From Bacteroidales bacterium (GTDB lineage Bacteria > Bacteroidota > Bacteroidia > Bacteroidales > ML635J-15): DNA of 64,000 nucleotides. This document shows, piece after piece, positions 1 through 64,000 of the stretch. Location: positions 265,726 through 329,725 of the forward strand of contig JAGCDJ010000019.1 of the NCBI GenBank assembly GCA_017651185.1, given 5' to 3'. Both the position numbers and the translations under genes were made by a program. Below the pieces are notes generated by a model, which had not been told where the DNA came from, searched no databases, and worked only from the letters and a program-made list of their open reading frames with translations. How positions within the stretch are numbered: the first letter of the stretch is position 1; each line of letters starts with the position of its first letter.

Positions 1-1374
1 TTCGTGTGTCTGGTTTTGGAGTTTCTTCGAAATTTTCTCAAATTGGAACACACGCGCACCTTTCAATAGTATCGCCTTGCGGTCGAATTCGAACGAAGAA
101 AACGCTTTTAGAAATTGCTCGGTATTTGGGTAGAACCTTGACTTTATCTGGAACAGATCGCGGTTGTGCATTATGGATTTTCCAATACCCACAAACTTGT
201 CAACCTGCTTGGTTTTTAAAAGATTTGCTACTTCCTTGTAAAGTGTTACTTCATCTGTATTGTTTTGCAGGATGTCCGACATTATGAGCACAGATTCGCG
301 GTTAGACTTTTTCTGGTTCAGGTAGTCGAGTGCTATTTCTAGCGAGTTTATATCGGAGTTGTAGCTGTCGTTTATTAGGATACTATTGTTTATTCCATCG
401 AGGGTTTCAAGACGCATCTTGATTCCCGGCAGCGAGCGGAACTGTTTGAAAATCGCCTGACTGTCGAGTTTGTTGAAAAGGTACATCACGCAGAAGCATG
501 TGATGCAGTTCTGGATTGAGCCTTCATCGCCAAACGGTATATTTATCATATAGGTATCGCGCTTGGTCTGCAATATGATGTTGTTTTTGCCGTTCTGGAA
601 ACTCTTTTCGAGCAGGTTGATGGTTCCGTTGCCTTTTTCCGACCAAGTTATTCGGTTGCGACCAATGCCCGAATTGATGATTTTCGAATGCACATATTCG
701 TCATCGCAGTTATAGATTATGGTGTCGCAGTGTTCAAAAAGTTTCAGTTTCTCATCAATTTTCTGTTCGCGCGACTCAAAATTGCTCTGGTGAGCCGTTC
801 CTATGTTGGTAAGGATTCCTATGGTTGGGCGGATAATCTTTTCCAGCGCTTCCATTTCGCCCGGCTGCGAGATTCCTGCTTCGAAGATGGCAAGTTCGGT
901 ATCCTTTTCTAGCAGCCAAACCGACAGAGGAACGCCTATTTGCGAGTTGTAGCTCTTGGGACTTCGAGTGATGCTGAAATAGGGGCTTAGCAGGTAGTGG
1001 AGCCATTCCTTTACGATGGTCTTGCCGTTGCTGCCTGTGATGCCAATTACGGGAATGTTGAATTTGATGCGCTTGTGGGTTGCAATTTTTTGCAGGGCAG
1101 AAAGCGTGTTTTCAACCTTAATGTATGATATTCCGCGCAGTTTGTTTGTGTCGATGTCGCGGCTGACAAGGAATGCCTTTACGCCTGAGCGGTAGATTTC
1201 GTCTATGTAGTTGTGTCCGTCGTGCTGTTCACCGACTACGGCTACGAACAGGCATGATGACGGATTTATGATGTTGCGGCTGTCGGTTACAATTTTTGAA
1301 AATTCAACAGTTTCGTCGCCGACAAGTTTGCCGGAAACAATTTCCGATATTTCCTTTAAACTGAAAGTTTGCAT
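1..1374 (-). CDS. murF: MurF (UDP-MurNAc-tripeptide--D-Ala-D-Ala ligase) portion of a MurF/alanine-racemase fusion; 5' part only, continues past the left edge
   Basis: Missing from the ORF track because it is open at the window edge. I checked codons at 1+3k by hand and found no reverse-strand stop from 1374 to 1. Starts at ATG (complement 1372-1374): MQTFSLKEISEIVSGKLVGDETVEF. Has the Mur-ligase P-loop VIGITGSNGKT. Ends at the edge with ...LLKGARVFQFEKISKKLQNQTHE, which resembles the MurF-Alr junction of Bacteroidetes fusions. Confidence 0.85.
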   Translation of the reverse strand, partial: MQTFSLKEISEIVSGKLVGDETVEFSKIVTDSRNIINPSSCLFVAVVGEQHDGHNYIDEIYRSGVKAFLVSRDIDTNKLRGISYIKVENTLSALQKIATHKRIKFNIPVIGITGSNGKTIVKEWLHYLLSPYFSITRSPKSYNSQIGVPLSVWLLEKDTELAIFEAGISQPGEMEALEKIIRPTIGILTNIGTAHQSNFESREQKIDEKLKLFEHCDTIIYNCDDEYVHSKIINSGIGRNRITWSEKGNGTINLLEKSFQNGKNNIILQTKRDTYMINIPFGDEGSIQNCITCFCVMYLFNKLDSQAIFKQFRSLPGIKMRLETLDGINNSILINDSYNSDINSLEIALDYLNQKKSNRESVLIMSDILQNNTDEVTLYKEVANLLKTKQVDKFVGIGKSIMHNRDLFQIKSRFYPNTEQFLKAFSSFEFDRKAILLKGARVFQFEKISKKLQNQTHE

Positions 1375-1377
1375 TAT

Positions 1378-1971
1378 TTATTGATTGTTTTTGTCGTTTT
1401 CGGTTGCTTCGTTGTAGCATTTTCGGCAAAGCGGTTCGTAAATGTCCTTTTCGCCTAGTAGGACAACGCCCTTGTTTTGTGACTTGCGGTAACTGTATTG
1501 TGCAAGTTCGCCACAATGTGTGCAGATGGCGTGTACCTTGGTGACATCTTCGGCAATGGCGAAAAGTGCGGGCATAGGTCCGAATGGACGACCCATAAAG
1601 TCCATGTCGAGACCTGCTACAATTACGCGTACTCCGTTGTTTGCCAGTGTGGTACATACGTCAACAATGCCGTTGTCGAAGAATTGAGCCTCGTCGATGC
1701 CTACGACATCGACATCGGTGGCGAGAAGCAGAATGTTTGATGACGAGGAAACAGGAGTGGAGCGGATAGCGTTGGCGTTGTGTGAAACGACATCTTCTTC
1801 CGAGTAGCGAACATCGATGCTCGGCTTGAAGATTTCGACTTTCTGCTTTGCAAATTCGGCGCGGCGCAGACGGCGTATGAGTTCTTCGGTCTTGCCCGAA
1901 AACATTGAGCCAGCGATGACTTCTATCCATCCGGTCTTCTGGTTAGCTTTTCTCGTCCTTTCAAGAAACAT
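1378..1971 (-). CDS. tdk: thymidine kinase
   Basis: 197 aa with P-loop [11 protein letters not shown] and C-terminal Zn-ribbon cysteines (CTHCG...CRKC). Its stop is 3 nt from the murF start, suggesting an operon. Confidence 0.95.
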
Positions 1972-2125
1972 TGTGAAAAATTTTCCCCAAAAATAAGAAT
2001 AATTGATTTGCTATCCCACGCTGATTTGAAATAATAAGTAACAAAAATTTTAACAGGTGAGAAAGGGGGAAGAATAGGTGTAATTGAGTTAAATATACAA
2101 TAGTTGTTTGATGTAGAAAATCAAG

Positions 2126-2192
2126 ATTACGCCAAAAACCATTTCATATTTTGGCGTAAAGTGGCATTGACATATGAGATTGCGCCAAGATG
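2126..2192. repeat. 67-nt direct repeat, copy A (just 3' of the AAA+ ATPase gene)
   Basis: Hand alignment with 3657-3723 is ungapped with 57/67 identical positions. Contains TTACGCCAAAA / TTTTGGCGTAA inverted boxes and ATTGCGCCAAGATG. Confidence 0.8.
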
Positions 2193-3614
2193 CTATGCAA
2201 ATAGGTCGTCAAGAGTTACGACTTTCTGCAGTCGGCGTGAGTATAGGTTGTCTTGTAGTCCAGCAGCGGCTATCATTGTGAGCATTAACGATTTTCTTGT
2301 GCCAGTAGTCTTTCTAAATGTCTCTATTTTGTTGTGCAAGATGTTGTCGTAATCTTTTGTAATCTCAAATTCGTGGCGGGTATATTTCATTTCACAGATA
2401 TTTATTGTCTTATCAGCACGATCGATAAGCAAGTCAATCTGAGATCCTTTGCTTGTAGAGTCTCCTGTAAAACTCCAACTACAAGGTGTATTGCGTATGC
2501 CACTTATGCCTAATGCAGACAATATCATGTCAATGTGATGCAGACACAATATCTCGAAAGCATATCCGCACCAATTGGCGTATGATGGAGTTTCCTGCAT
2601 TTTTATCCAATATTGCCGTTGTGCAGAACTTTTGTCCTTCATATATTTAAAGTAGAACAAGGAGAATTGGTCAATAAGTTGATAAAGAGCATCTTTCTTT
2701 GTTTTGCCAAATGGTGTATAACTGCGGATGAACTCGCATTGTTCAAGTTCGCGTAGAGTAGTGGTGAAATTTCCGTTGTTTACGCTGCCGGTAGCTTTTA
2801 GTAGTTGTAGTCGCGTCATTCCCATTCCTTTAGAAGCAAGTGCGTTTACTATGGCAATGTGGTTGTTTGCCCGTTTGAACAATGAGGAATATAGGTTGTC
2901 AAACTCCATTGCAAGTTCGGCGCCACGCGAAAAACATAGAGCATCAATGTTTTGTGCTACGCTTTTGTCTTGTTCAAACAGAGTGAGATAGTATGGTATT
3001 CCGCCCATAGCCATGTAGCATTCGGCAATTTCTTCGCGCTCGTATCCGAATCCGTTGGTTTTGAAAAAACTTTCGCATTCGCGAAGCTTAAAAGGAGAAA
3101 CAAGTATCTGATGGGTAACTCTATTGTGAAGTCCGCCTCGGTTATTGATAATTTTGTTCAGTATCCACGATGTGGAAGAACCGCATACAATCAACTTTAT
3201 ATCAGTTCGGTACGATGCCCAACTATTCCAAAAGTGTTCCAGTGCGCTGACAAATCCGCTTCCTTTTCCATCCATCCATGGCATTTCGTCGATGAATATT
3301 ATTTTTGTGCATTTGTCAAGGCTGTCAAGATATTTTTCAAGCATTTGGAATGCGGAAAGCCAGTCCTTTGGAATGTCTGGACAATCGCAGTACCTTTGCA
3401 TAGCTAGCTGGAAGTTTTTTAGTTGTTCCTTGTTTGTAACATTTGCCATGCCTGTGATAGAGAATGCGAAATTCTGACCTAGTACTTGTTTTATCAGAAA
3501 TGTCTTTCCGACTCTGCGTCTGCCATATACGGCAATAAATTCCGACTTGTCCGAAGCTACGTATTGTAACAGACGTTTTTTTTCTGCTTCCCTCCCTATT
3601 AAAGTCTCTTTCAT
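2193..3614 (-). CDS. AAA+ ATPase (Arch_ATPase/ATPase_2-like) with C-terminal DUF234-type PD-(D/E)xK-like nuclease module
   Basis: Walker A VYGRRRVGKTF, Walker B IIFIDEMPWM, and C-terminal IDLLIDRADKTINICEMKY (D...E-x-K). I moved the start to the internal ATG (MKETLIGRE) because a TAACTTTG -7 box lies inside the longer track ORF. Confidence 0.8.
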   Translation of the reverse strand: MKETLIGREAEKKRLLQYVASDKSEFIAVYGRRRVGKTFLIKQVLGQNFAFSITGMANVTNKEQLKNFQLAMQRYCDCPDIPKDWLSAFQMLEKYLDSLDKCTKIIFIDEMPWMDGKGSGFVSALEHFWNSWASYRTDIKLIVCGSSTSWILNKIINNRGGLHNRVTHQILVSPFKLRECESFFKTNGFGYEREEIAECYMAMGGIPYYLTLFEQDKSVAQNIDALCFSRGAELAMEFDNLYSSLFKRANNHIAIVNALASKGMGMTRLQLLKATGSVNNGNFTTTLRELEQCEFIRSYTPFGKTKKDALYQLIDQFSLFYFKYMKDKSSAQRQYWIKMQETPSYANWCGYAFEILCLHHIDMILSALGISGIRNTPCSWSFTGDSTSKGSQIDLLIDRADKTINICEMKYTRHEFEITKDYDNILHNKIETFRKTTGTRKSLMLTMIAAAGLQDNLYSRRLQKVVTLDDLFA

Positions 3615-3635
3615 GTTGTGTTGTGTTTTGTGGCG

Positions 3636-3643
3636 CAAAGTTA
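3636..3643 (-). promoter_or_regulatory. Bacteroidetes -7 promoter box (TAACTTTG) for the AAA+ ATPase gene
   Basis: Plus-strand caaagtta reads TAACTTTG on the minus strand and matches the TAnnTTTG consensus. It sits 22 nt upstream of the ATG at 3614. Confidence 0.5.
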
Positions 3644-3656
3644 TAAAAAGTTTTAT

Positions 3657-3723
3657 ATTGCGCCAAGAACTATTTTATATTTTGGCGTAAAGTGATATGA
3701 ATATATAAGATTGCGCCAAGATG
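3657..3723. repeat. 67-nt direct repeat, copy B (just 5' of the AAA+ ATPase promoter)
   Basis: See copy A. Same order of boxes: ATTGCGCCAAGAAC, TTTTGGCGTAAAGTG, GATTGCGCCAAGATG. Confidence 0.8.
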
Positions 3724-3856
3724 AAGCAAGTTGCTTTTTTTGAATTATAAAACTTTATAACTGTTTAAAACCAGAAAATACAAGTAGCAGATGAACTTTT
3801 GCGGAAAATCTAACCTAATGTTTGTGGTGTGTTGCCATTGTTTCAAATATTTTTTC

Positions 3857-3864
3857 TAATTTTG
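3857..3864 (+). promoter_or_regulatory. -7 promoter box (TAATTTTG) for the DUF3791/DUF3990 triad
   Basis: Matches TAnnTTTG, 35 nt upstream of the ATG at 3899. Confidence 0.45.
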
Positions 3865-3898
3865 GCGGTGTAAAAATAAAATTGGTATTAATTGTATT

Positions 3899-4117
3899 AT
3901 GGACATTCGCGACAAGATAGAATACCTTGTGATTTTCATAGGAGAATTTGCTAGGCATCACAACATTAATGTTCGTGATACTTACCTGTATTTGCGAAAA
4001 TACAAGGCTTTGGATTTCTTGGAACAGCAGTACGATGTTGCCCATACTATGGGATTCCGTTATATGGTTGATGCAATGACAGATTACTGTAAACGAAACG
4101 GAGGATATTTGTCATGA
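3899..4117 (+). CDS. small DUF3791-like protein (triad 1, gene 1)
   Basis: 72 aa. Its stop overlaps the next start in an ATGA (4114-4117). It follows the same pattern as the 74-aa ORF at 20788-21012 (..KY..L.YLE...D..HT). Confidence 0.7.
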   Translation: MDIRDKIEYLVIFIGEFARHHNINVRDTYLYLRKYKALDFLEQQYDVAHTMGFRYMVDAMTDYCKRNGGYLS

Positions 4118-4590
4118 AGCTATATCACGGCACATACATAGATTTCGATACAATTGATCTCTCAATGTCAAACAAAGGCAAAGATTTTGGCAAGGGTTTC
4201 TATTTGTCTGACAATTATGAACAGGCTTTTCAATTAGCAACATTCAAGGCGATACAATTTAATGGAGAACCTAATGTCTTGACTTTTGATTTTGACGAAA
4301 CGGCCTTGACCAATGGAGAGTTGTCGTTTATGAAATTTGACGAGTATAGCCGCGAATGGGCTGACTTCATATTGAAAAACAGGCAGAACGAAATAGATGA
4401 GAATATTCATAGGTATGATGTAGTTTATGGTCCTATTGCCAATGACAAGGTCGGAGTTCAAATCCGCAACCTGATTGAGCAAAACATTGATATGAATCTG
4501 TTTTTGGAGCGACTTAAATATATGCACGGCATTACTTTCCAATATTTTTTCGGTACGGAAAAAGCAATTTCAAAACTTGTTAAGCTATGA
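4114..4590 (+). CDS. DUF3990-like protein (triad 1, gene 2); possible ADP-ribosyltransferase-fold enzyme
   Basis: 158 aa with MKLYHGT, FGKGFYLS, YEQA, EWADFIL and DVVYGPIANDKV. These are shared with the 161-aa ORF at 20306-20791. Confidence 0.7.
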   Translation: MKLYHGTYIDFDTIDLSMSNKGKDFGKGFYLSDNYEQAFQLATFKAIQFNGEPNVLTFDFDETALTNGELSFMKFDEYSREWADFILKNRQNEIDENIHRYDVVYGPIANDKVGVQIRNLIEQNIDMNLFLERLKYMHGITFQYFFGTEKAISKLVKL

Positions 4591-4802
4591 GCAATTTCGA
4601 ATATATGAACGAATGCACTGCAAGAGATGTAATTGCAATGTTGGTTAGAAAACAGAATATGCCCATATCAGACGCTATGGATTTGTTTTACAATTCCAAA
4701 ACCTTTGAAAACTTGAATAATCCGGAAACGGGTCTTTATTTTCAAAGTCCCGTTTACATTTACGATATATTAGAACAAGAATTAAAAACGAAAAAACAAT
4801 AA
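4587..4802 (+). CDS. small DUF3791-like protein (triad 1, gene 3)
   Basis: 71 aa. Its start overlaps the previous stop in an ATGA (4587-4590). Resembles the 75-aa ORF at 20082-20309 (ISDA...Y.S.TY..L). Confidence 0.65.
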   Translation: MSNFEYMNECTARDVIAMLVRKQNMPISDAMDLFYNSKTFENLNNPETGLYFQSPVYIYDILEQELKTKKQ

Positions 4803-4863
4803 TGTAGAGATTTAAAACATATTATTAACCAAAGCATTAGCTATTATTCGCATTTAAATCAAA

Positions 4864-5040
4864 AGCGTCGGAAACTGATGATTGAAAATATCGGATAAAG
4901 CAATTTCACGGAAGCCAAGGTTCCGTATGTATCAGGTAAAGTTAATGTTCACACCATGGTGTGGGCTTGACTACTGATACTGCGGGGTTCATCCGACGCT
5001 CCTCGTGAATGCGATAGAAAGGCTCGCACCTTTCTTTTGT
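4864..5040 (+). ncRNA. candidate structured RNA or leader (unassigned family) ending in a terminator-like hairpin
   Basis: The ORF track lists no ORF in 4803-5083. A 9-bp closing helix AGCGTCGGA (4864-4872) / TCCGACGCT (4992-5000) encloses three elements: hairpin ACGGAA-GCCAAGG-TTCCGT (4908-4926), helix GTATCAG (4929-4935) / CTGATAC (4974-4980), and the palindrome CACACCATGGTGTG (4950-4963). It is followed by AGAAAGG-CTCGCA-CCTTTCT + TTTGT (5016-5040). Confidence 0.4.
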
Positions 5041-5049
5041 CCCGATAAG

Positions 5050-5081
5050 TGATTGATAGCATTGCAAAAAACTATCAATCA
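5050..5081. promoter_or_regulatory. 10-bp perfect inverted repeat immediately upstream of the methyltransferase start codon
   Basis: TGATTGATAG (5050-5059) and CTATCAATCA (5072-5081) are separated by 12 nt, and the ATG is at 5084. This could be an operator or a start-occluding hairpin. Confidence 0.4.
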
Positions 5082-5083
5082 AG

Positions 5084-6115
5084 ATGGCAGGAAATAAAAG
5101 TTTACATGCCGCCAGTAAGGCAAAGGAAGATGAATTTTATACTGAACTTTCAGACATTGAAAACGAATTAAAACACTATAAAGAACATTTTAGAGGGAAA
5201 ATAATTCTATGCAACTGTGACGATCCGAGAGTAAGCAATTTCTTCCATTATTTCAGTTATAATTTTGAAGTTCTTGGATTAAAGAAACTGATTACAACTT
5301 GTTACAAGAGCCAAAATCGCGACCTTTTCAGTCAAAATGATTCCGAAAAGGCAATATGGTTGGAGTATTTTGGAGATCGCAATGGTAATCGCGTTCCCGA
5401 CCCCGAAGAAATTGGCATACATTATCTTAATGGCGATGGTGATTTTCGTTCAGCGGAATGTATAGAATTGCTAAAAGAAGCCGATATTGTAGTTACCAAT
5501 CCTCCATTCTCGTTATTTAGGGAATATGTGGCGCAACTGATTAAATATGACAAGAAATTTATAATATTAGGCAATCAAAATGCAATAACATATAAAGAGA
5601 TTTTTGCATATATAAAGACAAATCAATTATGGTTAGGTAGTACATTGTCTTTTGCAAAATTTAAAGTACCAGATTACTATGAAGCGCGAGCGACAAGATT
5701 TTGGATTGACGAGTCTGGACAAAAGTGGCGAAGCATGGGAAATATCTGCTGGTTTACAAATCTAGATATAGCCAAACGACATGAGGAAATAATTCTTTAT
5801 AAGTCTTATACCTCAGAAGAATATCCAAAATATGATAATTATAATGCAATAAACATTAATAAAGTGTCTGAAATACCAATGGATTATTATGGTGTAATGG
5901 GTGTTCCTATTACTTTTTTGGACAAATACAACCCAGATCAATTCGAAATTGTTGGAGATAGCCGATATCACGATGGACAAAGCGAAGCGGACGACATTAA
6001 TATAATCGGTGGAAAATTGTTATACAGGCGTATCCTTATCCGCCGCAGACAAAATCCATACGGACAATCCGAATCGCAAATGTCAATGGCGGCTGACAAG
6101 GGTGTGGAAATTTAA
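5084..6115 (+). CDS. EcoRI-family N6-adenine DNA methyltransferase
   Basis: 343 aa. The N-terminus AKEDEFYTELSDIENELKHYKEHFRGKIILCNCDDP and the catalytic VVTNPPFSLFREYV (NPPF) are as I recall for the EcoRI_methylase family. Confidence 0.8.
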   Translation: MAGNKSLHAASKAKEDEFYTELSDIENELKHYKEHFRGKIILCNCDDPRVSNFFHYFSYNFEVLGLKKLITTCYKSQNRDLFSQNDSEKAIWLEYFGDRNGNRVPDPEEIGIHYLNGDGDFRSAECIELLKEADIVVTNPPFSLFREYVAQLIKYDKKFIILGNQNAITYKEIFAYIKTNQLWLGSTLSFAKFKVPDYYEARATRFWIDESGQKWRSMGNICWFTNLDIAKRHEEIILYKSYTSEEYPKYDNYNAININKVSEIPMDYYGVMGVPITFLDKYNPDQFEIVGDSRYHDGQSEADDINIIGGKLLYRRILIRRRQNPYGQSESQMSMAADKGVEI

Positions 6116-6202
6116 AATGGTAAATTATATTATTCCCAAAATTGTAAAAATAGGAATAAAACAATTATAAAATAACATTGATAACAATAAAATAGGAACA
6201 AT

Positions 6203-7285
6203 ATGCAAATCGAACTACACAAAATTTCAGTCCGCGACCTTACAAACGGCTATACCGACAATGCTGAAAAAGGTGTGACCGCATACGGTGGAAAACTGGA
6301 TGTACGCCCACCGTACCAACGCGAATTCGTATATGGCGAAAAACAGCGCAATGCTGTGATTGATACTCTTATGCAAGGTTTTCCTTTAAATGTAATGTAC
6401 TGGGCAACCCGCGAGGATGGCACCTACGAAATCATTGACGGTCAACAGCGTACAATCAGCATTTGCCAGTATGTGAGCGGAGATTTTGCCTTCGATATGC
6501 GCTATTTCCACAATTTGGAGAAAGATGAAAGGGAGCAAATTCTAAACTATGAACTGCAAATCTACATTTGCACTGGCACCGACAGCGAAAAACTGAAATG
6601 GTTCAAGACAATAAACATTGCAGGCGAGAAACTTACCGACCAGGAACTGCGCAACGCAGTATATGCCGGTTCGTGGGTAAGCGATGCCAAGCGGTATTTC
6701 AGCAAAAACGGCGCACCAGCCACAAAAATAGGTAGCGACTATCTGTCTGGGTCTGCAATTCGTCAAGAATATTTGGAAACGGCGATATCTTGGATTTCAA
6801 AGGGCAACATTGAAATTTATATGGGCAACCATCAGCACGACCCCAACGCCATTGCACTATGGAACCATTTCAACAGCGTAATTAACTGGGTAAAAGCAAT
6901 ATTCCCGAAGTACCGCAAGGAAATGAAAGGTGTAGAATGGGGAAATTTGTACGAACTGTATAGCAAGGATACTTGGGATGCTTCCGAAATGGAGAAAGAG
7001 GTTGCGCGACTAATGGCCGACAGCGATGTGAAAAAGAAAAAAGGCATCTACTCCTATGTTTTCGACCACGACGAACACCATCTGGACATTCGTGCATTCG
7101 ATGACAACACCAAACGTGAAGTTTATGAGAAACAAGGCGGTTATTGCAAAGTCTGCGGCAAAATCTTCAAAATAGAAGAAATGGAGGCCGACCACATAAC
7201 TCCGTGGAGCAAAGGCGGTCACACAGTTGCCGAAAACTGCCAGATGCTATGCAAGGAATGTAATAGACGTAAAAGCGGAAAATAA
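6203..7285 (+). CDS. DUF262 (ParB/Srx-like, DGQQR) domain fused to a C-terminal HNH endonuclease
   Basis: 360 aa with IIDGQQRTISI near the N-terminus. The C-terminus CKVCGK...EADHITPWSKGGHTVAENCQMLCKECNRRK is a CxxC...H-N-H...CxxC pattern. Confidence 0.8.
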   Translation: MQIELHKISVRDLTNGYTDNAEKGVTAYGGKLDVRPPYQREFVYGEKQRNAVIDTLMQGFPLNVMYWATREDGTYEIIDGQQRTISICQYVSGDFAFDMRYFHNLEKDEREQILNYELQIYICTGTDSEKLKWFKTINIAGEKLTDQELRNAVYAGSWVSDAKRYFSKNGAPATKIGSDYLSGSAIRQEYLETAISWISKGNIEIYMGNHQHDPNAIALWNHFNSVINWVKAIFPKYRKEMKGVEWGNLYELYSKDTWDASEMEKEVARLMADSDVKKKKGIYSYVFDHDEHHLDIRAFDDNTKREVYEKQGGYCKVCGKIFKIEEMEADHITPWSKGGHTVAENCQMLCKECNRRKSGK

Positions 7286-7301
7286 GGATAATTGAAAAAA
7301 A

Positions 7302-7342
7302 GGCGTCAGCCATTGAAACAGGCGATATCCTACAGAACGGCG
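7302..7342. repeat. 41-nt direct repeat, copy 1 (REP-like intergenic element)
   Basis: GGCGTCAGCCATTGAAACAGGCGATATCCTACAGAACGGCG. Differs at one position from 7462-7502. Confidence 0.85.
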
Positions 7343-7461
7343 TACTTCGGCTGTGCTCACTTCGACTTCGCTCAGCGCATCGCAGCACAAGTAGTCCTCA
7401 AGGAGTTAAACCAGAAACCAAGAAACGGGCGAAGCCCTTCAAACAACATAAACTAAGAAAC

Positions 7462-7502
7462 GGCGTCAGCCATTGAAACGGGCGATATCCTACAGAACGG
7501 CG
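7462..7502. repeat. 41-nt direct repeat, copy 2
   Basis: GGCGTCAGCCATTGAAACGGGCGATATCCTACAGAACGGCG. A 119-nt GC-rich spacer with short hairpins lies between the copies. Confidence 0.85.
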
Positions 7503-7584
7503 CAGTCTTTTGCTTGTTCGTTTTCTGTTAGTAAATGTCCCAAAAATCACTTGCAAATAACAATTAGTGCCGAATTTTATTTTG

Positions 7585-7592
7585 TAAATTTG
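7585..7592 (+). promoter_or_regulatory. -7 promoter box (TAAATTTG)
   Basis: Matches TAnnTTTG, 32 nt upstream of the ATG at 7624. Confidence 0.45.
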
Positions 7593-7623
7593 CACAAAAA
7601 TTTTTCAAAAAGTAATATTTGAT

Positions 7624-8865
7624 ATGGCAACAGCAAGTGAACTGAAAGTAAAAGTAGCAAAGATTTCGACAATTGTTGAATACCTTGAAGATGAACAGAT
7701 AAACCAGATAGAAAAGGACATTTTGCTACAGGCGGTAAGGGAATTGTACTCGGATATATTGGTGACGGATACAACAACCGTCGTAGAAAACTCAAAGTCA
7801 GAAGATGAACATGTTAGTGAACCAAAAGAGGCCGTTTCGGAACATGTTGATGAAAATGTCGCAGAAACTGTGGCTGCCGCTGTTGTTCCGCCCGTTATTT
7901 CAGTTGCGTTTGATGATGGCGAGTTCGACTTCTCGGATTTGCTGAAGGATAAAACAACGGAAGAAAATGATGAAGTTCAGGAGACAAATGTTGAAACGGA
8001 AATTCCAGTAGAAAATGTCGCTACTGAAGAAATGCCAGCTGAAGAGGAAGTTCCTGTCGAAGAACCAGAACCCGAAGAGGAAAACGAGGAACCTGAAAGT
8101 GTAGAAGAATTTGAGGATCCAGAAAATATCGAAGAAGTAGATTACGAGGAGGAGTTTGAAGAAGATGAAGATGACAGCGAAGAATTGGAGGAGGCAGAAC
8201 CAGAAACTTCAGAAGAAGTTGAAGAAGAAGTTCAGGAATCGGAATCAAATTTTGAAGAAACTGTTACTGGTGATACAGAAATAAACTATAGTTTCAACGA
8301 GGATACTTTGCAAGATGAACAACCAACTGTCGAAGAAGAACCGCAGATAGAAGAACCGATTGTAAACGAACCGGTAGTAGAAGAAACTACAGTAGTTGAA
8401 GAAGAACCTGTCGTTGAGGAAAAACCAATTGTAGATGAGCCTCAAGTTGTAGCTGAAATTCCGACTATCGAAGAACCAACCGTTGAAACTCCGCAGAATG
8501 TTGAAGAAAAACCAGTTGAGCAAGAAAAAGCAGAATCGACTCACATAACCCTTGGCGAACAGCTTGGTCAGTCGCGCCAATCATCGCTTAACGACAAGTT
8601 TGCTAGCAACAAACCTCTTGAGGGAGGCATTGGTCTAAAGCCAATTTCGGACATTAGGTTGGCAATACCTTTGGGCGAAAGATTCAGATTCACTCGTATG
8701 TTGTTCTCGGGCAACGGACCTGCTTTCGATTCAACTGTGGCTAAACTCAATGAAATGTCAAGCATCGAGGAGGCCGATAACTATGTGCGCACAAACTTCA
8801 GCTGGGACATGGATTCTCCTGTAGTTGCCGACTTTATGAATATTGTTCGCAGAAGATATTTGTAA
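7624..8865 (+). CDS. hypothetical protein with a long Glu-rich low-complexity core
   Basis: 413 aa. Ordered N- and C-terminal regions flank a roughly 230-aa acidic region (EEVPVEEPEPEEENEEPE..., EEPIVNEPVVEE...). Confidence 0.6.
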   Translation: MATASELKVKVAKISTIVEYLEDEQINQIEKDILLQAVRELYSDILVTDTTTVVENSKSEDEHVSEPKEAVSEHVDENVAETVAAAVVPPVISVAFDDGEFDFSDLLKDKTTEENDEVQETNVETEIPVENVATEEMPAEEEVPVEEPEPEEENEEPESVEEFEDPENIEEVDYEEEFEEDEDDSEELEEAEPETSEEVEEEVQESESNFEETVTGDTEINYSFNEDTLQDEQPTVEEEPQIEEPIVNEPVVEETTVVEEEPVVEEKPIVDEPQVVAEIPTIEEPTVETPQNVEEKPVEQEKAESTHITLGEQLGQSRQSSLNDKFASNKPLEGGIGLKPISDIRLAIPLGERFRFTRMLFSGNGPAFDSTVAKLNEMSSIEEADNYVRTNFSWDMDSPVVADFMNIVRRRYL

Positions 8866-8866
8866 G

Positions 8867-10141
8867 ATGTTTCGCTCGGGTTTGATATTATTGGTTTCGC
8901 TTCTTTGCTGCCTTTATTCCTTTGCACAGGATGTCGACAATGCAAGGAAGCATGTGCAGAAACTCACCGCTCCCGAATTTTATGGGCGCGGTTATTCCTT
9001 TGGCGGTTCCGACAAGGCAGCAAAATATATTGCTGATGAGTTTAAGTCGCTGGGTGTAAAACCGTTTGGAAAGTCCTACTATCAGGATTTTCATTACGAT
9101 ATGAATACCTTTCCTGCAAAAATGTGGGTTGCAATCGATGGCAAGGAACTAAAGCCCGGCACCGATTTCATACCCGGACAGTTTACGCCTATCGTAAAAG
9201 CTTCTTACGAATTGTTTTTGCCCGATTCGTTGCTGCTAAACGACACCGTTGCTTTTATGACTCGTTATTTGTTCGAGGACTGGTCGAAGAAAATGCTGGT
9301 AATCGACTATGCGCAGACCGAGAACAAGGATATCAAGATGTTTTACATCAAGGTTTTGTACGGTAATACGCGCTTTGGTGGCATAATGGAACTTATTCCT
9401 GATGAACTTATGTCGTCGGTGGGCGGAAGACAGCAGTCGTACCCAGTGATAAAGGTTAAGCGTGAGGCATTCGACCGTTCTGCAAAAAGCATTTCGGTGG
9501 ACATTAGCGCAAAACTGAGGAAAAAATTCGCAGCAAAGAATGTAATCGGTTACATCGAAGGCAAAAATCCCGACAAATATTATGTCTTTTCGGCTCACTA
9601 CGACCATATTGGCACAATAGGAAAGGGCGTGTATGTCCCTGGTGCGCAGGATAATGCATCTGGTACTGCTATGGTTCTCGATTTGGCTGCCTATTATTCA
9701 AAGCATCAGCCCGAATGTACAATGGTTTTCATGCTGTTCTTTGGCGAGGAAGCAGGCTTGCTCGGTTCGTCGTACTATGTTGAACATCCGTTGTTCCCGT
9801 TGGAAAAAATACGCATGGGCTTTAACCTCGACATGGTTGGCACTGGCGACGAAGGCATAACTATTGTAAATTCGAGCGAAGAAAATTATGCTGGCGAATG
9901 GGAGCTTATCAGCAAGATAAACGATGAAAACAAATATTTCGAACCTGTCAAGCAACGCGGAGCAGCCGCCAACAGCGACCATTACCCGTTCAACAGGAAA
10001 GATGTTAAGTTTGTATTCATATACACTATGGGACCCGGAACTTTCTACCACAATGTGAAAGACAGGTACGAAACCTTGACCTTCACTGGATATGAAAGTT
10101 TGTTCGGGCTATTGACTAAATTTGTAGAAAAGTATGAGTAA
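8867..10141 (+). CDS. M28-family aminopeptidase, secreted
   Basis: Signal peptide MFRSGLILLVSLLCCLYSFAQ. M28 motifs AHYDHIG, DNASGTAMVLDLA, FGEEAGLLGSSYY, NLDMVG and SDHYPF. I moved the start to the ATG at 8867, just after the upstream stop. Confidence 0.85.
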   Translation: MFRSGLILLVSLLCCLYSFAQDVDNARKHVQKLTAPEFYGRGYSFGGSDKAAKYIADEFKSLGVKPFGKSYYQDFHYDMNTFPAKMWVAIDGKELKPGTDFIPGQFTPIVKASYELFLPDSLLLNDTVAFMTRYLFEDWSKKMLVIDYAQTENKDIKMFYIKVLYGNTRFGGIMELIPDELMSSVGGRQQSYPVIKVKREAFDRSAKSISVDISAKLRKKFAAKNVIGYIEGKNPDKYYVFSAHYDHIGTIGKGVYVPGAQDNASGTAMVLDLAAYYSKHQPECTMVFMLFFGEEAGLLGSSYYVEHPLFPLEKIRMGFNLDMVGTGDEGITIVNSSEENYAGEWELISKINDENKYFEPVKQRGAAANSDHYPFNRKDVKFVFIYTMGPGTFYHNVKDRYETLTFTGYESLFGLLTKFVEKYE

Positions 10142-10841
10142 ACTATATTTGGTGCCGACGCCGGTCGGAAATCTTGAGGACATGACATTTCGCGCTGTAA
10201 ATGTGCTGAAATCTGTCGATTGCATTCTCGCCGAGGATACGCGCACATCGGCAGTGCTTATGAAGCACTACGGCATTTCTACTCCGCTTGTAAGCCATCA
10301 CAAGTTCAACGAGCATAAGACTTCGGAAGGCGTTGCCGAAAGGATTCTCGGTGGACAAAACATTGCGCTTGTTACCGATGCCGGTACACCTGGAATTTCA
10401 GATCCTGGTTTTCTGCTTGTGCGCACCTGCGTAGAAAAGGGCGTGGAGGTGGAATGTTTGCCTGGAGCAACGGCTTTTGTGCCAGCTTTGGTAAACTCGG
10501 GTTTGCCATGCGAAAGGTTTACCTTCGAAGGTTTTCTTCCGCAGAAGAAGGGCAAGAACAAGAAGGTGCAGGAATTGGCAGAAGAGGAGAGGACTATGAT
10601 TTTCTACGAGTCTCCTTTCCGTTTGGTGAAGACCTTGGAACTTTTTGCCCAGTATTTTGGAGAGGAACGTCAGGCGTGTGTTTCGCGTGAGATTTCAAAG
10701 ATTCACGAGGAAAATTTCCGTGGCACTTTGAAGGAATGCATCGAGCATTTTTCGCAGAAGGATGTGAAGGGCGAAATTGTCATTGTTGTTGAGGGAAAGA
10801 ACAGAAAGGTTAGGAATGCAGAAAACGAGGAGGATGAATAA
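10134..10841 (+). CDS. rsmI: 16S rRNA (cytidine1402-2'-O)-methyltransferase
   Basis: LYLVPTPVGNLEDMTFRAVNVLKSVDCILAEDTRTS and GTPGISDPG. Confidence 0.9.
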   Translation: MSKLYLVPTPVGNLEDMTFRAVNVLKSVDCILAEDTRTSAVLMKHYGISTPLVSHHKFNEHKTSEGVAERILGGQNIALVTDAGTPGISDPGFLLVRTCVEKGVEVECLPGATAFVPALVNSGLPCERFTFEGFLPQKKGKNKKVQELAEEERTMIFYESPFRLVKTLELFAQYFGEERQACVSREISKIHEENFRGTLKECIEHFSQKDVKGEIVIVVEGKNRKVRNAENEEDE

Positions 10842-10843
10842 TT

Positions 10844-11602
10844 ATGAAAAGATTAGTTACATACTTAATTGCTTTATTGGTATCGGCACACTGCTTTTCG
10901 CAAAATTCAAATGGAATATCTACATCAGACAAGGAAATAGGTGGCATAAAGTTTAGAACTTACAGTTACGAGTTTTCGAGCAATGAATTTTCAAAAAACA
11001 TTTCATTTACATTGCCATTGTCCAATGATCCTCAAACGCTGTTAATCATAGAAACCTTGTTGCATGGCGAATACGATGGCGAGACGATAGGACAGGAAAT
11101 GGCAGAGGAGTATTCGTCGTACTTGGCAGAAAAAACTGCCGATACAGCAAAAAAGGATGATTACTACGAAACGGTATGGAAGATTGCTCCTGTGTTTGTC
11201 GGAGGAGGATATGTGGCGTTCGTATCGACATTTTCTCAAAAGTTTGCAAGTGATATACCTGCACCAATGTGGGGCGATGTTGGTTCCGTTTACGAACTTT
11301 CTACAGGAAAGCGACTAACGGAAGAAGATGTCTTCGGCAAGAATGTTGAGCAAAACAAAGCCGTTGCACAAAAGTTGTATGCCGAGTTGAAGAAAAAAGC
11401 AAGTGTCGAAAACACCGAAGATGTTGTTCTTTTCAACGGCAACTTCTATTTCACGAATAAGGAATTGGTATTCATGTACGGTTCGTTCGAAATGTATCAT
11501 ACTTCGGGAGTAACAAAGTTGTCGCTTCCAAAGAAAAGTGTGAAACCTTACCTTAATGTTGACGGACCGTTGTATAAGTATTGGTTTGGGGACAAAAAAT
11601 AA
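10844..11602 (+). CDS. DUF4163/DUF3298 (RsiV-like) secreted protein, paralog 1
   Basis: Signal peptide. GIKFRTYSYEF...FTLPL, NGNFYFTNKELVFMYGSFE, and C-terminus KPYLNVDGPLYKYWFGDKK. Confidence 0.7.
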   Translation: MKRLVTYLIALLVSAHCFSQNSNGISTSDKEIGGIKFRTYSYEFSSNEFSKNISFTLPLSNDPQTLLIIETLLHGEYDGETIGQEMAEEYSSYLAEKTADTAKKDDYYETVWKIAPVFVGGGYVAFVSTFSQKFASDIPAPMWGDVGSVYELSTGKRLTEEDVFGKNVEQNKAVAQKLYAELKKKASVENTEDVVLFNGNFYFTNKELVFMYGSFEMYHTSGVTKLSLPKKSVKPYLNVDGPLYKYWFGDKK

Positions 11603-11611
11603 TTGTATGGC

Positions 11612-12442
11612 ATGAGAAGGATTGTTTTATATATCATAGTATTATTGCTGTCGGCACAGTGCTTCGCGCAGGATGAAACACAAAACTCGGTTCAAAGCAA
11701 AAAAGTTGTTACCATTCCCGATACTGTAATCAGCGGCATTAAGTTTAGAAGGTACAATTTTGAATTTGAGTCTGTTGAGTTTTCAAAAGAAATATTCTTT
11801 ACCTTGCCATTGACTGGGGATGACACCGTGTTGCAGGCAATTTGTAACGATTTGCTTGGCGGTGAGTACGACAGCAAGATGCTAGAAGATGAATTGCTGG
11901 AAGAAATAAACATGTATATGGACCGTGTTGCCAGCAATCCGGAACTTATTGATGCCGAGAAAATGGATGAACGCTATTCCGAAACGGAATATTATGAGTC
12001 TTCATGGCATATCACACCGATTTTTGTTGGTGGCGGACATATCGCGTTTGTAAGTTATTTTTCTGAGTATTTTGGTGGCGCCATTCATCACATGTGGGGC
12101 AGGGTAAGCAATGTTTATAGTCTTTCGACAGGAAAACTGATTACTCAGGATGATATTTTCGATGATAGTGGCGCACATAGATATTTGGTTGCAAGCAAGT
12201 TGTTTTCGCTTCTGAACAAGTATCTCGGAGAGGATAATGACATCGAAGACGCCAATGTTATGGGTATGTTGAATGACAATTTTTACTTTACAGATAAGGA
12301 ACTGATATACATGTATGTGCCATACGAAGTTGCATATTATGCGGCTGGTGAACCTGAATTGGCTTTGCCAAAGAAATGGTTGAAACCATACTTGAATGTT
12401 GATGGACCGCTGTATAAGTATTGGTTTGGGAAAAAGAAATAA
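11612..12442 (+). CDS. DUF4163/DUF3298 (RsiV-like) secreted protein, paralog 2
   Basis: Signal peptide MRRIVLYIIVLLLSAQCFAQ. GGAIHHMWG...LSTGKLITQDDIF. C-terminus KPYLNVDGPLYKYWFGKKK. First ATG used as the start. Confidence 0.7.
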   Translation: MRRIVLYIIVLLLSAQCFAQDETQNSVQSKKVVTIPDTVISGIKFRRYNFEFESVEFSKEIFFTLPLTGDDTVLQAICNDLLGGEYDSKMLEDELLEEINMYMDRVASNPELIDAEKMDERYSETEYYESSWHITPIFVGGGHIAFVSYFSEYFGGAIHHMWGRVSNVYSLSTGKLITQDDIFDDSGAHRYLVASKLFSLLNKYLGEDNDIEDANVMGMLNDNFYFTDKELIYMYVPYEVAYYAAGEPELALPKKWLKPYLNVDGPLYKYWFGKKK

Positions 12443-12454
12443 ATAAAGTTTGAT

Positions 12455-13366
12455 ATGAAGAAGTTGTTAAATGGATTATTTGCGTTAGCAATTGCCTGTG
12501 TAGGTTGCGCCGACAATCCAAGTGCTGAGAATACGGAAACAGTTCCTGCCGAAAATGTGGAGAAAGAAATAGTTGCGGATATTGATTCGTCCGTTGCTGT
12601 CAAGACAGACAGTATTGTCGAAGAAGAGGTCGCTTTGGATAGAAAGTCAGGAGAAGTGCGTGATACATTGATAGGTGGCATAAAGTTCATAAATTACAAG
12701 TTTCATTTCACGTCAAAGGACTTTGAAAAGGCCATAAACTTTACATTGCCTATGCTTGACAATGCTTCCGTGCAGGATGAAATATGGGAAACAATGTTGA
12801 AGGATTCTTACGAAAGCAAAGATTTGGAACGGAACTTGGAGGATGAGTTTGCTAATTATTGGAATGAGTATTCGGAGACGGCAGGTCAGGAAGCAAAACC
12901 TTATGATAGCGAAGAATTCTATTCAATGTCGTGGAATATTAATCCGTTTTTTGTTGATGGGGGATGTGTGGCGTTCAATTCTGCAGTTTGGGAGATGTCA
13001 GGTGGCGCAATGCATCCGGAATGGGACGAGTCAAGTTATGTCTTCGATCTTTCGACGGGAAAGACAATTTCGGAGGATGATGTTTTTGATAATTCAAATG
13101 AAAGCAGGACTGCGATAGCAACCAAGTTGTATTCACTTTTAAAGGCATATCTAAAAGAGGAAGATGATGAAACCGAGGATGTTGATGTTTCAATGATGTT
13201 GAATGGCAACTTCTATTTCACTAAAGATGAATTGATATATAGGTATGCTCCTTACGAGGTCGCTTATTATGCTGCTGGTGAACCAGAATTGTCGTTGACT
13301 AAGGACTGGTTGAAGCCATACTTGAAAGTTGATGGTGTGTTGTATAAGTATTGGTTTAAAAATTAA
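12455..13366 (+). CDS. DUF4163/DUF3298 (RsiV-like) lipoprotein, paralog 3
   Basis: Lipobox-like ...IACVGCADN. SGGAMHPEWD...LSTGKTISEDDVF. C-terminus KPYLKVDGVLYKYWFKN. Confidence 0.7.
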   Translation: MKKLLNGLFALAIACVGCADNPSAENTETVPAENVEKEIVADIDSSVAVKTDSIVEEEVALDRKSGEVRDTLIGGIKFINYKFHFTSKDFEKAINFTLPMLDNASVQDEIWETMLKDSYESKDLERNLEDEFANYWNEYSETAGQEAKPYDSEEFYSMSWNINPFFVDGGCVAFNSAVWEMSGGAMHPEWDESSYVFDLSTGKTISEDDVFDNSNESRTAIATKLYSLLKAYLKEEDDETEDVDVSMMLNGNFYFTKDELIYRYAPYEVAYYAAGEPELSLTKDWLKPYLKVDGVLYKYWFKN

Positions 13367-13371
13367 ATGAT

Positions 13372-14244
13372 ATGAGAAAGATATTAATATCGATAGTTGT
13401 TGTTTTGTGTGCTGCTCTTGTGGTTGCATGCAGTAATTCAAAATCGGAGAAGAAAGCCGTTGAATTGCAGAATGATAACGATACTGCTAATGTTGAGGGA
13501 GTTGACACACTTGCCGACTTTGAATATGATGAGAATACCTATGAGATTAACGGTATAACTTTCCATATATATGAGGCGTCTGATGGAGACGAAGAATATG
13601 AAAGTTCTGCAAGTCTGACATTGCCTGTTCCCAATGGCGACAAGGTGCTGGAAAAAATTCTCCGCCAAGTTCTTCGTGATGATATAGACATAAATGATAT
13701 TCAGGGATATTTGGACAAGACTTACGCACCAGAGGCAGCACCTGCAGCCCAATCGGGCGACGAAGAAGAAGAAGAAATAAAAGCTTCAACTATATGGAGA
13801 ATAGAGCCAGTGCTTGTGCTCGACAAGTATCTTGTTATGGAAGTCGTTGACGGTTATATGGACCAGTTTATGGCGCATCATGATATTTTGCAAAGTACTA
13901 TTGTGTTCGACCGCACTACTGGCGATATAATGACTAGGGATGATATGTTTGATGAGGACGCCGACTGGCTCAAGATTGCACGAAAGTTCCGCGAAAGCGC
14001 AAACGAAGACCTTGGCGAGTTCGACGGCTCAGACTTCGCCGATCCCGATGGATTCCTGATTGATGAAGTCTTTAATCGTGGAGATTTCTACTTCAACGAC
14101 GATTCGCTGTTCTTTGTCTATGGACCCTATGAAATCAATTATGCATTCGGTTTCGATGTGAAGATGGGCGTGTCGAAGGAATGGATTAAGCCGTACATGA
14201 ATAAGGAAGACTATCTATACAAATATTGGTTTAGAAATAAATAA
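13372..14244 (+). CDS. DUF4163/DUF3298 (RsiV-like) lipoprotein, paralog 4 (most diverged)
   Basis: Lipobox LVVACSNS. RGDFYFNDDSLFFVYGPYEI. C-terminus KPYMNKEDYLYKYWFRNK. Confidence 0.65.
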   Translation: MRKILISIVVVLCAALVVACSNSKSEKKAVELQNDNDTANVEGVDTLADFEYDENTYEINGITFHIYEASDGDEEYESSASLTLPVPNGDKVLEKILRQVLRDDIDINDIQGYLDKTYAPEAAPAAQSGDEEEEEIKASTIWRIEPVLVLDKYLVMEVVDGYMDQFMAHHDILQSTIVFDRTTGDIMTRDDMFDEDADWLKIARKFRESANEDLGEFDGSDFADPDGFLIDEVFNRGDFYFNDDSLFFVYGPYEINYAFGFDVKMGVSKEWIKPYMNKEDYLYKYWFRNK

Positions 14245-14250
14245 TTGAAT

Positions 14251-15060
14251 ATGAAAAACATACGTTCGCTATTGGTCGTTGCTGCTATGTCGTTGCTGGT
14301 ATTTGCCTGCCACAATAAGTACACCGACGATATTATTGATGCCAAGGACATTGAGTTCGAGGAGTTTTCCACAACTCGTTTCCCCGAATTTGATGCAAAC
14401 CTTGAAGTGGCAATTTATTTTATGTTGCCGAAAACCGGTGTGAATGAAAAACTTGACAGTATTTATGCAGACCTCGTTGCTTTCTACACTGACAGTTCAA
14501 AGCGTGAGATTCAGAGCGGTATCGAGATGTTTGCCGATTCCATTGAGGCAGAGTATTTCACAAACAAGGAGGACATTGGCGCCGATATTTCGGGCTTCAT
14601 TTATGCAGTCAACTACTACGACAGCATTTATCCTGTGTTTGCCGATGGAAAATTGCTCGCATATATCAACGGACATTATGAGTATCAAGGCGGTGCGCAT
14701 GGATTGTCGGCGACTACCTATTCGGTTTACAACCTTGCAACAGGCAAGCGTATTACCGAGGACGACATTTTTGTTATGAACGATACAACCTTGAAGGTTT
14801 TGTCGGATATGATAGAGGAGGCCTTTGGCGTTGAGTATTCTTCCGAGATAGACGATTTGTGGGAAGATGATGTTAATTATGTGAACGGAAACTTCTGCAT
14901 ATCAGCCGATTCGTTGTTCTATCAGTATCAACCGTACGAGATTGGGCCTTACGCAATGGGCATGCCGAGGGTTGCATTGCACAAGGATTCGGTCAAGTCG
15001 TTCCTGAAAAAGGATGGTCCGCTGTATGAATATTGGTACCCGGAGAAGAAAAATAAATAA
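14251..15060 (+). CDS. DUF4163/DUF3298 (RsiV-like) lipoprotein, paralog 5
   Basis: Lipobox LLVFACHNK. Carries an intact family motif YQGGAHGLSATTYSVYNLATGKRITEDDIF. C-terminus DGPLYEYWYPEKK. Confidence 0.75.
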   Translation: MKNIRSLLVVAAMSLLVFACHNKYTDDIIDAKDIEFEEFSTTRFPEFDANLEVAIYFMLPKTGVNEKLDSIYADLVAFYTDSSKREIQSGIEMFADSIEAEYFTNKEDIGADISGFIYAVNYYDSIYPVFADGKLLAYINGHYEYQGGAHGLSATTYSVYNLATGKRITEDDIFVMNDTTLKVLSDMIEEAFGVEYSSEIDDLWEDDVNYVNGNFCISADSLFYQYQPYEIGPYAMGMPRVALHKDSVKSFLKKDGPLYEYWYPEKKNK

Positions 15061-15102
15061 TGAACAACAATGTATAAAGGCAAAATCACATTCTTTTTTG
15101 TC

Positions 15103-15176
15103 ATCCTGAACTTGTTTCAGGATCTAAAAAAGAAGTGACTGTCGGAGCGTATGCTGAAACGAGTTCAGCATGACGC
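15103..15176. repeat. two REP-like hairpins sharing a CTGAA-N5-TTCAG core
   Basis: ATCCTGAA-CTTGT-TTCAGGAT (15103-15123) and GCGT-ATGCTGAA-ACGAG-TTCAGCAT-G-ACGC (15147-15176). I recall this sequence type as a common Bacteroidetes intergenic repeat. Confidence 0.7.
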
Positions 15177-15233
15177 TAGAGAACCCAATCAAACAACATT
15201 AAAACATAGAAACACAGAAACGAACTATTGAAC

Positions 15234-16091
15234 ATGAAAAAATTACATTACATACTTTTCGCAATTCTGCTTTCAGCAGTAGTTTGTTCTTGCAAAAACA
15301 AGACAGCAGAAAATGCAACAGAAGAAAACGAGGCAAAGTCGGAAGAAGTGGCAACCGACACTATTCCTGAGTCGGATACAACGGCAGTAGAGGAGAAGGC
15401 ATTTGAGTTGGAAATGAAGACCTATCGCGTAGTAAAGTCGGCAAAGGGCTGTTCGTTTACTTACCACGCTGTTTTGCCAGCCGATACCGTCAACAAAGCG
15501 ATTCTTACCATTCGTGACGATGTGCTTGGCGAAATTTCCAATGGCGTGGATGTAACTGCCGATTTTAAGCGCAGCGCTGCCAATTCTGTAAGCATGTATC
15601 AGGAAGCCATTGCCGATTCAACTGACGATTACTTCGAATATTTTGAGGAGTACGATTTGGACAGCATTTATCCAGTGTTTGTGGCTGAAGGCTTTATTGC
15701 AATGGCATATTATGCATTCTACGAAGTTTCAACTGCACCGCGCAACGCTTTTGAATACCATTATACGATGTACGACCTTGCTACAGGCAAGCAAATGAAG
15801 GACAAGGACATTTTTAGCGATACGCGCAAGGCGAAGAATGTGATTGAAAAATATATCTGGGAACAAACCGAACCTTGGCAGAACGGAGAAGAGGAGAGTG
15901 GCGAAGGCATCACTGGCGAAAGCGTTCTGAACGGCAACTATTATGTAAGCGAGGACAAGTTTTTCGTTTGCTACAATTCCACTGTTTATTTCATCCCTGG
16001 AGGCATCGACATCGAGATTCCAAAGGAAGCGATGAAATCTTGTTTGAAGCAGGATTCACCATTGTATAAGTATTGGTTTGGAAAGGAATAG
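15234..16091 (+). CDS. DUF4163/DUF3298 (RsiV-like) lipoprotein, paralog 6
   Basis: Lipobox AVVCSCKNK. LNGNYYVSEDKFFVCYNS. C-terminus DSPLYKYWFGKE. Confidence 0.65.
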   Translation: MKKLHYILFAILLSAVVCSCKNKTAENATEENEAKSEEVATDTIPESDTTAVEEKAFELEMKTYRVVKSAKGCSFTYHAVLPADTVNKAILTIRDDVLGEISNGVDVTADFKRSAANSVSMYQEAIADSTDDYFEYFEEYDLDSIYPVFVAEGFIAMAYYAFYEVSTAPRNAFEYHYTMYDLATGKQMKDKDIFSDTRKAKNVIEKYIWEQTEPWQNGEEESGEGITGESVLNGNYYVSEDKFFVCYNSTVYFIPGGIDIEIPKEAMKSCLKQDSPLYKYWFGKE

Positions 16092-16094
16092 AAA

Positions 16095-17345
16095 ATGAAC
16101 TTCATAGAAATTCTACATAGCATCGATTATTTTGATTTGTTCAGCAATGCGCTGATGATTACGAGTTTCGTGGTCATTATGATGTCGCTGATTGAATATG
16201 TGAACGTATGGACGCACGGTCGGTTCATAAACGGAATGAATAAGAATATCTTTGTGCAGGCGCTGATAGGAACTTTGCTCGGCGCGATTCCGGGTTGCAT
16301 GGGAACATTTACTGCTGTGTCGCTTTACACGCACAAGGCCTTGTCGCTGGGTGCGCTGGTGGCTTGCCTTATAGCAACATCGGGCGACGAAGCATTTGTG
16401 ATGCTTGCAACCATGCCTATGCAATCGCTGTGGTTGTTCGGAATCACGGCAGTGGTGGGCTTTGTGGCTAGTATTATCGTTGACAAGTTGTTCAAGAACA
16501 AGGATTTCACTCCAAAAATCGATGATGTTCCTTTCGAGGTTCACGAGCACGAAATCCCCGAAGACGGAAAACTGTTCGCTTGGAAAAACTTCGTGCCATC
16601 GAAGTCGAGACTGAAATTGATAGGCGTATTTGTCGGAATAATTATTCTATGCTGTGTTGGTATAATCGGACATTCACATTCCGAAAACCTGATTTTCAGT
16701 CTTCCACAGCAAACCGAAGCCGTTGAGGCAGACGAGCACCACCATCACGACGAATGCTGCGAGCATCATCACCACGATGAAGAATGCTGTGAACATCACC
16801 ATCATCACGATGAATGTAAAGGGGAACATCATCATTCCGACCTGCCCGAAGGTTTCGAGCATCATCACCACCATCACGGGGCATTAGACATTGTGAACAT
16901 TATCATCATTTCGCTCTCGGTGCTAATGCTTCTGATAATTTTCTTCTCCAACGAGCATTTTGTAAGCGAGCACCTTGTACAGCATGTTGTCCAGAAGCAT
17001 CTGCCACGCATTTTCTGGTGGACATTCGGTGTGCTTGTCGTTATGGCTATCATCTTGAATTATACCGACTTCGGCGACTGGATTTACAATAACAAGTACA
17101 TTCTGCTGCTCATTGCCGTTGCAATAGGCATTTTGCCCGAATCGGGTCCGCATTTGATATTTGTCGTGCTGTTTGTGCAGGGTTACATACCCTTTAGCAT
17201 TCTGTTGGCCAACAGCATTGTACAGGACGGACATGGTTCTCTGCCTTTGCTTGCCGAAACCAAGAAGGGATTTCTCGTCACCAAGGTGATAAATATGGTA
17301 GTGGGACTGGTAGTTGGATTGGTGGGAATGGGGATCGGATTTTAA
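16095..17345 (+). CDS. polytopic membrane protein with a His/Cys-rich loop; putative metal-ion permease (ArsP_2 / 10-TM heavy-metal exporter-like)
   Basis: 416 aa with multiple hydrophobic spans and GAIPGCMGTFTAVSLY. Central loop EADEHHHHDECCEHHHHDEECCEHHHHHDECKGEHHHSDLPEGFEHHHHHHG. The family name is from memory. Confidence 0.5.
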   Translation: MNFIEILHSIDYFDLFSNALMITSFVVIMMSLIEYVNVWTHGRFINGMNKNIFVQALIGTLLGAIPGCMGTFTAVSLYTHKALSLGALVACLIATSGDEAFVMLATMPMQSLWLFGITAVVGFVASIIVDKLFKNKDFTPKIDDVPFEVHEHEIPEDGKLFAWKNFVPSKSRLKLIGVFVGIIILCCVGIIGHSHSENLIFSLPQQTEAVEADEHHHHDECCEHHHHDEECCEHHHHHDECKGEHHHSDLPEGFEHHHHHHGALDIVNIIIISLSVLMLLIIFFSNEHFVSEHLVQHVVQKHLPRIFWWTFGVLVVMAIILNYTDFGDWIYNNKYILLLIAVAIGILPESGPHLIFVVLFVQGYIPFSILLANSIVQDGHGSLPLLAETKKGFLVTKVINMVVGLVVGLVGMGIGF

Positions 17346-17366
17346 TGAATTGATAATGAATAATGG

Positions 17367-17406
17367 ACAATTAACAATTAACAATTAACAATTAACAATT
17401 AACAAT
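17367..17406. repeat. tandem repeat, 7-nt unit ACAATTA, 5 copies plus a partial
   Basis: Read directly: acaatta x5, then acaat. Confidence 0.9.
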
Positions 17407-17443
17407 GGATAATTAATAATGAACTAATCATTTAAACAACATC

Positions 17444-17483
17444 AAACAACCATAAACAACCATAAACAACCATAAACAACCAT
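17444..17483. repeat. tandem repeat, 10-nt unit AAACAACCAT, 4 perfect copies
   Basis: Read directly. It is preceded by AAACAACATC (17434-17443), which equals the first half of the next repeat unit. Confidence 0.9.
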
Positions 17484-17568
17484 AAACAACATCAAACCAT
17501 TTCAAACAACATCAAACCATTTCAAACAACATCAAACCATTTCAAACAACATCAAACCATTTCAAACA
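17484..17568. repeat. tandem repeat, 20-nt unit AAACAACATCAAACCATTTC, 4 perfect copies plus a partial
   Basis: Read directly. It ends 26 nt before the ATG at 17594. The plus strand has no G from 17422 to 17570. Confidence 0.9.
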
Positions 17569-17593
17569 TAGAAACAATAATAAAACTATTTTT

Positions 17594-18319
17594 ATGAATA
17601 TGTCAAATTTTATCATTTTACTCTCTGTTTTGTTTTTTTCTGCATGTGGAGGAACAAACCAAAATCTAAATGTTGAAGGCAATGAAGCCAATATTTCCAC
17701 AGACACAACTGTGGCAATAGCAATGTCTAAGGATGATGCAAATGATCTGGTTGAGGCTAAGGTTGACGAAGATATTGTCCTTGAGGTCTGGAAAGCATAT
17801 CTTAAGTCGGAATATTGTGATGTTCAGACGGATAATATTGAATCGACACTTGCTCTGCTCGACAAAAGAAGCAATACTGTTGCTATGCTTGAACTCGATG
17901 GTTCAAACCATCCAATTGTCCGTGAAATTACTTCCGACAACGATGATGAAGAAGATTATTATGAGGAAACTGCAGTCGAATTTTTTGCCTGCTATCCGCT
18001 GAAAAATGGCGGTTGGTTGGCACTTTGGTATTACGATGGTGCCGACTGGGGACGCAGGGTTTTTGCTGTTTATAAGTACGAGAACAATGTCCTCACACGT
18101 CAAAAAAATGCCTTTCCGCCATTTGATTCGTATTTTATCGACAAGAATCCATCATTCGACTGGGACGAACTTGTAAAATTGAGCGGAACTGAAGTCGTTT
18201 ATTTTATGCAGGACTGCTGGACTTGCGGTTTCTATGATGATCATTTCTGCATTTCGTTGGGCGGAATGGAGGAGACTATTTACAAATTCGATGGTAATGG
18301 TTTTGTAAAAGAAGAATAA
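17594..18319 (+). CDS. hypothetical lipoprotein
   Basis: 241 aa with lipobox LSVLFFSACGG and no recognisable catalytic motif. Confidence 0.6.
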   Translation: MNMSNFIILLSVLFFSACGGTNQNLNVEGNEANISTDTTVAIAMSKDDANDLVEAKVDEDIVLEVWKAYLKSEYCDVQTDNIESTLALLDKRSNTVAMLELDGSNHPIVREITSDNDDEEDYYEETAVEFFACYPLKNGGWLALWYYDGADWGRRVFAVYKYENNVLTRQKNAFPPFDSYFIDKNPSFDWDELVKLSGTEVVYFMQDCWTCGFYDDHFCISLGGMEETIYKFDGNGFVKEE

Positions 18320-18322
18320 TTA

Positions 18323-20074
18323 ATGAATGATTTTGAGGGAAAGGAAAACTCGGGTGCAAATGTCATCCGCTACAAGGCTCATTATCTGGTAGAGTCGGAA
18401 TGGATTGACGAAAATTCTGTCAGCAACGACTATGACTACGACAGCAACGAAGGTGTTATTGTCTTGGAAGATGGTGTTACTGAGATTGGTAATGGCGCTT
18501 TTACAGAAAGTTTTGACATTATTTCCGTTGAAATTCCTAATACGATTACAACAATTGGAATGGGTGCGTTTGCGTATTCGTTGCTCTCGTCAGTGGTCAT
18601 TCCCGACTCGGTGACGGAAATCTGCGAAGGTGCGTTTAACGGCTGCGACGAATTGAGGTCGATATATATTCCTGCATCGGTGGAACGTATTGGTATTGAT
18701 GCATTCTTGAGTTGCACAAAGTTGAATTCCATAGAAGTGGACAAGTCAAATCTCGTTTACGACTCGCGTGAAAATTGCAATGCCATAATCGAGACCAGGA
18801 CAAACAAACTTCTTTTCGGCTGTAAAAACGCTTTTATTCCCAATTCCATTACCGAAATAGAAGACGGTGCATTCTATTATTGCGAAGGTTTGAAGTTTGT
18901 CGATATACCTAATTCAGTCAGAAGGATAGGGGATTGTGCTTTTTACGCTTGTTATGGGCTGAAATCTATTGTTATCCCGTCGTCAGTAACGAGAATTGGC
19001 GATGGTGCCTTTTATGAATGTTGCATGCTGGATTCGATTGCGGTTGATCCGAATAATGTTGTTTACGACTCGCGCCAAAACTGCAACGCCATAATCGCAA
19101 CCCGTACAAATGAACTGATTGCTGGTTGTGTCAATTCGTTTATACCAGAAGGCATTACGAAGATTGCCGTAGGCGCATTCGGTGGTTGCGATAGACTTAC
19201 GACCATTGAAATTCCCGCTTCGGTTGTGAGGATTGGCGAAAACGCCTTTTGCTCTTGCTACAGCCTTACGGATGTGAAAATTTTAGGCGATTTGACTGAA
19301 ATTGCTGATGGCGCATTTACAAAATGCTGTGAGTTGAGGATTTTTAATTTTCCAGAATCGTTGAGGAGAATCGGAATGTCGGCATTTTATGAATGCAATA
19401 ACTTGCAGTCCTTGTATATTTCACGTTATGTGGAAGAAATAGATGAGGATGCATTTATGGGTTGTGGCAGTCTAAAATCCATTGTGGTTGATGACCGTAA
19501 TCCATACTACGATTCACGCGAAAACTGTAATGCGTTAATCGAAACGCAGACCAATATTCTTCTGGCAGGTAGCGAAAATGCTGTAATTCCCGACAATGTG
19601 GTTGAAATAGCCAGCGGTGCTTTTATGAGATGCAGCGGGTTAAAATCGATATATTTCCCAGATTCGGTTACAAAAATAGGTGAAATGGCATTTTGTAATT
19701 GCGAAGGGCTTACTTCGCTAGTAATTCCGGAATCTGTAACCGAAATCGGACAAGATGCCTTTAACGATTGCTATGGCATAACTTCGTTGTCACTTCCCAA
19801 TTCGCTGACCGAAATTAGCGACAATTTGTTCTGGCAGTGCAAAGGACTTAAATCTGTAGTTATTCCAGATTCAGTAAAGAGGATTGGCAAGTCGGCATTC
19901 TGGGGATGTACAGGACTTGAAGCCGTGATTATACCATATTCGGTAGAAGAGATAGGAGAAGAGGCTTTTGATAATTGTGACTCGTTGCAAGAAATTGTTA
20001 TTCCCAAGGGAATGGCATATCAGTTTAAGGAATTTTTGTCCGAAGATTTGTGGAACAAGTTGGTGGAGAAATAG
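18323..20074 (+). CDS. BspA-type leucine-rich repeat (LRR_5) protein
   Basis: 583 aa of reiterated IP.SVT.IG..AF..C..L.SI units and conserved Y(D)SRENCNAII modules. No obvious signal peptide or T9SS C-terminal domain. Confidence 0.8.
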   Translation: MNDFEGKENSGANVIRYKAHYLVESEWIDENSVSNDYDYDSNEGVIVLEDGVTEIGNGAFTESFDIISVEIPNTITTIGMGAFAYSLLSSVVIPDSVTEICEGAFNGCDELRSIYIPASVERIGIDAFLSCTKLNSIEVDKSNLVYDSRENCNAIIETRTNKLLFGCKNAFIPNSITEIEDGAFYYCEGLKFVDIPNSVRRIGDCAFYACYGLKSIVIPSSVTRIGDGAFYECCMLDSIAVDPNNVVYDSRQNCNAIIATRTNELIAGCVNSFIPEGITKIAVGAFGGCDRLTTIEIPASVVRIGENAFCSCYSLTDVKILGDLTEIADGAFTKCCELRIFNFPESLRRIGMSAFYECNNLQSLYISRYVEEIDEDAFMGCGSLKSIVVDDRNPYYDSRENCNALIETQTNILLAGSENAVIPDNVVEIASGAFMRCSGLKSIYFPDSVTKIGEMAFCNCEGLTSLVIPESVTEIGQDAFNDCYGITSLSLPNSLTEISDNLFWQCKGLKSVVIPDSVKRIGKSAFWGCTGLEAVIIPYSVEEIGEEAFDNCDSLQEIVIPKGMAYQFKEFLSEDLWNKLVEK

Positions 20075-20081
20075 GGCAAAG

Positions 20082-20309
20082 TTAATGTTCTGCACTGGTA
20101 GCAGACAGATCTTCATATAGAGCAACTGGACCGAGTTGCCATAGTTTAGTCTTTTCTGTTTCTAATCTGCGATATGTGTCCGATGCGTAAATTTCGTTTA
20201 TAGCATCAGATATTTCAATGTGCTTTTCTTTAGACATTATTTCTGCAATGCGACTGATTTTTGATGGCAGAAAGAGGTATAAATTTTCCTGGGTAACATT
20301 CAAGTTCAT
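20082..20309 (-). CDS. small DUF3791-like protein (triad 2, gene 3)
   Basis: 75 aa. Its start overlaps the upstream stop in an ATGA (complement of tcat, 20306-20309). Confidence 0.65.
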   Translation of the reverse strand: MNLNVTQENLYLFLPSKISRIAEIMSKEKHIEISDAINEIYASDTYRRLETEKTKLWQLGPVALYEDLSATSAEH

Positions 20310-20791
20310 AGTGTAATCTCCTTTGCTTCGACAAAAGTTAATGATTGTAGCGCCATATCAGTATGAAAAAGATATTGGTCAACCAACTTGTATGTTTTCA
20401 GTTCTTTAATTAGGTCTAGTTTGTCAAGTACACCGCCTTCGTATAGGGCAAAAGCCGCGTAGACCTTGTCGTTTGCAACAGGACCATAAACAATGTCGAA
20501 GTTATGTTGAAAACCTATTATAGTCCTATTTTGCATTACAAAGTCAACCCATTCTTCTGTCGGTTCTTTGAATATTAGAGAATTAAAACCTTTTAATGCG
20601 GATTCGTTGAATTCATATACATTGACATAACCGATGACAGCTTTGTGTTCATCCATTTTCCTTTTTACCCAGTCTTCTGCTTGTTCGTATGATGTAGTCG
20701 CATAAAATCCTTTCCCGTAATCAAGCGTGTGTGTGGCCTCCCGAATTTCTGGATTACTTACTTTCACTATGCTTCCGTGAAATAGTTTCAT
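20306..20791 (-). CDS. DUF3990-like protein (triad 2, gene 2)
   Basis: 161 aa with MKLFHGS, YGKGFYAT, YEQAEDW, EEWVDFVM and DIVYGPVANDKV. Confidence 0.7.
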   Translation of the reverse strand: MKLFHGSIVKVSNPEIREATHTLDYGKGFYATTSYEQAEDWVKRKMDEHKAVIGYVNVYEFNESALKGFNSLIFKEPTEEWVDFVMQNRTIIGFQHNFDIVYGPVANDKVYAAFALYEGGVLDKLDLIKELKTYKLVDQYLFHTDMALQSLTFVEAKEITL

Positions 20792-21012
20792 TTTATTGCC
20801 TCCTTTCTAATGTTTATAAATTCGTCAATGTCTTCAATTATCCACTGTCGGCTTTGCGTGTGTAGGGGTTCGAAGTGTTCTTCAAGATATTTCAGTACGC
20901 CATACTTATTAAAAGTATTTGCGGCTTCAGACCCCGATATTTTTTTTGCATCCTTGTATTGTTCAATACAAAAGGAAAGAAAATAGGCAATATCTAAATT
21001 TCTATTATTCAT
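20788..21012 (-). CDS. small DUF3791-like protein (triad 2, gene 1)
   Basis: 74 aa with an ATGA overlap onto the next gene (20788-20791). A TATATTTG box on the minus strand (plus 21021-21028) lies only 8 nt before the ATG. Confidence 0.65.
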   Translation of the reverse strand: MNNRNLDIAYFLSFCIEQYKDAKKISGSEAANTFNKYGVLKYLEEHFEPLHTQSRQWIIEDIDEFINIRKEAIK

Positions 21013-21103
21013 AGTCGTGGCAAATATACTGTAATTTTTTGCATCGTGCCTATGCGGTTAACAAATATTTTTCACCCCAATTTCCGAATTCCGAAAATTG
21101 TCT

Positions 21104-21111
21104 TAACTTTG
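21104..21111 (+). promoter_or_regulatory. -7 promoter box (TAACTTTG) upstream of the arginine-deiminase-like gene
   Basis: Matches TAnnTTTG, 92 nt upstream of the ATG at 21203. Confidence 0.35.
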
Positions 21112-21202
21112 CGGTCGAGTTGCATGGGTGTATTATTTTTGCTTGTGTGGCTTGGCGAAGAATGTAAACGTATGTAGTTCTTCGTTTTCTAAAAGATGAT
21201 TT

Positions 21203-22447
21203 ATGGATAATAAAATAAGACTCTACTCAGAAATAGGCAAACTGAATGCTGTACTTCTGCATCGTCCGGGAATTGAAATCGAGCGAATGACTCCAGAAAA
21301 TGCTCACGAGGCTCTGTATAGCGATATTCTTAATAAAAAGATTGTTGATGGCGAATACGCCAATTTTGAGGGTGTACTTTCAAAGTGGACAAAAACCTAT
21401 CAGGTTGTCGATTTGCTCGCCGAAGTGCTTAAGAATGAGAATGTAAAGAAAATTCTTGTTGAAACTTCCTGCCGTCTGGATGACTGCGCTTTCCTTTGCG
21501 ATGAACTTTTGTCGCACGATGAAAAAACTTTGGCTCGCGAATTAGTAGAAGGCTTCGAATATAGGAGAGAAGTTGACCCTGCAAAATATGAGGAAGAGCG
21601 ATTCATCCTCAAACCATTGTACAATTTATTTTTCACCCGCGATGCTGCTTCATCTGTGTATGATTTGTTGTTGATGAACTCCATGTCGTTCAAGGTTCGT
21701 CAGCGAGAAAACATAATCTACCGTGCAATTTTCGAAAACTATTTTGATAGCGAATCGATAAACGCTGCCGAATGGGAGGCTTCTGCCCGTACCGAAGGAG
21801 GTGATGTTCTTATTGCTCGCGATGACACTTTGTTTATTGGAAATGGTATCAGAACCAACAAGAAAGGAATAGAGTTTCTTGCTCAATACTTTGGCTCTCG
21901 TAAACCAAAATTCAACATTCTAGTTCAGGAACTTCCTGAAACACCCGAATCGTTCATACACTTGGACATGGTGTTCACTTTCCTTGATCGTGACCGTTGC
22001 ATGATGTACGAACCGATTATCCGTAAGAATGCCAAGTATTCGCATTTGCAAACAACTCATATAGAAATAGATAACGGTAAGATAACATATCATCAGAAAC
22101 AAAATTTCTTGCAGGGAGCAAAAGATTTGGGTTTTGACCTTAATCCTGTAGTATGCGGCGGCAACGATGCTTGGACACAGCAGCGCGAGCAGTGGCATAG
22201 CGGAGCAAATTTCTTCGCTTTGGGCGAAGGTAAGATTATCGGTTATGAACGTAACTGGAAGACTATTGAAGCTTTGGATAAGGCTGGTTTTTCGGTTCTT
22301 AAAGCAGCCGATGTCTGCAAGGGACTAGTTGATATGCATAACTACGAAAAGTTTGTTGTAACTTTCTCAGGTAGTGAACTTCCGCGAGGTGGAGGTGGTG
22401 CAAGGTGCATGACTATGCCGATAAGCAGGGAAGATGTAAATTGGTAA
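21203..22447 (+). CDS. arcA: arginine deiminase family protein
   Basis: 414 aa with N-terminal SEIGKLNAVLLHRPG and a C-terminal catalytic-Cys motif GGGGARCMTMPISRE. Confidence 0.65.
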   Translation: MDNKIRLYSEIGKLNAVLLHRPGIEIERMTPENAHEALYSDILNKKIVDGEYANFEGVLSKWTKTYQVVDLLAEVLKNENVKKILVETSCRLDDCAFLCDELLSHDEKTLARELVEGFEYRREVDPAKYEEERFILKPLYNLFFTRDAASSVYDLLLMNSMSFKVRQRENIIYRAIFENYFDSESINAAEWEASARTEGGDVLIARDDTLFIGNGIRTNKKGIEFLAQYFGSRKPKFNILVQELPETPESFIHLDMVFTFLDRDRCMMYEPIIRKNAKYSHLQTTHIEIDNGKITYHQKQNFLQGAKDLGFDLNPVVCGGNDAWTQQREQWHSGANFFALGEGKIIGYERNWKTIEALDKAGFSVLKAADVCKGLVDMHNYEKFVVTFSGSELPRGGGGARCMTMPISREDVNW

Positions 22448-22461
22448 TAATATGAAAAATA

Positions 22462-22483
22462 AAAGCGTCTTTCGAGACGCTTT
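22462..22483. terminator. bidirectional intrinsic terminator between arcA and rpoD
   Basis: AAAGCGTCT-TTCG-AGACGCTTT, a perfect 9-bp stem with an A-run upstream and a T-run downstream. Confidence 0.8.
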
Positions 22484-22490
22484 TATTTTT

Positions 22491-23351
22491 TTATCCTAGA
22501 TAACTCTTCAGGAGTTTACTCCTGTTGGAGTGTTTCAGTCTTCTAATGGCTTTTTCCTTGATTTGTCTTACGCGCTCACGCGTTAGTCCAAACTGGTCGC
22601 TTATTTCTTCGAGTGTACGTTCCGGTCCGCCAATACCAAAGAACATCTTTACGATTTCCCTTTCTCTTTCAGTAAGAGCGGCGAGTACACGTTCAATTTC
22701 CTTTGAAAGCGATTCCTCGATAAGTTTAGAGTCTGTATTAGGAAGGTCGGTGTTTTCCAAAACGTCAACAAGACTATTGTCTTCACCATTGGCAAATGGG
22801 GCATCAAGTGATGTATGTCTGCCAGAAACCTTTAATGTGTCCGAAATCTTGTCTTCCGGCATGTCAAGAACTTTTGCGAGTTCCTCGGAGGTCGGACGAC
22901 GTTCGTTTTCCTGCTCGAAACGTGAGTATGCCTTGTTTATCTTGTTAAGTGAACCTACTTGATTCAAAGGTAGTCTTACGATTCTTGCCTGTTCTGCCAA
23001 TGCTTGAAGGATTGACTGGCGGATCCACCATACAGCATACGATATGAATTTGAAACCACGTGTCTCATCAAATTTTTCAGCAGCTCTGATAAGTCCAAGG
23101 TTGCCTTCGTTGATAAGGTCAGGCAAACTCAAACCTTGATTCTGGTACTGTTTTGCGACAGAAACGACAAAACGCAAGTTTGCCTTGGTTAACTTTTCCA
23201 ATGCAGCACGGTCGCCTTTCCTAATTCTCTGCGCCAATTCAACTTCTTCTTCTACTGTGATAAGTTCTTCTTTTCCAATTTCCTGCAAGTACTTGTCCAA
23301 CGAAGCACTTTCGCGATTGGTGATTGATTTAGTAATTTTTAATTGTCTCAT
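22491..23351 (-). CDS. rpoD: primary RNA polymerase sigma factor (sigma-70/sigma-A)
   Basis: 286 aa with [10 protein letters not shown] (region 2) and [26 protein letters not shown] (region 4.2). Confidence 0.9.
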
Positions 23352-23418
23352 TTCTTATTTTTAAAACTAATATCTTATACGACGGTCAAAAGAAAAAGTT
23401 TTATTTTTTCAAAAAAAA

Positions 23419-23443
23419 ATCTGCCCTCCAATGGAAGGCAGAT
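23419..23443 (-). terminator. intrinsic terminator after the T9SS cargo gene
   Basis: ATCTGCC..GGCAGAT stem with one internal mismatch. On the minus strand it is followed by a run of 9 T. Confidence 0.7.
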
Positions 23444-23469
23444 TTTTGTGTTAAATATTATGTAACTTA

Positions 23470-26415
23470 TTACCTAACGATGTTAACCTTAGATACGGTT
23501 TCGTTTACTTTTACGAAATATGTTCCGTCAGGAAGATTACTGATATCGATAGAATGTTCGTTGCTAATATTATTATAGGTGTATACAACCTGACCAAGAG
23601 AATTTATAATCTCGATGTTTGCGTTTTCAGCATTCAGGATGGTAATATTTCTGCTTGCCGGGTTAGGATAGATGCTGATTCCTGCTTCAACTTCTTCGAT
23701 GTCGGTGCAAGAATTAATGGTCAATGTTTCCTGATGCATGCTTGTTCCGCATTCATTGGTTGCTGTCAATGTTACAGTATAGTCACCAGCAGCATTGTAG
23801 GTCATTGTTGGATTTTCTTCGGTAGATGTTGTTGAACCGTCACCAAAGAATTGACCAAGGTCGAATCCTCCTTCGCCAGTAAGGTCGCCAAGGTTTAAGC
23901 CAGTACCGTCACCGAAATTCCATGCGTATGAATCAGCATTCTCCGAAGTGTTGGTAAATTGTATTTGCTGACCAACGCATAGTTCTTCTGAATAAGTGAA
24001 CGATGCAGATGGAAGAGGTGTGCCACAACTGTACACAACAAAACTGTTTATTGCAGCGCCTTTTATTGAGTTGCCACCAGTCATGCTTCCGAAGATGTCG
24101 CCAAAGAATCCTCCCATTCCTGTTTCATCGTCGCCCATGTTCATGTTGGTAGTCTTGAATGCAAATCTGAATCTTACATTTGTAAGGTTAGCTGCACTTG
24201 GGAAAGACAAACTGGTCTTAACGGATACAAAACCATTTGTATTGCCCGACCATCCAGGATTGCTCATGCCTTCAGTCATGGCGTTTGCAGTGTACCAACC
24301 TTCGTTGAGTTCGCCTGCTACAACATTTGCCCAAGCGCTTCCGCCATTAAGCGAATATTGCAGAGAAAGTGAAGCGCCAAAAATTCCAAACATGCTTGTC
24401 GGATCAAGGTCACCCATGCCAGTGTCGCCAGTATCACCCAAATCCATTGATGAAAGGTTGTACATGATACCAATCTTTACAATTGGGTTGGTCAAACCTG
24501 ACAAGTCGTAGCAAGGAGAGTAGAGGTATGATTCTTCGCCTGGATTAACAGGTCCGTTTGGATTTGTTGCCCATGTCCATACGCTGTCGGTTCCTTGAAC
24601 CTGAGATTTGCCAAATGCCCATGAAGAATATGTTCCGTCGCCGTACCAGTCGTTAATGAAGTTTGCTTCATACTCGTAGTCGTCGAAAAGAACCTGAGCG
24701 TTGCTGTAGTTGCCTTGCGAAACTACGAATCCTTCTGCTTCATCGTTTGTAGCATCTTCATCGTCAACAAGGGCTGTCTTTGCTATGATTTCATATCTGC
24801 CATATCCAGGCATGCTCATCGCTGCTGTAAATGTGTAGTTTGCTGTGGCGCTTGCTGCGATTTCTGTGTTTACAGTTTCTTCAACCCAGTTCAGTCCGCC
24901 ATCGATAGAGTATTTTACAACGTATCCAGACTGAGCCTGACGTCCGTAGTTCTTGATTGTTATTGAAACATGAGCACTGTTTGAAAGTCCGCAACCAGAT
25001 GCCGGTCCAGTGATAGCGATAACGCCCAAATCTTTTTCAGCAGCATCCTTTACAACGATGTTGTCGAGAGAAATTCCAGCACCGCCAGTGGTTGTTCCAC
25101 CGAAAAGTCCGCCAAGTCCGCTTAATGCTGCATTATATACAAATCTAATCTGTATGTTAGACTCGCCAGCGTATCTAGCAAGACTGATGTTTTTGCTTAC
25201 CCAAGTGTCGCAAGCATCGATGTTAGCAACAGTATCCCAACTTGTACCGTTGTTTGCCGACACAAGTACAAAACCATAGTTTGTCATACCGCCAAACAAA
25301 TCACCCATACCACCAAATATGTCACCAAGACCTGATGAAGAAGGATAGTCTGCGATAACGTCGAAATGCAATTCTGGCATTTCGAGCGATGCAAAACTAA
25401 AGCATGGTCCATAAATGTATGAATTTTTGCTGACAGCCGTGTCTGTCATATAGTAGTGGTTTCCACCTTCAGTTTCGCGAACTGTCCAAGCGTTTGCTGC
25501 ACTTGGTGTCCATCCGAAAGGTGCTGATTCAAATTCTTCTGAAAATGGGAATGACGATACAATGCTGTTTCTGTTAACAGTTGTGCTGCCTGTGTTGTTG
25601 TCTGTTGTTTCGTCACCTTCGAGTGTCGCAATGATTTGGATTGTGTTGTTTCCTTCTTCCAAAGCAACATTTGCAAATGTTCTTGTTAATGTTGCACCTG
25701 ATGCAATTGCAGGAAGAGTTTCGGTTGCAGCATCAACTCCGTTAACCTTGCAAACTACAGTAACTTCGTTTTCGTTTGTTCCAAGTGTACCGGCATTAGC
25801 AATTGTGTATGAAACATCGGTGCTTGCTGCACATCCTGCTGCTACTGCGGTTACTGTACGAACTGCAACATCGTGTTCAACAACTCTTTCTATAGAAAGC
25901 GTGTAGCTTGCTGTTGTGTAACTTGCAGCTGCGCCATAACCAAATATACCTTGTGAGATAAGAGAATCGGCTGCGACTACAATGTAGTATTCTGTTGATG
26001 CAGTAAGACTTACATTGCTTATGGAACCCGATGCTGATGTCGTTGAACTGGAAACGAATGGTGTTCCAATCAGTTGAGCGTTTTCAGCGTCAGGACAGCC
26101 GTTGTAGAGGAAAATACCAACGTTTGAAGCCGTCATTGCAAATGATGGTTCTGGATTGTAAGCCCTCGAAATGCCTGACAGTGTAATGGTTGCATTTAAG
26201 TCCTCCGTTGGGATGAACTTGTAAACATGGCATCCACTTCTCATAGTGTAGTTGGGGAACGTGTAAGGAGATGTTCCCATAGTTGTTTGACTTGCTGCAG
26301 AATAAGGAAGACTAGCAATCGTACTTGGATTGCTGCAGTCGGAACCTTCAGTCTGCGCAAATGCAGCAAACATAATCATCATTGCTGCAATACTAAAGAT
26401 AAATTTTTTCATCAT
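23470..26415 (-). CDS. large secreted protein with a PKD domain and a T9SS type-A C-terminal sorting domain
   Basis: 981 aa with signal peptide MMKKFIFSIAAMMIMFAAFAQ. PKD-like FTNTSENADSYAWNFGDGT...YTVTLTATNECG. C-terminus ISIYPNPASRNITI...LPDGTYFVKV...VNIVR. Confidence 0.85.
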   Translation of the reverse strand: MMKKFIFSIAAMMIMFAAFAQTEGSDCSNPSTIASLPYSAASQTTMGTSPYTFPNYTMRSGCHVYKFIPTEDLNATITLSGISRAYNPEPSFAMTASNVGIFLYNGCPDAENAQLIGTPFVSSSTTSASGSISNVSLTASTEYYIVVAADSLISQGIFGYGAAASYTTASYTLSIERVVEHDVAVRTVTAVAAGCAASTDVSYTIANAGTLGTNENEVTVVCKVNGVDAATETLPAIASGATLTRTFANVALEEGNNTIQIIATLEGDETTDNNTGSTTVNRNSIVSSFPFSEEFESAPFGWTPSAANAWTVRETEGGNHYYMTDTAVSKNSYIYGPCFSFASLEMPELHFDVIADYPSSSGLGDIFGGMGDLFGGMTNYGFVLVSANNGTSWDTVANIDACDTWVSKNISLARYAGESNIQIRFVYNAALSGLGGLFGGTTTGGAGISLDNIVVKDAAEKDLGVIAITGPASGCGLSNSAHVSITIKNYGRQAQSGYVVKYSIDGGLNWVEETVNTEIAASATANYTFTAAMSMPGYGRYEIIAKTALVDDEDATNDEAEGFVVSQGNYSNAQVLFDDYEYEANFINDWYGDGTYSSWAFGKSQVQGTDSVWTWATNPNGPVNPGEESYLYSPCYDLSGLTNPIVKIGIMYNLSSMDLGDTGDTGMGDLDPTSMFGIFGASLSLQYSLNGGSAWANVVAGELNEGWYTANAMTEGMSNPGWSGNTNGFVSVKTSLSFPSAANLTNVRFRFAFKTTNMNMGDDETGMGGFFGDIFGSMTGGNSIKGAAINSFVVYSCGTPLPSASFTYSEELCVGQQIQFTNTSENADSYAWNFGDGTGLNLGDLTGEGGFDLGQFFGDGSTTSTEENPTMTYNAAGDYTVTLTATNECGTSMHQETLTINSCTDIEEVEAGISIYPNPASRNITILNAENANIEIINSLGQVVYTYNNISNEHSIDISNLPDGTYFVKVNETVSKVNIVR

Positions 26416-26443
26416 ACAAGTTTTGTTAAAGATTATATGTTTG

Positions 26444-26451
26444 CAAAAATA
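26444..26451 (-). promoter_or_regulatory. -7 promoter box (TATTTTTG) for the T9SS cargo gene, part of a near-palindrome
   Basis: Plus-strand caaaaata. Overlapping it on the plus strand is TATGTTTG (26436-26443). The core TTTGCAAA is self-complementary, so both strands show a TAnnTTTG box. Confidence 0.4.
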
Positions 26452-26680
26452 TCAAAACAAAACTTTTACATATTCTATTTGCATTGCATTTTGTTAACAA
26501 TGGCAAATGCGCTCGGTTTGGTCTTTTGTTATTTGCTGTTTATAGAAAGTGTTGAAAAATAAGCATTTACAGTTACGGTTCACAATGTTGCACAAAGTTG
26601 TTTTGTATAAAGTTATTAACAGTCAACCCTTTTGTTGAAAAAATATCGCCAGTAAAAAAGAATTTCCATTGGCTTCTGAT

Positions 26681-26688
26681 TAATTTTG
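26681..26688 (+). promoter_or_regulatory. -7 promoter box (TAATTTTG) for nnr
   Basis: Matches TAnnTTTG, 16 nt upstream of the ATG at 26704. This argues against the TTG start at 26686 in the track. Confidence 0.45.
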
Positions 26689-26703
26689 CTGAAAAAATAC
26701 ACT

Positions 26704-28269
26704 ATGAGAAAGATTTTAACTTCAGCACAGTTGAGAGAGTTGGACAAAATGACCATTTCTGCTCTTGATATATCCTCGTATGAACTTATGGAACGCGCAG
26801 TGCGCAAGTTGTTTGAGCACATAAAAACGATAGTTGGAGATTTGATATCCCGTAAGTTTATCGTTGTGGCAGGAACGGGAAACAATGGCGGTGACGGATT
26901 GGGTATCGCTCGGATGCTAAGAGGAAGAGGTGCGGATGTAACTGTGTGGTTCTGCGATTTTTCACAGAAAATAACCGATGAGTGTATGATCAATTTGGAC
27001 AAAATAAGGGATTTTGTGGACATAGATTTTATATCATTGAATGATTGCAATGTGCACGATCTCTATGCTGGAGACAAAAAGACTGTCATAATCGATGCAA
27101 TATTCGGCACGGGGTTAAGTCGCAGCGTAACAGGCAAATATGCCGATGTCATCGATGTTATAAACGGTTCTCCTGCAAAAGTAATTTCAATAGACATTCC
27201 TTCTGGCCTTTTTGCCGATGACAACCATGAAAATCACGGTGCCATAGTTAAAGCAGACATAACCATGTCGATTCAGGACTATCATCTGTCCTCAATGTTT
27301 GCTGAAAATTCAATCTATTACGGCAAAATAAATGTTATCAACATTGGTCATGATGTATCTTCGTTAGAATCAATTGAAACTGAGTATTCATATCTTGAGA
27401 GAGATGACATTTCCAAATTGATGAAAACTCGCCACGATTTTGACCACAAAGGGACTTTCGGACACGCCTTGCTTGTGGCGGGCGGACTAGGAAAAGCAGG
27501 AGCGGCAGTGCTGGCTTCAAGGGCATGCCTTCGTTGCGGTGTAGGACTTTTAAGCGTCACATCGCCGGCCGATATTTGCATGATAATGCAGGTGTCGGTA
27601 CCAGAAGCAATGTACGAGACCAATTTTGTCGGAGACTTCGGCAGGTATTCCGCAATAGGAATTGGACCAGGGATAGGAGTAGGGCCTTTGGCTGAAAAAT
27701 ATGTTGACATGGTAATGTGCTCTGGCAAACCGTTCGTGGCAGATGCCGATGCATTGAACTTGCTGTCGCTCAAAAGGGGAAAAATTGACAAACTTACAAA
27801 TTGCATACTTACGCCACATCCTAAGGAGTTTGAGCGCCTTTTTGGAAATTTTGAAAATCCGTTTGCCCGACTGAAATTCATGTCAGATTTTTCACGCAAT
27901 CATAATTCTGTAATAGTTCTTAAGGGTGGCGTTACATATATTTCACTGACATCAGGTGAAATTGTCATGTATAATGGCAGAAATCCTGGTATTGCCACAG
28001 GAGGCAGTGGCGATGTGCTAACTGGCATCATTGCTTCGTTGCTTGCTCAGGGGTACAGTTTGAATGATGCCGCGCAAATTGGTGTTTGGGTGCATGGTGA
28101 AGCAGGTCAGTATGCTTCGATGGATAACGGACATGTTTCGGCATTGGCATCCGATATTGTGGACAAATTGTTCCCCGTATTTTACGATTTGGAATGTTAT
28201 GATGACATATATGTGTGTGCGAAGCATTATGAACCGCCACAACCAGATGAGACCTTAATTCCATTTTGA
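26704..28269 (+). CDS. nnr: bifunctional NAD(P)H-hydrate epimerase / ADP-dependent dehydratase
   Basis: The YjeF_N motif AGTGNNGGDGLGIA and the C-terminal kinase-like motif TGGSGDVLTGIIASL. Confidence 0.9.
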   Translation: MRKILTSAQLRELDKMTISALDISSYELMERAVRKLFEHIKTIVGDLISRKFIVVAGTGNNGGDGLGIARMLRGRGADVTVWFCDFSQKITDECMINLDKIRDFVDIDFISLNDCNVHDLYAGDKKTVIIDAIFGTGLSRSVTGKYADVIDVINGSPAKVISIDIPSGLFADDNHENHGAIVKADITMSIQDYHLSSMFAENSIYYGKINVINIGHDVSSLESIETEYSYLERDDISKLMKTRHDFDHKGTFGHALLVAGGLGKAGAAVLASRACLRCGVGLLSVTSPADICMIMQVSVPEAMYETNFVGDFGRYSAIGIGPGIGVGPLAEKYVDMVMCSGKPFVADADALNLLSLKRGKIDKLTNCILTPHPKEFERLFGNFENPFARLKFMSDFSRNHNSVIVLKGGVTYISLTSGEIVMYNGRNPGIATGGSGDVLTGIIASLLAQGYSLNDAAQIGVWVHGEAGQYASMDNGHVSALASDIVDKLFPVFYDLECYDDIYVCAKHYEPPQPDETLIPF

Positions 28270-28294
28270 TTGTCCGTATAATTTTAAAAAGTTG

Positions 28295-28302
28295 TATCTT
28301 TG
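28295..28302 (+). promoter_or_regulatory. -7 promoter box (TATCTTTG)
   Basis: Matches TAnnTTTG, 27 nt upstream of the ATG at 28329. Confidence 0.45.
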
Positions 28303-28328
28303 CACACAATGTTTTTAAATGTTTCTTT

Positions 28329-29498
28329 ATGAAAAGATTTAGCATAACGACTGCAATTGTCTTTTTATCAGCAATTTGTACTTTTGCGCAGATTAAGGTT
28401 TTCCCCGTTTCCGATTCGGAGGCCGTAATAAAGAAGAACGCATTCCTGTATTATCTTCCGCAGACAACGCTCGAGATAAAAATTTCTGTAACGACCGAAA
28501 CTCTTGTGCCTGGTCCATATTCCAAATATGCAGAAAAGTACTTATGCATAAAAAACGTGCCTACAAACACTATTTCGGATGTGAAAATCGACAACGTTGA
28601 TGTAAGACAAATTTCTCAACCAGACCCAAATGCCTGCTTTATGGTAGTATGCGACAACGACGCTAACATCAACTATAACAGCAGAGGTATAATACTCGGA
28701 TACAACTGCGGCGAATCGCAAGAAGACACTAACATGTTCGCTGAGTCCCATTTTTCAAAGCAGTCGAGCTTGGAAATGCCAGTGTTTACCGACTATGGCG
28801 TTAAGCGCAATTTTACCGGCAACACCGATACTACCTACAAGGTTGTCGAGGTCGATTCTGTATTCCAGAAGATACCTATATATAATAAAGTCATTGTCAG
28901 CAAGGACGAGGAAATGAAGGCGGAGGAAGCAGCAAACTACATAATAAAAATAAGGAAACGCCTTTTCAAAATTGTGACAGCGCAGTTTGACACCAGCACT
29001 CCACCTGCCGACATTGACTTGATGGTCAAGGAACTGAAGGACATGGAAAAGCACTACCTTGAGTTATTTATAGGAAAAGTCGTAAGCGAAACAAATGAAT
29101 TTGTTTTCTACTACACACCACAGTCAGAACTGGCAGAAGAGAAGGTTCCCGTATGCTATGTAACTGCCGATGATGAAGTTGTGACAAAACGTGTTGAAAA
29201 TTCGGAACCTATATACCTTGTGCTTTCAAACGGTCAATCCACAAAGGAAGTTGGCAACTTTTACGGCAGGCAGTTTGACCTGAAGAAAAAGGAAAAGGAG
29301 ATGGGACTTTACTACAGAATACCGTCAGAAGTGTCAGTTTCTGTTGATTTTGATGACTTTACATATTACAGAAGCATCATGACGATTCCACAATGCGGTT
29401 ATCTTGGACACTTGCCAGCAGATTTATTCAAGAACAAAAACCTCAAGGTGGCTTTCGATGAAAAGTTAGGTTCAATACGTGGCATATATACCAAATGA
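28329..29498 (+). CDS. hypothetical secreted protein (possibly DUF4831 family)
   Basis: Signal peptide MKRFSITTAIVFLSAICTFAQ. The family name is recalled only weakly. I set the start at the ATG after the promoter box. Confidence 0.5.
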   Translation: MKRFSITTAIVFLSAICTFAQIKVFPVSDSEAVIKKNAFLYYLPQTTLEIKISVTTETLVPGPYSKYAEKYLCIKNVPTNTISDVKIDNVDVRQISQPDPNACFMVVCDNDANINYNSRGIILGYNCGESQEDTNMFAESHFSKQSSLEMPVFTDYGVKRNFTGNTDTTYKVVEVDSVFQKIPIYNKVIVSKDEEMKAEEAANYIIKIRKRLFKIVTAQFDTSTPPADIDLMVKELKDMEKHYLELFIGKVVSETNEFVFYYTPQSELAEEKVPVCYVTADDEVVTKRVENSEPIYLVLSNGQSTKEVGNFYGRQFDLKKKEKEMGLYYRIPSEVSVSVDFDDFTYYRSIMTIPQCGYLGHLPADLFKNKNLKVAFDEKLGSIRGIYTK

Positions 29499-29573
29499 TG
29501 GTTCTGTGACAAGAAACAAACAATATTTTAACGCAGCAGGACACGATTTTTCGTGTCTTTGCGTTTTATTGGC

Positions 29574-31232
29574 ATGTATAGGACGCTATGCAATATAATC
29601 TTAATGTGCATTTTACTGCATGTTTGCTCATGCGTGTCAGCGCAGCATGTTAGCATATTGGTGCGCAATAGCGAATCGGACGGTTATCACATTGACGCAG
29701 GAAAGAAGTGTAGCGACAGCATTTCCGTTGTTTCGTATATGCAGGGGTACATTGAAAAGATGCAACGCAAGTCGTATCTGTCGGCAGGTTACGACAGCAT
29801 AATATATTCCGAAAACGGAGTAGAGGCATTCGCTACTCTCGGAGAACCTTGCGACAATGTAAATGTAGATGTTTCTGAAGTCCCTTTTAGGATTGGCAAA
29901 CGCAAAAGGAACAATGTCATGTATTATCCAATATTGTGTGGCGAAGTTGTTGACTACTATGCGGACAAAGGGTTCCTTTTCGCAGAAGCGTGGCTCGATA
30001 GCGTGCGTTTCGACAGCAGATCGTTTTCGGCAAAGGTTAAAGTCGACAAAGGACAGATTGTCAAAGTCGACAGTTTAATCGTAAATGGCAGTGCGAAGAT
30101 TAGCAGAAATTATCTGGAACGCACTCTTGAACTCAGACGGAATACGGTGCTGACAATGGATAAGATAGAAAAGATTGACAGCAGAATAAATAATATTCCT
30201 TTTCTCGAACAGGACATGCCGTACCAACTTGCTTTTTCCGACACGAAATCCGATGTGCTGCTGTTCCTGAAAGGTAAAAAAGCGAGTTCGTTTAGTGGTG
30301 TGCTTGGCGTGATGCCAAAAAGTCAGACGACCGGAAAACTGATGATAACGGGAGACATAGACCTTTCGCTTGTAAATGTTTTCCATCATGGCGAGAACTT
30401 TAACTTCAACTGGAAAAAATATGAGACGCAGAACCAGACGCTCAATGTCGGCGGAATGTTCCCGTATATTTTCAGGTCACCGATTGGTATTGGGGCTGAC
30501 TTCAAGTTGGAAAAAAAGGATACATCCTACCTGAAAACCGATGTCTACGGCAAGGTTCTGGTTGGAAACCAGACAGGCAAAGGTTTTTACCTATATTATA
30601 GGAACACCAGTTCATTTCCGATTGGCGACACGGTGGCAAAGGAAAATATTTCCGATTTCAGCACAAATCTATTTGGTCTTGGTCTGGAATATTGTAGTGT
30701 CGACAATAGACGCAATCCGTATAAGGGCGTGATTGCTAGGGCAACAACCGATGCGGGCAAGAAAAAGGAGTCGGGAGACGGCATTTCATTGTTTCAGGCA
30801 GGCATTTTCTACGACATAAGCGGTTACATCGGATTGTTTAGAAACTTTTGCATAAAACTGCGGAATAGTTCGCAATTCATTTATAGCAGGAAAATATTCG
30901 ACAACGAGTTGCTCTGGACTGGCGGACTCAACAGCATTCGTGGATTTGACGAACTGTCGCTTCCTGCAACGTGTTATACGCTGGGAAGCATTGAGTTGCG
31001 CTATTTGTTCGAACGCAATTCGGCAGTGTATGTTCTGACCGATGCAATGTATTTCGGCAAGATGTATACGGCGGAAAGGACAAATAACTTCGCATTGGGC
31101 ATAGGCGTCGGTGTCGACCTCAGCACGCCAGCAGGAATATTTTCGCTTGTATATGCAATAGGTAAGCAAAACGAAAATCCATTCAGTTTCAACAACTCAA
31201 AAATACATTTTGGATATAAAAGTTATTTTTAA
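29574..31232 (+). CDS. outer-membrane beta-barrel protein (BamA/TamA surface-antigen-like)
   Basis: Signal peptide MYRTLCNIILMCILLHVCSCVSAQ. The C-terminal half has alternating beta-strand character and ends ...HFGYKSYF, with the terminal aromatic residue typical of OMPs. Confidence 0.5.
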   Translation: MYRTLCNIILMCILLHVCSCVSAQHVSILVRNSESDGYHIDAGKKCSDSISVVSYMQGYIEKMQRKSYLSAGYDSIIYSENGVEAFATLGEPCDNVNVDVSEVPFRIGKRKRNNVMYYPILCGEVVDYYADKGFLFAEAWLDSVRFDSRSFSAKVKVDKGQIVKVDSLIVNGSAKISRNYLERTLELRRNTVLTMDKIEKIDSRINNIPFLEQDMPYQLAFSDTKSDVLLFLKGKKASSFSGVLGVMPKSQTTGKLMITGDIDLSLVNVFHHGENFNFNWKKYETQNQTLNVGGMFPYIFRSPIGIGADFKLEKKDTSYLKTDVYGKVLVGNQTGKGFYLYYRNTSSFPIGDTVAKENISDFSTNLFGLGLEYCSVDNRRNPYKGVIARATTDAGKKKESGDGISLFQAGIFYDISGYIGLFRNFCIKLRNSSQFIYSRKIFDNELLWTGGLNSIRGFDELSLPATCYTLGSIELRYLFERNSAVYVLTDAMYFGKMYTAERTNNFALGIGVGVDLSTPAGIFSLVYAIGKQNENPFSFNNSKIHFGYKSYF

Positions 31233-31338
31233 CATTTCAGGCAACTAAATAATGCACATTCGTATAATATCACGACAAATACAATATTGTTCTTATTTTA
31301 TACAGATATTCGTGACATCGCATTATTAAAAAATGTTA

Positions 31339-31346
31339 TATCTTTG
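31339..31346 (+). promoter_or_regulatory. -7 promoter box (TATCTTTG) for the LytS/LytTR operon
   Basis: Matches TAnnTTTG. It lies inside the 5' end of the track ORF, so the real start is downstream. Confidence 0.45.
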
Positions 31347-31389
31347 CGTGTATAAATCTTATGCTCGCCAGAATTTCGGACATTTGGAA

Positions 31390-32412
31390 ATGGAACAGGG
31401 AAAGCAAAAATGCAATGGAGTCCTCGAAACGGGGAAAATCATCAATATGGTGAATTACACCTTATTGTACTATGCTGCCATTGTGCTGAATATCTTAATC
31501 GCCGATTCTTCATACTGGAATTTTGCATGGAAGTTGGTTCTGTTAGAGGCATTTGTGGTTATACTTGCATGTGTAGTTGTCAAAATGATTGTCAAGTCAC
31601 CAAAATGCAAGATATGGCATTTCGTGTGTTTCGAAGTTGCCATAATTATTGTCAATATGCTGCTAGTCGGCTGGCTTGCAGGGAGCATAAATTTGTTTTA
31701 CATTGTTACAATTGAGTTGTCATCAGTATATTTGGCGGTCATGATTGGAAATCCGTTCTGGGTGATAAACGAGAAAAAACGCATTGAAGAAGTCAAAAGG
31801 ATGGAGGAGGAGAAGCACCGCCTGGAACTCTACTATCTTAATCTGCAACTTAATCCGCATTTTCTTTTCAATACGCTGAATGTCATTTACATACAGTCTA
31901 GAAAAGAGAAGGCAATTGCTTCGTCTGAAATGGTAATGCAACTGTCGGAACTGCTTAGATACCAGTTGTATGAGAGTGTCGACAAGAAGGTCTTGCTTAA
32001 GGCCGACTTGAAGCACATTGAAAATTACATTGAACTGCAAAAGATTCGCAAGTCCGACATTGTAATTGACTACCAAAAAGATGGGAATATGGACGGGGTT
32101 ATGGTATATCCATTTTTGTTTATCTCCTTCCTCGAAAATTCATTCAAGTTTGTTTGTGAAAACTCGCTTGGTGAAAAATTTATAAAGATTTTTGTGAAAG
32201 TTGATAAAAGTAATGTTACCTTTGTCGCACAAAATACTAAGTGTGATGCCATTTCCGATGCAAACGCACAAAAAGCAAAATCAAGCGGAATCGGAATTGA
32301 GAATACTAAGAAGAGGTTAGACCTACTGTATCCTGGCAAATATTCGCTTAATTTTGAACAAGATGATAAGTATTATAATGTCGAACTAAAAATATTTATT
32401 GAAAATGATTAA
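31390..32412 (+). CDS. LytS/YehU-type sensor histidine kinase
   Basis: N-terminal TM segments, H-box LQLNPHFLFNTLNVIY, and the ATPase region SSGIGIENTKKRLDLLY. The start is uncertain (ATG 31390 or 31447). Confidence 0.8.
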   Translation: MEQGKQKCNGVLETGKIINMVNYTLLYYAAIVLNILIADSSYWNFAWKLVLLEAFVVILACVVVKMIVKSPKCKIWHFVCFEVAIIIVNMLLVGWLAGSINLFYIVTIELSSVYLAVMIGNPFWVINEKKRIEEVKRMEEEKHRLELYYLNLQLNPHFLFNTLNVIYIQSRKEKAIASSEMVMQLSELLRYQLYESVDKKVLLKADLKHIENYIELQKIRKSDIVIDYQKDGNMDGVMVYPFLFISFLENSFKFVCENSLGEKFIKIFVKVDKSNVTFVAQNTKCDAISDANAQKAKSSGIGIENTKKRLDLLYPGKYSLNFEQDDKYYNVELKIFIEND

Positions 32413-33118
32413 ATGTATTATTGTTGACGATGAACCTCTGGCACGTGAAGGCATGAGGATGAACGTCGAAGAATTGGACAACCTCGAATTGGTTGGCGAA
32501 TTCGCAAGCGCTGCAGAAGCAAGCAAGTTCTTATTGAAGAACAAGGTTGACTTGATGTTTTTGGATGTTGAAATGCCGAAAACAAACGGTATCGATTTCC
32601 TCAGGAACCTCGACAATCCGCCAATGGTAATCCTCACCACCGCTTATCCGCAATATGCTGTTGAAGCATACGAACTCGATGTAGTTGATTACCTTGTCAA
32701 GCCAATTAAGTTTGAGCGTTTCGTAAGAGCAGTCGCAAAGGCAGACGAAATAATGAAGATGTCTGCTTCACCATGCATATTTGACGCATTCGAGGACAAG
32801 TTTATCTTCATTAAGGCAGAAAGAAAGTATGTTAAGATTAACTTCGACGACTTGCTGTTTATCGAAGGTCTTAAGGACTATGTCATTATACATGCTACCC
32901 ACGGCAAGTACATGACCGCCATGAACGTTAAGACTATTTTCAACAAGTTGCCAGAAAACATATTCTTCAGAGTTAGCAAGTCGTACATCGTAAATGTAAA
33001 TCATATCGACGACATCGACGGCGCATATATCAACATCAAGGGTAATCAGGTTCCTATCGGACGTTCGTACAGGGACACTTTTGTTGACTATATAAACACT
33101 CGTCTGTTGAGAAGATAG
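32399..33118 (+). CDS. LytR/AlgR-family response regulator (receiver + LytTR)
   Basis: IIVDDEPLAREG...DLMFLDVEMP for the receiver, and FFRVSKSYIVNVNHI for the LytTR domain. Overlaps the kinase gene by 14 nt. Confidence 0.9.
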   Translation: MKMIKCIIVDDEPLAREGMRMNVEELDNLELVGEFASAAEASKFLLKNKVDLMFLDVEMPKTNGIDFLRNLDNPPMVILTTAYPQYAVEAYELDVVDYLVKPIKFERFVRAVAKADEIMKMSASPCIFDAFEDKFIFIKAERKYVKINFDDLLFIEGLKDYVIIHATHGKYMTAMNVKTIFNKLPENIFFRVSKSYIVNVNHIDDIDGAYINIKGNQVPIGRSYRDTFVDYINTRLLRR

Positions 33119-33143
33119 CATTTGTCTTAATAAATTCAAAAAA

Positions 33144-33171
33144 AATAATACCTTAATTTTGAGGTATTATT
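33144..33171. terminator. intrinsic terminator after the LytTR regulator gene
   Basis: AATAATACCT-TAATTTTG-AGGTATTATT, a perfect 10-bp stem flanked by an A-run and a T-run. Confidence 0.75.
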
Positions 33172-33192
33172 TTTTTTTGTACCTTTGACTTT

Positions 33193-33546
33193 GTGACAAA
33201 GATAGAACTTAAAATAGAATATGACGCATTTAAAGAGCGTACTGCAGGCGATATGGCATTGCAGAGCGACTTGTTGTCGTGCTTTGAAATAGAGTGCGCT
33301 GACGTTTGCAAATCACTGAACGACAATATATTGAAGAAAGATAATAATGCTATATTGTCAGATTTACACAAGTTGAAGGGTTCTGTCGGCGTGTTCGGTT
33401 TCGCCAATATAACCGACCGCATATCCGAACTGGAAAATGCACTGAAGTCAAATTGTGGCATTGATTTTGCCATTGATCTTCCGGAATTATTCAGTTCCAT
33501 AAAAAAACATATTGTTGAATTAAAAAAATATATTGTTAATAATTAA
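33193..33546 (+). CDS. stand-alone Hpt (histidine phosphotransfer) domain protein
   Basis: Phospho-His motif LHKLKGSVGVFGF. The track start is GTG, only 6 nt after a TACCTTTG box (33180-33187). An in-frame ATG at 33253 may be the true start. Confidence 0.6.
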   Translation: MTKIELKIEYDAFKERTAGDMALQSDLLSCFEIECADVCKSLNDNILKKDNNAILSDLHKLKGSVGVFGFANITDRISELENALKSNCGIDFAIDLPELFSSIKKHIVELKKYIVNN

Positions 33547-33557
33547 AAAATAGTGAT

Positions 33558-34721
33558 ATGGGTTTGTTTACAAAACTAAAGAATGAATTTATTGACATTA
33601 TTGAATGGTTAGACCCGTCCAATAATACGATAGTCTATCGTTTCGAGAGATATCAGAACGAAATAAAGATGGGCGCAAAACTTACCGTAAGGGAGTCGCA
33701 AGTTGCTGTATTCATCAATGAAGGCCAGATTGCCGATGTGTTCCAGCCGGGTATGTACACGTTGTCAACGCAAAACATGCCAATACTTGCAACCCTCAAA
33801 GGTTGGAAGTATGGATTCAACAGTCCTTTCAAGGCAGAGGTTTACTTTGTTAATACCAAGAAGTTCCTCGACAACAAGTGGGGAACTCCGAATCCGGTGA
33901 TGGTAAGGGACCCAGAATTTGGTCCTGTTCGTCTGCGTGCGTTCGGTGTATACGAATATAGGGTAGAGGATGCCGCTAAATTCATAAAGGACATTGTTGG
34001 TACAGATGGTGACTTTACCGTTGAAAAGATCAATAACCAGTTGCGTAACATCATAATTACCAGATTCTCAGATGCAGTTGCCGAATCAAAGATTCCAGTT
34101 CTTGATATGGCATCTAACTACAATGAGTTCTCGGAGAAGATTGGTCAGGTAATCATTGACGAATACAAGGAATACGGTTTGAACATGACCAAGTTCCTCG
34201 TTTCCAACATCAGTTTGCCAGAAGAAGTAGAAAAGGCAATGGACAAGCGTTCGAGCATGGGCGTACTTGGCGACCTCAACAGATACACGCAATTCCAGGC
34301 AGCAAATGCTATGGAAGCAGCAGCAACAAATCCTGGCGGAGGCGCTGCAGCATCAGGTATGGGCATGGGCATGGGATTTGCTATGGCAGGTCAGATGATG
34401 AACGCAATGAACCCGATGCAACAGCAAATGTACCAGCAACCACAGCAGGGCGGTTATCAGCAGCAACAACCAGTTGCTCCGCCACCAATGCCTGCACAAT
34501 CGACATTCTTTGTTGCAGTAAACGGACAGCAGTCCGGACCGTTCGACATGAATACATTGTCATCGATGGTTGCTAATGGTCAGTTGACCAAGGACACTTT
34601 AGTATGGAAGCAGGGAATGCCTTCATGGGCTGCTGCAGGTTCGGTACAGGAATTGTCATCGCTTTTCGGTGCAGTACCACCGCCAATGCCGGGAATGCCA
34701 CCAGTGCCACCACAAATGTAA
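33558..34721 (+). CDS. SPFH/band-7-like protein (COG4260 type) with a Q/P-rich linker and a C-terminal GYF_2-like domain
   Basis: MGLFTKLKNEFIDIIEWLD...VRESQVAVFINEGQIADVF. C-terminus FFVAVNGQQSGPFDMNTL...LVWKQGMPSWAAA. Confidence 0.75.
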   Translation: MGLFTKLKNEFIDIIEWLDPSNNTIVYRFERYQNEIKMGAKLTVRESQVAVFINEGQIADVFQPGMYTLSTQNMPILATLKGWKYGFNSPFKAEVYFVNTKKFLDNKWGTPNPVMVRDPEFGPVRLRAFGVYEYRVEDAAKFIKDIVGTDGDFTVEKINNQLRNIIITRFSDAVAESKIPVLDMASNYNEFSEKIGQVIIDEYKEYGLNMTKFLVSNISLPEEVEKAMDKRSSMGVLGDLNRYTQFQAANAMEAAATNPGGGAAASGMGMGMGFAMAGQMMNAMNPMQQQMYQQPQQGGYQQQQPVAPPPMPAQSTFFVAVNGQQSGPFDMNTLSSMVANGQLTKDTLVWKQGMPSWAAAGSVQELSSLFGAVPPPMPGMPPVPPQM

Positions 34722-34747
34722 TTGATTAACATTTAATAATTTAGAAT

Positions 34748-35131
34748 ATGAAACTAAGATGCTTTTTATTGGTTGTTTTTGCTGCATTAGCATTCGGCGC
34801 AAATGCGCAGACACTGACAGCAAACGAAATCCCCGACGGACTTAATCCCGACGACTACGGATACCCAAGGGTTGAGGAATACGAGCAGCAGATGCCAAAA
34901 GATGCAAATTTGTGTTCTCTTTCTTTTGAAAATGCTACCGGATACTACGTTGACGTTTGGATTGACAAGACATACAAGGGAAGAATAACCCCATGGAAAC
35001 GCATGTCCATGAAAATCATGTCTAAAGACAGTGAAGTGTATTTCAGAACCAGCGGCGGAACTTTCCAATGGTATTCAAAAGCAGATTGCGACAGTGCGTT
35101 TGTACTTGAAGTAGAAGAGGACGAAGACTAA
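34748..35131 (+). CDS. small secreted hypothetical protein
   Basis: 127 aa with signal peptide MKLRCFLLVVFAALAFGANAQ. Confidence 0.5.
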   Translation: MKLRCFLLVVFAALAFGANAQTLTANEIPDGLNPDDYGYPRVEEYEQQMPKDANLCSLSFENATGYYVDVWIDKTYKGRITPWKRMSMKIMSKDSEVYFRTSGGTFQWYSKADCDSAFVLEVEEDED

Positions 35132-36171
35132 TGCCGATAATTAGTGCTTTTGAAAAAGAACTTGCTATATTCTCGGACAAACTGAAAATGTCCGAGAATA
35201 TAGTCATTATACACCATTATAATCCAGATGGTGATGCTATAGGCTCGTCTCTTGGTTTATATAATGCCATTAAACAGACGGGCAAAAAAGTTTCGGTTAT
35301 CAGCCCATCCCAATTCCCCGACAATTTAAGATGGCTTCCTGGTGCAAAGGACATGAAAGTTGTCGGCAAGAAGACGCAAAGCGACATTACAATTCTCGAT
35401 GGGGCCGACATGATTATATGCGTCGACATGAATGCACGCAAACGTGTGGGTGTAATACAACCACAATTCGATAAGTCAACTGCATTCAAGGCCTTGCTTG
35501 ACCATCATCCTTTTGTCGAAACTTTTACGAATGTGGCAATAGCAGACACATCATATTCGTCGGCATGTGAACTTGTGTATGAGTTTATTGAGAACACTTT
35601 TCTAAACCAATACTTCAACACCGATGTAGTCACATGTCTATACACGGGAATACTTACAGATACCGGTTCCTTTGAATACAATTCGTCCAATCCGAACCTT
35701 TTCCGTGTAGTCGGTAAGATTATGGAATACGGCATAGAGAAGAACAAGATATACAATAGGTTGTTCAATGCATGGTCGGAGGACAGGATAAGGTTCATGG
35801 GATTTGTAACCTGCAGCAGAATGGTCGTCATGCCTGAATACAAGACGGCGTACATTTACATAACTGCGGAAGATAGACGTAAGTACAAGGAAAAATTCGG
35901 CGACACGGAAAATTTTGTGAACATTCCTATGCAAATAAAAGGAATAGTGTTTACTGCCATATTCATAGAGCGTGACAATTTCATCAAGGCAAGTTTCCGT
36001 TCTAAAGGAACATTTGATGTCAATTCTTTCAGTGCCAAGCATTTCAATGGTGGCGGACACGTCAATGCATCGGGCGGTGAAAGTTACGACAAACTTGATT
36101 CTACCTGCAAGAAATTTGAGGAACTTGTTTGTGGAGAATATGCTGAGGAATTAAAGAACTACATTTACTAA
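35131..36171 (+). CDS. nrnA: DHH-family oligoribonuclease / pAp phosphatase
   Basis: HHYNPDGDAIGS, LLDHHP, and DHHA1 GGGHVNASGG. Confidence 0.8.
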   Translation: MPIISAFEKELAIFSDKLKMSENIVIIHHYNPDGDAIGSSLGLYNAIKQTGKKVSVISPSQFPDNLRWLPGAKDMKVVGKKTQSDITILDGADMIICVDMNARKRVGVIQPQFDKSTAFKALLDHHPFVETFTNVAIADTSYSSACELVYEFIENTFLNQYFNTDVVTCLYTGILTDTGSFEYNSSNPNLFRVVGKIMEYGIEKNKIYNRLFNAWSEDRIRFMGFVTCSRMVVMPEYKTAYIYITAEDRRKYKEKFGDTENFVNIPMQIKGIVFTAIFIERDNFIKASFRSKGTFDVNSFSAKHFNGGGHVNASGGESYDKLDSTCKKFEELVCGEYAEELKNYIY

Positions 36172-36181
36172 ATCATGTAAC

Positions 36182-36766
36182 ATGTTTGTAAAAAGGTTGT
36201 TATATATAACAATTCTTGTAATCTCGGTTGCTTCGTGCAAGTCGAACAATGGGGAACAAACCGAAATAAAAGACCCTTATTCTAAAGTCAAGACAGAAAA
36301 GCAGGAGGAAACAATCCAGATAAACAAGGATATGCTTGATGTAAACAAGGATATTGTGGAAAAGTATATCGCACGACACAACTGGGAAATGACTGAAACA
36401 GAATCTGGACTGTTATATATGATTTATGCTAAAACCAACGATACAGAGGTAAAGAGCGGTGATGTTGTCGAGTTTTCTTTTAAGACATCATTGTTGAATG
36501 GAGATGTGCTTTACGATTCTGAGGCGACTGGTAACAGGAAAATGACTATCGACAGAAATCAGGATGAGTCGGGCCTTAATGAAGGTTTGAAACTTATGAA
36601 AAAAGGAGAGAAGGCGTATTTTATCCTACAGCCACATCTGGCATTCGGAGTTGCTGGCGACTCATACAAGATCCCGCCGTATTCTGTTTTGGTTTATGAT
36701 ATTGAAGTGGTTGACATAAAGTCACAGTTTAACGATTATCAGATAGACGGAGAGGTCGTTTTATAA
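36182..36766 (+). CDS. FKBP-type peptidyl-prolyl cis-trans isomerase (lipoprotein)
   Basis: LNEGLKLMKKGEKAYFILQPHLAFG...LVYDIEVVD. Confidence 0.8.
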   Translation: MFVKRLLYITILVISVASCKSNNGEQTEIKDPYSKVKTEKQEETIQINKDMLDVNKDIVEKYIARHNWEMTETESGLLYMIYAKTNDTEVKSGDVVEFSFKTSLLNGDVLYDSEATGNRKMTIDRNQDESGLNEGLKLMKKGEKAYFILQPHLAFGVAGDSYKIPPYSVLVYDIEVVDIKSQFNDYQIDGEVVL

Positions 36767-36769
36767 CAA

Positions 36770-37636
36770 ATGAAAAAGTTTGTTTACATATTAATATTGT
36801 TGCCAGTTGTATTTACACCGTATTCATGCAGTGATAAATACGGTGATTTTCAGGTTGCGGATTCTGGTTTGCAATATAGGATTGTGGAATCACACGAAAG
36901 TGCACCGCTTCCCAATATTGGAGATTTACTTGAACTTGAATATTCGTACGAAAAGGAAGATGGAACCATGCTTTTCGACTCGAATGAAGGTGGAAGAAAA
37001 TATATGAAGACCCTTGAAAAACCGGCACATACAGGTGGCAGTATCGAGGACGGACTTGCAATGATGCATGAGGGAGATTCTGCCTTGTTCAAGATTTCAG
37101 CAGAAAACTTTCTGCTTTTTTCGGAAAAATATGGTCATCTGCCAAACGGAGTCGATGCGCTCGATCCGATAGTCGTCAAAGTTCGCATAGTTGACATTAT
37201 GGACGAAAAGGATATGGAAGTGTATCTGTCATCACGCTTCCACACTGGTGAGGAAAAGGAAATGGAAATCCTTGAAAACTATCTAAAAAACGCAAATATT
37301 ACAACTGAACCAACCGCATCGGGACTTTATTTCATTGAACGCAATGCAGGTTCTGGCGATTATATAAAAGAAGGCAATGAAGTTGCTGTAAACTATACGC
37401 TTACGCTCACCGATGGTTCCCTGGTGGAAACTACACTTGGTCAGGAACCGATGTCGTTCGTTTTTGGTAGGGACAAGTTCATTGCGGGCTGGGAGGAAGC
37501 CATGCGTATGATGAAAAAAGGCATGACGGCAACCGTAATCATTCCATCGAAATTAGGTTATGGTTCTGAAACCAAGGGTGATATTTTGCCTTATTCGACA
37601 TTGATATTTGATATTGAAATCCTTGATGTTAAATGA
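36770..37636 (+). CDS. FKBP-type peptidyl-prolyl cis-trans isomerase
   Basis: FIAGWEEAMRMMKKGMTATVIIPSKLGYG...LIFDIEILDV. Confidence 0.85.
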   Translation: MKKFVYILILLPVVFTPYSCSDKYGDFQVADSGLQYRIVESHESAPLPNIGDLLELEYSYEKEDGTMLFDSNEGGRKYMKTLEKPAHTGGSIEDGLAMMHEGDSALFKISAENFLLFSEKYGHLPNGVDALDPIVVKVRIVDIMDEKDMEVYLSSRFHTGEEKEMEILENYLKNANITTEPTASGLYFIERNAGSGDYIKEGNEVAVNYTLTLTDGSLVETTLGQEPMSFVFGRDKFIAGWEEAMRMMKKGMTATVIIPSKLGYGSETKGDILPYSTLIFDIEILDVK

Positions 37637-38679
37637 AATATAGGTTTGTCATATTGCTATTGCTCTCGTCTGCTATCATGACGGTGATTTCGTGTAAAGA
37701 CAAGGAAAAGAAAACGGACGAAACGACGCAAACTCCTGAAAACAAAAGCTCTGATCTTACGCAGGAGGAGATAGATTCGCTTCTTTCACAATGGGACTAC
37801 AGCAACGATTCCGGTCAGGTTACAATGATGGTCTTTGGTGAAAACGGAGAAGCCGAATATATTGTCGAACATCCTGAAAATGTGTTCCTTAAGACCGCTA
37901 CAGGCATTGAATACAAGATAGTGAAAGCATCAAAGTCGCGTAAAACGCCAAAGATTGGCGATGTCATGTATATGAATATGTCGTATCGTACCGAAAAAGG
38001 TGATTCGTTGCTGTTTTCAAGTTCCGACTTAAATGAAGAATTTAAGATGCGGTTGTCGGCACCAAGTGACAAAGGTTGCATAGAGGAAGCGTTTATGCTT
38101 ATGCACGAAGGTGACAGTGCTATTTTTAAGATTGATGCCATAAAGTTCTTTGTAAAGTCGCAAGGCAAAGCGAGTATTCCAGCATTCATCAGCAAGGGTG
38201 ACCGACTTGTATTTAATGTGAAAATGAAAAAGATTGTGTCGGGAATTGATTATGCCAACTCAAACAAGGATATTATACAAAAGCGAATTGAGGAGGAGAA
38301 TAGCCTGATTAACAGATTCTTGATAGATAAGAAATATCCGCAGAAAAGAACAGACAGCGGACTGTACATCCTTACTATAAATAAAGGTGCAGGCAAGAAA
38401 CCTGCAGTCGGAAATACTGTGAAAATCGACTACACCGCTGCATTTATCGATGGATCGGTATTCGATTCTACATTGGAACGTTCAGAACCTTTCTCGTTCG
38501 TAATTGGCAAGAAGCAAGTCATTCTTGGTCTTGAGGAAGCAGTAATGAATATGCAAGTTGGCGACCATTGCCTTGTAATCATTCCGTTCCGATTGGCATA
38601 CGGTGACCAAAAATATGGTAACGTAATCCCACCATTCAGCACATTAGTCTTTGAAATAGAATTACTTGATGCAAAATAA
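37633..38679 (+). CDS. FKBP-type peptidyl-prolyl cis-trans isomerase
   Basis: VILGLEEAVMNMQVGDHCLVIIPFRLAYG...LVFEIELLDA. Confidence 0.85.
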   Translation: MKYRFVILLLLSSAIMTVISCKDKEKKTDETTQTPENKSSDLTQEEIDSLLSQWDYSNDSGQVTMMVFGENGEAEYIVEHPENVFLKTATGIEYKIVKASKSRKTPKIGDVMYMNMSYRTEKGDSLLFSSSDLNEEFKMRLSAPSDKGCIEEAFMLMHEGDSAIFKIDAIKFFVKSQGKASIPAFISKGDRLVFNVKMKKIVSGIDYANSNKDIIQKRIEEENSLINRFLIDKKYPQKRTDSGLYILTINKGAGKKPAVGNTVKIDYTAAFIDGSVFDSTLERSEPFSFVIGKKQVILGLEEAVMNMQVGDHCLVIIPFRLAYGDQKYGNVIPPFSTLVFEIELLDAK

Positions 38680-39277
38680 ACGAGAAATATTGCTCTATTT
38701 CGGTTCGTTCAATCCGATTCACATTGGACATCTTGCCATTGCAAACTATCTCGTTGAATATACGGGAGTTAATGAACTGTGGTTTGTAGTTACTCCTCAT
38801 AATCCACTTAAGAAATCATCGACTTTGATTGATGACAGAGTTCGTCAACATTTGGTTCAACTGGCAATTGGCAACTATCCGAAATTCAGAGTTTCGGACA
38901 TAGAGTTCTACTTGCCAAAACCTAACTACACAATCAATACGTTGACACACCTTTCCGAAAAATTTCCCGACTACAATTTCAGCATACTAATTGGCGGCGA
39001 CAACCTTGAAACTTTCCACAAATGGAAAAACTACGATGTCATATTGAAAAACTACAAGATATATGTCTATCGTCGTCCAGGATGCAAGATTGTCGAATAC
39101 GAAAATTCCAATATCGAAATTGTTGATGCTCCGCTAATTGAGATTTCGTCGAGCTTTATTCGCGAATCGATAAGGCAAGGAAAGGATGTGCGGTTCTTCA
39201 TGCCCGAAGAGGTTGCTCGCTACATAGACCAGATGGGCTACTGGAAAGAAAAAACTTGTTTTTTACCAAAAGAGTAG
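38666..39277 (+). CDS. nadD: nicotinate-nucleotide adenylyltransferase
   Basis: GSFNPIHIGHLAIA (HxGH) and ISSSFIR. Confidence 0.9.
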   Translation: MMQNKREILLYFGSFNPIHIGHLAIANYLVEYTGVNELWFVVTPHNPLKKSSTLIDDRVRQHLVQLAIGNYPKFRVSDIEFYLPKPNYTINTLTHLSEKFPDYNFSILIGGDNLETFHKWKNYDVILKNYKIYVYRRPGCKIVEYENSNIEIVDAPLIEISSSFIRESIRQGKDVRFFMPEEVARYIDQMGYWKEKTCFLPKE

Positions 39278-39287
39278 CAATCTGACA

Positions 39288-41687
39288 ATGAAACCATTAA
39301 CTAAAAAGATAATCACACATGCAGTCATAGTGCTGCTATTTTTTGTCATTGCTGTAGTATATATGCATCCTATTCTTGGCGGCAAAATAATCGCTCAGGG
39401 CGATGTCATGCAATACCGCTGGACGTCAAGCGAATATGCCAAGTTTAAACAAGAGACAGGGGAGACTGCCTATTGGAATAGTTCTGCTTTTTGCGGAATG
39501 CCCATGTATCAGATGCATAACATACCATCGAAGAACTTGTTTCAACCGCTGAAATATGTGCTAACGCTTACTTTTATTGGAGACGGTACGGAAGGCAGAA
39601 ACTGCGACTGGGGAATAATCTTCCTTTATCTGCTTGGATTTTATGTTGCATTGTCTGCTCTCGGCTTAAATACATGGTTGAGTTTGTTCGGTGCAATCGC
39701 TTTTGGTTTTGGAAGTTACAATATAATAATTATTGAGACAGGGCACATAACAAAGGCATGGGCAATATCGATGATTGCGCCGATTTTGGCAGGTATGATT
39801 CTCGCTTTCCGCAAAAAATATCTATGGGGAATGTTGCTGTTTACAATTGCTCTCGGACTTCAAATTCAGTTCAACCACATACAGATTACTTATTATACAT
39901 TGCTGATGGCTGTTGTTGTTGGACTAGTTTATTTGGTGTACTCCATTAAGAATAAGGAGTTTAAGCATTTCGCAAAAGGAGTAGGGGGGCTTGCGATTTG
40001 TGCGGTTCTTGTACTATTGTCAACATCGCGGTACTTTATGGTGAATGCCGAATATGTGAAGCATACAATGCGTGGTGGTTCTGAAATCACTGTCAATGAA
40101 CATGATTTGTACGGAACCGAAAACCAAACAAATAGCATTGATGGACTTGATGCTGACTATGCTACGGAATGGAGTTACGGCAAGGCAGAAACAATGACTT
40201 TGCTCGTGCCTGGATTATACGGAGGCAGTTCCGATGAATTGTACTGGGGCGATCAGCGCTTCACAAACGGAACAGTATATATAGGAGCAATAATTGTTTT
40301 CCTGTTTTTGCTAGGTTTACTGGTAGTTAAGGAGCAGGAACGCTGGTGGTTGCTTGCAACTGCCATTATTGGAATACTATTGGCGTGGGGTGGCAACTTG
40401 CAATGGTTCAATGTCTTACTGCGCGACTATCTGCCGATGTACAACAAGTTCCGTTCGCCATCGATGAGTCTTGTGATTGTAAGTGTGTCGGCGGTAATAA
40501 TGGCATTGCTTGCCTTGCGGCAAATTTTCAATGATGTCGACCGTAAAAAGTACAACATTCCGCTTTATATTTCTGCTGGTATAACATTGATAACCTGCGC
40601 ATTGGTAGCAATTGTAGGTCCTCATGTAGGGTCGTTCAGCGGAGCAGGGGATGTCGATCTCGCAAAGAGTACAATAGATGCACTTGTCGCTGACCGTAAA
40701 AGCATGATGACCACCGATGCTTGGAGGTCGTTTGGTTTTGTGCTTGCAAGTGCAGTGACTTTGTGGTTGTATCTCAATGAGAAGTTGAAAAATAGCAAGT
40801 TAATTGTATCAATAATAGGTGTCCTTGTCATAATCGACCTTGTTGGAATTGACAATAGGTACTTGAATGACAGCAAGTACATAAAGGTATCTGCTCTTGA
40901 TTTGAAACCAGACGACGGTGATAAGCAGATATATGAAATGGCAAAGGAAAACAATGATATTGACTATCGTGTGTATAACATAAAACCAAAGTATGGAAGT
41001 GCGTTTAATGACGCACGCACATCGGCGTTTCATCACTCGGCTGGCGGATATAGTGCTGTAAAACTCGGCAGATATCAAGATGTTATGGAATTATATTTGG
41101 CACATTACAACAAAAATGTAATGAATATGCTGAATATCAGATATTTCGTAAAATTCAAGGATGAAAAGTATCAGGTTCTCAGAAACACCGATGCTTATGG
41201 GAATGCTTGGTTTGTGGATTCTGTAAAATATGTAGATTCAGCCAATGAGGAGATTTTGGCTCTAAATAATGATAATCTAAAAAATACTGCAATCGTAAAC
41301 AAAAATGAATTTGATGGATTGCCTGCAACTTATGAGCATGACTTAACTGCGGAAATTTCTCTGGTTAGCGAAAAAAACTACAATCCAAATTTGCGCAAAT
41401 ATTCTGTTCGTACCAACAAAAATGCCTTGGCTGTATTTTCCGAAATTTATTATAGTCCTGATTGGCGGGCGTATATTGACGGAAATCCGGCAGAATATTT
41501 CCGTGCCAATTATCTGTTGAGAGCAATGGAAATCCCAGCAGGTGAACATGCAGTAGAATTTCGTAACGAAGCACCGACTTTCCATAAATGGGAAACCGTT
41601 GAACTTGTTTTTTCAATTTTTCTTGCAATTCTGATTGTTGCAGCAATAATCTTTAATTTTCGGAAAAAGAAAGATGTGATTAATTAA
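39288..41687 (+). CDS. yfhO: YfhO-family polytopic membrane protein (putative glycosyltransferase)
   Basis: 799 aa with many TM spans. The N-terminus HPILGGKIIAQGDVMQY...WNSSAFCGMPMYQM resembles Bacteroidetes YfhO proteins. Confidence 0.7.
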   Translation: MKPLTKKIITHAVIVLLFFVIAVVYMHPILGGKIIAQGDVMQYRWTSSEYAKFKQETGETAYWNSSAFCGMPMYQMHNIPSKNLFQPLKYVLTLTFIGDGTEGRNCDWGIIFLYLLGFYVALSALGLNTWLSLFGAIAFGFGSYNIIIIETGHITKAWAISMIAPILAGMILAFRKKYLWGMLLFTIALGLQIQFNHIQITYYTLLMAVVVGLVYLVYSIKNKEFKHFAKGVGGLAICAVLVLLSTSRYFMVNAEYVKHTMRGGSEITVNEHDLYGTENQTNSIDGLDADYATEWSYGKAETMTLLVPGLYGGSSDELYWGDQRFTNGTVYIGAIIVFLFLLGLLVVKEQERWWLLATAIIGILLAWGGNLQWFNVLLRDYLPMYNKFRSPSMSLVIVSVSAVIMALLALRQIFNDVDRKKYNIPLYISAGITLITCALVAIVGPHVGSFSGAGDVDLAKSTIDALVADRKSMMTTDAWRSFGFVLASAVTLWLYLNEKLKNSKLIVSIIGVLVIIDLVGIDNRYLNDSKYIKVSALDLKPDDGDKQIYEMAKENNDIDYRVYNIKPKYGSAFNDARTSAFHHSAGGYSAVKLGRYQDVMELYLAHYNKNVMNMLNIRYFVKFKDEKYQVLRNTDAYGNAWFVDSVKYVDSANEEILALNNDNLKNTAIVNKNEFDGLPATYEHDLTAEISLVSEKNYNPNLRKYSVRTNKNALAVFSEIYYSPDWRAYIDGNPAEYFRANYLLRAMEIPAGEHAVEFRNEAPTFHKWETVELVFSIFLAILIVAAIIFNFRKKKDVIN

Positions 41688-41864
41688 TGGATAATTTTCC
41701 CTTGTAGGAGTGTTATGTGAAATGCTATTTTACATAATATAAATTATAAGACAAATGCAACAAGAAAAATAAGTCCCGAATTTTATGAAAAAATCCGGCA
41801 AATCTTAATCATGCATCAATTATGGGAAATTACGGATTTAGAAAAAAGCAATCAAAATAAAAAC

Positions 41865-42698
41865 TTATGGTTCAACCATAAAATTCAGGGAAAAATTTGA
41901 ATTTGGACTCAATTGCATTTCGTTGATTGATTCATTGTCGCAAAAATTTTCTACTGACAATTCCGTCTTTTCGTAGATTGGAATTACTGCATCATAAATA
42001 CGTTCAATAATCTTTATTTGTCCATCCATGCTGTACGTAATCTTTTGCGGCATCCATCCACAACCGCCAATCTGTATATAATTGTCGAAACTAATGGAAT
42101 ACAAATGTCCATCATCACGTTTACGCTGAACCATCTGAGGCAATAAAGTTTGAGTATCAAACCAAATCTGGTTGTTTTTTTCTGTTTCTTCGCCATAATT
42201 GGAAACTCCAACTATGTACGATTTGCGTTTACTTTCAGGATTTTCGTAAGTACAAAATTCAGAAGTGTTTACAAATCCTGTCTGTTCAATTCTTGTCATC
42301 ATTTCGTCTGCAGTCATTCCATACAAATCCATGACTATAAACACAAAATCGTTGATTCCCTGCTTCGACGAAATCATTTCTCCATCTTTAAAAGCGTATA
42401 TCGTATCGTTCCTATAGATATATCCGTCATCGTTAATCAGGTCAGTCTTAATGATATGCTGCGACGGTCTAACATATTCGGCACTGCAAGTGCTACGTTT
42501 TTCACTGTTGTCGTCATTGAACTTGACAACAGAAATCATATACCTTATATTATTGAACCAGTTGGCGCAGTAACGCTTTTCTATTGCAGTAAACAACCCC
42601 TTTGCTGACCTTATGTTTGAGCATGAAGTTGCCGACAAAAGGATCATGATTCCTATTGTCAGCAGGATAACGAATCTATTTCTCGATATTTTATTCAT
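41865..42698 (-). CDS. hypothetical lipoprotein
   Basis: 277 aa with lipobox LLSATSCSN and no recognisable motif. Confidence 0.55.
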   Translation of the reverse strand: MNKISRNRFVILLTIGIMILLSATSCSNIRSAKGLFTAIEKRYCANWFNNIRYMISVVKFNDDNSEKRSTCSAEYVRPSQHIIKTDLINDDGYIYRNDTIYAFKDGEMISSKQGINDFVFIVMDLYGMTADEMMTRIEQTGFVNTSEFCTYENPESKRKSYIVGVSNYGEETEKNNQIWFDTQTLLPQMVQRKRDDGHLYSISFDNYIQIGGCGWMPQKITYSMDGQIKIIERIYDAVIPIYEKTELSVENFCDNESINEMQLSPNSNFSLNFMVEP

Positions 42699-42753
42699 TT
42701 ACATACAGTCCAATCATAATAACTTATTTATTGGCAAAATATTGTCTTGATTG

Positions 42754-44004
42754 TTAAAGAATTTGTCCGTTAAGAATTACTGTGTCAACCAAATCGGTAC
42801 AATAAGCATACGGCATAAATTCTATTGACGGTATTTCCTTGGTTATGAACACATTTGCTTTCTTTCCTACGGTAATACTTCCTGCTATGTCGCTAACGCC
42901 CATTGCGTATGCCGAGTTTAGCGTTGCTGCGATGATTGCCTCTTCGGGCAACATCTTGTAGTTGACACAAGCAAGCGACATCATGAATTTCATGTTTCCT
43001 GCTGGCGATGAACCGGGATTGTAATCGGAAGCAATTGCAACCGGAAGTCCTGCTGCAATCATCTTACGTGCAGGTGCGTAAGGCATATTCAGGAAAAATG
43101 CAGCGCCAGGAAGAATCGTAGGCATGGTTTCGCTATCCTTCAAAACCGCAATTTCCTCGTCGCCAGTATATTCAATATGGTCGACCGAAAGAGCGTTGTA
43201 CTTCACGCCAACTTGTATTCCGCCTGATTTTGCCATTTCGTTGGCGTGGATTTTCGGTCTCATACCATATTTTATTCCTGCCATTAAAATTCTTTCGGTC
43301 TGTTCAACCGTAAAGAATCCCTTGTCGCAGAAGACATCCACAAAATCGGCAAGTTCTTCTGCCGCAACCAATGGCAACATTTCATTTATAATCTTGTCGA
43401 CATAAGCATCTGGATCTTCCTTGTATTCCAATGGTGTTGCATGAGCACCAAGGAATGTAGAACGAACGATGAGCGGAGTAGTTTCCTTTATGCGCTTTAT
43501 TACACGCAACATTTTCAGTTCGCTCTCGGTATCAAGGCCATAACCGCTTTTTATCTCAACTGCACCAGTGCCAAACGAAATGATTTCGTTGATGCGTTCC
43601 ATCGCTTGTGCATAAAGATCGTCCTCGCTAGTGTTGCGCAGACGTTCTGCCGAATTGAGGATTCCCCCACCCCTTTTCGCTATCTGCTCGTAACTCAATC
43701 CTCTAATCTTGTCGCTATATTCAATTTCACGGCTGCCAGCATATACCAAATGGGTGTGCGAATCGCAGAAAGACGGAAATACCATCTTGCCAGTAGCATC
43801 AATTTCCATGCTCTTCTCATCATCCTCATCCCAGTTTGGATTCAAGTCCGACATCTTGCCGTACGAATGGATTTTGTCGTCTTCAATAATAAGGTATGCA
43901 TCCTTTATCGTCTGCAAATTCGACATCTCCTCTCCTTTCGCCAGCAATCGACCGCTTTCGTCAACGTTGACCAATTCCTTTATGTTGCTTATCAAAGTTT
44001 TCAT
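42754..44004 (-). CDS. hutI: imidazolonepropionase
   Basis: Amidohydrolase motifs DSHTHLVYAG, KIHANEM, SVDHIEY and ASDYNPGSSP. Confidence 0.85.
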   Translation of the reverse strand: MKTLISNIKELVNVDESGRLLAKGEEMSNLQTIKDAYLIIEDDKIHSYGKMSDLNPNWDEDDEKSMEIDATGKMVFPSFCDSHTHLVYAGSREIEYSDKIRGLSYEQIAKRGGGILNSAERLRNTSEDDLYAQAMERINEIISFGTGAVEIKSGYGLDTESELKMLRVIKRIKETTPLIVRSTFLGAHATPLEYKEDPDAYVDKIINEMLPLVAAEELADFVDVFCDKGFFTVEQTERILMAGIKYGMRPKIHANEMAKSGGIQVGVKYNALSVDHIEYTGDEEIAVLKDSETMPTILPGAAFFLNMPYAPARKMIAAGLPVAIASDYNPGSSPAGNMKFMMSLACVNYKMLPEEAIIAATLNSAYAMGVSDIAGSITVGKKANVFITKEIPSIEFMPYAYCTDLVDTVILNGQIL

Positions 44005-44015
44005 TTCTAGTGTAT

Positions 44016-44315
44016 TTATCTAATAATCAATTCGTCTATTATACATGCACCTGCTGTGTCGTTAATCCTTTGTAGGAGTTGGTGACGCATCATCATCATC
44101 TCGTTGCGGATAATGGCAGATTTAATCTTGACAAACATTTTGCGTCTGTCGAAAGAAATATCTTCGGTGTATTTGGCAACGTATTCTCCTGATATTTCGC
44201 TCCATAGAGAAATTATCCTATGCTTGCGGTAATTTTCTGCCAACTTTGGGTTGGCTTCCAGCACCACATTTATCAGCGACCCAATCTGTTCGTTACCCTG
44301 CCTTTTCATTAACAT
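44016..44315 (-). CDS. DUF721 (DciA-like) protein
   Basis: ...ISLWSEISGEYVAKYTEDISFDRRKMFVKIKSAIIRNEMMMMRHQLLQRIN. I set the start at the first ATG after a TATCTTTG box. Confidence 0.6.
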   Translation of the reverse strand: MLMKRQGNEQIGSLINVVLEANPKLAENYRKHRIISLWSEISGEYVAKYTEDISFDRRKMFVKIKSAIIRNEMMMMRHQLLQRINDTAGACIIDELIIR

Positions 44316-44329
44316 TTCTTTAAGGGTTG

Positions 44330-44337
44330 CAAAGATA
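44330..44337 (-). promoter_or_regulatory. -7 promoter box (TATCTTTG) for the DUF721-hutI unit
   Basis: Plus-strand caaagata. It lies inside the longer track ORF (44016-44360). Confidence 0.45.
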
Positions 44338-44637
44338 TAACATATTGCCATTACACCCAAACAAAAAAATGCATCCGACGCAAATTAAATGAAGAATATT
44401 TCTTTGCAGATATTACAATATTAGTTACCTTCGCAATTTTAAAAAGGAATTTGAGTTTAACAATAAAAATTGCTTGCAAAAGGATGTTTGGCAAGACAAA
44501 AAACGTTGATATTCATTGTGGTATAGGACATTATGGTTCTGTACTCCCCTTTTGTTCGCAAGATGAAAGAAAAATACTCTTCAGCCGTGTTTTGCGGTTG
44601 ACATTTATAAATTAATACACACTTAATTATCTTATTT

Positions 44638-46587
44638 ATGGACGAATTATTAAACACCGAGAACTCTATTGAGAATGAAAACGAAGCACAAGTTGTTTCT
44701 GAAGTAGAACCCACAGCACAGGCAAGCGAACCTATTGTTGCAGAAACTGAACAGGATTTGCCTGATGAAAAAGTATTGGAAGAACAAGTGCCAGAAAACA
44801 TTATCCCCGAAATGCCGGAAGAAGTCGTACCGGAGGAAGAAGTGAACGAAGAAGACTTCGCTGCACTTAACAAAGAGGAAATCCTTGAAAAGATACGTTA
44901 TTACATACACGATTCTGAAAAGGATGATTGCAAGAAGGAAATCGATATCCTAAGGAAATTGTATTACGACAGACAACGTGAAGAGCACGAAAATATAAAG
45001 AGGGAATTGAGGGAAAAAGCCGGCGAAGGCGTTGAAATTGAAATGCCAAAGGATCCTACAGAAGATTACTTCAAGGAACTAATGGATGACTATCATAAGC
45101 AGCGTGCAGAACGTCTGCGTCGTCAGGAAGAAATAAAGGAGAAAAACTACGAGCAGAAAGTTGCCATTATAGAGAAAATCAAACAGTTGGGTACAAGCGA
45201 ATCTGTATCGCAGTCATACAACGACTTCAAGGCGTTGCAGAAGGAATGGATGGAAATAGGTCAGGTTCCTGCCGAAAAGAACAAGGAACTCTGGGAAAAC
45301 TACCAGATGCACGTTTCAAATTACTATACCTTGTTGAAAATAAACAGGGAACTTCGCGAACTCGACTACAAGAAGAACCTCGAGCAAAAGATTGCTTTGT
45401 GCGAAAGAATGGAAGAATTACTGCTTGAACCTAATATTTTGACAGCATACCGCAAGTCAATCGAACTTTTCAACGAATGGAAGGAAGTCGGTCCAGTTCC
45501 AAACGACAAGCGCGAGGAAATATGGGACAGATTCAATGAGGTGCGCACAAAGATATACAACAATTTCCACGAACACAACGAGAAGCAAAAGGCGGAACGC
45601 GAGCAGAACTATGAACAGAAGGTGCTGCTGTGCGAGAGAATCGAGGCAATGGTTGCCGACGATGCATTGCCTACAAATGGCAAAGATTGGCTTGTCGCTG
45701 GACAGAAAGTGCTTGAACTTCAAGCATTGTGGAAAACAATAGGCATGGTTCCTACTGCAGTAAACAATGAAATTTACGAAAGGTTCAGGGCCTCGTGCAA
45801 CAAATTCTTCGACAGAAAGAAAGAGTTCTTCGATAGGATGAACAGTGATTTGGAAGAAAACCTTCGCAAGAAAACCGAACTTTGCATTACAGCAGAATCG
45901 TTGCAGGATAGCACCGACTGGAAGAAAACCACTGAAATGTTTTACGACTTGCAGAAGAAATGGAAAGAAATCGGTCCTGCTCCAAAGAAGCATTCAGACC
46001 AGATATGGGGACGCTTCCGCGCAGCATGCAACAAGTTCTTCGATGCAAAGAGCCAGTTCTATTCAAACATCGAGGCCGAACATCAGATGAACCGTGAAAA
46101 GAAGGAAAACCTCATTTCGGAAGTAAAGGCATTTGTTCCCGTTGAAGATCAAGCACAAAATGTTGAGAAAATCAAGGAGTTCAGGACAAGATGGAACGAA
46201 ATCGGCTATGTTGCTTCTGCTGACAAGGACAGACTTTACAATGAATTCAAGGATGCAATCAACAAGATTTTCAGCACAATAAACATCAACCGCAACGACT
46301 TGGAACTTTCAAATTTCACATCGCAGGTTGAAATGCTGAAAGATGCAGGCGAAACAACGGCATTGCAGAAAGAAAGAAGCACAATCGTTCGCAAGATTCA
46401 GGACCTTACAGTGGAAATAGCACAAATCGAAAACAATCTCGGTTTCTTCTCTAGCGGTTCCGATTCTATTGTTCAAGAATTTAACAAGAAGATACAGAAA
46501 ATTAAAAACGAAATTTCAGTATTGAAGGAAAAGAAAAAAGCAATTGATATAGCAGAGAGGGAACTTAAAGGCACAGGCAATGAATAA
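44638..46587 (+). CDS. DUF349 repeat protein
   Basis: 649 aa with reiterated units carrying the W-x-E-I/V-G-x-V/A-P motif (EWMEIGQVP, EWKEVGPVP, LWKTIGMVP, KWKEIGPAP, RWNEIGYVA). Confidence 0.8.
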   Translation: MDELLNTENSIENENEAQVVSEVEPTAQASEPIVAETEQDLPDEKVLEEQVPENIIPEMPEEVVPEEEVNEEDFAALNKEEILEKIRYYIHDSEKDDCKKEIDILRKLYYDRQREEHENIKRELREKAGEGVEIEMPKDPTEDYFKELMDDYHKQRAERLRRQEEIKEKNYEQKVAIIEKIKQLGTSESVSQSYNDFKALQKEWMEIGQVPAEKNKELWENYQMHVSNYYTLLKINRELRELDYKKNLEQKIALCERMEELLLEPNILTAYRKSIELFNEWKEVGPVPNDKREEIWDRFNEVRTKIYNNFHEHNEKQKAEREQNYEQKVLLCERIEAMVADDALPTNGKDWLVAGQKVLELQALWKTIGMVPTAVNNEIYERFRASCNKFFDRKKEFFDRMNSDLEENLRKKTELCITAESLQDSTDWKKTTEMFYDLQKKWKEIGPAPKKHSDQIWGRFRAACNKFFDAKSQFYSNIEAEHQMNREKKENLISEVKAFVPVEDQAQNVEKIKEFRTRWNEIGYVASADKDRLYNEFKDAINKIFSTININRNDLELSNFTSQVEMLKDAGETTALQKERSTIVRKIQDLTVEIAQIENNLGFFSSGSDSIVQEFNKKIQKIKNEISVLKEKKKAIDIAERELKGTGNE

Positions 46588-48901
46588 GTTGTTTTCATTT
46601 TTCATATTTTTGGTTGCATTCCTAACGAGTGCAACCATGCTTTTTTCGCAGACCGGTACACTGAAGGGGTTCGTGATTGACAAGGAAAATGGTGAACCTT
46701 GCATGTTTGCCAACGTATCGATTCCGACGGGAAGCATAACGCTTGGGGCTTCAACAGATGCTAACGGTTATTTCTCAATACCTAAAATTCCTGTTGGCAC
46801 ACATACGATAACTATAACCTATCTCGGGTACACCGACATTACAGAAGAGTTCACGATAGCCAAGGAAGGACAACTTGTTTCCAAGAACTTCATGATGTCG
46901 AAGTCGGCAGTCGTACTACAGGAAACAGTCGTATCTGCAGAACGCGAGGAACAGAAGACACAAGTCAGGGCATCAATAATAAAGGTATCGCCGACACAGA
47001 TAAAGCAGTTGCCATCGGTAGGTGGCGAACCTGATATAGCACAGTTCCTGCAGGTGCTTCCTGGTGTTACATTTACTGGCGACCAAGGCGGACAACTTTA
47101 CATCAGAGGCGGTTCTAACATTCAGAACCTTGTGCTTATCGACGGAATGACAATCTACAATCCATTCCATTCCATCGGACTTTTCTCTGTGTTCGACTCT
47201 GACATTATCAGGAATGCTGATGTTTACACTGGCGGATTCAATGCTGAATATGGTGGACGTTCGTCGTCCGTTATGGACATTTCGATGAAGGATGGCAATT
47301 CCCGCAAGTTTGGCGGAAAGTTTTCAGCAAGCACCTTTGGTGCAAAACTGATGCTCGAAGGCCCAATTATTAAGTTCAAGGAAGGGAAAACCAGTTTGTC
47401 ATATATACTATCGGCAAAGACGTCATACCTTGAGCAGTCGTCCAAATATATATATAGGTATATTAACGATGGCAAAGGTCTCCCCTTCAATTTTACCGAC
47501 ATATACGGAAAACTTTCTCTTGCATCACCTGGTGGCAGCCGTGTCAATTTGTTCGGATTCAACTTCAACGACAATGTCAGTTATCAGGGGCTGAGCGATT
47601 TGCACTGGCGTACATTCGGCGTGGGCGGAAATGTGGTTGTCGTGCCACCAAGTTCATCAATGATGATAAAGGCGCATGTCTCCTACTCCAACTATGCTAT
47701 ATCAATGCAGGCACTTGAAAATTATCCGAGCGCAAGTTCTATAAATGGGTTCAACGTAGGTCTCGACTTCATATACCACATGGGAAAGAACGATCTCACC
47801 TGGGGACTTGAGATGCTTGGCTTTGCAACCGACTACGACTATTTCAACTCGGTTGGAAGAGAACTTTCGCAGGAAGAATACAGTACCGAACTTGCTGCTT
47901 TTGCAAAGTACAAATGGAACCTTGGTAGCGTCGTCATCGAACCTGGATTCAGGTTGCACTACTATGCATCAATGGGTTCCGTTTCGCCAGAACCTCGTCT
48001 CGGTGTGAAGTACAATGTAGTGGAAAAGTTCAGACTTAAGTTGGCTGCTGGTTTGTATTCGCAGAACCTTGTCGCTGCAAATAGCGACCGTGATGTAGTA
48101 AATCTTTTCTATGGATTCTTAAGCGGAAACTTGCCAAGTATGCCCGACACCTACAAGGGTGAAATATTGAAAACCAAACTGCAGAAGTCGGAACATATAA
48201 TTTTTGGATTCGAGTGGGATATTGTCAACTCGTTGAACCTTAACGTTGAGGGTTACCTGAAGAACTTCGACCAGATAACCACTATAAACAGGAATAAGAT
48301 ATACGATGACAACACAACCAACGCTTCGCGTCCCGACTACCAGAAAAAAGACTTTATGGTTGAATCGGGATATGCCTACGGCGTTGACTTCCTGCTGAAG
48401 TACGACACTGAAAAATGGTATGTCTGGGCTGTATATTCGCTAGGTTGGGTTCGCAGGTTCGACGGTGTGGAAACATACGCGCCAAACTATGACCGCCGTC
48501 ACAACGTAAATCTTGTTGTAACATACAGGTTCGGAAAGCATAACACATGGAACGCCAGCGCGAGATGGAACTATGGTTCTGGATTCCCGTTCACACTTAC
48601 ATCGGCATTATACGAAAACGTTGATTTCTCTAACGGAATCAACTCGCAATACTGGTCAAACAACGGTACGCTCGGCGTTGCATATTCGGAACTCAACACA
48701 GGTCGACTGCCTAACTATCACCGTCTTGACCTTACCATTAACAAGACATTCCTCTTCGAGCATGATATGAAACTGGAAATCAACCTCGGAGTAACGAATG
48801 TATATAACCGTGCAAATATATTTTATTTTGATAGACTTGAGTATAATCGCGTTGACCAATTGCCGATTATGCCAAGCTTTGGATTGAACTTTACATTTTA
48901 A
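46580..48901 (+). CDS. TonB-dependent receptor with an N-terminal carboxypeptidase-regulatory-like domain
   Basis: Signal peptide, GTLKGFVIDKENGEPCMFANVSI, a plug region (IRGGSNIQNLVLIDGMTIYNP), and a beta-barrel ending ...GLNFTF. Confidence 0.85.
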   Translation: MNKLFSFFIFLVAFLTSATMLFSQTGTLKGFVIDKENGEPCMFANVSIPTGSITLGASTDANGYFSIPKIPVGTHTITITYLGYTDITEEFTIAKEGQLVSKNFMMSKSAVVLQETVVSAEREEQKTQVRASIIKVSPTQIKQLPSVGGEPDIAQFLQVLPGVTFTGDQGGQLYIRGGSNIQNLVLIDGMTIYNPFHSIGLFSVFDSDIIRNADVYTGGFNAEYGGRSSSVMDISMKDGNSRKFGGKFSASTFGAKLMLEGPIIKFKEGKTSLSYILSAKTSYLEQSSKYIYRYINDGKGLPFNFTDIYGKLSLASPGGSRVNLFGFNFNDNVSYQGLSDLHWRTFGVGGNVVVVPPSSSMMIKAHVSYSNYAISMQALENYPSASSINGFNVGLDFIYHMGKNDLTWGLEMLGFATDYDYFNSVGRELSQEEYSTELAAFAKYKWNLGSVVIEPGFRLHYYASMGSVSPEPRLGVKYNVVEKFRLKLAAGLYSQNLVAANSDRDVVNLFYGFLSGNLPSMPDTYKGEILKTKLQKSEHIIFGFEWDIVNSLNLNVEGYLKNFDQITTINRNKIYDDNTTNASRPDYQKKDFMVESGYAYGVDFLLKYDTEKWYVWAVYSLGWVRRFDGVETYAPNYDRRHNVNLVVTYRFGKHNTWNASARWNYGSGFPFTLTSALYENVDFSNGINSQYWSNNGTLGVAYSELNTGRLPNYHRLDLTINKTFLFEHDMKLEINLGVTNVYNRANIFYFDRLEYNRVDQLPIMPSFGLNFTF

Positions 48902-50518
<1,617 letters not shown>

Positions 50519-50523
50519 TTTAT

Positions 50524-52470
50524 ATGGATAAGAATACAATCATTGGGCTTGTTATCATAAGCGTGCTGCTGATTGGCTACATGTTCCTCTCGCGTCCGAG
50601 CCAAGAGGAAATTGCAGAACGCCAGCGCATACAGGATTCCATAGCCCATGAGCAGATGGTAAAGGAAGAAGAAGCAAAGATTGCAGCCGAACTGCTTAAG
50701 GAAGAAACCGAAAAAGCAGAAAAGGAAGCCGCTGAATTGGCCGATTCTTTGAGTCCCGAACAATTAGATTCTATTAAGAATGTAAAACTCCGCAACGATT
50801 ATGGCATTTTCGCGAAATCAGTAACAGGCGAAAACACGTTTACCGTTATCGAGAACAATAAGATGATTATCAAGTTCTTGAACAAAGGTGGAAAAATATA
50901 TTCAGTTGAATTGAAAGATTATGTAACTTTCAACCAGGAACCTCTTATTCTGTTTGAGAACGACGAAAACTCCACTTTTGGTATTGTTCTTTCTGTAAAT
51001 GGCAAGCCGTTGGTTACAAACAATATGTATTTTGAACCTCTTCTTGCAGAGGGGAAAACACCATCGGCAGACACAATCAAGGTCGGCAGCGAAGACATGA
51101 ATTTCATCATGAGACTATCAGCCGATGCAGGAAAATACATTGAATACAATTACACCATCCATCCCGATGACTATATGCTCGACTTTAACCTGAACATTGT
51201 CGGACTAAAGGATGAAATAAAGGACAACACTAGCACCAGAATGCAATGGTATGTTGACGTGTTCGCCCTTGAAAGAGGTCGTGATTGGGAATCCAACAAT
51301 ACAACAGTCTTTATGCGCATGTCGGATGAGGAAATTGAAAACCTCAACGAAATGAAGGATGCCGATAACTATGAGACCAAAGGAAGTGCTCAATGGATTG
51401 CGTACAAGCAGCAGTTCTTCTCCTCTATCTTAATTTCCAAGGATAATGCACTTGGCGATCCAAAAATTTCATTGGTAAAACTTGATGAAAAAGAACACCC
51501 AAAAACCTTGAAGACATTCAAGTCTGATGCATTCATCGACATTCCCGACGAGCAGAAGATTTCAAAGGAATTCAGTTTCTACTTTGGACCAAACAAATAC
51601 TCGTTGCTCAAGGACTACGACATGGATATGGAAAAGGTCATTCCGCTTGGCTGGGGAATTTTTGGCTGGGTAAACAAGTATGCAATTATTCCGATGTTCA
51701 ATTTGCTAGGTCGTGGAATTGCCAACTACGGCATCATAATCTTGCTTATGACTATCATAATCAAGGTTGTACTCTTCCCGTTGACTTACAAATCGTACAT
51801 GTCAACCGCCAAGATGCGTGTGCTGAAACCACAACTTGATGAAATTGCGGCAAAATATCCTAAAGGCAAGGAAATGGAACGCCAGCAGGCACAAATGAGT
51901 CTCTACCAGAAAGCAGGCGTTAGCCCTATGGGCGGCTGTTTGCCGTTGCTGCTTCAGTTTCCAATACTTATAGCAATGTTCCGCTTCTTCCCTGCATCAA
52001 TCGAATTGCGTCAGCAGTCATTCCTTTGGGCATCAGACCTTTCGTCGTATGATGCAATATTGGAATGGAGCACCAACATACCTATAATTTCTTCGCTTTA
52101 TGGAAATCATGTCAGTCTTTTCGCATTGCTTATGGCAATTTCGATGTTCGTACAGCAAAAGATGACAAGCAGTCAGAATCCAAGTAACTCAATGCCAGGC
52201 ATGAAGGTTATGATGTGGATGATGCCAGTGCTTATGTTATTGTGGTTCAACAAGTATTCGTCAGGATTGAGCTACTACTACCTGCTTGCAAACTTGTTCA
52301 GCATCTTGCAGACATGGATAATTCAGCGTTTCGTTGTAAACGAAGAAAAACTTCTTGCACAGATGGAAGCAAACAAGGCAAAACCAAAGAAAAAATCGAA
52401 ATGGATGCAGAAACTTGAAGAGGCATCTCGTAAGCAGCAGGAAGAAATGAGAAAACAGCAAAAAAGGTAA
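50524..52470 (+). CDS. yidC: membrane protein insertase YidC
   Basis: 648 aa with an N-terminal TM span, a large periplasmic domain, and a C-terminal 60-kDa IMP core (KMRVLKPQLDEIAAKY...GCLPLLLQFPILIAMF). Confidence 0.9.
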   Translation: MDKNTIIGLVIISVLLIGYMFLSRPSQEEIAERQRIQDSIAHEQMVKEEEAKIAAELLKEETEKAEKEAAELADSLSPEQLDSIKNVKLRNDYGIFAKSVTGENTFTVIENNKMIIKFLNKGGKIYSVELKDYVTFNQEPLILFENDENSTFGIVLSVNGKPLVTNNMYFEPLLAEGKTPSADTIKVGSEDMNFIMRLSADAGKYIEYNYTIHPDDYMLDFNLNIVGLKDEIKDNTSTRMQWYVDVFALERGRDWESNNTTVFMRMSDEEIENLNEMKDADNYETKGSAQWIAYKQQFFSSILISKDNALGDPKISLVKLDEKEHPKTLKTFKSDAFIDIPDEQKISKEFSFYFGPNKYSLLKDYDMDMEKVIPLGWGIFGWVNKYAIIPMFNLLGRGIANYGIIILLMTIIIKVVLFPLTYKSYMSTAKMRVLKPQLDEIAAKYPKGKEMERQQAQMSLYQKAGVSPMGGCLPLLLQFPILIAMFRFFPASIELRQQSFLWASDLSSYDAILEWSTNIPIISSLYGNHVSLFALLMAISMFVQQKMTSSQNPSNSMPGMKVMMWMMPVLMLLWFNKYSSGLSYYYLLANLFSILQTWIIQRFVVNEEKLLAQMEANKAKPKKKSKWMQKLEEASRKQQEEMRKQQKR

Positions 52471-52501
52471 CGAATCATAAGTAAGTTTTTAGTAAGTTAG
52501 T

Positions 52502-52529
52502 AAAAACACCGGCGAAAGTCGGTGTTTTT
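52502..52529. terminator. intrinsic terminator after yidC
   Basis: AAAAACACCGGC-GAAA-GTCGGTGTTTTT, a GNRA-type loop followed by a T-run. Confidence 0.8.
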
Positions 52530-52550
52530 TTCTCATATTGTTGGTAAACA

Positions 52551-52581
52551 AAAAAGGTTTGGAAAATATCCAAACCTTTTT
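52551..52581. terminator. intrinsic terminator after korB (minus strand)
   Basis: AAAAAGGTTTGGA-AAATA-TCCAAACCTTTTT, a perfect 13-bp stem. Confidence 0.75.
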
Positions 52582-52606
52582 TGTAGATACATTATCAAAT
52601 ATTAAC

Positions 52607-53614
52607 TTACTTAATTTCAAATATTTGACCGCTGTGAAGCAACTGGTCAACAGTCTTAACCTTGGTATTTGCGACTGCTGTGTCAACTTGCTCCTGCAAC
52701 TTGGTTTCATAAGTTGCATCGTCAACGCTACGGATAACGCCGATTGCCAACGGGTAAGTCATCTTTGCAAGCAGATAGTGAATGCTCGGATTCTTGGTTG
52801 TCATGTCGTGAACGAGGATATCCTTTTCGGTTATGCCGTTTTCACCAATCTTAACAACCTTGAGGTCAGCACCTTCGAGAACAAGACCTTTGTCGCGTTC
52901 CTTACCGAAAATCATTGGCTTGCCGTGTTCGAGCATAACAACATTTTCGTCACGAACGTCCTTACCGATAATGCTTTCGTGAATCTTATCATTGAAAATT
53001 ACGCAGTTCTGCAAAACTTCAACGATTGATGCGCCCTTGTGAGCATTTGCTGCTATCAAGGTCTTTTCAAGATTGCGCGGTTCCTTGTCGATTACTCTTG
53101 CGAAGAAGTTTCCTTCTGCACCAATAACAAGTTCGCCCGGCTTGAAAGGATTCTCGATTGTTCCATCAGGAGACGACTTTGTAATCGAACCGTAAGGAGT
53201 TGTCGGAGAATACTGTCCCTTTGTCAAACCATAAATCTTATTGTTGAATACCAACACGTTGATGTCGATATTTCTGCGAATCAAATGAATGAAATGGTTT
53301 CCACCGATAGCCATCGAGTCACCGTCGCCAGTAGCAAGCCAAACGTTGAGGTCTGGACGAGCCGACTTAAGACCAGATGCTATAGCAGCACCTCTTCCGT
53401 GCAATGTATGGAAGCCGTAAGTTTTCATGTAGTACGGGAATCGTGACGAGCAGCCAATACCTGACACGAACACTATCTTTTCCTTTGGAACGCCAATCTG
53501 GGGAAGAGCATTCTGCACTGCAGCCAAAATTGAATAACTACCACAACCTGCACACCATTTTACTGGTCCTGCGGTCTGAAAGTCTTCTCTTGTAAGTTTC
53601 TGTACTTCTTCCAT
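52607..53614 (-). CDS. korB: 2-oxoglutarate/2-oxoacid:ferredoxin oxidoreductase, beta subunit
   Basis: TPP-binding GDGDSMAIGGNH and N-terminal WCAGCGSY. Confidence 0.85.
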   Translation of the reverse strand: MEEVQKLTREDFQTAGPVKWCAGCGSYSILAAVQNALPQIGVPKEKIVFVSGIGCSSRFPYYMKTYGFHTLHGRGAAIASGLKSARPDLNVWLATGDGDSMAIGGNHFIHLIRRNIDINVLVFNNKIYGLTKGQYSPTTPYGSITKSSPDGTIENPFKPGELVIGAEGNFFARVIDKEPRNLEKTLIAANAHKGASIVEVLQNCVIFNDKIHESIIGKDVRDENVVMLEHGKPMIFGKERDKGLVLEGADLKVVKIGENGITEKDILVHDMTTKNPSIHYLLAKMTYPLAIGVIRSVDDATYETKLQEQVDTAVANTKVKTVDQLLHSGQIFEIK

Positions 53615-53619
53615 AACTA

Positions 53620-55476
53620 TTATTTTTGTAACATTTGTTTAAACTTCTCTTTCAATTCACTAATAAAGAACGGCAAACCCTGTACCTTGTTGTACTGTTC
53701 GTACGGATACTGCGGGAACTGGGTACGCAGATAGTCTGCAAACTGACCGAGGTTCAATTCGCATACAACACGTTTCTTGAATTTCTTCAAAACATCCTCA
53801 GTATTCTTTGGCAACGGGAAAATGTAGTTGAAATGTGCCAAGCTTACATCGTAACCTTCTTCGCGCAATTCCTTAACTGCCATATTCAATGCGCCGAAAG
53901 TACCACCCCAACCTATTACGAGGAGTTCACCACCGTTCTGGCTGCCTATGATTTCCTGTTCTGGAATATAGTTGGCAATGCGTTTTACCTTTTCTGCCCT
54001 GTATTCGGTCATAATCTGGTGGTTCATAGGATCGTGTGAAACATCACCGTAAACATCAGACTTTTCAAGACCACCGATTCTGTGTTCCAAGCCCTTCTGA
54101 CCTGGCAAAGCCCATCTGCGGTTCAGCTTTTCAGCATCACGCTTGTATGGCTGATATTCTGGATCGTTGTCCTTTACGAAGGGAGGAACAATCTTTGGCA
54201 TTGCTTCGTAGTTGGGGATTTCCCACAATTCGGTACCGTTTGCCAAATAGCCGTCGGTAAGGAGGATAACTGGAGTCATGTGTTCAACAGCAATCTTGCA
54301 AGCTTCGTAAGCGTAGTTGAAGCAGTTGCCCGGAGTTGAAGCAGCGATTACAGGCATAGGTGATTCACCGTGACGTCCATGGATTGCCTGAAGCAAGTCG
54401 CTCTGTTCGGTCTTGGTTGGCAAACCTGTTGAAGGACCACCACGCTGAACATCAACGATTACCAATGGCAATTCGGTGATAACTGCCAAACCAGCAGCTT
54501 CGGTCTTAAGTGCGAGACCAGGACCTGATGTCGAGGTTACACCAAGATTTCCACCGAAACTTGCACCGATAGCAGTACAAATACCAGCAATTTCGTCTTC
54601 TGCCTGGAATGTCTTAACACCCAAATGTTTGTGCTTGCACAATTCGTGAAGAATATCCGAAGCTGGAGTAATAGGATAAGAACCGAGGAAGAGCTTCAAT
54701 CCTGCCTTCTCAGCACCTGCCATCAAACCCCATGCTGTTGCTGTGTTACCTGTAATCTGACGGAAAGAACCCTTCTTGCCAGCAACCGGCTTTACATAGA
54801 ACTGAGTTGCAATAGCTTCGAGAGTATCAGCATAGTTGTAACCAGCGTGAAGAACTGCTACGTTCGGAGCAATCAAAGCGGGTTTCTTTGCGAACTTCTT
54901 CTCGATGAATTCTTCTTCAACCTTCATGTTGCGGTTGAACAACCAAATAAGCATACCCATAACGAACTGGTTACGAGTCTTGTCGGCTGTCTTAACATCG
55001 ATTCCGAGGTTGAGGTCGCTTACTGTAGAACGCGACAACGAAGTTATCGGAGCCTTAATGACTGTATAATCGTCAAGGTCGCTGCTCTGCAAAGGATCGT
55101 AGTCGTAACCTGCCTTTTCGCAGTGCTTCTGGTCGAAGCTGTCAACATCAACTATGATTGTTGCGCCCGGTTTTACCCACTTCATGTTGGTCTTCAAAGC
55201 AGCTGGATTCATTGCGATAAGCACATCGGCAAGGTCGCCAGGAGTCTGAACTTCCTTTGCTCCGATATGTACCTGGAATCCAGAAACACCTGCAACAGTA
55301 CCTTGAGGTGCTCTGATTTCTGCCGGATAGTCCGGGAATGTTAATAATTCGTTTCCAAATGAAGCTGAAGCATCTGAAAACTGAGTGCCTGTAAGCTGCA
55401 TTCCGTCGCCTGAGTCGCCAGCGAACTTTATTACAACTTCTTCAAGTTCTACTATTTTCTTTTGTTTGTCAGTCAT
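53620..55476 (-). CDS. korA: 2-oxoglutarate/2-oxoacid:ferredoxin oxidoreductase, alpha subunit
   Basis: 618 aa with POR-type domains (GDSGDGMQLTG..., GSYPITPASDILH). Sits 5 nt upstream of korB. Confidence 0.85.
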   Translation of the reverse strand: MTDKQKKIVELEEVVIKFAGDSGDGMQLTGTQFSDASASFGNELLTFPDYPAEIRAPQGTVAGVSGFQVHIGAKEVQTPGDLADVLIAMNPAALKTNMKWVKPGATIIVDVDSFDQKHCEKAGYDYDPLQSSDLDDYTVIKAPITSLSRSTVSDLNLGIDVKTADKTRNQFVMGMLIWLFNRNMKVEEEFIEKKFAKKPALIAPNVAVLHAGYNYADTLEAIATQFYVKPVAGKKGSFRQITGNTATAWGLMAGAEKAGLKLFLGSYPITPASDILHELCKHKHLGVKTFQAEDEIAGICTAIGASFGGNLGVTSTSGPGLALKTEAAGLAVITELPLVIVDVQRGGPSTGLPTKTEQSDLLQAIHGRHGESPMPVIAASTPGNCFNYAYEACKIAVEHMTPVILLTDGYLANGTELWEIPNYEAMPKIVPPFVKDNDPEYQPYKRDAEKLNRRWALPGQKGLEHRIGGLEKSDVYGDVSHDPMNHQIMTEYRAEKVKRIANYIPEQEIIGSQNGGELLVIGWGGTFGALNMAVKELREEGYDVSLAHFNYIFPLPKNTEDVLKKFKKRVVCELNLGQFADYLRTQFPQYPYEQYNKVQGLPFFISELKEKFKQMLQK

Positions 55477-55501
55477 TGCTGTGTATTTAAAAATTTTACC
55501 G

Positions 55502-55509
55502 CAAATTTA
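55502..55509 (-). promoter_or_regulatory. -7 promoter box (TAAATTTG) for korAB
   Basis: Plus-strand caaattta, 26 nt upstream of the ATG at 55476. Confidence 0.45.
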
Positions 55510-55561
55510 TATTCTTTTAAATCAATTACAATCGCTTTTTTAGTTGTTATACAACACATAT

Positions 55562-57556
<1,995 letters not shown>

Positions 57557-57576
57557 TTATTTTCTAAAAACGTGTG

Positions 57577-57584
57577 CAAAGGTA
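57577..57584 (-). promoter_or_regulatory. -7 promoter box (TACCTTTG) for gyrB
   Basis: Plus-strand caaaggta, 30 nt upstream of the ATG at 57547. Confidence 0.45.
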
Positions 57585-57738
57585 ACAATTTTCCAACGGA
57601 AAAACGAAGTTTTTAAAGATAGTTATTAACCAAAACAAAAGTGGAAAGTTGAAAAAAAATCGAATTAATAATTTATTAATTATCAGCAGAATATAAATAT
57701 GATAAATTTTTCTAGGCAACAGATTCGGTTTTTGTGCC

Positions 57739-57746
57739 TATATTTG
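57739..57746 (+). promoter_or_regulatory. -7 promoter box (TATATTTG) for the methyltransferase/McrBC-like operon
   Basis: Matches TAnnTTTG, 60 nt upstream of the ATG at 57806. Confidence 0.4.
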
Positions 57747-57805
57747 TAGCGATATATATTTTTATACAAATATGATTGTGCTAGTGGTTCCAAATAATTC
57801 TGAAA

Positions 57806-59029
57806 ATGATACGAAAAGGTTTTAAATTCATTGATTTGTTTTGTGGAATTGGAGGGTTTCACCAGGCAATGACATCCCTTGGTGGAAAATGCGTTTTTGC
57901 TAGCGACATAGATAAGGAATGCCAGAAAACATATAGAGAGAACTATGGCATTGAAGTTATTGGCGACATAACAAAAGTAGACGCAAAAGACATTGAACCG
58001 TTCAACGTACTATGTGCAGGATTTCCATGCCAGGCATTTTCACATGCTGGCAAACAACTGGGATTCAACGACCAGACACGTGGCACCCTGTTCTTTGATG
58101 TAATCCGCATAGCCAAGCATCATAAACCAGAATACATGTTGCTTGAGAACGTAAAGAATCTGGCCATGCACGACAACGGCCACACATGGCAAGTTATATA
58201 CGACACCATACAGGCTGCTGGATACAATGTCCTTAAGGACCCCGTCATTTTCAGTCCCCATTTCATTGGTCTCCCGCAAAACCGCGAACGTGTTTTCATC
58301 ATGTGCATAAGAAAAGATGTCGGCGACATACCAGAGTTTGCTTTCGACGTAAAGAAAAATGACTTGCCCAAATGCTCTATTGAGGACATCCTTCTTGACG
58401 ATTCAGAAATCCCCAACATTGAAAAATACCGAATCAACCAGAAACAGATAGATTTGATAAACCTATGGGACGACCTTATAAAAGGTGTAAAATGCGACTT
58501 GCCCGGTTGTCCAATATATGGAGAATTTCTTGTGCCGTCCACAATGGAAATCCCTGGATTTGACGATTTCCCTGCATGGAAAAAAGACTATGCCACAAAG
58601 AATGTCGCTTACTACCTGAAACATAAGACTTTTATTGACGGATGGATGAAACGTGCGGAGAAGGTCGAAATGTACCAGAATACGCGGAGACATCTTGAAT
58701 GGCAGACATACCGCGGCGAAAACGAATCGATGTGGAACCATATCATGCAATTCCGCCAATCGGGTCTGAGGGTAAAGCGTCCAACCTACTTCCCCGCCCT
58801 TGTTGCAATTGTCCAGACTTCAATTCTTGCCATGCGCAAGAGATACATTGTGCCAAGAGAATGTGCAAGAATACAGAGTTTTCCCGACACTTTCAAGATT
58901 AACCCCGACGACCACATCGCTTACAAGCAATTTGGAAATTCAGTAAATGTTGAGGTTGTGAAACTATTCGCCAAGTATTTGTTTGGCGACAAAAAGACAA
59001 GAGAAAAATATACAAAATACAATAACTAA
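57806..59029 (+). CDS. dcm: DNA (cytosine-5)-methyltransferase
   Basis: Motif I FIDLFCGIGGF, motif IV GFPCQAFS, ENVKNL, QNRERVF, and C-terminal FGNSV. Confidence 0.92.
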   Translation: MIRKGFKFIDLFCGIGGFHQAMTSLGGKCVFASDIDKECQKTYRENYGIEVIGDITKVDAKDIEPFNVLCAGFPCQAFSHAGKQLGFNDQTRGTLFFDVIRIAKHHKPEYMLLENVKNLAMHDNGHTWQVIYDTIQAAGYNVLKDPVIFSPHFIGLPQNRERVFIMCIRKDVGDIPEFAFDVKKNDLPKCSIEDILLDDSEIPNIEKYRINQKQIDLINLWDDLIKGVKCDLPGCPIYGEFLVPSTMEIPGFDDFPAWKKDYATKNVAYYLKHKTFIDGWMKRAEKVEMYQNTRRHLEWQTYRGENESMWNHIMQFRQSGLRVKRPTYFPALVAIVQTSILAMRKRYIVPRECARIQSFPDTFKINPDDHIAYKQFGNSVNVEVVKLFAKYLFGDKKTREKYTKYNN

Positions 59030-59059
59030 TTTTGCTTTACAGATTAATTGTTAATAATT

Positions 59060-61186
59060 ATGGCATCAAAATTTAAGTGCGAACAGTTATGGAATGGTAA
59101 AACTATTATCACCAATGACAGGGATCAATTCAAACTCAGCAGCAAAGACTTCCGTAAATACTTTTTGGAAGACCCCAAATACCGTTGCCAGATTGATTCT
59201 ATACAAGAGAGAAAATGTGGCAATGGAATGTACATTTTTGACATAAAATACAAAATCACACCAAAAATCGTCCATCTTGTTTACCAAGACATAAGATCAG
59301 GTGATAATGACATGAATAACCAAAAACGCTTTCAAATTGCCAAGATAGACATTTCCCCTAACGAACCCTATTTCTATGTTGGAGGGTATTACACAGGTGA
59401 CAATGCATTGCTCGTTTCAATTGTGACTCATATTCGCGAAATAAATGAGGGGTTGTCATCCACCTCCTCCTCACTATGGTTGGAATGGAACAATATTAAA
59501 GATATATATATAAATGGAATTGGAATGTGGAACCAGAAGTTCAGAAAAGACATCAACTATACAGCCATAGGTTGCAGCAGTGCGAAATATGACTTTCTGC
59601 ACAATGTATTTATCTCCCGTTCTCTGGATCATTATGTTCCGATATGTGTTCCTGCTATACCTAGAAAATCTTTCACGCAAGTTGTGTTTTACGGAGCACC
59701 TGGAGGGGGAAAATCCCACAGAGCAAAGGAGGAAACTGCCAACAAGGAGGTTTACCGCATCACATTTCACCCTGATACCGACTATGCTGCGTTTGTAGGA
59801 TCGTATAAACCAGTACCAAAAGTCATCGGTGGAGTAGAGAAGATTTCGTACGAATTTGTTCCGCAAGTTTTCACCATGGCATACATTGATGCATGGAAAC
59901 GGCATCTTCAGTCTGGTGATGACGCCAAAGAAGTGTGCCTGTTGATTGAAGAACTCAATAGAGGTAACTGTGCTCAAATATTTGGAGACCTGTTCCAGTT
60001 GCTTGACAGGACAAAAAAAGCATTCTCAGAATATTCGGTTCTTCCGTCAGCCGAATTGACACAATACATTAGAGGACAAATGACAGACGGAGAGTTTGAG
60101 TTGTACTACAAAGAAATAAGGGAAAACAGTGACCGTACAGATTCCGATGGTTATTGCATTCCCGAATGGGATAGTACTAATATCAGTAACAACAAACTTT
60201 ATATTTGTCTACCACCCAACTTCTCCATCGTATGCACAATGAATACTAGCGACCAGAGTCTATTTCCAATGGACACAGCTTTCAAGCGTCGCTGGGATTG
60301 GAAGTATGTGCCGATTAATTATAATTGCGAAAAATCAGAATTCAAGATTATTGTCGATGACGCTCATATTTACGAATGGTGCGAGTTTCTAAAAAAAATC
60401 AATGAGAAAATATATGACAAAACTAAGTCAGAAGATAAACAGATGGGAAATTTCTTCGTGACAGGAGATGAAAATCTTGAGGTAAGTTGCGAGCAATTCG
60501 TTTCCAAAGTAATGTTTTATCTATGGAACGAGATATGTAAGGACAATCTGAAGATACAAAAAGAACTGTACGTAAGTCTTATTGACAATGACCAAGGTCA
60601 ACAATTAGAGAATTTCACCTTCAACATGCTATTTTCTCCCAGACGAGTTGAATTGTTAGTAGGATTCATGAAAAACAACGGTATTGAAAACATTGCTGAA
60701 TTCAACGAAATGACCGACTTGTCTGAAACAGAAGGAGAAACCGAAAAAGAACGTATGGAACATGAAATCTATTTTGATGAGTTTATTGAATACCTCAATA
60801 AGCATAATTCATCACCGTTCGATACATTCAAAACAACATTCCCAGAAACATACAAGAATCTCAATAACGGTTTTGGTATACATCCAGATTTTGGCGGATG
60901 GATAAAACTATCTCGTAATAAAAATGCGAACTTTGTATGCTATGGAAACTCTTATGTCGAAATAATGAGTGATATTTTTGATAATCACGGAGATGATATC
61001 AAAAATGAATTGGATATTCCCAAGGTTAAAGACACAAACAAACCTTCAGATTCATGTTGGCAATTTACAGACAAGCATGGACAGGCAAAACTGGCATCTA
61101 AACATTCCCTTAACAAGGAAGAAGAGTACAAATGGTTTGTAGAAGAAGCATTAGCATTCAAAAAAGCATTTGAAAAATATATATAA
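59060..61186 (+). CDS. McrB-like AAA+ (GTPase-type) restriction subunit with unassigned N- and C-terminal domains (LlaJI.R1-like)
   Basis: Walker A FYGAPGGGKS. The McrB-type segment CLLIEELNRGNCAQIFGDLFQLLDR, and MNTSDQSLFPMDTAFKRRW. I set the start at the first ATG (MASKF). Confidence 0.75.
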   Translation: MASKFKCEQLWNGKTIITNDRDQFKLSSKDFRKYFLEDPKYRCQIDSIQERKCGNGMYIFDIKYKITPKIVHLVYQDIRSGDNDMNNQKRFQIAKIDISPNEPYFYVGGYYTGDNALLVSIVTHIREINEGLSSTSSSLWLEWNNIKDIYINGIGMWNQKFRKDINYTAIGCSSAKYDFLHNVFISRSLDHYVPICVPAIPRKSFTQVVFYGAPGGGKSHRAKEETANKEVYRITFHPDTDYAAFVGSYKPVPKVIGGVEKISYEFVPQVFTMAYIDAWKRHLQSGDDAKEVCLLIEELNRGNCAQIFGDLFQLLDRTKKAFSEYSVLPSAELTQYIRGQMTDGEFELYYKEIRENSDRTDSDGYCIPEWDSTNISNNKLYICLPPNFSIVCTMNTSDQSLFPMDTAFKRRWDWKYVPINYNCEKSEFKIIVDDAHIYEWCEFLKKINEKIYDKTKSEDKQMGNFFVTGDENLEVSCEQFVSKVMFYLWNEICKDNLKIQKELYVSLIDNDQGQQLENFTFNMLFSPRRVELLVGFMKNNGIENIAEFNEMTDLSETEGETEKERMEHEIYFDEFIEYLNKHNSSPFDTFKTTFPETYKNLNNGFGIHPDFGGWIKLSRNKNANFVCYGNSYVEIMSDIFDNHGDDIKNELDIPKVKDTNKPSDSCWQFTDKHGQAKLASKHSLNKEEEYKWFVEEALAFKKAFEKYI

Positions 61187-61204
61187 ATTATAATCTAATG
61201 TAGG

Positions 61205-62950
61205 ATGAAAATAATCTTCGAGGACTATTTATACGACTCAGATGTTTTGTGCAGAATACTGCCTAAAGAACTGCTGTCTTTTTCATCTGACGAGAAATTG
61301 GTCAAGACCACCTATGTCGGGTATTTTTATTCGAAAGATTATCAAGATGCTTTTTTTATCCTGCCTAAGGTGTTTATTGATAGTAACGGAAGACCATTTG
61401 GGAAAGACCTTACTAAAGAATATTTCATAGAAAACAGAAACCTTACCGATTGGTTGGGTGAAATCGACGCACAGATTGTATCGCGTTTGTCATTCTGGCT
61501 ATACATGGCAATAGCGAGATATGCAGAAAGAAATTGTGGGACTGAGATTCTGATGAACAGAGACATCCAAGAAATAAAAAGCGTTGGAGAATATGACTGC
61601 ACCACGCTGATTGAAATAATCCAGTCGCTCCGCAAGTTCAACCGCGACCATCAGAGTCTTTTCACATTCATTGCAAAATACAATCGAAGCGGAATCAATA
61701 ATATCTATTGGGGCAAGACAATCTGTTCCGTCCTGCCCTATCTTCAGGATGACACTCCCGTCTATCTAGACTTTGTCAACAAAAAGAAAAACATCAATTT
61801 CGACGAGGAACTTATCGTGCTTTTCTATTCCGTTTTGGAATACCTAAAAGAAAAGTACTTCTTCGAAGAAACCATCAACCTCAACTACAATCTAATCCCA
61901 GTCCACGAGATTGATGCACTGATTGAGGCGGAAATGGGGACTATAATGCTAAACAAGATACGTCACAAGTATTTCACGGATGAACTCGTTCAATTGTGGA
62001 ACCTACTGTATGTGTTCTTTGATAAGGCAGAAAGAATTGCAACCAAGAATTATATAAACGAATGTGTACTTGCAAAATCCTTCAACAACGTCTTCGAGGA
62101 TATGATAGACCAACTTATTAGCGACAACAAACTCACATCATTGAAGAAAAACAAGGATGGGAAAATCATTGACCACTTGTACACGGACAACTCTCTGATT
62201 AACAATGGAAATGTTTATTTCATTGCCGACAGCAAATACTATAAGGACTCTTCTGATCTAGGAGAAACCGCTGTCTACAAGCAGTTTACATACGCAAGAA
62301 ATATTATTCAGCACAACTTGAATCTATATCAAAAGAATCCAAGCGACAAAAACTATTTGCCAGCTATGCGCGATGAACTTACCGATGGATATAACATAGT
62401 CCCAAACTATTTCATACGTGGAAGCGTCATAGACAGCGATGGAAACCTTTATAATTACGAAGACGATGGACTGATAAATGAATTTGATAAAGACCACAAA
62501 GCATCCACTAGCAAACTCGTCAATTTCCATTTTCAAAATAGACTGTTCGATCGCGACACAATGGTACTGCAAACGTACAATATAAATTTTATTTATGTGG
62601 TGGCAAAGTACATTGAAGGTGAAGACGAAATTGTCAAAGCAGAAATACATAAAAAATTTCGGGAAGATCTCATTAATAGATTCGACAATTTGTATCAATT
62701 CTACATACTAAAACCTATAAGTATAAGCACTACGCTTGAAGATGCTCTAAACATGCATTTTCGCCAACTAGCAGGTAAAGTTATTCACCCATTCAAAGAT
62801 GCCGACTACTTAATTCTTGCATTAGAAAAGTGCGAAAATGGCAATACTGAAACAAAATTGACAAAAGTTTCCATAAAAGAGAATGACGAATTACTTAAAA
62901 ATTTGGAGGAAGATTTCTGTGTGTTGCCATCAAAATTGAACGAATTATGA
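61205..62950 (+). CDS. McrC-like / LlaJI.R2-like PD-(D/E)xK nuclease subunit
   Basis: 581 aa with VYFIADSKYYK, resembling the McrC D-x-K-Y-K catalytic motif. Lies 18 nt downstream of the McrB-like gene. Confidence 0.6.
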   Translation: MKIIFEDYLYDSDVLCRILPKELLSFSSDEKLVKTTYVGYFYSKDYQDAFFILPKVFIDSNGRPFGKDLTKEYFIENRNLTDWLGEIDAQIVSRLSFWLYMAIARYAERNCGTEILMNRDIQEIKSVGEYDCTTLIEIIQSLRKFNRDHQSLFTFIAKYNRSGINNIYWGKTICSVLPYLQDDTPVYLDFVNKKKNINFDEELIVLFYSVLEYLKEKYFFEETINLNYNLIPVHEIDALIEAEMGTIMLNKIRHKYFTDELVQLWNLLYVFFDKAERIATKNYINECVLAKSFNNVFEDMIDQLISDNKLTSLKKNKDGKIIDHLYTDNSLINNGNVYFIADSKYYKDSSDLGETAVYKQFTYARNIIQHNLNLYQKNPSDKNYLPAMRDELTDGYNIVPNYFIRGSVIDSDGNLYNYEDDGLINEFDKDHKASTSKLVNFHFQNRLFDRDTMVLQTYNINFIYVVAKYIEGEDEIVKAEIHKKFREDLINRFDNLYQFYILKPISISTTLEDALNMHFRQLAGKVIHPFKDADYLILALEKCENGNTETKLTKVSIKENDELLKNLEEDFCVLPSKLNEL

Positions 62951-62955
62951 CACAA

Positions 62956-63771
62956 TCAATTAGATGAAGTCAATTTCATTGCATGCCAAAACAAACTCAA
63001 CTTAAATCTAACAGAAATACTTTTTACAAAACCGACATACTCAACAGGCACATTATTACGCCTTGCGAGTTCGGAAAACAAAGACGACCTTATAAAAGCA
63101 TTGCGGTCAATTCCATTTCGCCTCCACTCCTCGTTCACCCAATGAATTACGCTCCAATTATCTGGAATGTCGGACCTTCTGGCAAGCATGCCTCGCACTA
63201 AATTCCATGAATCTTCATTGGAGAATGTCTTTACACACGAACCTAGTCCCATAGCATTCACATTGTCAGCAAGAATCTGTATTGGCAGATGCCAGTCGCG
63301 GTTGTTTTCGTCCACCTTTTCAACGGCCTCCAAATAGCATTTTTCCATTAGTGGCGACCCCTTGGGGCATTTCATGACATTGCCAACCAATGGAAGCGTG
63401 TGATGCGAACGGAACACATATTCTTCTTCAAAATCAAGAGGTTTGAGACATGTCACATCCATATCCGTCCACCAACCGCCATGCAAAAAAAGCAACCTGT
63501 AACGGAAAATATCACTGAATCCAGCATAACTGCCTTTCCCATGACCAAACTGGTTGGCAAATCTGTATGAAAAAACCTTGTCGCGTGGGATTATTTCCGA
63601 AGCATCCTTCAGGATTGTTCCCTCTGGTAACTGTGTAGAAATATCATCGTATGCCCAAAGCACAAAATCATGTCCATTGTTTAGATACGACTTTATTGTA
63701 AGCAGTTCACAGGTGGAAAGGCATTTGCCTATCCACATTGCGTTAACCGTTTTGTTGCTCGAATCCATCAA
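62956..63771 (-). CDS. DXD-motif glycosyltransferase (Gly_transf_sug / alpha-1,4-glycosyltransferase-like)
   Basis: N-terminus AMWIGKCLSTCELLTIKSYLNNGHDFVLWAYDD and GGWWTDMDV (DXD). Confidence 0.65.
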   Translation of the reverse strand: MMDSSNKTVNAMWIGKCLSTCELLTIKSYLNNGHDFVLWAYDDISTQLPEGTILKDASEIIPRDKVFSYRFANQFGHGKGSYAGFSDIFRYRLLFLHGGWWTDMDVTCLKPLDFEEEYVFRSHHTLPLVGNVMKCPKGSPLMEKCYLEAVEKVDENNRDWHLPIQILADNVNAMGLGSCVKTFSNEDSWNLVRGMLARRSDIPDNWSVIHWVNEEWRRNGIDRNAFIRSSLFSELARRNNVPVEYVGFVKSISVRFKLSLFWHAMKLTSSN

Positions 63772-63775
63772 AATG

Positions 63776-64000
63776 CTATTCTTTAGACAGCAGCACCTTC
63801 ATTCCATCGGAATCGTTGTATTCCAATGTAATATGATTGTTTTCAGCGACATCGGTCTTTATTATGTACTCTGCAAGCACATCCTCCACATACCGCTGTA
63901 TTGCACGTTTCAGATGACGAGCACCGAATTTCGGATCGTACCCCTTTTCCACGATGAAGTCACGTGCCGACTGTGAAATTTCAAGCGAAAATCCCATGTC
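63776..64000 (-). CDS. Clp/Hsp100-family ATPase, C-terminal D2-small domain only (gene continues past the right edge)
   Basis: ...IVEKGYDPKFGARHLKRAIQRYVEDVLAEYII. The frame stays open through position 64000. Confidence 0.8.
   Translation of the reverse strand, partial: DMGFSLEISQSARDFIVEKGYDPKFGARHLKRAIQRYVEDVLAEYIIKTDVAENNHITLEYNDSDGMKVLLSKE

Follow-up and report, generated by a model that had tools for sequence, protein, structure and literature searches.

A coupled three-gene locus of the candidate defence family PDC-M13, encoding a predicted ADP-ribosyltransferase-fold enzyme and two small helical partner proteins, in a Bacteroidales genome

PDC-M13 is one of 145 PADLOC phage defence candidates, which were nominated computationally through guilt-by-embedding (Payne et al., bioRxiv 10.1101/2024.01.29.577857), and a survey of rumen genomes recorded 3324 PDC-M13 loci (PMC13356809). 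A search of the literature found no experimental paper on DUF3990, DUF3791, PF13151, PF12668 or PDC-M13. In T6SS Rhs effectors, including Serratia Rhs5 and Enterobacter RhsA (PMC4524185, PMC10763514), DUF3990 is described as the variable toxin domain at the C-terminus, where it occupies the place of the toxic tip, is followed by a downstream immunity gene, and is exported as a fusion to Rhs/PAAR delivery modules. In the three-gene anti-phage system CmdTAC, an ADP-ribosyltransferase is kept inactive by two smaller partners (PMC11618068). In the RES-Xre and ParS-ParT systems, compact operons pair a small ADP-ribosyltransferase (ART)-fold toxin with a partner that neutralises it, the antitoxin consisting of one Xre-HTH plus a toxin-binding domain. 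ART-PolyVal (PF18760), for which we know of no established function, is a domain of the giant multi-domain polyvalent proteins of phage and conjugative elements. The locus described here lies in a window of 64,000 nucleotides of a Bacteroidales bacterium (contig JAGCDJ010000019.1, positions 265,726 to 329,725), and is composed of a gene for a small enzyme of predicted ART fold plus genes for two small helical partner proteins. As a member of the widespread, already catalogued candidate family PDC-M13 it is ordinary.

Three ORFs on the + strand make up the locus, and are referred to as gene A (3899-4117, 72 aa), gene B (4114-4590, 158 aa) and gene C (4587-4802, 71 aa). They form one operon with tight translational coupling, the stop codon of A overlapping the start codon of B in an ATGA at 4114-4117 (+), and the stop codon of B overlapping the start codon of C in a second ATGA at 4587-4590 (+). 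Both 4-nt overlaps can be read directly from the sequence and had been reported, with the same lengths and a shared direction of the ORFs, in a first-pass annotation of this DNA, which had also picked out the motifs LYHGT (residues 3-7), FGKGFYLS (residues 25-32), YEQA (residues 35-38) and DVVYGPIANDKV (residues 102-113) in the middle protein, all of which are present. A candidate Bacteroidota -7 promoter box, TAATTTTG (3857-3864, +), is located 35 nt 5′ of the start of gene A and fits TAnnTTTG. It is the single match within 3600-5100, and is weak evidence for a promoter because the motif occurs 38 times on the same strand across the 64 kb. The box is within a partial copy of a repeat, other copies of which are at 2133-2156 and 3664-3687. 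Rfam, tRNA and terminator scans around the triad found nothing relevant.

Assignment to PDC-M13 is based on matches of all three proteins to the corresponding PADLOC models (PDC-M13A, PDLC04435, E 1.2e-21; PDC-M13B, PDLC04438, E 1.1e-39; PDC-M13C, PDLC04444, E 7.7e-21) plus adjacency of the genes on the same strand, the genes being contiguous and in the catalogued order. PADLOC matches of A, B and C are confined to PDC-M13, M10 and M42 models, none of the three proteins matches an NCBIfam model, and there is no difference between the catalogued PDC-M13 and the present locus.

Gene A matches PF12668 (DUF3791) over the entire profile (positions 1-60 of 60; E 2.4e-21, 75.9 bits with a gathering cut-off of 25), which bears out the family given to the first ORF in the first-pass annotation. 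Residues F17, H49 and G68 are invariant in the A family, Y31, Y45, T50, C64 and G69 are near-invariant, and the conserved polar motifs are YDxxHT and CxRxGG. Sequence and profile searches of the PDB with A returned only noise, with no relative and no recognisable antitoxin, HTH or chaperone. The third ORF had been annotated as DUF3791 as well, and this label is not supported, since C has no Pfam match at E<=0.01; of 67 members of the C family, only 3 score E<=1 against PF12668, the best at E 0.0043. C is instead part of a small all-helical family of its own, which is not detectably DUF3791. Its AF2 model (pLDDT 93.6) has four helices (residues 3-22, 27-35, 38-43 and 55-70) and no match in the PDB (best E 3.9), and no antitoxin, HTH or chaperone fold is recognisable for C among PDB matches. 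An HTH or known antitoxin fold is therefore not supported for C, as a confident model has no PDB neighbour. The C family has the conserved motif TGLYFQSPxY, and S37 and Y57 are invariant. PDB searches with the C sequence and profile also returned noise only, and MarR entries matched by the C profile were rejected as an artefact because the GLYFQS of this motif resembles ENLYFQS, the TEV-site remnant of expression tags. The possibility that A and C are paralogues, both of DUF3791, is not demonstrable, with hhalign probabilities of 15% and 2% and a BLASTP E of 0.033 over 25 residues, and no PADLOC model is matched by both proteins. A faint in-register signal persists.

Gene B matches PF13151 (DUF3990) with 146.3 bits (cut-off 32.2; E 7e-43; residues 1-155, profile positions 1-150 of 152), as had been proposed for the second ORF, and the proposed place of DUF3990 in an ADP-ribosyl clan is supported by its listing in the Pfam ART clan (PMC7955679). 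PDB sequence and profile searches with B gave only noise. For B, the AF2 model (pLDDT 96.2, pTM 0.89) predicts an ART fold, with Foldseek analysis against the PDB showing that the top 25 matches are all ART-fold proteins. The best match is the RES toxin 9r35 (E 2.4e-3, prob 0.99, TM 0.46), and further matches are ParT, exotoxin A, tankyrases, PARP1 and diphtheria toxin. The resemblance to ARTs of solved structure is no more than moderate (TM ~0.46, best E 2e-3), and every credible match is an ART fold, in line with the earlier expectation for the 158-aa protein.

Comparison of 48 B homologues (32-79% identity) showed that H5, G6, D24, F25, G26, Y30, W82, R90 and D102 are invariant. In the AF2 model, H5-G6-T7 (motif I) is within strand 2-7, Y30-L31-S32 (motif II) is within strand 29-32, and the putative motif III residue, the invariant D102, which is Asp and not Glu, is directly before strand 103-107. 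PARP motifs I-III, as listed in PMC7955679, align with the HGT, YLS and RYD of B. On the basis of conservation and these motifs, H5 (4126-4128), Y30 (4201-4203) and D102 (4417-4419; all +) are the candidate catalytic residues. The first-pass suggestion of an H-Y-E type ART holds for H5 and Y30, and probably for an acidic residue at the place of the Glu, whereas the third residue is Asp, giving H-Y-D. The H-Y-E ARTs (PARPs, diphtheria toxin, exotoxin A) have motif I HG[ST] and motif II Y[FL][AST] in common with B (HGS and YLS in PARP6/8, HGT in PARP3/14/15), and the acidic residue with which their strand 5 starts probably corresponds to D102, but theirs is Glu, sequence identity to B is 7-15% (TM 0.37-0.47), and B, a minimal domain, is far smaller.

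Closer comparison can be made with three groups of systems. The best solved-structure matches to B are the RES-Xre and ParS-ParT toxins (PDB 6gw6, 9r35, 6d0h; prob 0.99 for RES and 0.72-0.75 for ParT, TM 0.44-0.47), which differ in carrying an R-E-S signature rather than the H-Y-D of B, and in having a single antitoxin where the present locus has two ~70-aa helical partners. B has no Pfam RES match, and neither RES nor Xre of Pfam is matched by A, B or C. Membership in the RES, ParT, DarT or CmdT families was rejected because HMM matches are absent, including any match of A, B or C to the CmdTAC models in PADLOC. CmdC of CmdTAC is a SecB-like chaperone, whereas C is all-alpha, with four helices and no fold match; as a functional parallel for a tripartite ART module CmdTAC comes nearest, and it is an analogy only. 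The closest named family to B by both sequence (E 1.7e-5) and predicted structure is ART-PolyVal, which has the N-terminal H-G and GxGxY motifs in common with B. The score of B against this family (26 bits) is under the Pfam cut-off (31.2), and B is a stand-alone protein with two partner genes rather than one domain of a giant protein. Among BFVD viral models, a close viral homologue ranks first for B and ART-PolyVal domains are the best-scoring named viral neighbours after it, with an ART-PolyVal-like protein matching at E 2.5e-6 and TM 0.54. Two weak PHROGs matches to B are both of unknown function.

The three-gene arrangement noted in this locus proved to be conserved, with the triad present in ~75 of 77 related loci and 4-nt overlaps in ~65. 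An A-family gene is upstream of B in 75 of 76 loci and a C-family gene is downstream in 76 of 77, and ATGA is found at the A/B junction in 65 of 76 and at the B/C junction in 64 of 77. The arrangement is far beyond chance because both partners and ATGA junctions recur across the 77 related loci. Gene orders among relatives are cyclic permutations only (A-B-C, B-C-A, C-A-B and A-B-C-A). B and C are fused in a single chain in 13 of the 65 cluster representatives with a full-length B, several of these fusions being seen in independent samples, and on pBF9343 the gene ahead of B is a C-A fusion. The flanking positions of A and C, the overlaps, the cyclic orders and the two types of fusion together argue for an obligate three-part unit. 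Some distant B homologues have no detectable A and C, or have an acidic partner of another kind. In 61 of 62 loci, conservation is higher for B than for A and C.

The family is large, with 2088 clusters of B at the 50% identity level and at least 577 matches in species-representative genomes. The triad is spread across phyla, its chromosomal contexts are many and unrelated, and several copies can occur in one genome. It is also carried by 87 plasmids, on which its neighbour is a rep or zeta toxin gene; the carriers include 28 conjugative and 9 mobilizable plasmids, and the pBF9343 copy is beside tra genes. In one case, in Moraxella, a homologue lies inside a type I R-M operon, with hsdM on one side and hsdS on the other, which is the type of embedding used to nominate PDC candidates.

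Within the window, the cluster of defence-type genes reported around the triad was confirmed. Upstream, and transcribed divergently from the triad, is a 481 aa ATPase_2 protein that is the PADLOC single-gene candidate PDC-S27 (2193-3638, -; PDLC04984, E 1.2e-200, and Pfam ATPase_2). This gene is a neighbour outside the triad, is bracketed by 67-nt direct repeats (2126-2192 and 3657-3723), and is absent from the colinear locus L004. Downstream are an EcoRI-like N6-adenine methyltransferase (5084-6115, +; Pfam and PADLOC matches) and a DUF262 (GmrSD_N)+HNH nuclease (6203-7285, +; Pfam, and the PADLOC type II REase model), which form a type II R-M pair (5084-7285, +) that travels with the triad and is not part of it. 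The DNA spanning the triad and the R-M pair (3906-7287) is colinear with, and 67-78% identical to, loci L003 and L004. G+C content is ~33-38% over roughly 2000-6200, relative to ~44-49% in the flanks. The first-pass annotation had proposed surveying the neighbourhoods of homologues for defence-island enrichment. The 128 immediate neighbours of 64 related loci are heterogeneous and mostly housekeeping genes, and only about a tenth match defence models, as estimated from family counts. Among relatives a defence context is the minority one, and a constant location of the triad in defence islands was rejected because R-M or candidate-defence neighbours are a minority.

The best reading, which is about as likely as not, is that the triad is a three-component conflict module of the toxin-antitoxin or abortive-infection type, in which an NAD+-using toxic effector, B, is checked by A and C. 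B would be a cytoplasmic ART-fold enzyme with an H-Y-D version of the PARP/diphtheria-toxin type NAD+ site, formed by H5 (HGT, strand 1), Y30 (GxGFYLS, strand 2) and D102 just before strand 5. The small helical partners A and C would be made in fixed proportion to B via the ATGA overlaps, with C touching B directly and A working jointly with C, and the two would block the activity of B under normal conditions. Infection by a phage, or loss of the element, may then release or activate B, which would use up NAD+ or attach ADP-ribose to an essential target, resulting in a growth stop. A toxic role for B is supported by the use of DUF3990 as the toxin domain of Rhs effectors; those domains are exported as parts of fusion proteins, and B is free-standing and intracellular. 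Behaviour as a toxin-antitoxin or defence cassette is supported by the varied contexts, the plasmid copies, the hsdM-hsdS embedding, the occurrence of several copies in one genome, and the faster evolution of A and C. The ART fold and invariant site of B, the obligate three-part unit and the earlier nomination as a defence candidate also favour this reading. Points against it are the moderate structural similarity of B to solved ARTs, the Asp in motif III, the lack of a recognisable antitoxin, HTH or chaperone fold for A and C, and the predominance of housekeeping genes next to related loci. A labile, degradable antitoxin role for C fits poorly, since ~20% of clusters are covalent B-C fusions, and a regulatory or sensor domain role fits these fusions better.

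The same fusions, together with the C-A fusion, suggest a permanent holo-complex, and favour a different and rather unlikely explanation, that A and C are positive subunits (for targeting, specificity or folding) of an enzyme harmless to its own cell. The complex would ADP-ribosylate invader DNA, RNA or protein, or B would need A and C for substrate recognition, and no neutralisation would be involved. The YDxxHT and CxRxGG motifs of A and TGLYFQSPxY of C could form binding sites, and the repeated linkage to R-M genes would suit an accessory enzyme. However, Rhs effectors use the catalytic domain by itself as their toxin tip, distant homologues exist without detectable A and C or with a different partner, and A and C evolve faster than B, which is typical of arms-race neutralisers or sensors.

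The likeness to ART-PolyVal, the best-scoring named viral structural neighbour of B (Pfam E 1.7e-5), raises the improbable alternative that the triad serves mobile elements in counter-defence or establishment, with B modifying a host (defence) factor at plasmid or phage entry, a role that has been proposed for the ART-PolyVal of polyvalent proteins. Carriage by conjugative and mobilizable plasmids, including pBF9343, and the presence of homologues in a few phages, such as gp30 of Geobacillus virus E3, would fit this role. Viral homologues are rare, however, being found in 6 of 50,697 phage records and in 75 of 2.9 million IMG/VR contigs (all distant), compared with at least 577 matches in species-representative genomes; close relatives are on chromosomes, dispersed among housekeeping genes, and embedding in a type I R-M operon points to defence rather than counter-defence. 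Arr inactivates rifampin, and its triad arrangement is also H-Y-D. It is very improbable that B is a comparable small-molecule or housekeeping ART (for example, antibiotic-inactivating), or a catalytically dead NAD+- or ADP-ribose-binding scaffold with no conflict role. In favour of this, B is small, acidic (pI 4.9) and H-Y-D and has one weak BFVD match to a rifampin ART (E 0.09). Against it, B has no Pfam Arr match, the strict invariance of H5, Y30 and D102 speaks against a dead enzyme, and neither version explains the obligate partners, the plasmid, R-M and multi-copy distribution or the Rhs toxin use.

Returning to the conflict module of effector B and partners A and C, a more specific form can be put forward tentatively. 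Two unrelated helical proteins, whose genes keep to a cyclically permutable A>B>C order and are at times fused as B-C or C-A, may act together to sense infection and to control a minimal H-Y-D ART, the target or chemistry of which would be unlike those of DarT, CmdT, RES and ParT; this would make the triad a new tripartite immune module, among the most abundant uncharacterised defence systems in gut and rumen Bacteroidales.

PDC-M13 is a kind of locus that is already known but uncharacterised, and the present locus is a further member. It introduces no new principle, and its value is as a clean, compact example with candidate catalytic residues H5, Y30 and D102. If the proposed mechanism is true, an ART-based three-component effector system would be added to the known bacterial immune and addiction modules, and a new ADP-ribosylation target may exist. 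Due to the abundance of the family, including on common Bacteroides conjugative plasmids, such a system would be relevant to phage-host dynamics and plasmid maintenance in the gut.

The triad consists of three ORFs on the plus strand, A (3899-4117, 72 aa), B (4114-4590, 158 aa) and C (4587-4802, 71 aa), in which the stop of each gene overlaps the following start by 4 nt in an ATGA junction, as the first-pass annotation had read. A motif scan located a single candidate Bacteroidota-type -7 box (TAATTTTG, 3857-3864) upstream of A and none within the triad, an arrangement weakly compatible with a single predicted transcript. The defence-type neighbours were confirmed by Pfam and PADLOC matches, and comprise a divergent ATPase_2 protein on the minus strand (2193-3638; the PADLOC single-gene candidate PDC-S27, E 1e-200) and, on the plus strand, an EcoRI-like N6-adenine methyltransferase (5084-6115) and a DUF262 (GmrSD_N)+HNH nuclease (6203-7285; full-length match to a PADLOC type II REase model, E 7.5e-135). 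A thymidine kinase gene lies directly upstream of this block, and G+C is ~35% over ~2000-6200 relative to ~45% in the flanks. The nuclease joins a ParB-like DUF262 (GmrSD_N) domain to a C-terminal HNH and is paired with the EcoRI-family methyltransferase; given the full-length PADLOC match, its architecture seems to be one that is unusual for an REase but already catalogued.

Copies of a 67-nt direct repeat (2126-2192 and 3657-3723, 85% identical) with an internal palindrome CGCCAAAA...TTTTGGCG lie on either side of the PDC-S27 gene, and a third, partial copy (3844-3867), just 5′ of A, spans the -7-like box; their placement suggests cassette-wise insertion or a common regulatory or recombination site. 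A 55-nt direct repeat (7288-7342 and 7448-7502, 89% identical) lies at the right-hand boundary of the low-GC islet, directly 3′ of the REase gene. Directly past the islet is a 413 aa ORF (7624-8865) with an extremely acidic, low-complexity, Glu/Val/Pro-rich central stretch.

A was assigned to Pfam DUF3791 (75.9 bits) and B to DUF3990 (146 bits, with an additional sub-threshold ART-PolyVal match); C had no Pfam match, and a NCBIfam profile search returned no model for A, B or C. All three proteins matched the PADLOC phage defence candidate (PDC) models PDC-M13A, B and C (E 1e-21, 1e-39 and 8e-21, respectively). The PDCs are 145 candidates, put forward on the strength of homologues lying within BREX, DISARM or type I R-M operons, and are termed untested by their own authors (bioRxiv 10.1101/2024.01.29.577857). 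A survey of rumen genomes reports 3324 PDC-M13 loci (PMC13356809), and no experimental study of DUF3990, DUF3791 or PDC-M13 emerged from a literature search. The window locus is typical of a known and abundant candidate family already in the PADLOC catalogue, an entry missed by the first-pass annotation, whose reading of fold and conservation otherwise largely stood, apart from the family of the third ORF. Its DUF3791 label for C was not supported: BLASTP of A against C gave E 0.033 across 25 residues, a PF12668 search reached E≤1 for only 3 of 67 C-family proteins, profile-profile probabilities were 15% and 2%, and a PADLOC search of both found no common model. The two weak A-C alignments share a register and the proteins have similar lengths (~70 aa), so A and C may be remote paralogues.

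An ADP-ribosyltransferase (ART) fold for B was well supported. Pfam places DUF3990 in the ADP-ribosyl clan, as proposed, and tabulated PARP motifs are HGS/HGT, YFA/YLS and a Glu-ending motif III such as YNE (PMC7955679). The AF2 model of B (pLDDT 96.2, pTM 0.89) had PDB neighbours in Foldseek that were essentially all ARTs, the best being the RES toxin (9r35/6gw6, E 2.4e-3, prob 0.99, TM 0.46), followed by ParT, exotoxin A, tankyrases, PARP1, diphtheria toxin, Tpt1 and RhsP2; among viral models, one close homologue (E 2e-12) preceded ART-PolyVal domains (E 2.5e-6). The modest scores against solved structures point to a divergent, minimal ART. The motifs initially quoted are present (LYHGT 3-7, FGKGFYLS 25-32, YEQA 35-38 and DVVYGPIANDKV 102-113), and H5, G6, D24, F25, G26, Y30, A38, W82, R90, D102 and L155 do not vary among 48 aligned homologues (32-79% identity). 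The model puts H5-G6-T7 in strand 1 and Y30-L31-S32 in strand 2, with D102 immediately ahead of strand 103-107. Set against the PARP motifs, HGT, YLS and the invariant D102 fit well with B being an H-Y-D variant of the H-Y-E clade, with H5, Y30 and D102 as candidate catalytic residues; the His and Tyr motifs of the proposed H-Y-E enzyme are retained, and the candidate third residue is Asp, not Glu. H-Y-D ARTs have precedents in Arr and Pfam Tox-ART-HYD1. That B is a small-molecule or inactive ART is less well supported than a toxic effector.

Relatives of B number 2088 among 50%-identity cluster representatives; species-representative genomes yielded at least 577 loci, and 87 plasmids carry a homologue; hosts are mainly Bacteroidales, with Treponema, Opitutales, Firmicutes and Moraxella. 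The 77 loci analysed were the best 80 genomic matches, after removal of loci in which B was disrupted or incomplete, plus two plasmid loci and the window. The triad was conserved, with an A-family ORF upstream of B in 75/76 and a C-family ORF downstream in 76/77, and ATGA junctions at A/B in 65 loci and B/C in 64. Four of the 80 genomic loci (L019, L036, L059, L064) have a B that is truncated or interrupted by a stop or frameshift, which could reflect decay of the toxin or an error in MAG assembly. Three triads occur in Hallella absiana (L012, L040), with 3 kb between two of them.

Gene order was A-B-C in the window, B-C-A in Moraxella, and C-A-B and A-B-C-A in IMG/VR contigs, these being cyclic permutations only; A-C-B and other non-cyclic orders were not seen across the IMG/VR contigs (L087-L161), the window (L001) and Moraxella (L083), and A-B-C-A looks like a duplication intermediate. 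On the Moraxella osloensis plasmid NZ_CP014236.1 (L083, 3498-4425), B-C-A sits inside a type I R-M operon, where it separates hsdM from hsdS, and adjoining genes overlap by 4 nt at every junction. Single-chain B-C proteins made up 13 of 65 full-length B cluster representatives, among which there were no A-B fusions; several recur in independent samples, and one keeps an upstream A with a 4-nt overlap. pBF9343 encodes a 149-aa C-A fusion ahead of B, beside a zeta toxin gene. Together, the fusions and gene order place C adjacent to both B and A.

On defence-island enrichment among homologues, a check proposed by the first-pass annotation, the 128 immediate flanking genes of 64 loci were heterogeneous and mostly housekeeping, with no Pfam family seen more than three times and about a tenth (estimated from family counts) matching R-M or candidate-defence models, so the triad behaves as an autonomous mobile cassette, not a constant defence-island resident. 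In Clostridium botulinum pCLI, the homologue adjoins the rep gene. Of the relatives with sufficiently long flanks, the two nearest (Bacteroidales MAG contigs L003 and L004) share the downstream R-M pair, and window 3906-7287 (triad, methyltransferase and nuclease) is colinear with both at 67-78% DNA identity; the PDC-S27 ATPase is not common to L004, and the L003 contig stops short of that region. This colinearity suggests that the triad moves jointly with the R-M pair. An anti-defence factor on mobile elements is a less well supported reading than a restrained toxin.

Viral carriage was rare (6/50,697 phage records), with 75 distant loci in IMG/VR. In ~28 of these 75 (L096, L101-L108, L120, L124-L134, L138-L142, L151-L157; B at ~4001-4480), the gene for a distant DUF3990 protein has, no more than 4 nt downstream (41 nt in one locus), a partner encoding ~180 aa, extremely acidic (Asp/Glu-rich) and without a Pfam or PADLOC match; this is a different, two-gene architecture, whose acidic protein is possibly a nucleic-acid-mimic immunity protein. 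Homologues of ~33% identity and 189-202 aa in Geobacillus virus E3 (gp30; L085, 3468-4076) and a Megamonas plasmid (L084, 1548-2117) had no A or C detected beside them.

B is better conserved than A and C in 61/62 loci (mean identity to the window proteins 54%, 39% and 38% for B, A and C, respectively). A has conserved polar motifs YDxxHT and a C-terminal CxRxGG, and C has TGLYFQSPxY; the C model (four helices, pLDDT 93.6) had no PDB fold neighbour. C residues 47-55 (window 4725-4751) contain TGLYFQSP, which resembles the TEV protease site ENLYFQS and gave spurious PDB matches to tag remnants (e.g. MarR 5ffx), a trap for automated annotation.

T6SS Rhs effectors also use DUF3990 as their C-terminal toxin tip; with the fold, conservation and fusions, this makes a toxic effector with restraining partners the best-supported model. 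The proposed logic is analogous to that of CmdTAC, a three-gene ART system (PMC11618068), and of the RES-Xre and ParST pairs; membership of these systems was excluded by the absence of HMM matches and by a differing signature and partners. That A and C are positive cofactors of B is less well supported than restraint. The frequency of B-C fusions argues against a labile antitoxin and for a regulatory or sensor domain as the role of C, which is how CapRel and other fused toxin-antitoxins operate. In the best-supported model, B would be an NAD+-using toxic effector restrained by two co-translated partners, with C restraining B directly and A acting with C, and infection or loss of the element would release B, following a toxin-antitoxin or abortive-infection logic.

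Follow-up and report, generated by a model that had tools for sequence, protein, structure and literature searches.

A conserved, folded 5' leader RNA with competing pairings precedes restriction-modification genes in Bacteroidales

The question raised by this locus is what occupies the space between two groups of genes in a Bacteroidales genome, and whether it has any bearing on the expression of the genes that follow it. In the window, i.e. the whole stretch of 64,000 nucleotides that was analysed, a gap at positions 4803-5083 separates a DUF3791/DUF3990 triad from an EcoRI-family methyltransferase gene. The neighbouring genes are as follows.

3899-4802, plus strand: DUF3791/DUF3990 unit of three genes, lying 5' of the gap, with its last stop at 4802
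5084-6115, plus strand: EcoRI-family adenine methyltransferase (PF13651, E 3.5e-141), the first gene under the leader
6203-7285, plus strand: GmrSD_N (DUF262) and HNH nuclease (PF03235, PF01844), presumed to be the second gene of the operon

The original prediction, made from the sequence alone, had placed a multi-helix RNA at 4864-5040 of this gap. It was proposed to be either a cis-regulatory leader of riboswitch or attenuator type or an independent small RNA, to belong to no known RNA family and to lie in a gap without any ORF. In our analysis the gap was found to hold just two mechanical ORFs of 40-46 aa, and no tRNA or tmRNA was detected in the window using ARAGORN. The claim that the RNA belongs to no known family held, as window positions 3500-6500 gave no match at E <= 10 in Rfam 15, and eight related loci including short variants gave no relevant Rfam match at E <= 1. 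Moreover, no description of the element was found in the literature searched, including the motif catalogues PMC2864571 and PMC5737381.

Comparison with homologues has shown that 4832-5083 on the plus strand is a single conserved, folded 5' leader RNA of about 255 nt. Conservation spans from about 4832 to the ATG at 5084, and the predicted extent of 4864-5040 has thus held only in part, the element being about 30 nt longer on the 5' side and about 45 nt longer on the 3' side. The order of the leader is a 5' motif, a helix P0, a four-way junction made of P1-P4 with P5 inside it, a hairpin T and a start-codon hairpin. The 5' motif and the components of the putative sensor domain are listed here with their support in the alignments (A2, A4, A5 and A6) that are described below.

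4832-4848, plus strand: 5' motif AAGCATTAGCTATTATT, nearly invariant across all members
4849-4856 (CGCATTTA) with 5006-5013 (TGAATGCG), plus strand: helix P0, closing the putative sensor domain; 98% of cells paired, 5 of 8 pairs compensatory
4864-4872 with 4992-5000, plus strand: helix P1, a perfect 9-bp inverted repeat; 97-99% paired, 9 of 9 pairs compensatory (89 sequences)
4875-4879 (CTGAT) with 4890-4894 (ATCGG), plus strand: hairpin P2; 94% paired on A4 and 81-92% on A5
4908-4913 (ACGGAA) with 4921-4926 (TTCCGT), plus strand: hairpin P3; 81-82% of cells paired, 5 of 5 modelled pairs compensatory
4929-4935 with 4974-4980, plus strand: helix P4, enclosing P5; 92-96% paired, all pairs compensatory
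4947-4955 (GTTCACACC) with 4958-4966 (GGTGTGGGC), plus strand: hairpin P5, the presumed anti-antiterminator; 96-98% paired
4983-4991, plus strand: junction strand CGGGGTTCA between P4 and P1, nearly invariant in alignments A2 and A6

The four-way junction is formed by P1-P4, with P5 lying inside P4 and P0 placed around the whole domain. In the unfitted MAFFT alignment of 18 sequences (A2), 91.0% of the core cells were paired as against 33-38% in slid controls, and 104 double-change cells were counted as against 12-30 in the controls. The model-fitted alignment of 27 sequences (A4) gave 95.0% pairing (slid controls 33-41%) with compensatory changes at 33 of 44 pairs, and the model-fitted alignment of 89 distinct sequences (A5) gave 93.7% (slid controls 33-43%) with compensatory changes at 39 of 44 pairs and a covariation score of 0.505, the controls scoring 0.05-0.09. 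Fitting to the model inflates the pair counts of A4 and A5; the unfitted alignments A2 and A6, the latter of the metagenome set, agree with them. The individual helices tell the same: pairing in P3 is preserved despite its variable sequence, P4 is complementary in almost all members though its sequence is hypervariable, and in one member (L018) a P2 pair has been lost in compensatory fashion. P5 is conserved in sequence as well, and its core is a 14-nt palindrome at 4950-4963.

Folding energies point in the same direction and also towards one strand. The segment 4864-5040 folds at -59 kcal/mol on the plus strand (z -3.41), a value equalled by 0 of 200 dinucleotide shuffles, and at z -2.0 on the minus strand, while the entire leader (4826-5100) reaches -84.2 kcal/mol with z -4.93. 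The plus strand is hence the better folded one. In addition, U.G and G.U pairs are conserved in P5, which would be A.C mismatches on the opposite strand, and therefore the functional molecule is the plus-strand RNA. Both the structure and its strand are thereby shown. The helices named in the original prediction have held at 4864-4872/4992-5000 (9 bp), 4908-4926 (6 bp) and 4929-4935/4974-4980 (7 bp), as have the palindrome at 4950-4963 and the 7-bp hairpin at 5016-5022/5029-5035, which is followed by TTTTGT; all of the nested helices were also borne out by compensatory changes in homologues. Of the checks set in advance, conservation and covariation in relatives and folding better than shuffled controls came out in favour of the prediction, conservation and covariation being strong.

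A further pairing (PK), which could be a pseudoknot or an alternative helix, can be drawn between TTCACGG (4904-4910) and TCGTGAA (5003-5009), and it overlaps both P3 and P0. It is paired in 82.9% of cells, with 22 double-change cells as against 3.9 in shuffles, and it is missing from a divergent subclass of leaders. This helix has a measure of support in the main class only, where we regard it as a possible component.

Downstream of the junction lie two pairings which cannot form together.

5016-5022 (AGAAAGG) with 5029-5035 (CCTTTCT), plus strand: terminator-like hairpin T, with loop CTCGCA and then TTTTGT, the element extending to 5041
4958-4967 (GGTGTGGGCT, the P5 3' arm) with 5021-5030 (the T loop and the start of the T 3' arm), plus strand: alternative helix AT

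Among 106 full-length leaders, T is 91% paired with compensatory changes at 6 of 7 pairs, and AT is 93.0% paired with compensatory changes at 8 of 10 pairs. AT has 84 double-change cells, where shuffles give 13 and slid controls 2-34, and the AT duplex reaches -12 kcal/mol or lower in 96 of 104 leaders (median -17). As AT overlaps T at 5021-5030 and P5 at 4958-4966, the leader carries three overlapping pairings, P5, AT and T, which are all under selection and are laid out as an anti-antiterminator, an antiterminator and a terminator. The competition itself is shown, and termination at T is inferred from this layout. A U run follows T in the main class; the divergent subclass (L109, L107, L035 and L039) has a longer T stem with no U run after it, so that not every T need be a canonical terminator. 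The original prediction had also proposed an antiterminator, a 5-bp helix TGCGA/TCGCA, and this part failed: the helix exists in the window copy, but it is fully paired in only 7 of 61 scorable distinct leaders and without compensation, and TGCG forms the P0 3' strand instead.

The relative stability of these states was estimated by constrained folding of the window copy. The core with T and the start-codon hairpin gave -82.0 kcal/mol and the variant in which a long-range helix replaces the start-codon hairpin gave -78.6 kcal/mol, whereas enforcing AT gave -69.9 kcal/mol, about 12 above the closed state with T. The closed, terminator-competent state is thus the thermodynamic default, so that a factor or kinetic control would be required for read-through or switching. 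This result bears on the view that the leader is constitutive and senses nothing. In that view leaky termination, mRNA stabilisation and a fixed translational throttle would together damp the expression of cassettes gained by horizontal transfer and insulate it, and the alternative pairings would be mere folding intermediates. It is favoured by the strong preference for the closed state and by the occurrence of the element with mobile restriction-modification cassettes of many types, and restriction-modification operons need low and balanced expression. However, the compensatory changes at 8 of 10 AT positions are hard to explain if that helix never functions, and the junction strands are nearly invariant. 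We consider the constitutive leader unlikely.

The last part of the leader lies against the start codon of the methyltransferase.

5050-5059 (TGATTGATAG) with 5072-5081 (CTATCAATCA), plus strand: start-codon hairpin, a perfect 10-bp inverted repeat

In the window copy this hairpin ends 2 nt before the ATG at 5084. It is 94.8% paired across the leaders, and in 101 of 117 distinct leaders a hairpin (median -12 kcal/mol) terminates 0-5 nt before the ATG. In L018 and L149, G.U variants preserve the RNA pairing and break the DNA symmetry, and in L153 and L152 the sequence is different yet complementary; these variants point to RNA pairing and not to a DNA operator. The 5' arm and loop of the hairpin can also form a long-range helix (LR) with the 5' motif, pairing 4834-4836 with 5063-5065 and 4840-4846 with 5054-5060. 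Every member which has the start-codon hairpin could form an LR duplex of 14-17 bp (-10 to -15 kcal/mol), compensatory changes are seen in L153, L117 and L019, and RNAalifold predicts LR as the outermost helix. On A6, LR is 97.8% paired but invariant, with almost no testable covariation, because the pattern used to fetch the metagenome loci fixed the 5' motif.

The perfect repeats raise the possibility that the element acts at the level of DNA, as an operator like those of C proteins, as a repeat of an invertible promoter or as a folded single-strand DNA site. C-box operators are common in restriction-modification systems, and in the window copy the start-codon hairpin (5050-5081) and the P5 core each form a perfect palindrome at the DNA level. 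Against this view, the G.U-type substitutions in P5 and in the start-codon hairpin (L018, L149) retain RNA pairing at the expense of DNA symmetry, there is no regulator gene nearby, the plasmid and phage collections gave no match (see below) and an operator does not take the form of a branched fold of about 250 nt with long-range helices. No HTH (C-protein) gene was found between 3899 and 7285, and the C-box operator was rejected on the lack of a linked HTH gene together with the G.U variants. The invertible promoter was rejected as well, since no inverted copy of the 5'-motif region was found within 700 nt upstream in 239 instances; the search returned just low-complexity chance matches in 15 of the 239, all of them 11-14-mers. 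A DNA-level element is accordingly regarded as very unlikely.

The position of the element with respect to genes shows that it is a leader: it is always in sense orientation and directly upstream of the start codon of an ORF. In about half of the distinct loci, far above chance, a box of the type TAnnTTTG (the Bacteroidetes -7 element) precedes the 5' motif by 50-90 nt. Such boxes occur where the DNA on the 5' side is intergenic, and a promoter is inferred from them and, with it, transcription of the 5' motif. In the window copy no recognisable promoter box was seen between the triad stop at 4802 and the 5' motif. This copy directly follows the triad stop codon, and the same synteny of triad, element and methyltransferase is repeated in L113; lacking a box and lying directly after the triad, the window copy may possibly be read from the promoter of the triad. 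We also considered the 5' motif as a promoter of ECF type, which is disfavoured by the boxes upstream of it and is not excluded where the box is missing. A leader peptide was considered on account of a short ATG frame in P2 of the window copy, and it was rejected by inspection, this frame being missing in members of the CTGATTT type.

A second copy of the leader is present on another contig of the window's own genome, 85% identical over about 260 nt, directly 5' of a paralogous EcoRI-family methylase with a 363-aa gene next in line. Between the two methylases, identity amounts to 67% in the proteins and 72% in the DNA. The leader (85%) is therefore better conserved than the genes which it precedes (72%), indicating selection on the leader itself.

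In other genomes of the same genus, BLAST found 1-3 copies per genome in 11 of 38, with 69-88% identity. Members from MAGs of rumen and gut Bacteroidales and of Prevotella, from an uncultured Bacteroides and from Bacteroides rodentium JCM 16496 came from a pattern scan; the pattern was a 15-mer giving mostly chance matches, and only members passing an nhmmer filter were kept. The B. rodentium copy (L114) is located 5' of a type III mod gene. A covariance model of the core (R1) matched strongly in five additional families of Bacteroidales, and beyond the order a search of about 146 genomes of the phylum returned a single weak match (E 4e-4). Strong matches are thus confined to Bacteroidales, taking the taxonomy as labelled in the records. 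A metagenome scan yielded 120 further loci from rumen, human gut and fermenter samples. No blastn match was obtained in PLSDB or INPHARED, and a plasmid or phage origin was rejected on this ground.

The model also detected shorter relatives of the element, with a core of about 125 nt, in another five or six families of Bacteroidales. They keep the 5' motif type (GCGTTAGCTTTTATT), P0, P1 and P4/P5, and lack P2, P3 and the start-codon hairpin. As in the long form, the P5 3' arm has a complement downstream, here in the 3' part CCACGC-TTTTT, and, in the manner of stand-alone RNAs, their 5' A-run has the potential to pair with the 3' U-run. The genes that follow them encode secreted or outer-membrane proteins, the next ORF lying at a distance of 100-200 nt.

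The second option of the original prediction, an independent small RNA, would be a trans-acting molecule of about 200-270 nt ending at T, whose position 5' of the methylase is incidental. In its favour, the structured part ends with a terminator-like hairpin, and the short relatives show the distance from the next ORF and the A-run/U-run pairing just described. However, conservation of the long form continues beyond T to the ATG, the spacing of hairpin and start codon is fixed at 0-5 nt, and the element is always in sense with and next to an ORF. An independent small RNA is hence improbable in comparison with the cis-regulatory leader, the option which is supported by the sense position, the promoter boxes, the covarying T, AT and P5 pairings and the hairpin abutting the ATG. 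The two readings are compatible, since a leader fragment left by termination might have a role in trans as well.

The genes downstream were then taken from both sources of members. Among the genome-derived members, the restriction-modification genes comprise EcoRI-family methylases of several subfamilies, a Tsp45I type II nuclease, a ResIII helicase, two N6_N4 (type III mod) methylases, an MmeI-like methylase and an HsdM type I methylase, and three envelope genes are found, namely DUF2334/polysaccharide deacetylase, MBOAT-like and Acyl_transf_3. An EcoRI-family methylase follows in 87 of 110 metagenome loci having an ORF, a share which is biased by the fetch pattern. The remaining metagenome loci include C5 methylase, Mrr-type nuclease (Mrr_cat_2), ResIII, GT2 glycosyltransferases, a sulfatase-family membrane protein, lipoproteins and DUF3990. 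Overall, PF13651 lies downstream in most cases, at least eight unrelated restriction-modification families are represented, and about 15-20% of the downstream genes are not restriction-modification genes, most of these being cell-envelope genes. The leader is thus associated with restriction-modification as a whole, and less tightly with envelope modification. Because the association is not with a single protein, autoregulation by the methylase is disfavoured, and, as the downstream genes share no cofactor, no ligand suggests itself.

From these observations, 4832-5083 is read as a cis-acting, two-state 5' leader of the methyltransferase-nuclease mRNA, to which we assign a probability of about 0.75; it is by inference that T is taken to terminate transcription, that translation is affected, that regulation has the direction given below and that a trigger exists. 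The leader would probably decide whether the downstream genes are expressed, through termination and read-through that are likewise inferred. In the first state, P0 would close the P1-P4 junction with P5 formed, and P5 would sequester its own 3' arm, so that T, a stem with a U run, can form and transcription would halt before the genes. In the second state, the P5 3' arm would pair with the T loop and 3' arm as an antiterminator, T would be blocked and RNA polymerase would continue into the operon. A translational layer may be superimposed, in which the hairpin abuts the ATG and pairing of its 5' arm and loop with the 5' motif would free the initiation region. The P1-P4 junction, with its nearly invariant joining strands, is the likely sensor and may be stabilised or disrupted by a ligand or a host factor.

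What acts on the junction may be conceived in two ways. The first is a metabolite riboswitch, in which the junction would be a small-molecule aptamer and the ligand would lock P5 and favour T; this would refine the two-state reading and not exclude it. Such a riboswitch is suggested by a multi-helix junction of about 135 nt with nearly invariant joining strands and hypervariable covarying stems, by the covarying terminator/antiterminator platform 3' of the junction domain, by the lack of a consistently linked protein gene and by the copies in many genomes, up to three per genome. On the other hand, the downstream genes have no common substrate or pathway, as they encode SAM-dependent methylases but also a type II nuclease, a helicase, GT2, acyltransferases and lipoproteins; the element resembles no Rfam riboswitch, and a short variant without P2 and P3 exists. 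This proposal remains possible and no more than that.

In the second, a protein or a trans-acting RNA would drive an attenuator: a host factor found throughout Bacteroidales would bind the junction or the 5' motif and set the balance of P5 and AT. PyrR, TRAP and BglG-type proteins set such balances elsewhere. In support, the 5' motif, the P5 arms and the start-codon hairpin are conserved in sequence and not just in pairing, in keeping with recognition by a trans factor, strong matches are limited to one order, the diversity of the downstream genes suggests a general host signal, and the thermodynamically favoured closed state makes an active opener plausible. Against it, no candidate factor has been identified and no gene is linked to the element, and the three-way complementarity would also explain the sequence conservation. 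It may be entertained tentatively, like the riboswitch.

The two-state leader belongs to a kind which is already known, sharing the logic of three-structure attenuators and riboswitch platforms, whereas the family, its architecture and its link to restriction-modification operons are undescribed as far as we could find. As in the pyr leader of Bacillus subtilis with PyrR and in riboswitch platforms, three overlapping and exclusive pairings (here P5, AT and T) are present in a 5' leader, with a shared middle strand (here the P5 3' arm) and a last hairpin followed by a U run. In contrast to pyr-type attenuators, with which it has no similarity in sequence or to an Rfam model, the leader has its anti-antiterminator buried in a four-way-junction domain closed by two long-range helices, its antiterminator strand pairs with the T loop and not with the T 5' arm, and it carries an extra translational hairpin. 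The orphan riboswitches with a four-way junction, for example of SAM-I architecture, likewise have conserved joining strands and then a terminator platform, and many genes downstream of the leader use SAM. However, the leader consensus differs from SAM-I, no riboswitch model matched at E <= 10 and the genes are not biosynthetic or transport genes. The C proteins and their C-boxes resemble the leader in lying directly upstream of restriction-modification genes, and both would time or limit expression; C control consists of a DNA-binding protein on a promoter operator, whereas the leader is an RNA fold on the mRNA without a C gene.

Uncontrolled expression of restriction-modification genes kills the host, and the known controls are proteins (C proteins and methylase autoregulation) or antisense RNAs. 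On a bolder reading, which is merely possible at present, the leader would be a new RNA sensor specific to Bacteroidales, either a riboswitch or a factor-binding switch, that gates a 'self-marking and surface-variation' regulon upon one cellular signal. This regulon would comprise the at least eight unrelated restriction-modification families together with glycan- and envelope-modifying enzymes and lipoproteins, with RNA taking the place of controller proteins.

This study has described a well-supported orphan switch with more than 100 distinct sequences, in which nearly all helices covary and two competing folds are selected. The family is found in abundant gut and rumen Bacteroidales, and it offers a ready target for the discovery of a ligand or partner as well as a possible regulatory part for Bacteroides engineering. 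A leader common to type I, II and III restriction-modification genes and to envelope genes would be a new RNA-based layer of control for defence and surface variation in these bacteria.

The genome carries two paralogous gene pairs, each composed of a methylase gene and a 360-aa gene, at window positions 5084-7285 and at G000:C2:17071-19287 (contig C2 of the same genome), and each of these pairs is preceded by its own copy of the leader. In the window pair, the partner of the methylase is a DUF262-HNH nuclease. Upstream of the second leader copy, five REP-like short palindromic units of the form CGACCTC-N3-5-GAGGTCG were observed (L002:1120-1360, the locus of that copy on G000:C2), and the promoter that serves this paralogous leader and its methylase follows shortly after them. 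At two metagenome loci (L188 and L230), the gene behind the leader is DUF3990; in the window, a member of this family is the middle gene of the triad, and the triad is located upstream of the leader.

The joint between the 5' motif and the closing helix P0 tolerates insertions, since a single leader member (L011:1431-1500, from G022:C126) has an insertion of about 70 nt at this place, which holds hairpins of its own (CTGCCTTAGGGCAG...). An A-rich word, (A/C)GAAACAGA(A/C)A, recurs in many metagenome leaders (L165-L284); it follows the promoter box and precedes the 5' motif by about 35-50 nt, and is possibly an additional conserved portion of the leader transcript.

The 3' end of the Bacteroidetes 16S rRNA reads CACCUCCUUUCU, and the 3' arm of the terminator-like hairpin T, CCTTTCT, together with the preceding CACC, seems similar to it (window 5016-5035). 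If this likeness is real, then the 5' arm AGAAAGG would be Shine-Dalgarno-like; coincidence is also possible.

A short relative of the leader, having a core of about 125 nt, was found at six loci in other families of the order (L154-L158 and L160), and Rfam gave no match for it. It keeps the 5' motif GCGTTAGCTTTTATT, P0, P1, P4/P5 and the 3' CCACGC-TTTTT, while P2, P3 and the start hairpin are missing. The genes located 20-200 nt downstream encode secreted, lipoprotein or outer-membrane beta-barrel proteins. The 5' A-run of the short relative is able to pair with its own 3' U-run, an end pairing of the kind seen in stand-alone RNAs.

Follow-up and report, generated by a model that had tools for sequence, protein, structure and literature searches.

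A three-gene DUF3791–DUF3990 cassette in a Bacteroidales genome: a predicted ADP-ribosyltransferase-fold enzyme encoded between two small partner proteins

What is the role of three short, overlapping genes that occur twice, in strongly diverged form and on opposite strands, within one stretch of a gut or rumen Bacteroidales genome? We address this question for the second of the two loci, triad 2, which lies together with triad 1, a member of a different lineage, in the 64,000-nucleotide stretch of DNA analysed here (the window). Triad 2 is an intact three-gene cassette and, judged by profile matches gene by gene, a member of the PADLOC phage defence candidate PDC-M13; its three genes are adjacent and co-oriented, and each matches a PDC-M13 model. 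We found no functional study of any DUF3990 or DUF3791 protein in the literature, NCBIfam models cover none of the six proteins of the two triads, and searches of PHROGs returned weak matches only, all of unknown function.

Layout and promoter of the cassette

A sequence-only reading of the window had described triad 2 as three minus-strand open reading frames coupled by ATGA at both junctions, and the list of open reading frames bears out their sizes, their strand and the two 4-nt stop/start overlaps (Table 1). Among 85 related loci, a 4-nt overlap is found at the A/B junction in 50 and at the B/C junction in 55. The peptides MKLFHGS, YGKGFYAT, YEQAEDW, EEWVDFVM and DIVYGPVANDKV, which the same reading had picked out in the middle protein, are all present in its 161-aa translation.

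Table 1 Coordinates of the two triads and of the parts of triad 2 in the window.
Feature	Position	Strand	Description
Triad 1	3899..4802	+	A 72 aa, B 158 aa, C 71 aa; different lineage, same window
Triad 2, whole cassette	20075..21054	−	~980 nt, from alignment of occupied and empty sites; 42 nt promoter, then A, B, C, then 7 nt past the C stop
TATATTTG	21021..21028	−	Candidate Bacteroidetes −7 box (TAnnTTTG), 8 nt before the gene A ATG
Gene A	20788..21012	−	74 aa, DUF3791, small partner protein
A/B overlap	20788..20791	−	ATGA stop/start overlap, from ORF list and sequence
Gene B	20306..20791	−	161 aa, DUF3990, predicted ADP-ribosyltransferase-fold enzyme
B/C overlap	20306..20309	−	ATGA stop/start overlap, from ORF list and sequence
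Gene C	20082..20309	−	75 aa, second small helical partner (predicted), DUF3791-like

Upstream of gene A, the spacing between TATATTTG and the ATG at 21012 is exactly 8 nt, as had been claimed. The pattern TAnnTTTG occurs 72 times in the window against 64 ± 9 expected, so that a single match is not significant; at each of the six loci of this genome, however, a box on the correct strand lies no more than 45 nt before gene A. Because the Bacteroidetes box is centred at −7 (PMC7366714), transcription is predicted to start near 21017 with a 5′ untranslated region of roughly 5 nt, and a near-leaderless triad 2 transcript is plausible. The spacer between box and ATG measures 6–9 nt in the closest relatives of triad 2, whereas the usual spacer in the family is 17–25 nt, and the near-leaderless arrangement is therefore not family-wide. 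No terminator was found 3′ of gene C in a sigma-70 promoter/terminator scan, a type of scan that is uninformative for a Bacteroidetes genome.

The enzyme and its two partners

Gene B encodes a DUF3990 protein, whose residues 1–153 match positions 1–152 of the 152 in PF13151 (E 2.4e-47, 160.9 bits, gathering cut-off 32.2) and which also matches the PADLOC model PDLC04438 (E 2.9e-61). PF13151 belongs to the ADP-ribosyl clan (PMC7955679). A sequence search of the PDB with B gave nothing meaningful. When the AlphaFold2 model of B (pLDDT 92.4) was compared with the PDB using Foldseek, the matches with a probability of at least 0.92 were exclusively ADP-ribosyltransferase (ART)-fold proteins (RES, PARP2 and ParT), headed by the RES toxin 6gw6_A (probability 0.99) and with ParT 6d0h_A in fourth place, and a Foldseek search of viral structures returned ART-PolyVal domains, PARP and a phage DarT. 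On the evidence of this model we assign B an ART fold, with a modest similarity to solved ART toxins (TM 0.42–0.46).

Across 51 sequences, H5 is conserved in at least 90%, and Y30, N88, R89, H96, D99, D108 and Q139 are invariant; the motifs HG[ST] and GFY are conserved, as is an invariant Asp that opens the fifth strand. In the model, strand 1 carries H5 (within HGS) and strand 2 carries Y30 (within GFY), and D99 immediately precedes the strand spanning residues 100–104. We propose H5–Y30–D99 as the candidate NAD+-site triad, with D99 placed by motif order and position only.

Of the two partners, A is a DUF3791 protein (PF12668, E 3.3e-21, 75.5 bits, cut-off 25) and matches PDLC04433 (PDC-M13A) at E 3e-36. 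The C protein of triad 2 has no Pfam match and is recognized by PDLC04441 (PDC-M13C) at E 3.9e-31, and three comparisons suggest that it is probably a remote DUF3791 homologue: the profiles of A and C align end to end over 73 columns in hhalign (probability 73%, E 3e-5), the C protein of a B-less remnant elsewhere in the genome (described below) matches PF12668 at E 0.017, and that of another Bacteroidales genome (G307) clears the PF12668 cut-off with 30.5 bits. The AlphaFold2 model of C (pLDDT 90.7) consists of four helices, and A would likewise be helical, given its remote homology to C.

Neither partner resembles a known regulator or antitoxin in the searches that we made. Pfam detected no DNA-binding domain (HTH, RHH, AbrB and similar) in A or C, PDB sequence searches with the A and C profiles gave nothing meaningful, and no known antitoxin fold was recognized in either protein by Pfam or by PDB sequence search. 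The C model likewise had no significant Foldseek match in the PDB, its best being ion-channel helices at E >2 (best E 2.2). Four fusion proteins (P0190, P0204, P0222 and P0238), considered as evidence for binding between A and B or C and B, were rejected as frameshift artefacts, because their junctions look like translation out of frame or slippage at poly-A and all four stem from one or two records.

Insertion, repertoire and spread

Triad 2 forms a discrete insert of ~980 nt between the stop codon of a BspA-type LRR gene (20072–20074) and an arginine deiminase gene. The site is occupied in this genome, in a sister species (G010) and in L012, and is empty in the congeners G003, G019, G021, G041 and G050. 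No terminal repeats, target-site duplications or conserved end motifs were found at the cassette borders; a 10-nt inverted match was discarded as a terminal repeat, with its right arm 50 nt outside the insert. Besides the two flanking genes, the surroundings encode DUF3298 proteins, an ArsP_2 permease, an rpoD-like sigma factor, a T9SS cargo protein and an NAD(P)HX repair enzyme; these neighbours are of housekeeping type, and no defence island or known defence gene lies beside or around triad 2. Comparison with the syntenic G010 orthologue gave dN/dS values of 0.10 (A), 0.17 (B) and 0.08 (C), from which we conclude that triad 2 is under purifying selection. The lower dS of the cassette would point to later exchange, the other possibility being a single insertion at this site in the common ancestor of this genome and G010.

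The sequence-only reading had judged the middle proteins of the two triads to be about one-third identical, which agrees with the BLASTP comparison of triad 2 B with the copy at 4114–4590 (34%, E 7e-22; A/A 18%, E 4e-5; C/C 29%, E 4e-8), and their homology is upheld by matches of both to PF13151 (2e-47 and 7e-43). Its picture of two paralogous systems in one genome has to be replaced: the genome holds five complete triads and one A+C remnant (dyad). Because these cassettes are at most 55% identical to one another versus 60–99% to relatives elsewhere, as found for each of two lineages tested, they are not in-genome duplicates. Triad 2 is the outlier lineage for all three proteins, has thousands of relatives of equal length at 68–99% identity, and is the sole cassette that the genome shares with the sister species, which carries 9–10 others. 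In the dyad, B has been cleanly deleted with A and C left intact, and a congener retains that triad whole.

Across the family, A, B and C occur together in 83 of 85 related loci, the two exceptions being one locus cut by a contig end and one with C split into two frames. Their order varies across phyla as cyclic permutations (ABC, BCA and CAB), and cassettes are found in Bacteroidota, Firmicutes, Spirochaetes, Planctomycetes and Fibrobacter. The pairwise distances of A, B and C co-vary (Mantel r 0.74–0.87), which is expected of any linked genes and so is no proof of cognate specificity. The proposal that selection acts on the three-gene unit stands, with this co-variation, the co-occurrence and the low dN/dS all in its favour. 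Loci carrying DUF3791 without DUF3990 are more frequent than the reverse (~12 versus 5 genomes), a small excess, and some of the loci with DUF3990 alone lie at contig ends.

Within Bacteroidales the spread is patchy, with 1–9 copies in each of 44 out of 400 genomes. The cassette is also present on 89 plasmids, one of them pMG01-07_1, a 7.66-kb Phocaeicola vulgatus plasmid with replication and mobilisation functions; going by record names, plasmids of Clostridium botulinum and C. tetani are among the plasmid matches. Matches occur in 8 of 50,697 phage records, mostly unannotated fragments. Some family loci adjoin integrases or transposases, and most copies are chromosomal, solitary and far from mobile-element genes. 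Patchy, multi-copy and plasmid-borne, and with B-less remnants, the family behaves genomically like a toxin–antitoxin system. In rumen genomes, PDC-M13 is one of the commonest candidate defence loci (3324 calls in 6530 genomes; PMC13356809).

A proposed mode of action, its alternatives and known systems

Our best reading, which we hold to be slightly likelier right than wrong, is that in triad 2, a self-contained mobile cassette, B is a toxin with two protectors, A and C. One promoter would drive three translationally coupled genes, and the start/stop overlaps would set the A:B:C ratio. B would be a small NAD+-using enzyme, most likely a growth-arresting effector, that either ADP-ribosylates a macromolecule or degrades NAD+. 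A and C would most likely bind B jointly and block its activity; infection by a phage or loss of the cassette are examples of triggers that would free it. The identity and fold of the proteins, the conserved set of three genes, cassette mobility, purifying selection and the repertoire of cassettes are results of the analysis, whereas we infer that B is toxic and that A and C neutralise it, and likewise what triggers its release and that the cassette serves defence or addiction.

Three other explanations need to be weighed against a toxin with two protectors. The cassette might be a fitness factor of mobile elements, for example one that counters restriction or another defence of the host; B would then modify a defence protein or a nucleic acid of the host, and A and C would direct B to its target or set its timing. 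Homologous folds in phage polyvalent proteins (ART-PolyVal), the few phage records, the conjugative and mobilisable plasmids that carry cassettes and the integrases or transposases beside some loci are in keeping with such a role. We nevertheless regard it as unlikely, as phage records are rare, most copies, triad 2 included, are chromosomal, solitary and distant from mobile-element genes, and the dyad, with B cleanly lost and both A and C kept, is easier to reconcile with a harmful B. Alternatively, B might be a non-toxic modifier, for example a small-molecule ART like the rifamycin-inactivating Arr, with A and C as accessory or regulatory proteins and a resistance or metabolic benefit behind the spread of the cassette. 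Arr is an enzyme of ~140 aa and of the H-Y-D type, so that B resembles it in being small and in the Asp proposed as third catalytic residue; Arr-2 (9iba) appears at rank 42 of the Foldseek list, and the presence of cassettes on plasmids and the housekeeping neighbourhood of triad 2 would suit such an enzyme. That match is weak (E 1.4) and extends over a part of the protein, 70 columns, however, and RES and ParT toxins rank first; Arr acts alone, whereas B has two strictly co-inherited partner genes; a resistance enzyme would not be expected in 5–10 strongly diverged copies per genome that are almost completely replaced from one sister species to the next; and DUF3990 is found as an Rhs toxin tip. 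Taken together, these points make an Arr-like B quite improbable.

Could triad 2 instead be a drifting, functionless duplicate of triad 1? Its low identity to triad 1 in all three proteins (18%, 34% and 29%) would be compatible with drift. Against this stand three intact frames with dN/dS of 0.08–0.17, which show that triad 2 is not a decaying duplicate, as well as retained catalytic motifs, the thousands of same-length relatives and an independent insertion rather than a local duplication. A decaying copy, which the sequence-only reading had named as an outcome that would count against its view, is ruled out on these grounds, and we give a functionless duplicate next to no credence.

Beyond the preferred reading of B as a toxin checked by A and C, we tentatively suggest, as a possibility that we consider rather less probable than not, that DUF3791/DUF3990 cassettes constitute a distinct class of tripartite ART toxins. 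The paralogous A and C would pair up as a pseudo-symmetric heterodimer, a lock specific to each lineage, and the cassettes would move without a recombinase, as a bare promoter and three genes lacking terminal repeats. Since each such lock would fit its own enzyme only, five to ten non-interfering cassettes could be stacked per genome. If B is indeed a toxin checked by A and C, the cassette would be an ART toxin system of three parts whose antitoxin fold is absent from solved structures, and the stacked cassettes would offer a clean model for the specificity that insulates paralogous toxin systems. A test set is already at hand in the form of five divergent cassettes per cell, a natural B-only deletion and natural empty sites, to which the sister species that shares triad 2 alone adds.

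Among known systems, triad 2 is no different in kind from PDC-M13 (related models PDC-M10 and PDC-M42), for which PADLOC also has models that fit the permuted B-C-A order of Firmicutes. PDC systems are candidates chosen by 'guilt by embedding', and for PDC-M13 some copies sit inside BREX, DISARM or type I RM loci (Payne, Hughes, Fineran, Jackson, bioRxiv 10.1101/2024.01.29.577857); unlike these, triad 2 has no adjoining defence genes. DUF3990 is also found where T6SS Rhs effectors of Serratia and Enterobacter have their C-terminal toxin; in Serratia marcescens Rhs5-CT and Enterobacter bugandensis RhsA, a small gene, presumably for immunity, comes after the DUF3990 tip (PMC4524185; PMC10763514). 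Those tips are parts of secreted polymorphic toxins of Proteobacteria, with putative tip toxicity, whereas B is a free-standing, cytoplasmic protein of 161 aa with two partners.

The nearest viral structural relatives of B are ART-PolyVal domains (PF18760), with which triad 1 B aligns over the HG[ST]...GFY region at 26 bits, below the cut-off of 31.2, and triad 2 B gives no match; these are domains of giant multidomain proteins of phages and conjugative elements and lack DUF3791 partners. ParST (6d0h) and DarTG likewise contain ART-fold toxins of toxin–antitoxin systems, but have no sequence-level relationship to B and are two-gene systems as opposed to the three genes of triad 2. Pfam and PADLOC identify no Xre HTH, ParS or macrodomain among the triad 2 partners. 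The closest parallel in structure is RES–Xre (6gw6, 9r35), the best structural match of B, in which a small NAD+-using ART-fold toxin also sits beside a small neutralising partner. The RES toxins and B share a TM of 0.42–0.46 and 12–14% identity, B being a DUF3990 protein of the H-Y-D type and not a RES protein of the R-E-S type, and whereas the partner of RES is one Xre helix-turn-helix protein, those of triad 2 are two DUF3791-type proteins.

An ADP-ribosyltransferase fold in a catalogued three-gene family

Triad 2, the minus-strand cassette of genes A, B and C, is an ordinary member of the catalogued candidate family PDC-M13 (PADLOC-DB), which all three genes match; no NCBIfam model matched any of its proteins. 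Its three frames, their ATGA junctions and the promoter box lie where the sequence-only reading had placed them, and every peptide motif quoted there for the middle protein is found in B. The middle proteins of triad 2 and triad 1, the other cassette in the window, had been judged about one-third identical by eye, and the measured value is 34% (E = 7e-22), with the A proteins sharing 18% (E = 4e-5) and the C proteins 29% (E = 4e-8).

Features of the triad 2 region and other features of the window (window positions)
Feature	Position	Strand	Description
Gene A	20788-21012	minus	74 aa; DUF3791, PF12668 (E = 3e-21); PADLOC PDC-M13 (E = 3e-36)
Gene B	20306-20791	minus	161 aa; DUF3990, PF13151 (E = 2e-47); PADLOC PDC-M13 (E = 3e-61)
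Gene C	20082-20309	minus	75 aa; no Pfam match; PADLOC PDC-M13 (E = 4e-31)
A/B and B/C overlaps	20788-20791 and 20306-20309	minus	4 nt, ATGA; from ORF list and sequence
Promoter box	21021-21028	minus	TATATTTG; 8 nt upstream of gene A ATG
Insert	20075-21054	minus	~980 nt; occupied versus empty site
Convergent ends, BspA-type gene and gene C	20072-20084		7 nt apart
Arginine deiminase gene	21203-22447		
Inverted match	20076-20085 / 21103-21112		perfect, 10 nt; GCAAAGTTAA / TTAACTTTGC
Triad 1, gene B	4114-4590	plus	
DUF3298-domain genes	12455-13366 and 14245-15060		two genes within 12455-15060
Unassigned ORFs of similar size	13372-14244 and 15228-16091		between and after the DUF3298 genes

Modelled confidently with AlphaFold2 from 51 sequences (pLDDT 92.4, pTM 0.86), B has high-probability matches in the PDB exclusively to proteins of the ADP-ribosyltransferase (ART) fold: the RES toxin of RES-Xre (6gw6_A, 9r35_D; probability 0.99, TM 0.42-0.47), the PARP2 catalytic domain (probability 0.92, TM 0.46 by query and 0.24 by target) and the ParT toxin (6d0h_A; probability 0.92, TM 0.45). 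The search of viral models ranked a 202-aa protein first (E = 8e-12), with ART-PolyVal, PARP and DarT domains next. Residues Y30 (GFY), D99, N88, R89, H96, D108 and Q139 are invariant in both subfamilies and H5 (HGS) is kept in at least 90% of sequences; from motif order and strand position, H5-Y30-D99 would form a putative H-Y-[E/D] NAD+ site. C is modelled confidently as four helices (pLDDT 90.7), and the PDB gave no significant match to this model. Remote homology between A and C is probable: hhalign aligns their profiles end to end with a probability of 73% (E = 3e-5; 54% in an independent build), C of another locus matches PF12668 at E = 0.017, and the C gene of one Bacteroidales genome scores above the Pfam cut-off in its own right.

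Conservation of the unit and its promoter

The triad 2 subfamily was followed through 85 loci from Bacteroidales, Firmicutes, Treponema, Fibrobacter, Planctomycetes, Verrucomicrobia and a Clostridium plasmid, and A, B and C are co-located at all of them, the exceptions being a truncated locus and another in which the C frame is split. The gene orders seen are cyclic permutations of one another (ABC at 71 loci, BCA at 8-10, mostly in Firmicutes and spirochaetes, and CAB at 2), and the commonest junction is a 4-nt overlap (A/B in 50 of 85, B/C in 55 of 85). The pairwise distances of the three proteins correlate (Mantel r 0.87, 0.79 and 0.74; none of 2,000 permutations as high), which shows that A, B and C are inherited as a unit, a correlation that is by itself no proof of cognate specificity. 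Apparent A-B and B-C fusions in metagenomic proteins (P0190, P0204, P0222, P0238) have junctions that resemble reading out of frame or slippage in the run of A preceding the ATGA; they are probably products of faulty assembly or sequencing and not true fusions.

Selection on the three-gene unit, proposed earlier, is borne out both by this retention and by comparison with the orthologue in a sister species of the same genus (G010), which gives dN/dS values of 0.10 (A), 0.17 (B) and 0.08 (C); triad 2 is thus maintained and not decaying. In the same comparison dS is 0.33-0.42 for the triad 2 genes (20082-21012) and about double, 0.83, for the adjacent arginine deiminase; the low values, from short genes, could reflect later exchange of the cassette or an effect of codon usage.

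A single TAnnTTTG box is no more than chance would give, but its recurrence at all six loci of the genome, each time on the coding strand and no more than 45 nt from gene A, is not chance. The spacer to the ATG is 8 nt in triad 2 and 14-34 nt at the other loci. As this element is centred at -7 in Bacteroides thetaiotaomicron, where most 5' UTRs have 23 nt and only 3.7% fewer than 10 nt (PMC7366714), transcription of triad 2 is predicted to begin near 21017, leaving a UTR of ~5 nt. The closest relatives of triad 2 retain a short spacer (6-9 nt) in different genomic contexts and the family-wide mode is 17-25 nt, so near-leaderless transcription can reasonably be predicted, but only for this sub-clade.

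Repertoire, mobility and loss of B

The two paralogous systems proposed for the source genome (3.37 Mb, 52 contigs) proved to be five complete triads, each with one of its five DUF3990 genes and 4-nt overlaps, and a sixth locus, a dyad, where A and C stand alone with 2 nt between them. All five B proteins retain the catalytic motifs. In each of its three proteins triad 2 stands apart as the outlier, with identities to the other loci of 16-23% for A, 31-39% for B and 16-23% for C, compared with 35-46%, 45-55% and 24-53% among those loci themselves. These cassettes are not local duplicates; the triad 1 and triad 2 lineages each have thousands of relatives in other organisms at 60-99% identity. 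In other Bacteroidales genomes, two cassettes in tandem or at most 7 kb apart were seen (G234:C60:3633-5328, G274:C1:2322816-2329877). The sister species, whose arginine deiminase is 94% identical, carries 9-10 DUF3990 cassettes (L135-L144), of which the sole match to the source genome is the triad 2 orthologue (88-93% aa identity); the remainder reach at most 55% identity to any source-genome cassette, which means an almost complete turnover of the repertoire.

Triad 2 lies between a BspA-type LRR gene and an arginine deiminase gene, as it does in the sister species and on metagenomic contig L012 (B 88% identical). In five congeners (G003, G019, G021, G041, G050; deiminase identity 91-95%) the site is empty, with these genes ~150 nt apart, and alignment of occupied and empty sites delimits an insert made up of a 42-nt promoter segment, genes A, B and C, and 7 nt past the last stop. 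No terminal repeats or conserved motifs were found at the cassette ends, nor a mobility gene in the neighbourhood. The 10-nt inverted match is probably chance; its left arm is at the left cassette end, and its right arm, which lies 50 nt beyond the insert, is the -7-like box that precedes the deiminase gene. Other triads of the family are found on the 7.66-kb mobilisable Phocaeicola vulgatus plasmid pMG01-07_1 (L097, 7659 bp; 473-1680), among the few genes outside replication and mobilisation, and again downstream of an LRR gene on a Segatella copri replicon. The DUF3791 gene of the P. vulgatus plasmid is annotated at 149 aa, which exceeds the usual length. Since the convergent BspA-type gene and gene C are separated by 7 nt and no terminator-like hairpin, their transcripts should run antisense into each other. 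Elsewhere in the window, the two DUF3298 genes and the similar-sized ORFs between and after them look like a small paralogous array.

The dyad lies on contig 37 of the source genome (~145.26-145.71 kb; L010:1474-1919, L128:1535-1980). A congener, G052, has the orthologous A (93% nt) and C (96% nt) around an intact 155-aa B (L129:1538-2441); relative to it, 464 nt with B are gone and both small frames are intact (pN/pS 0.17 for A, 0.09 for C). The source genome has therefore lost B alone, by a clean deletion. The flanks of the two loci are unrelated beyond ~45 nt upstream of A, which again indicates tight cassette limits. Across 400 Bacteroidales genomes, 44 carry DUF3990 in 1-9 copies; DUF3791 matches outnumber DUF3990 matches in ~12 genomes and the reverse holds in ~5, several at contig ends. 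Though the numbers are small, a bias towards losing B is in keeping with a harmful enzyme that its partners restrain.

Candidate mechanism and known relatives

The best-supported reading, which we hold with slightly better than even confidence for its four parts jointly, is that B would be an NAD+-using ART-fold effector harmful to the cell when free, that A and C, as divergent versions of a single small helical fold, would together keep it inactive, that translational coupling would set the A:B:C ratio, and that B would be released upon phage infection or cassette loss. Protein identity and fold, retention of the unit, mobility of the cassette and purifying selection are established; the toxicity of B, its neutralisation, the trigger and the biological role are inferred. 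An anti-defence factor of mobile elements is a minor possibility; the family is present on 89 plasmid records, and phage records with a relative number only eight, mostly unannotated fragments. It is improbable that B is a non-toxic, Arr-like modifying enzyme; the lower-ranked PDB matches of its model include other ADP-ribosylating toxins as well as Arr-2. Decay of triad 2 as a duplicate is rejected on the selection and synteny results and keeps a negligible share of probability. What is left over falls to an explanation not yet thought of.

Literature searches for DUF3990 and for DUF3791 found no functional paper on either. PDC systems are candidates picked because a subset of their copies sits inside BREX, DISARM or type I RM loci (bioRxiv 10.1101/2024.01.29.577857), and PDC-M13 ranks with the commonest candidate loci of rumen genomes (PMC13356809). 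New for testing this family are the five-plus-one repertoire, exact insertion borders with empty sites, a naturally occurring deletion of B, gene orders related by cyclic permutation, and triad 2 itself, the outlier that alone is common to the source genome and its sister species. DUF3990 is a member of the Pfam ART clan (PMC7955679) and occupies the C-terminal toxin position in T6SS Rhs effectors (PMC4524185, PMC10763514, PMC12165300).
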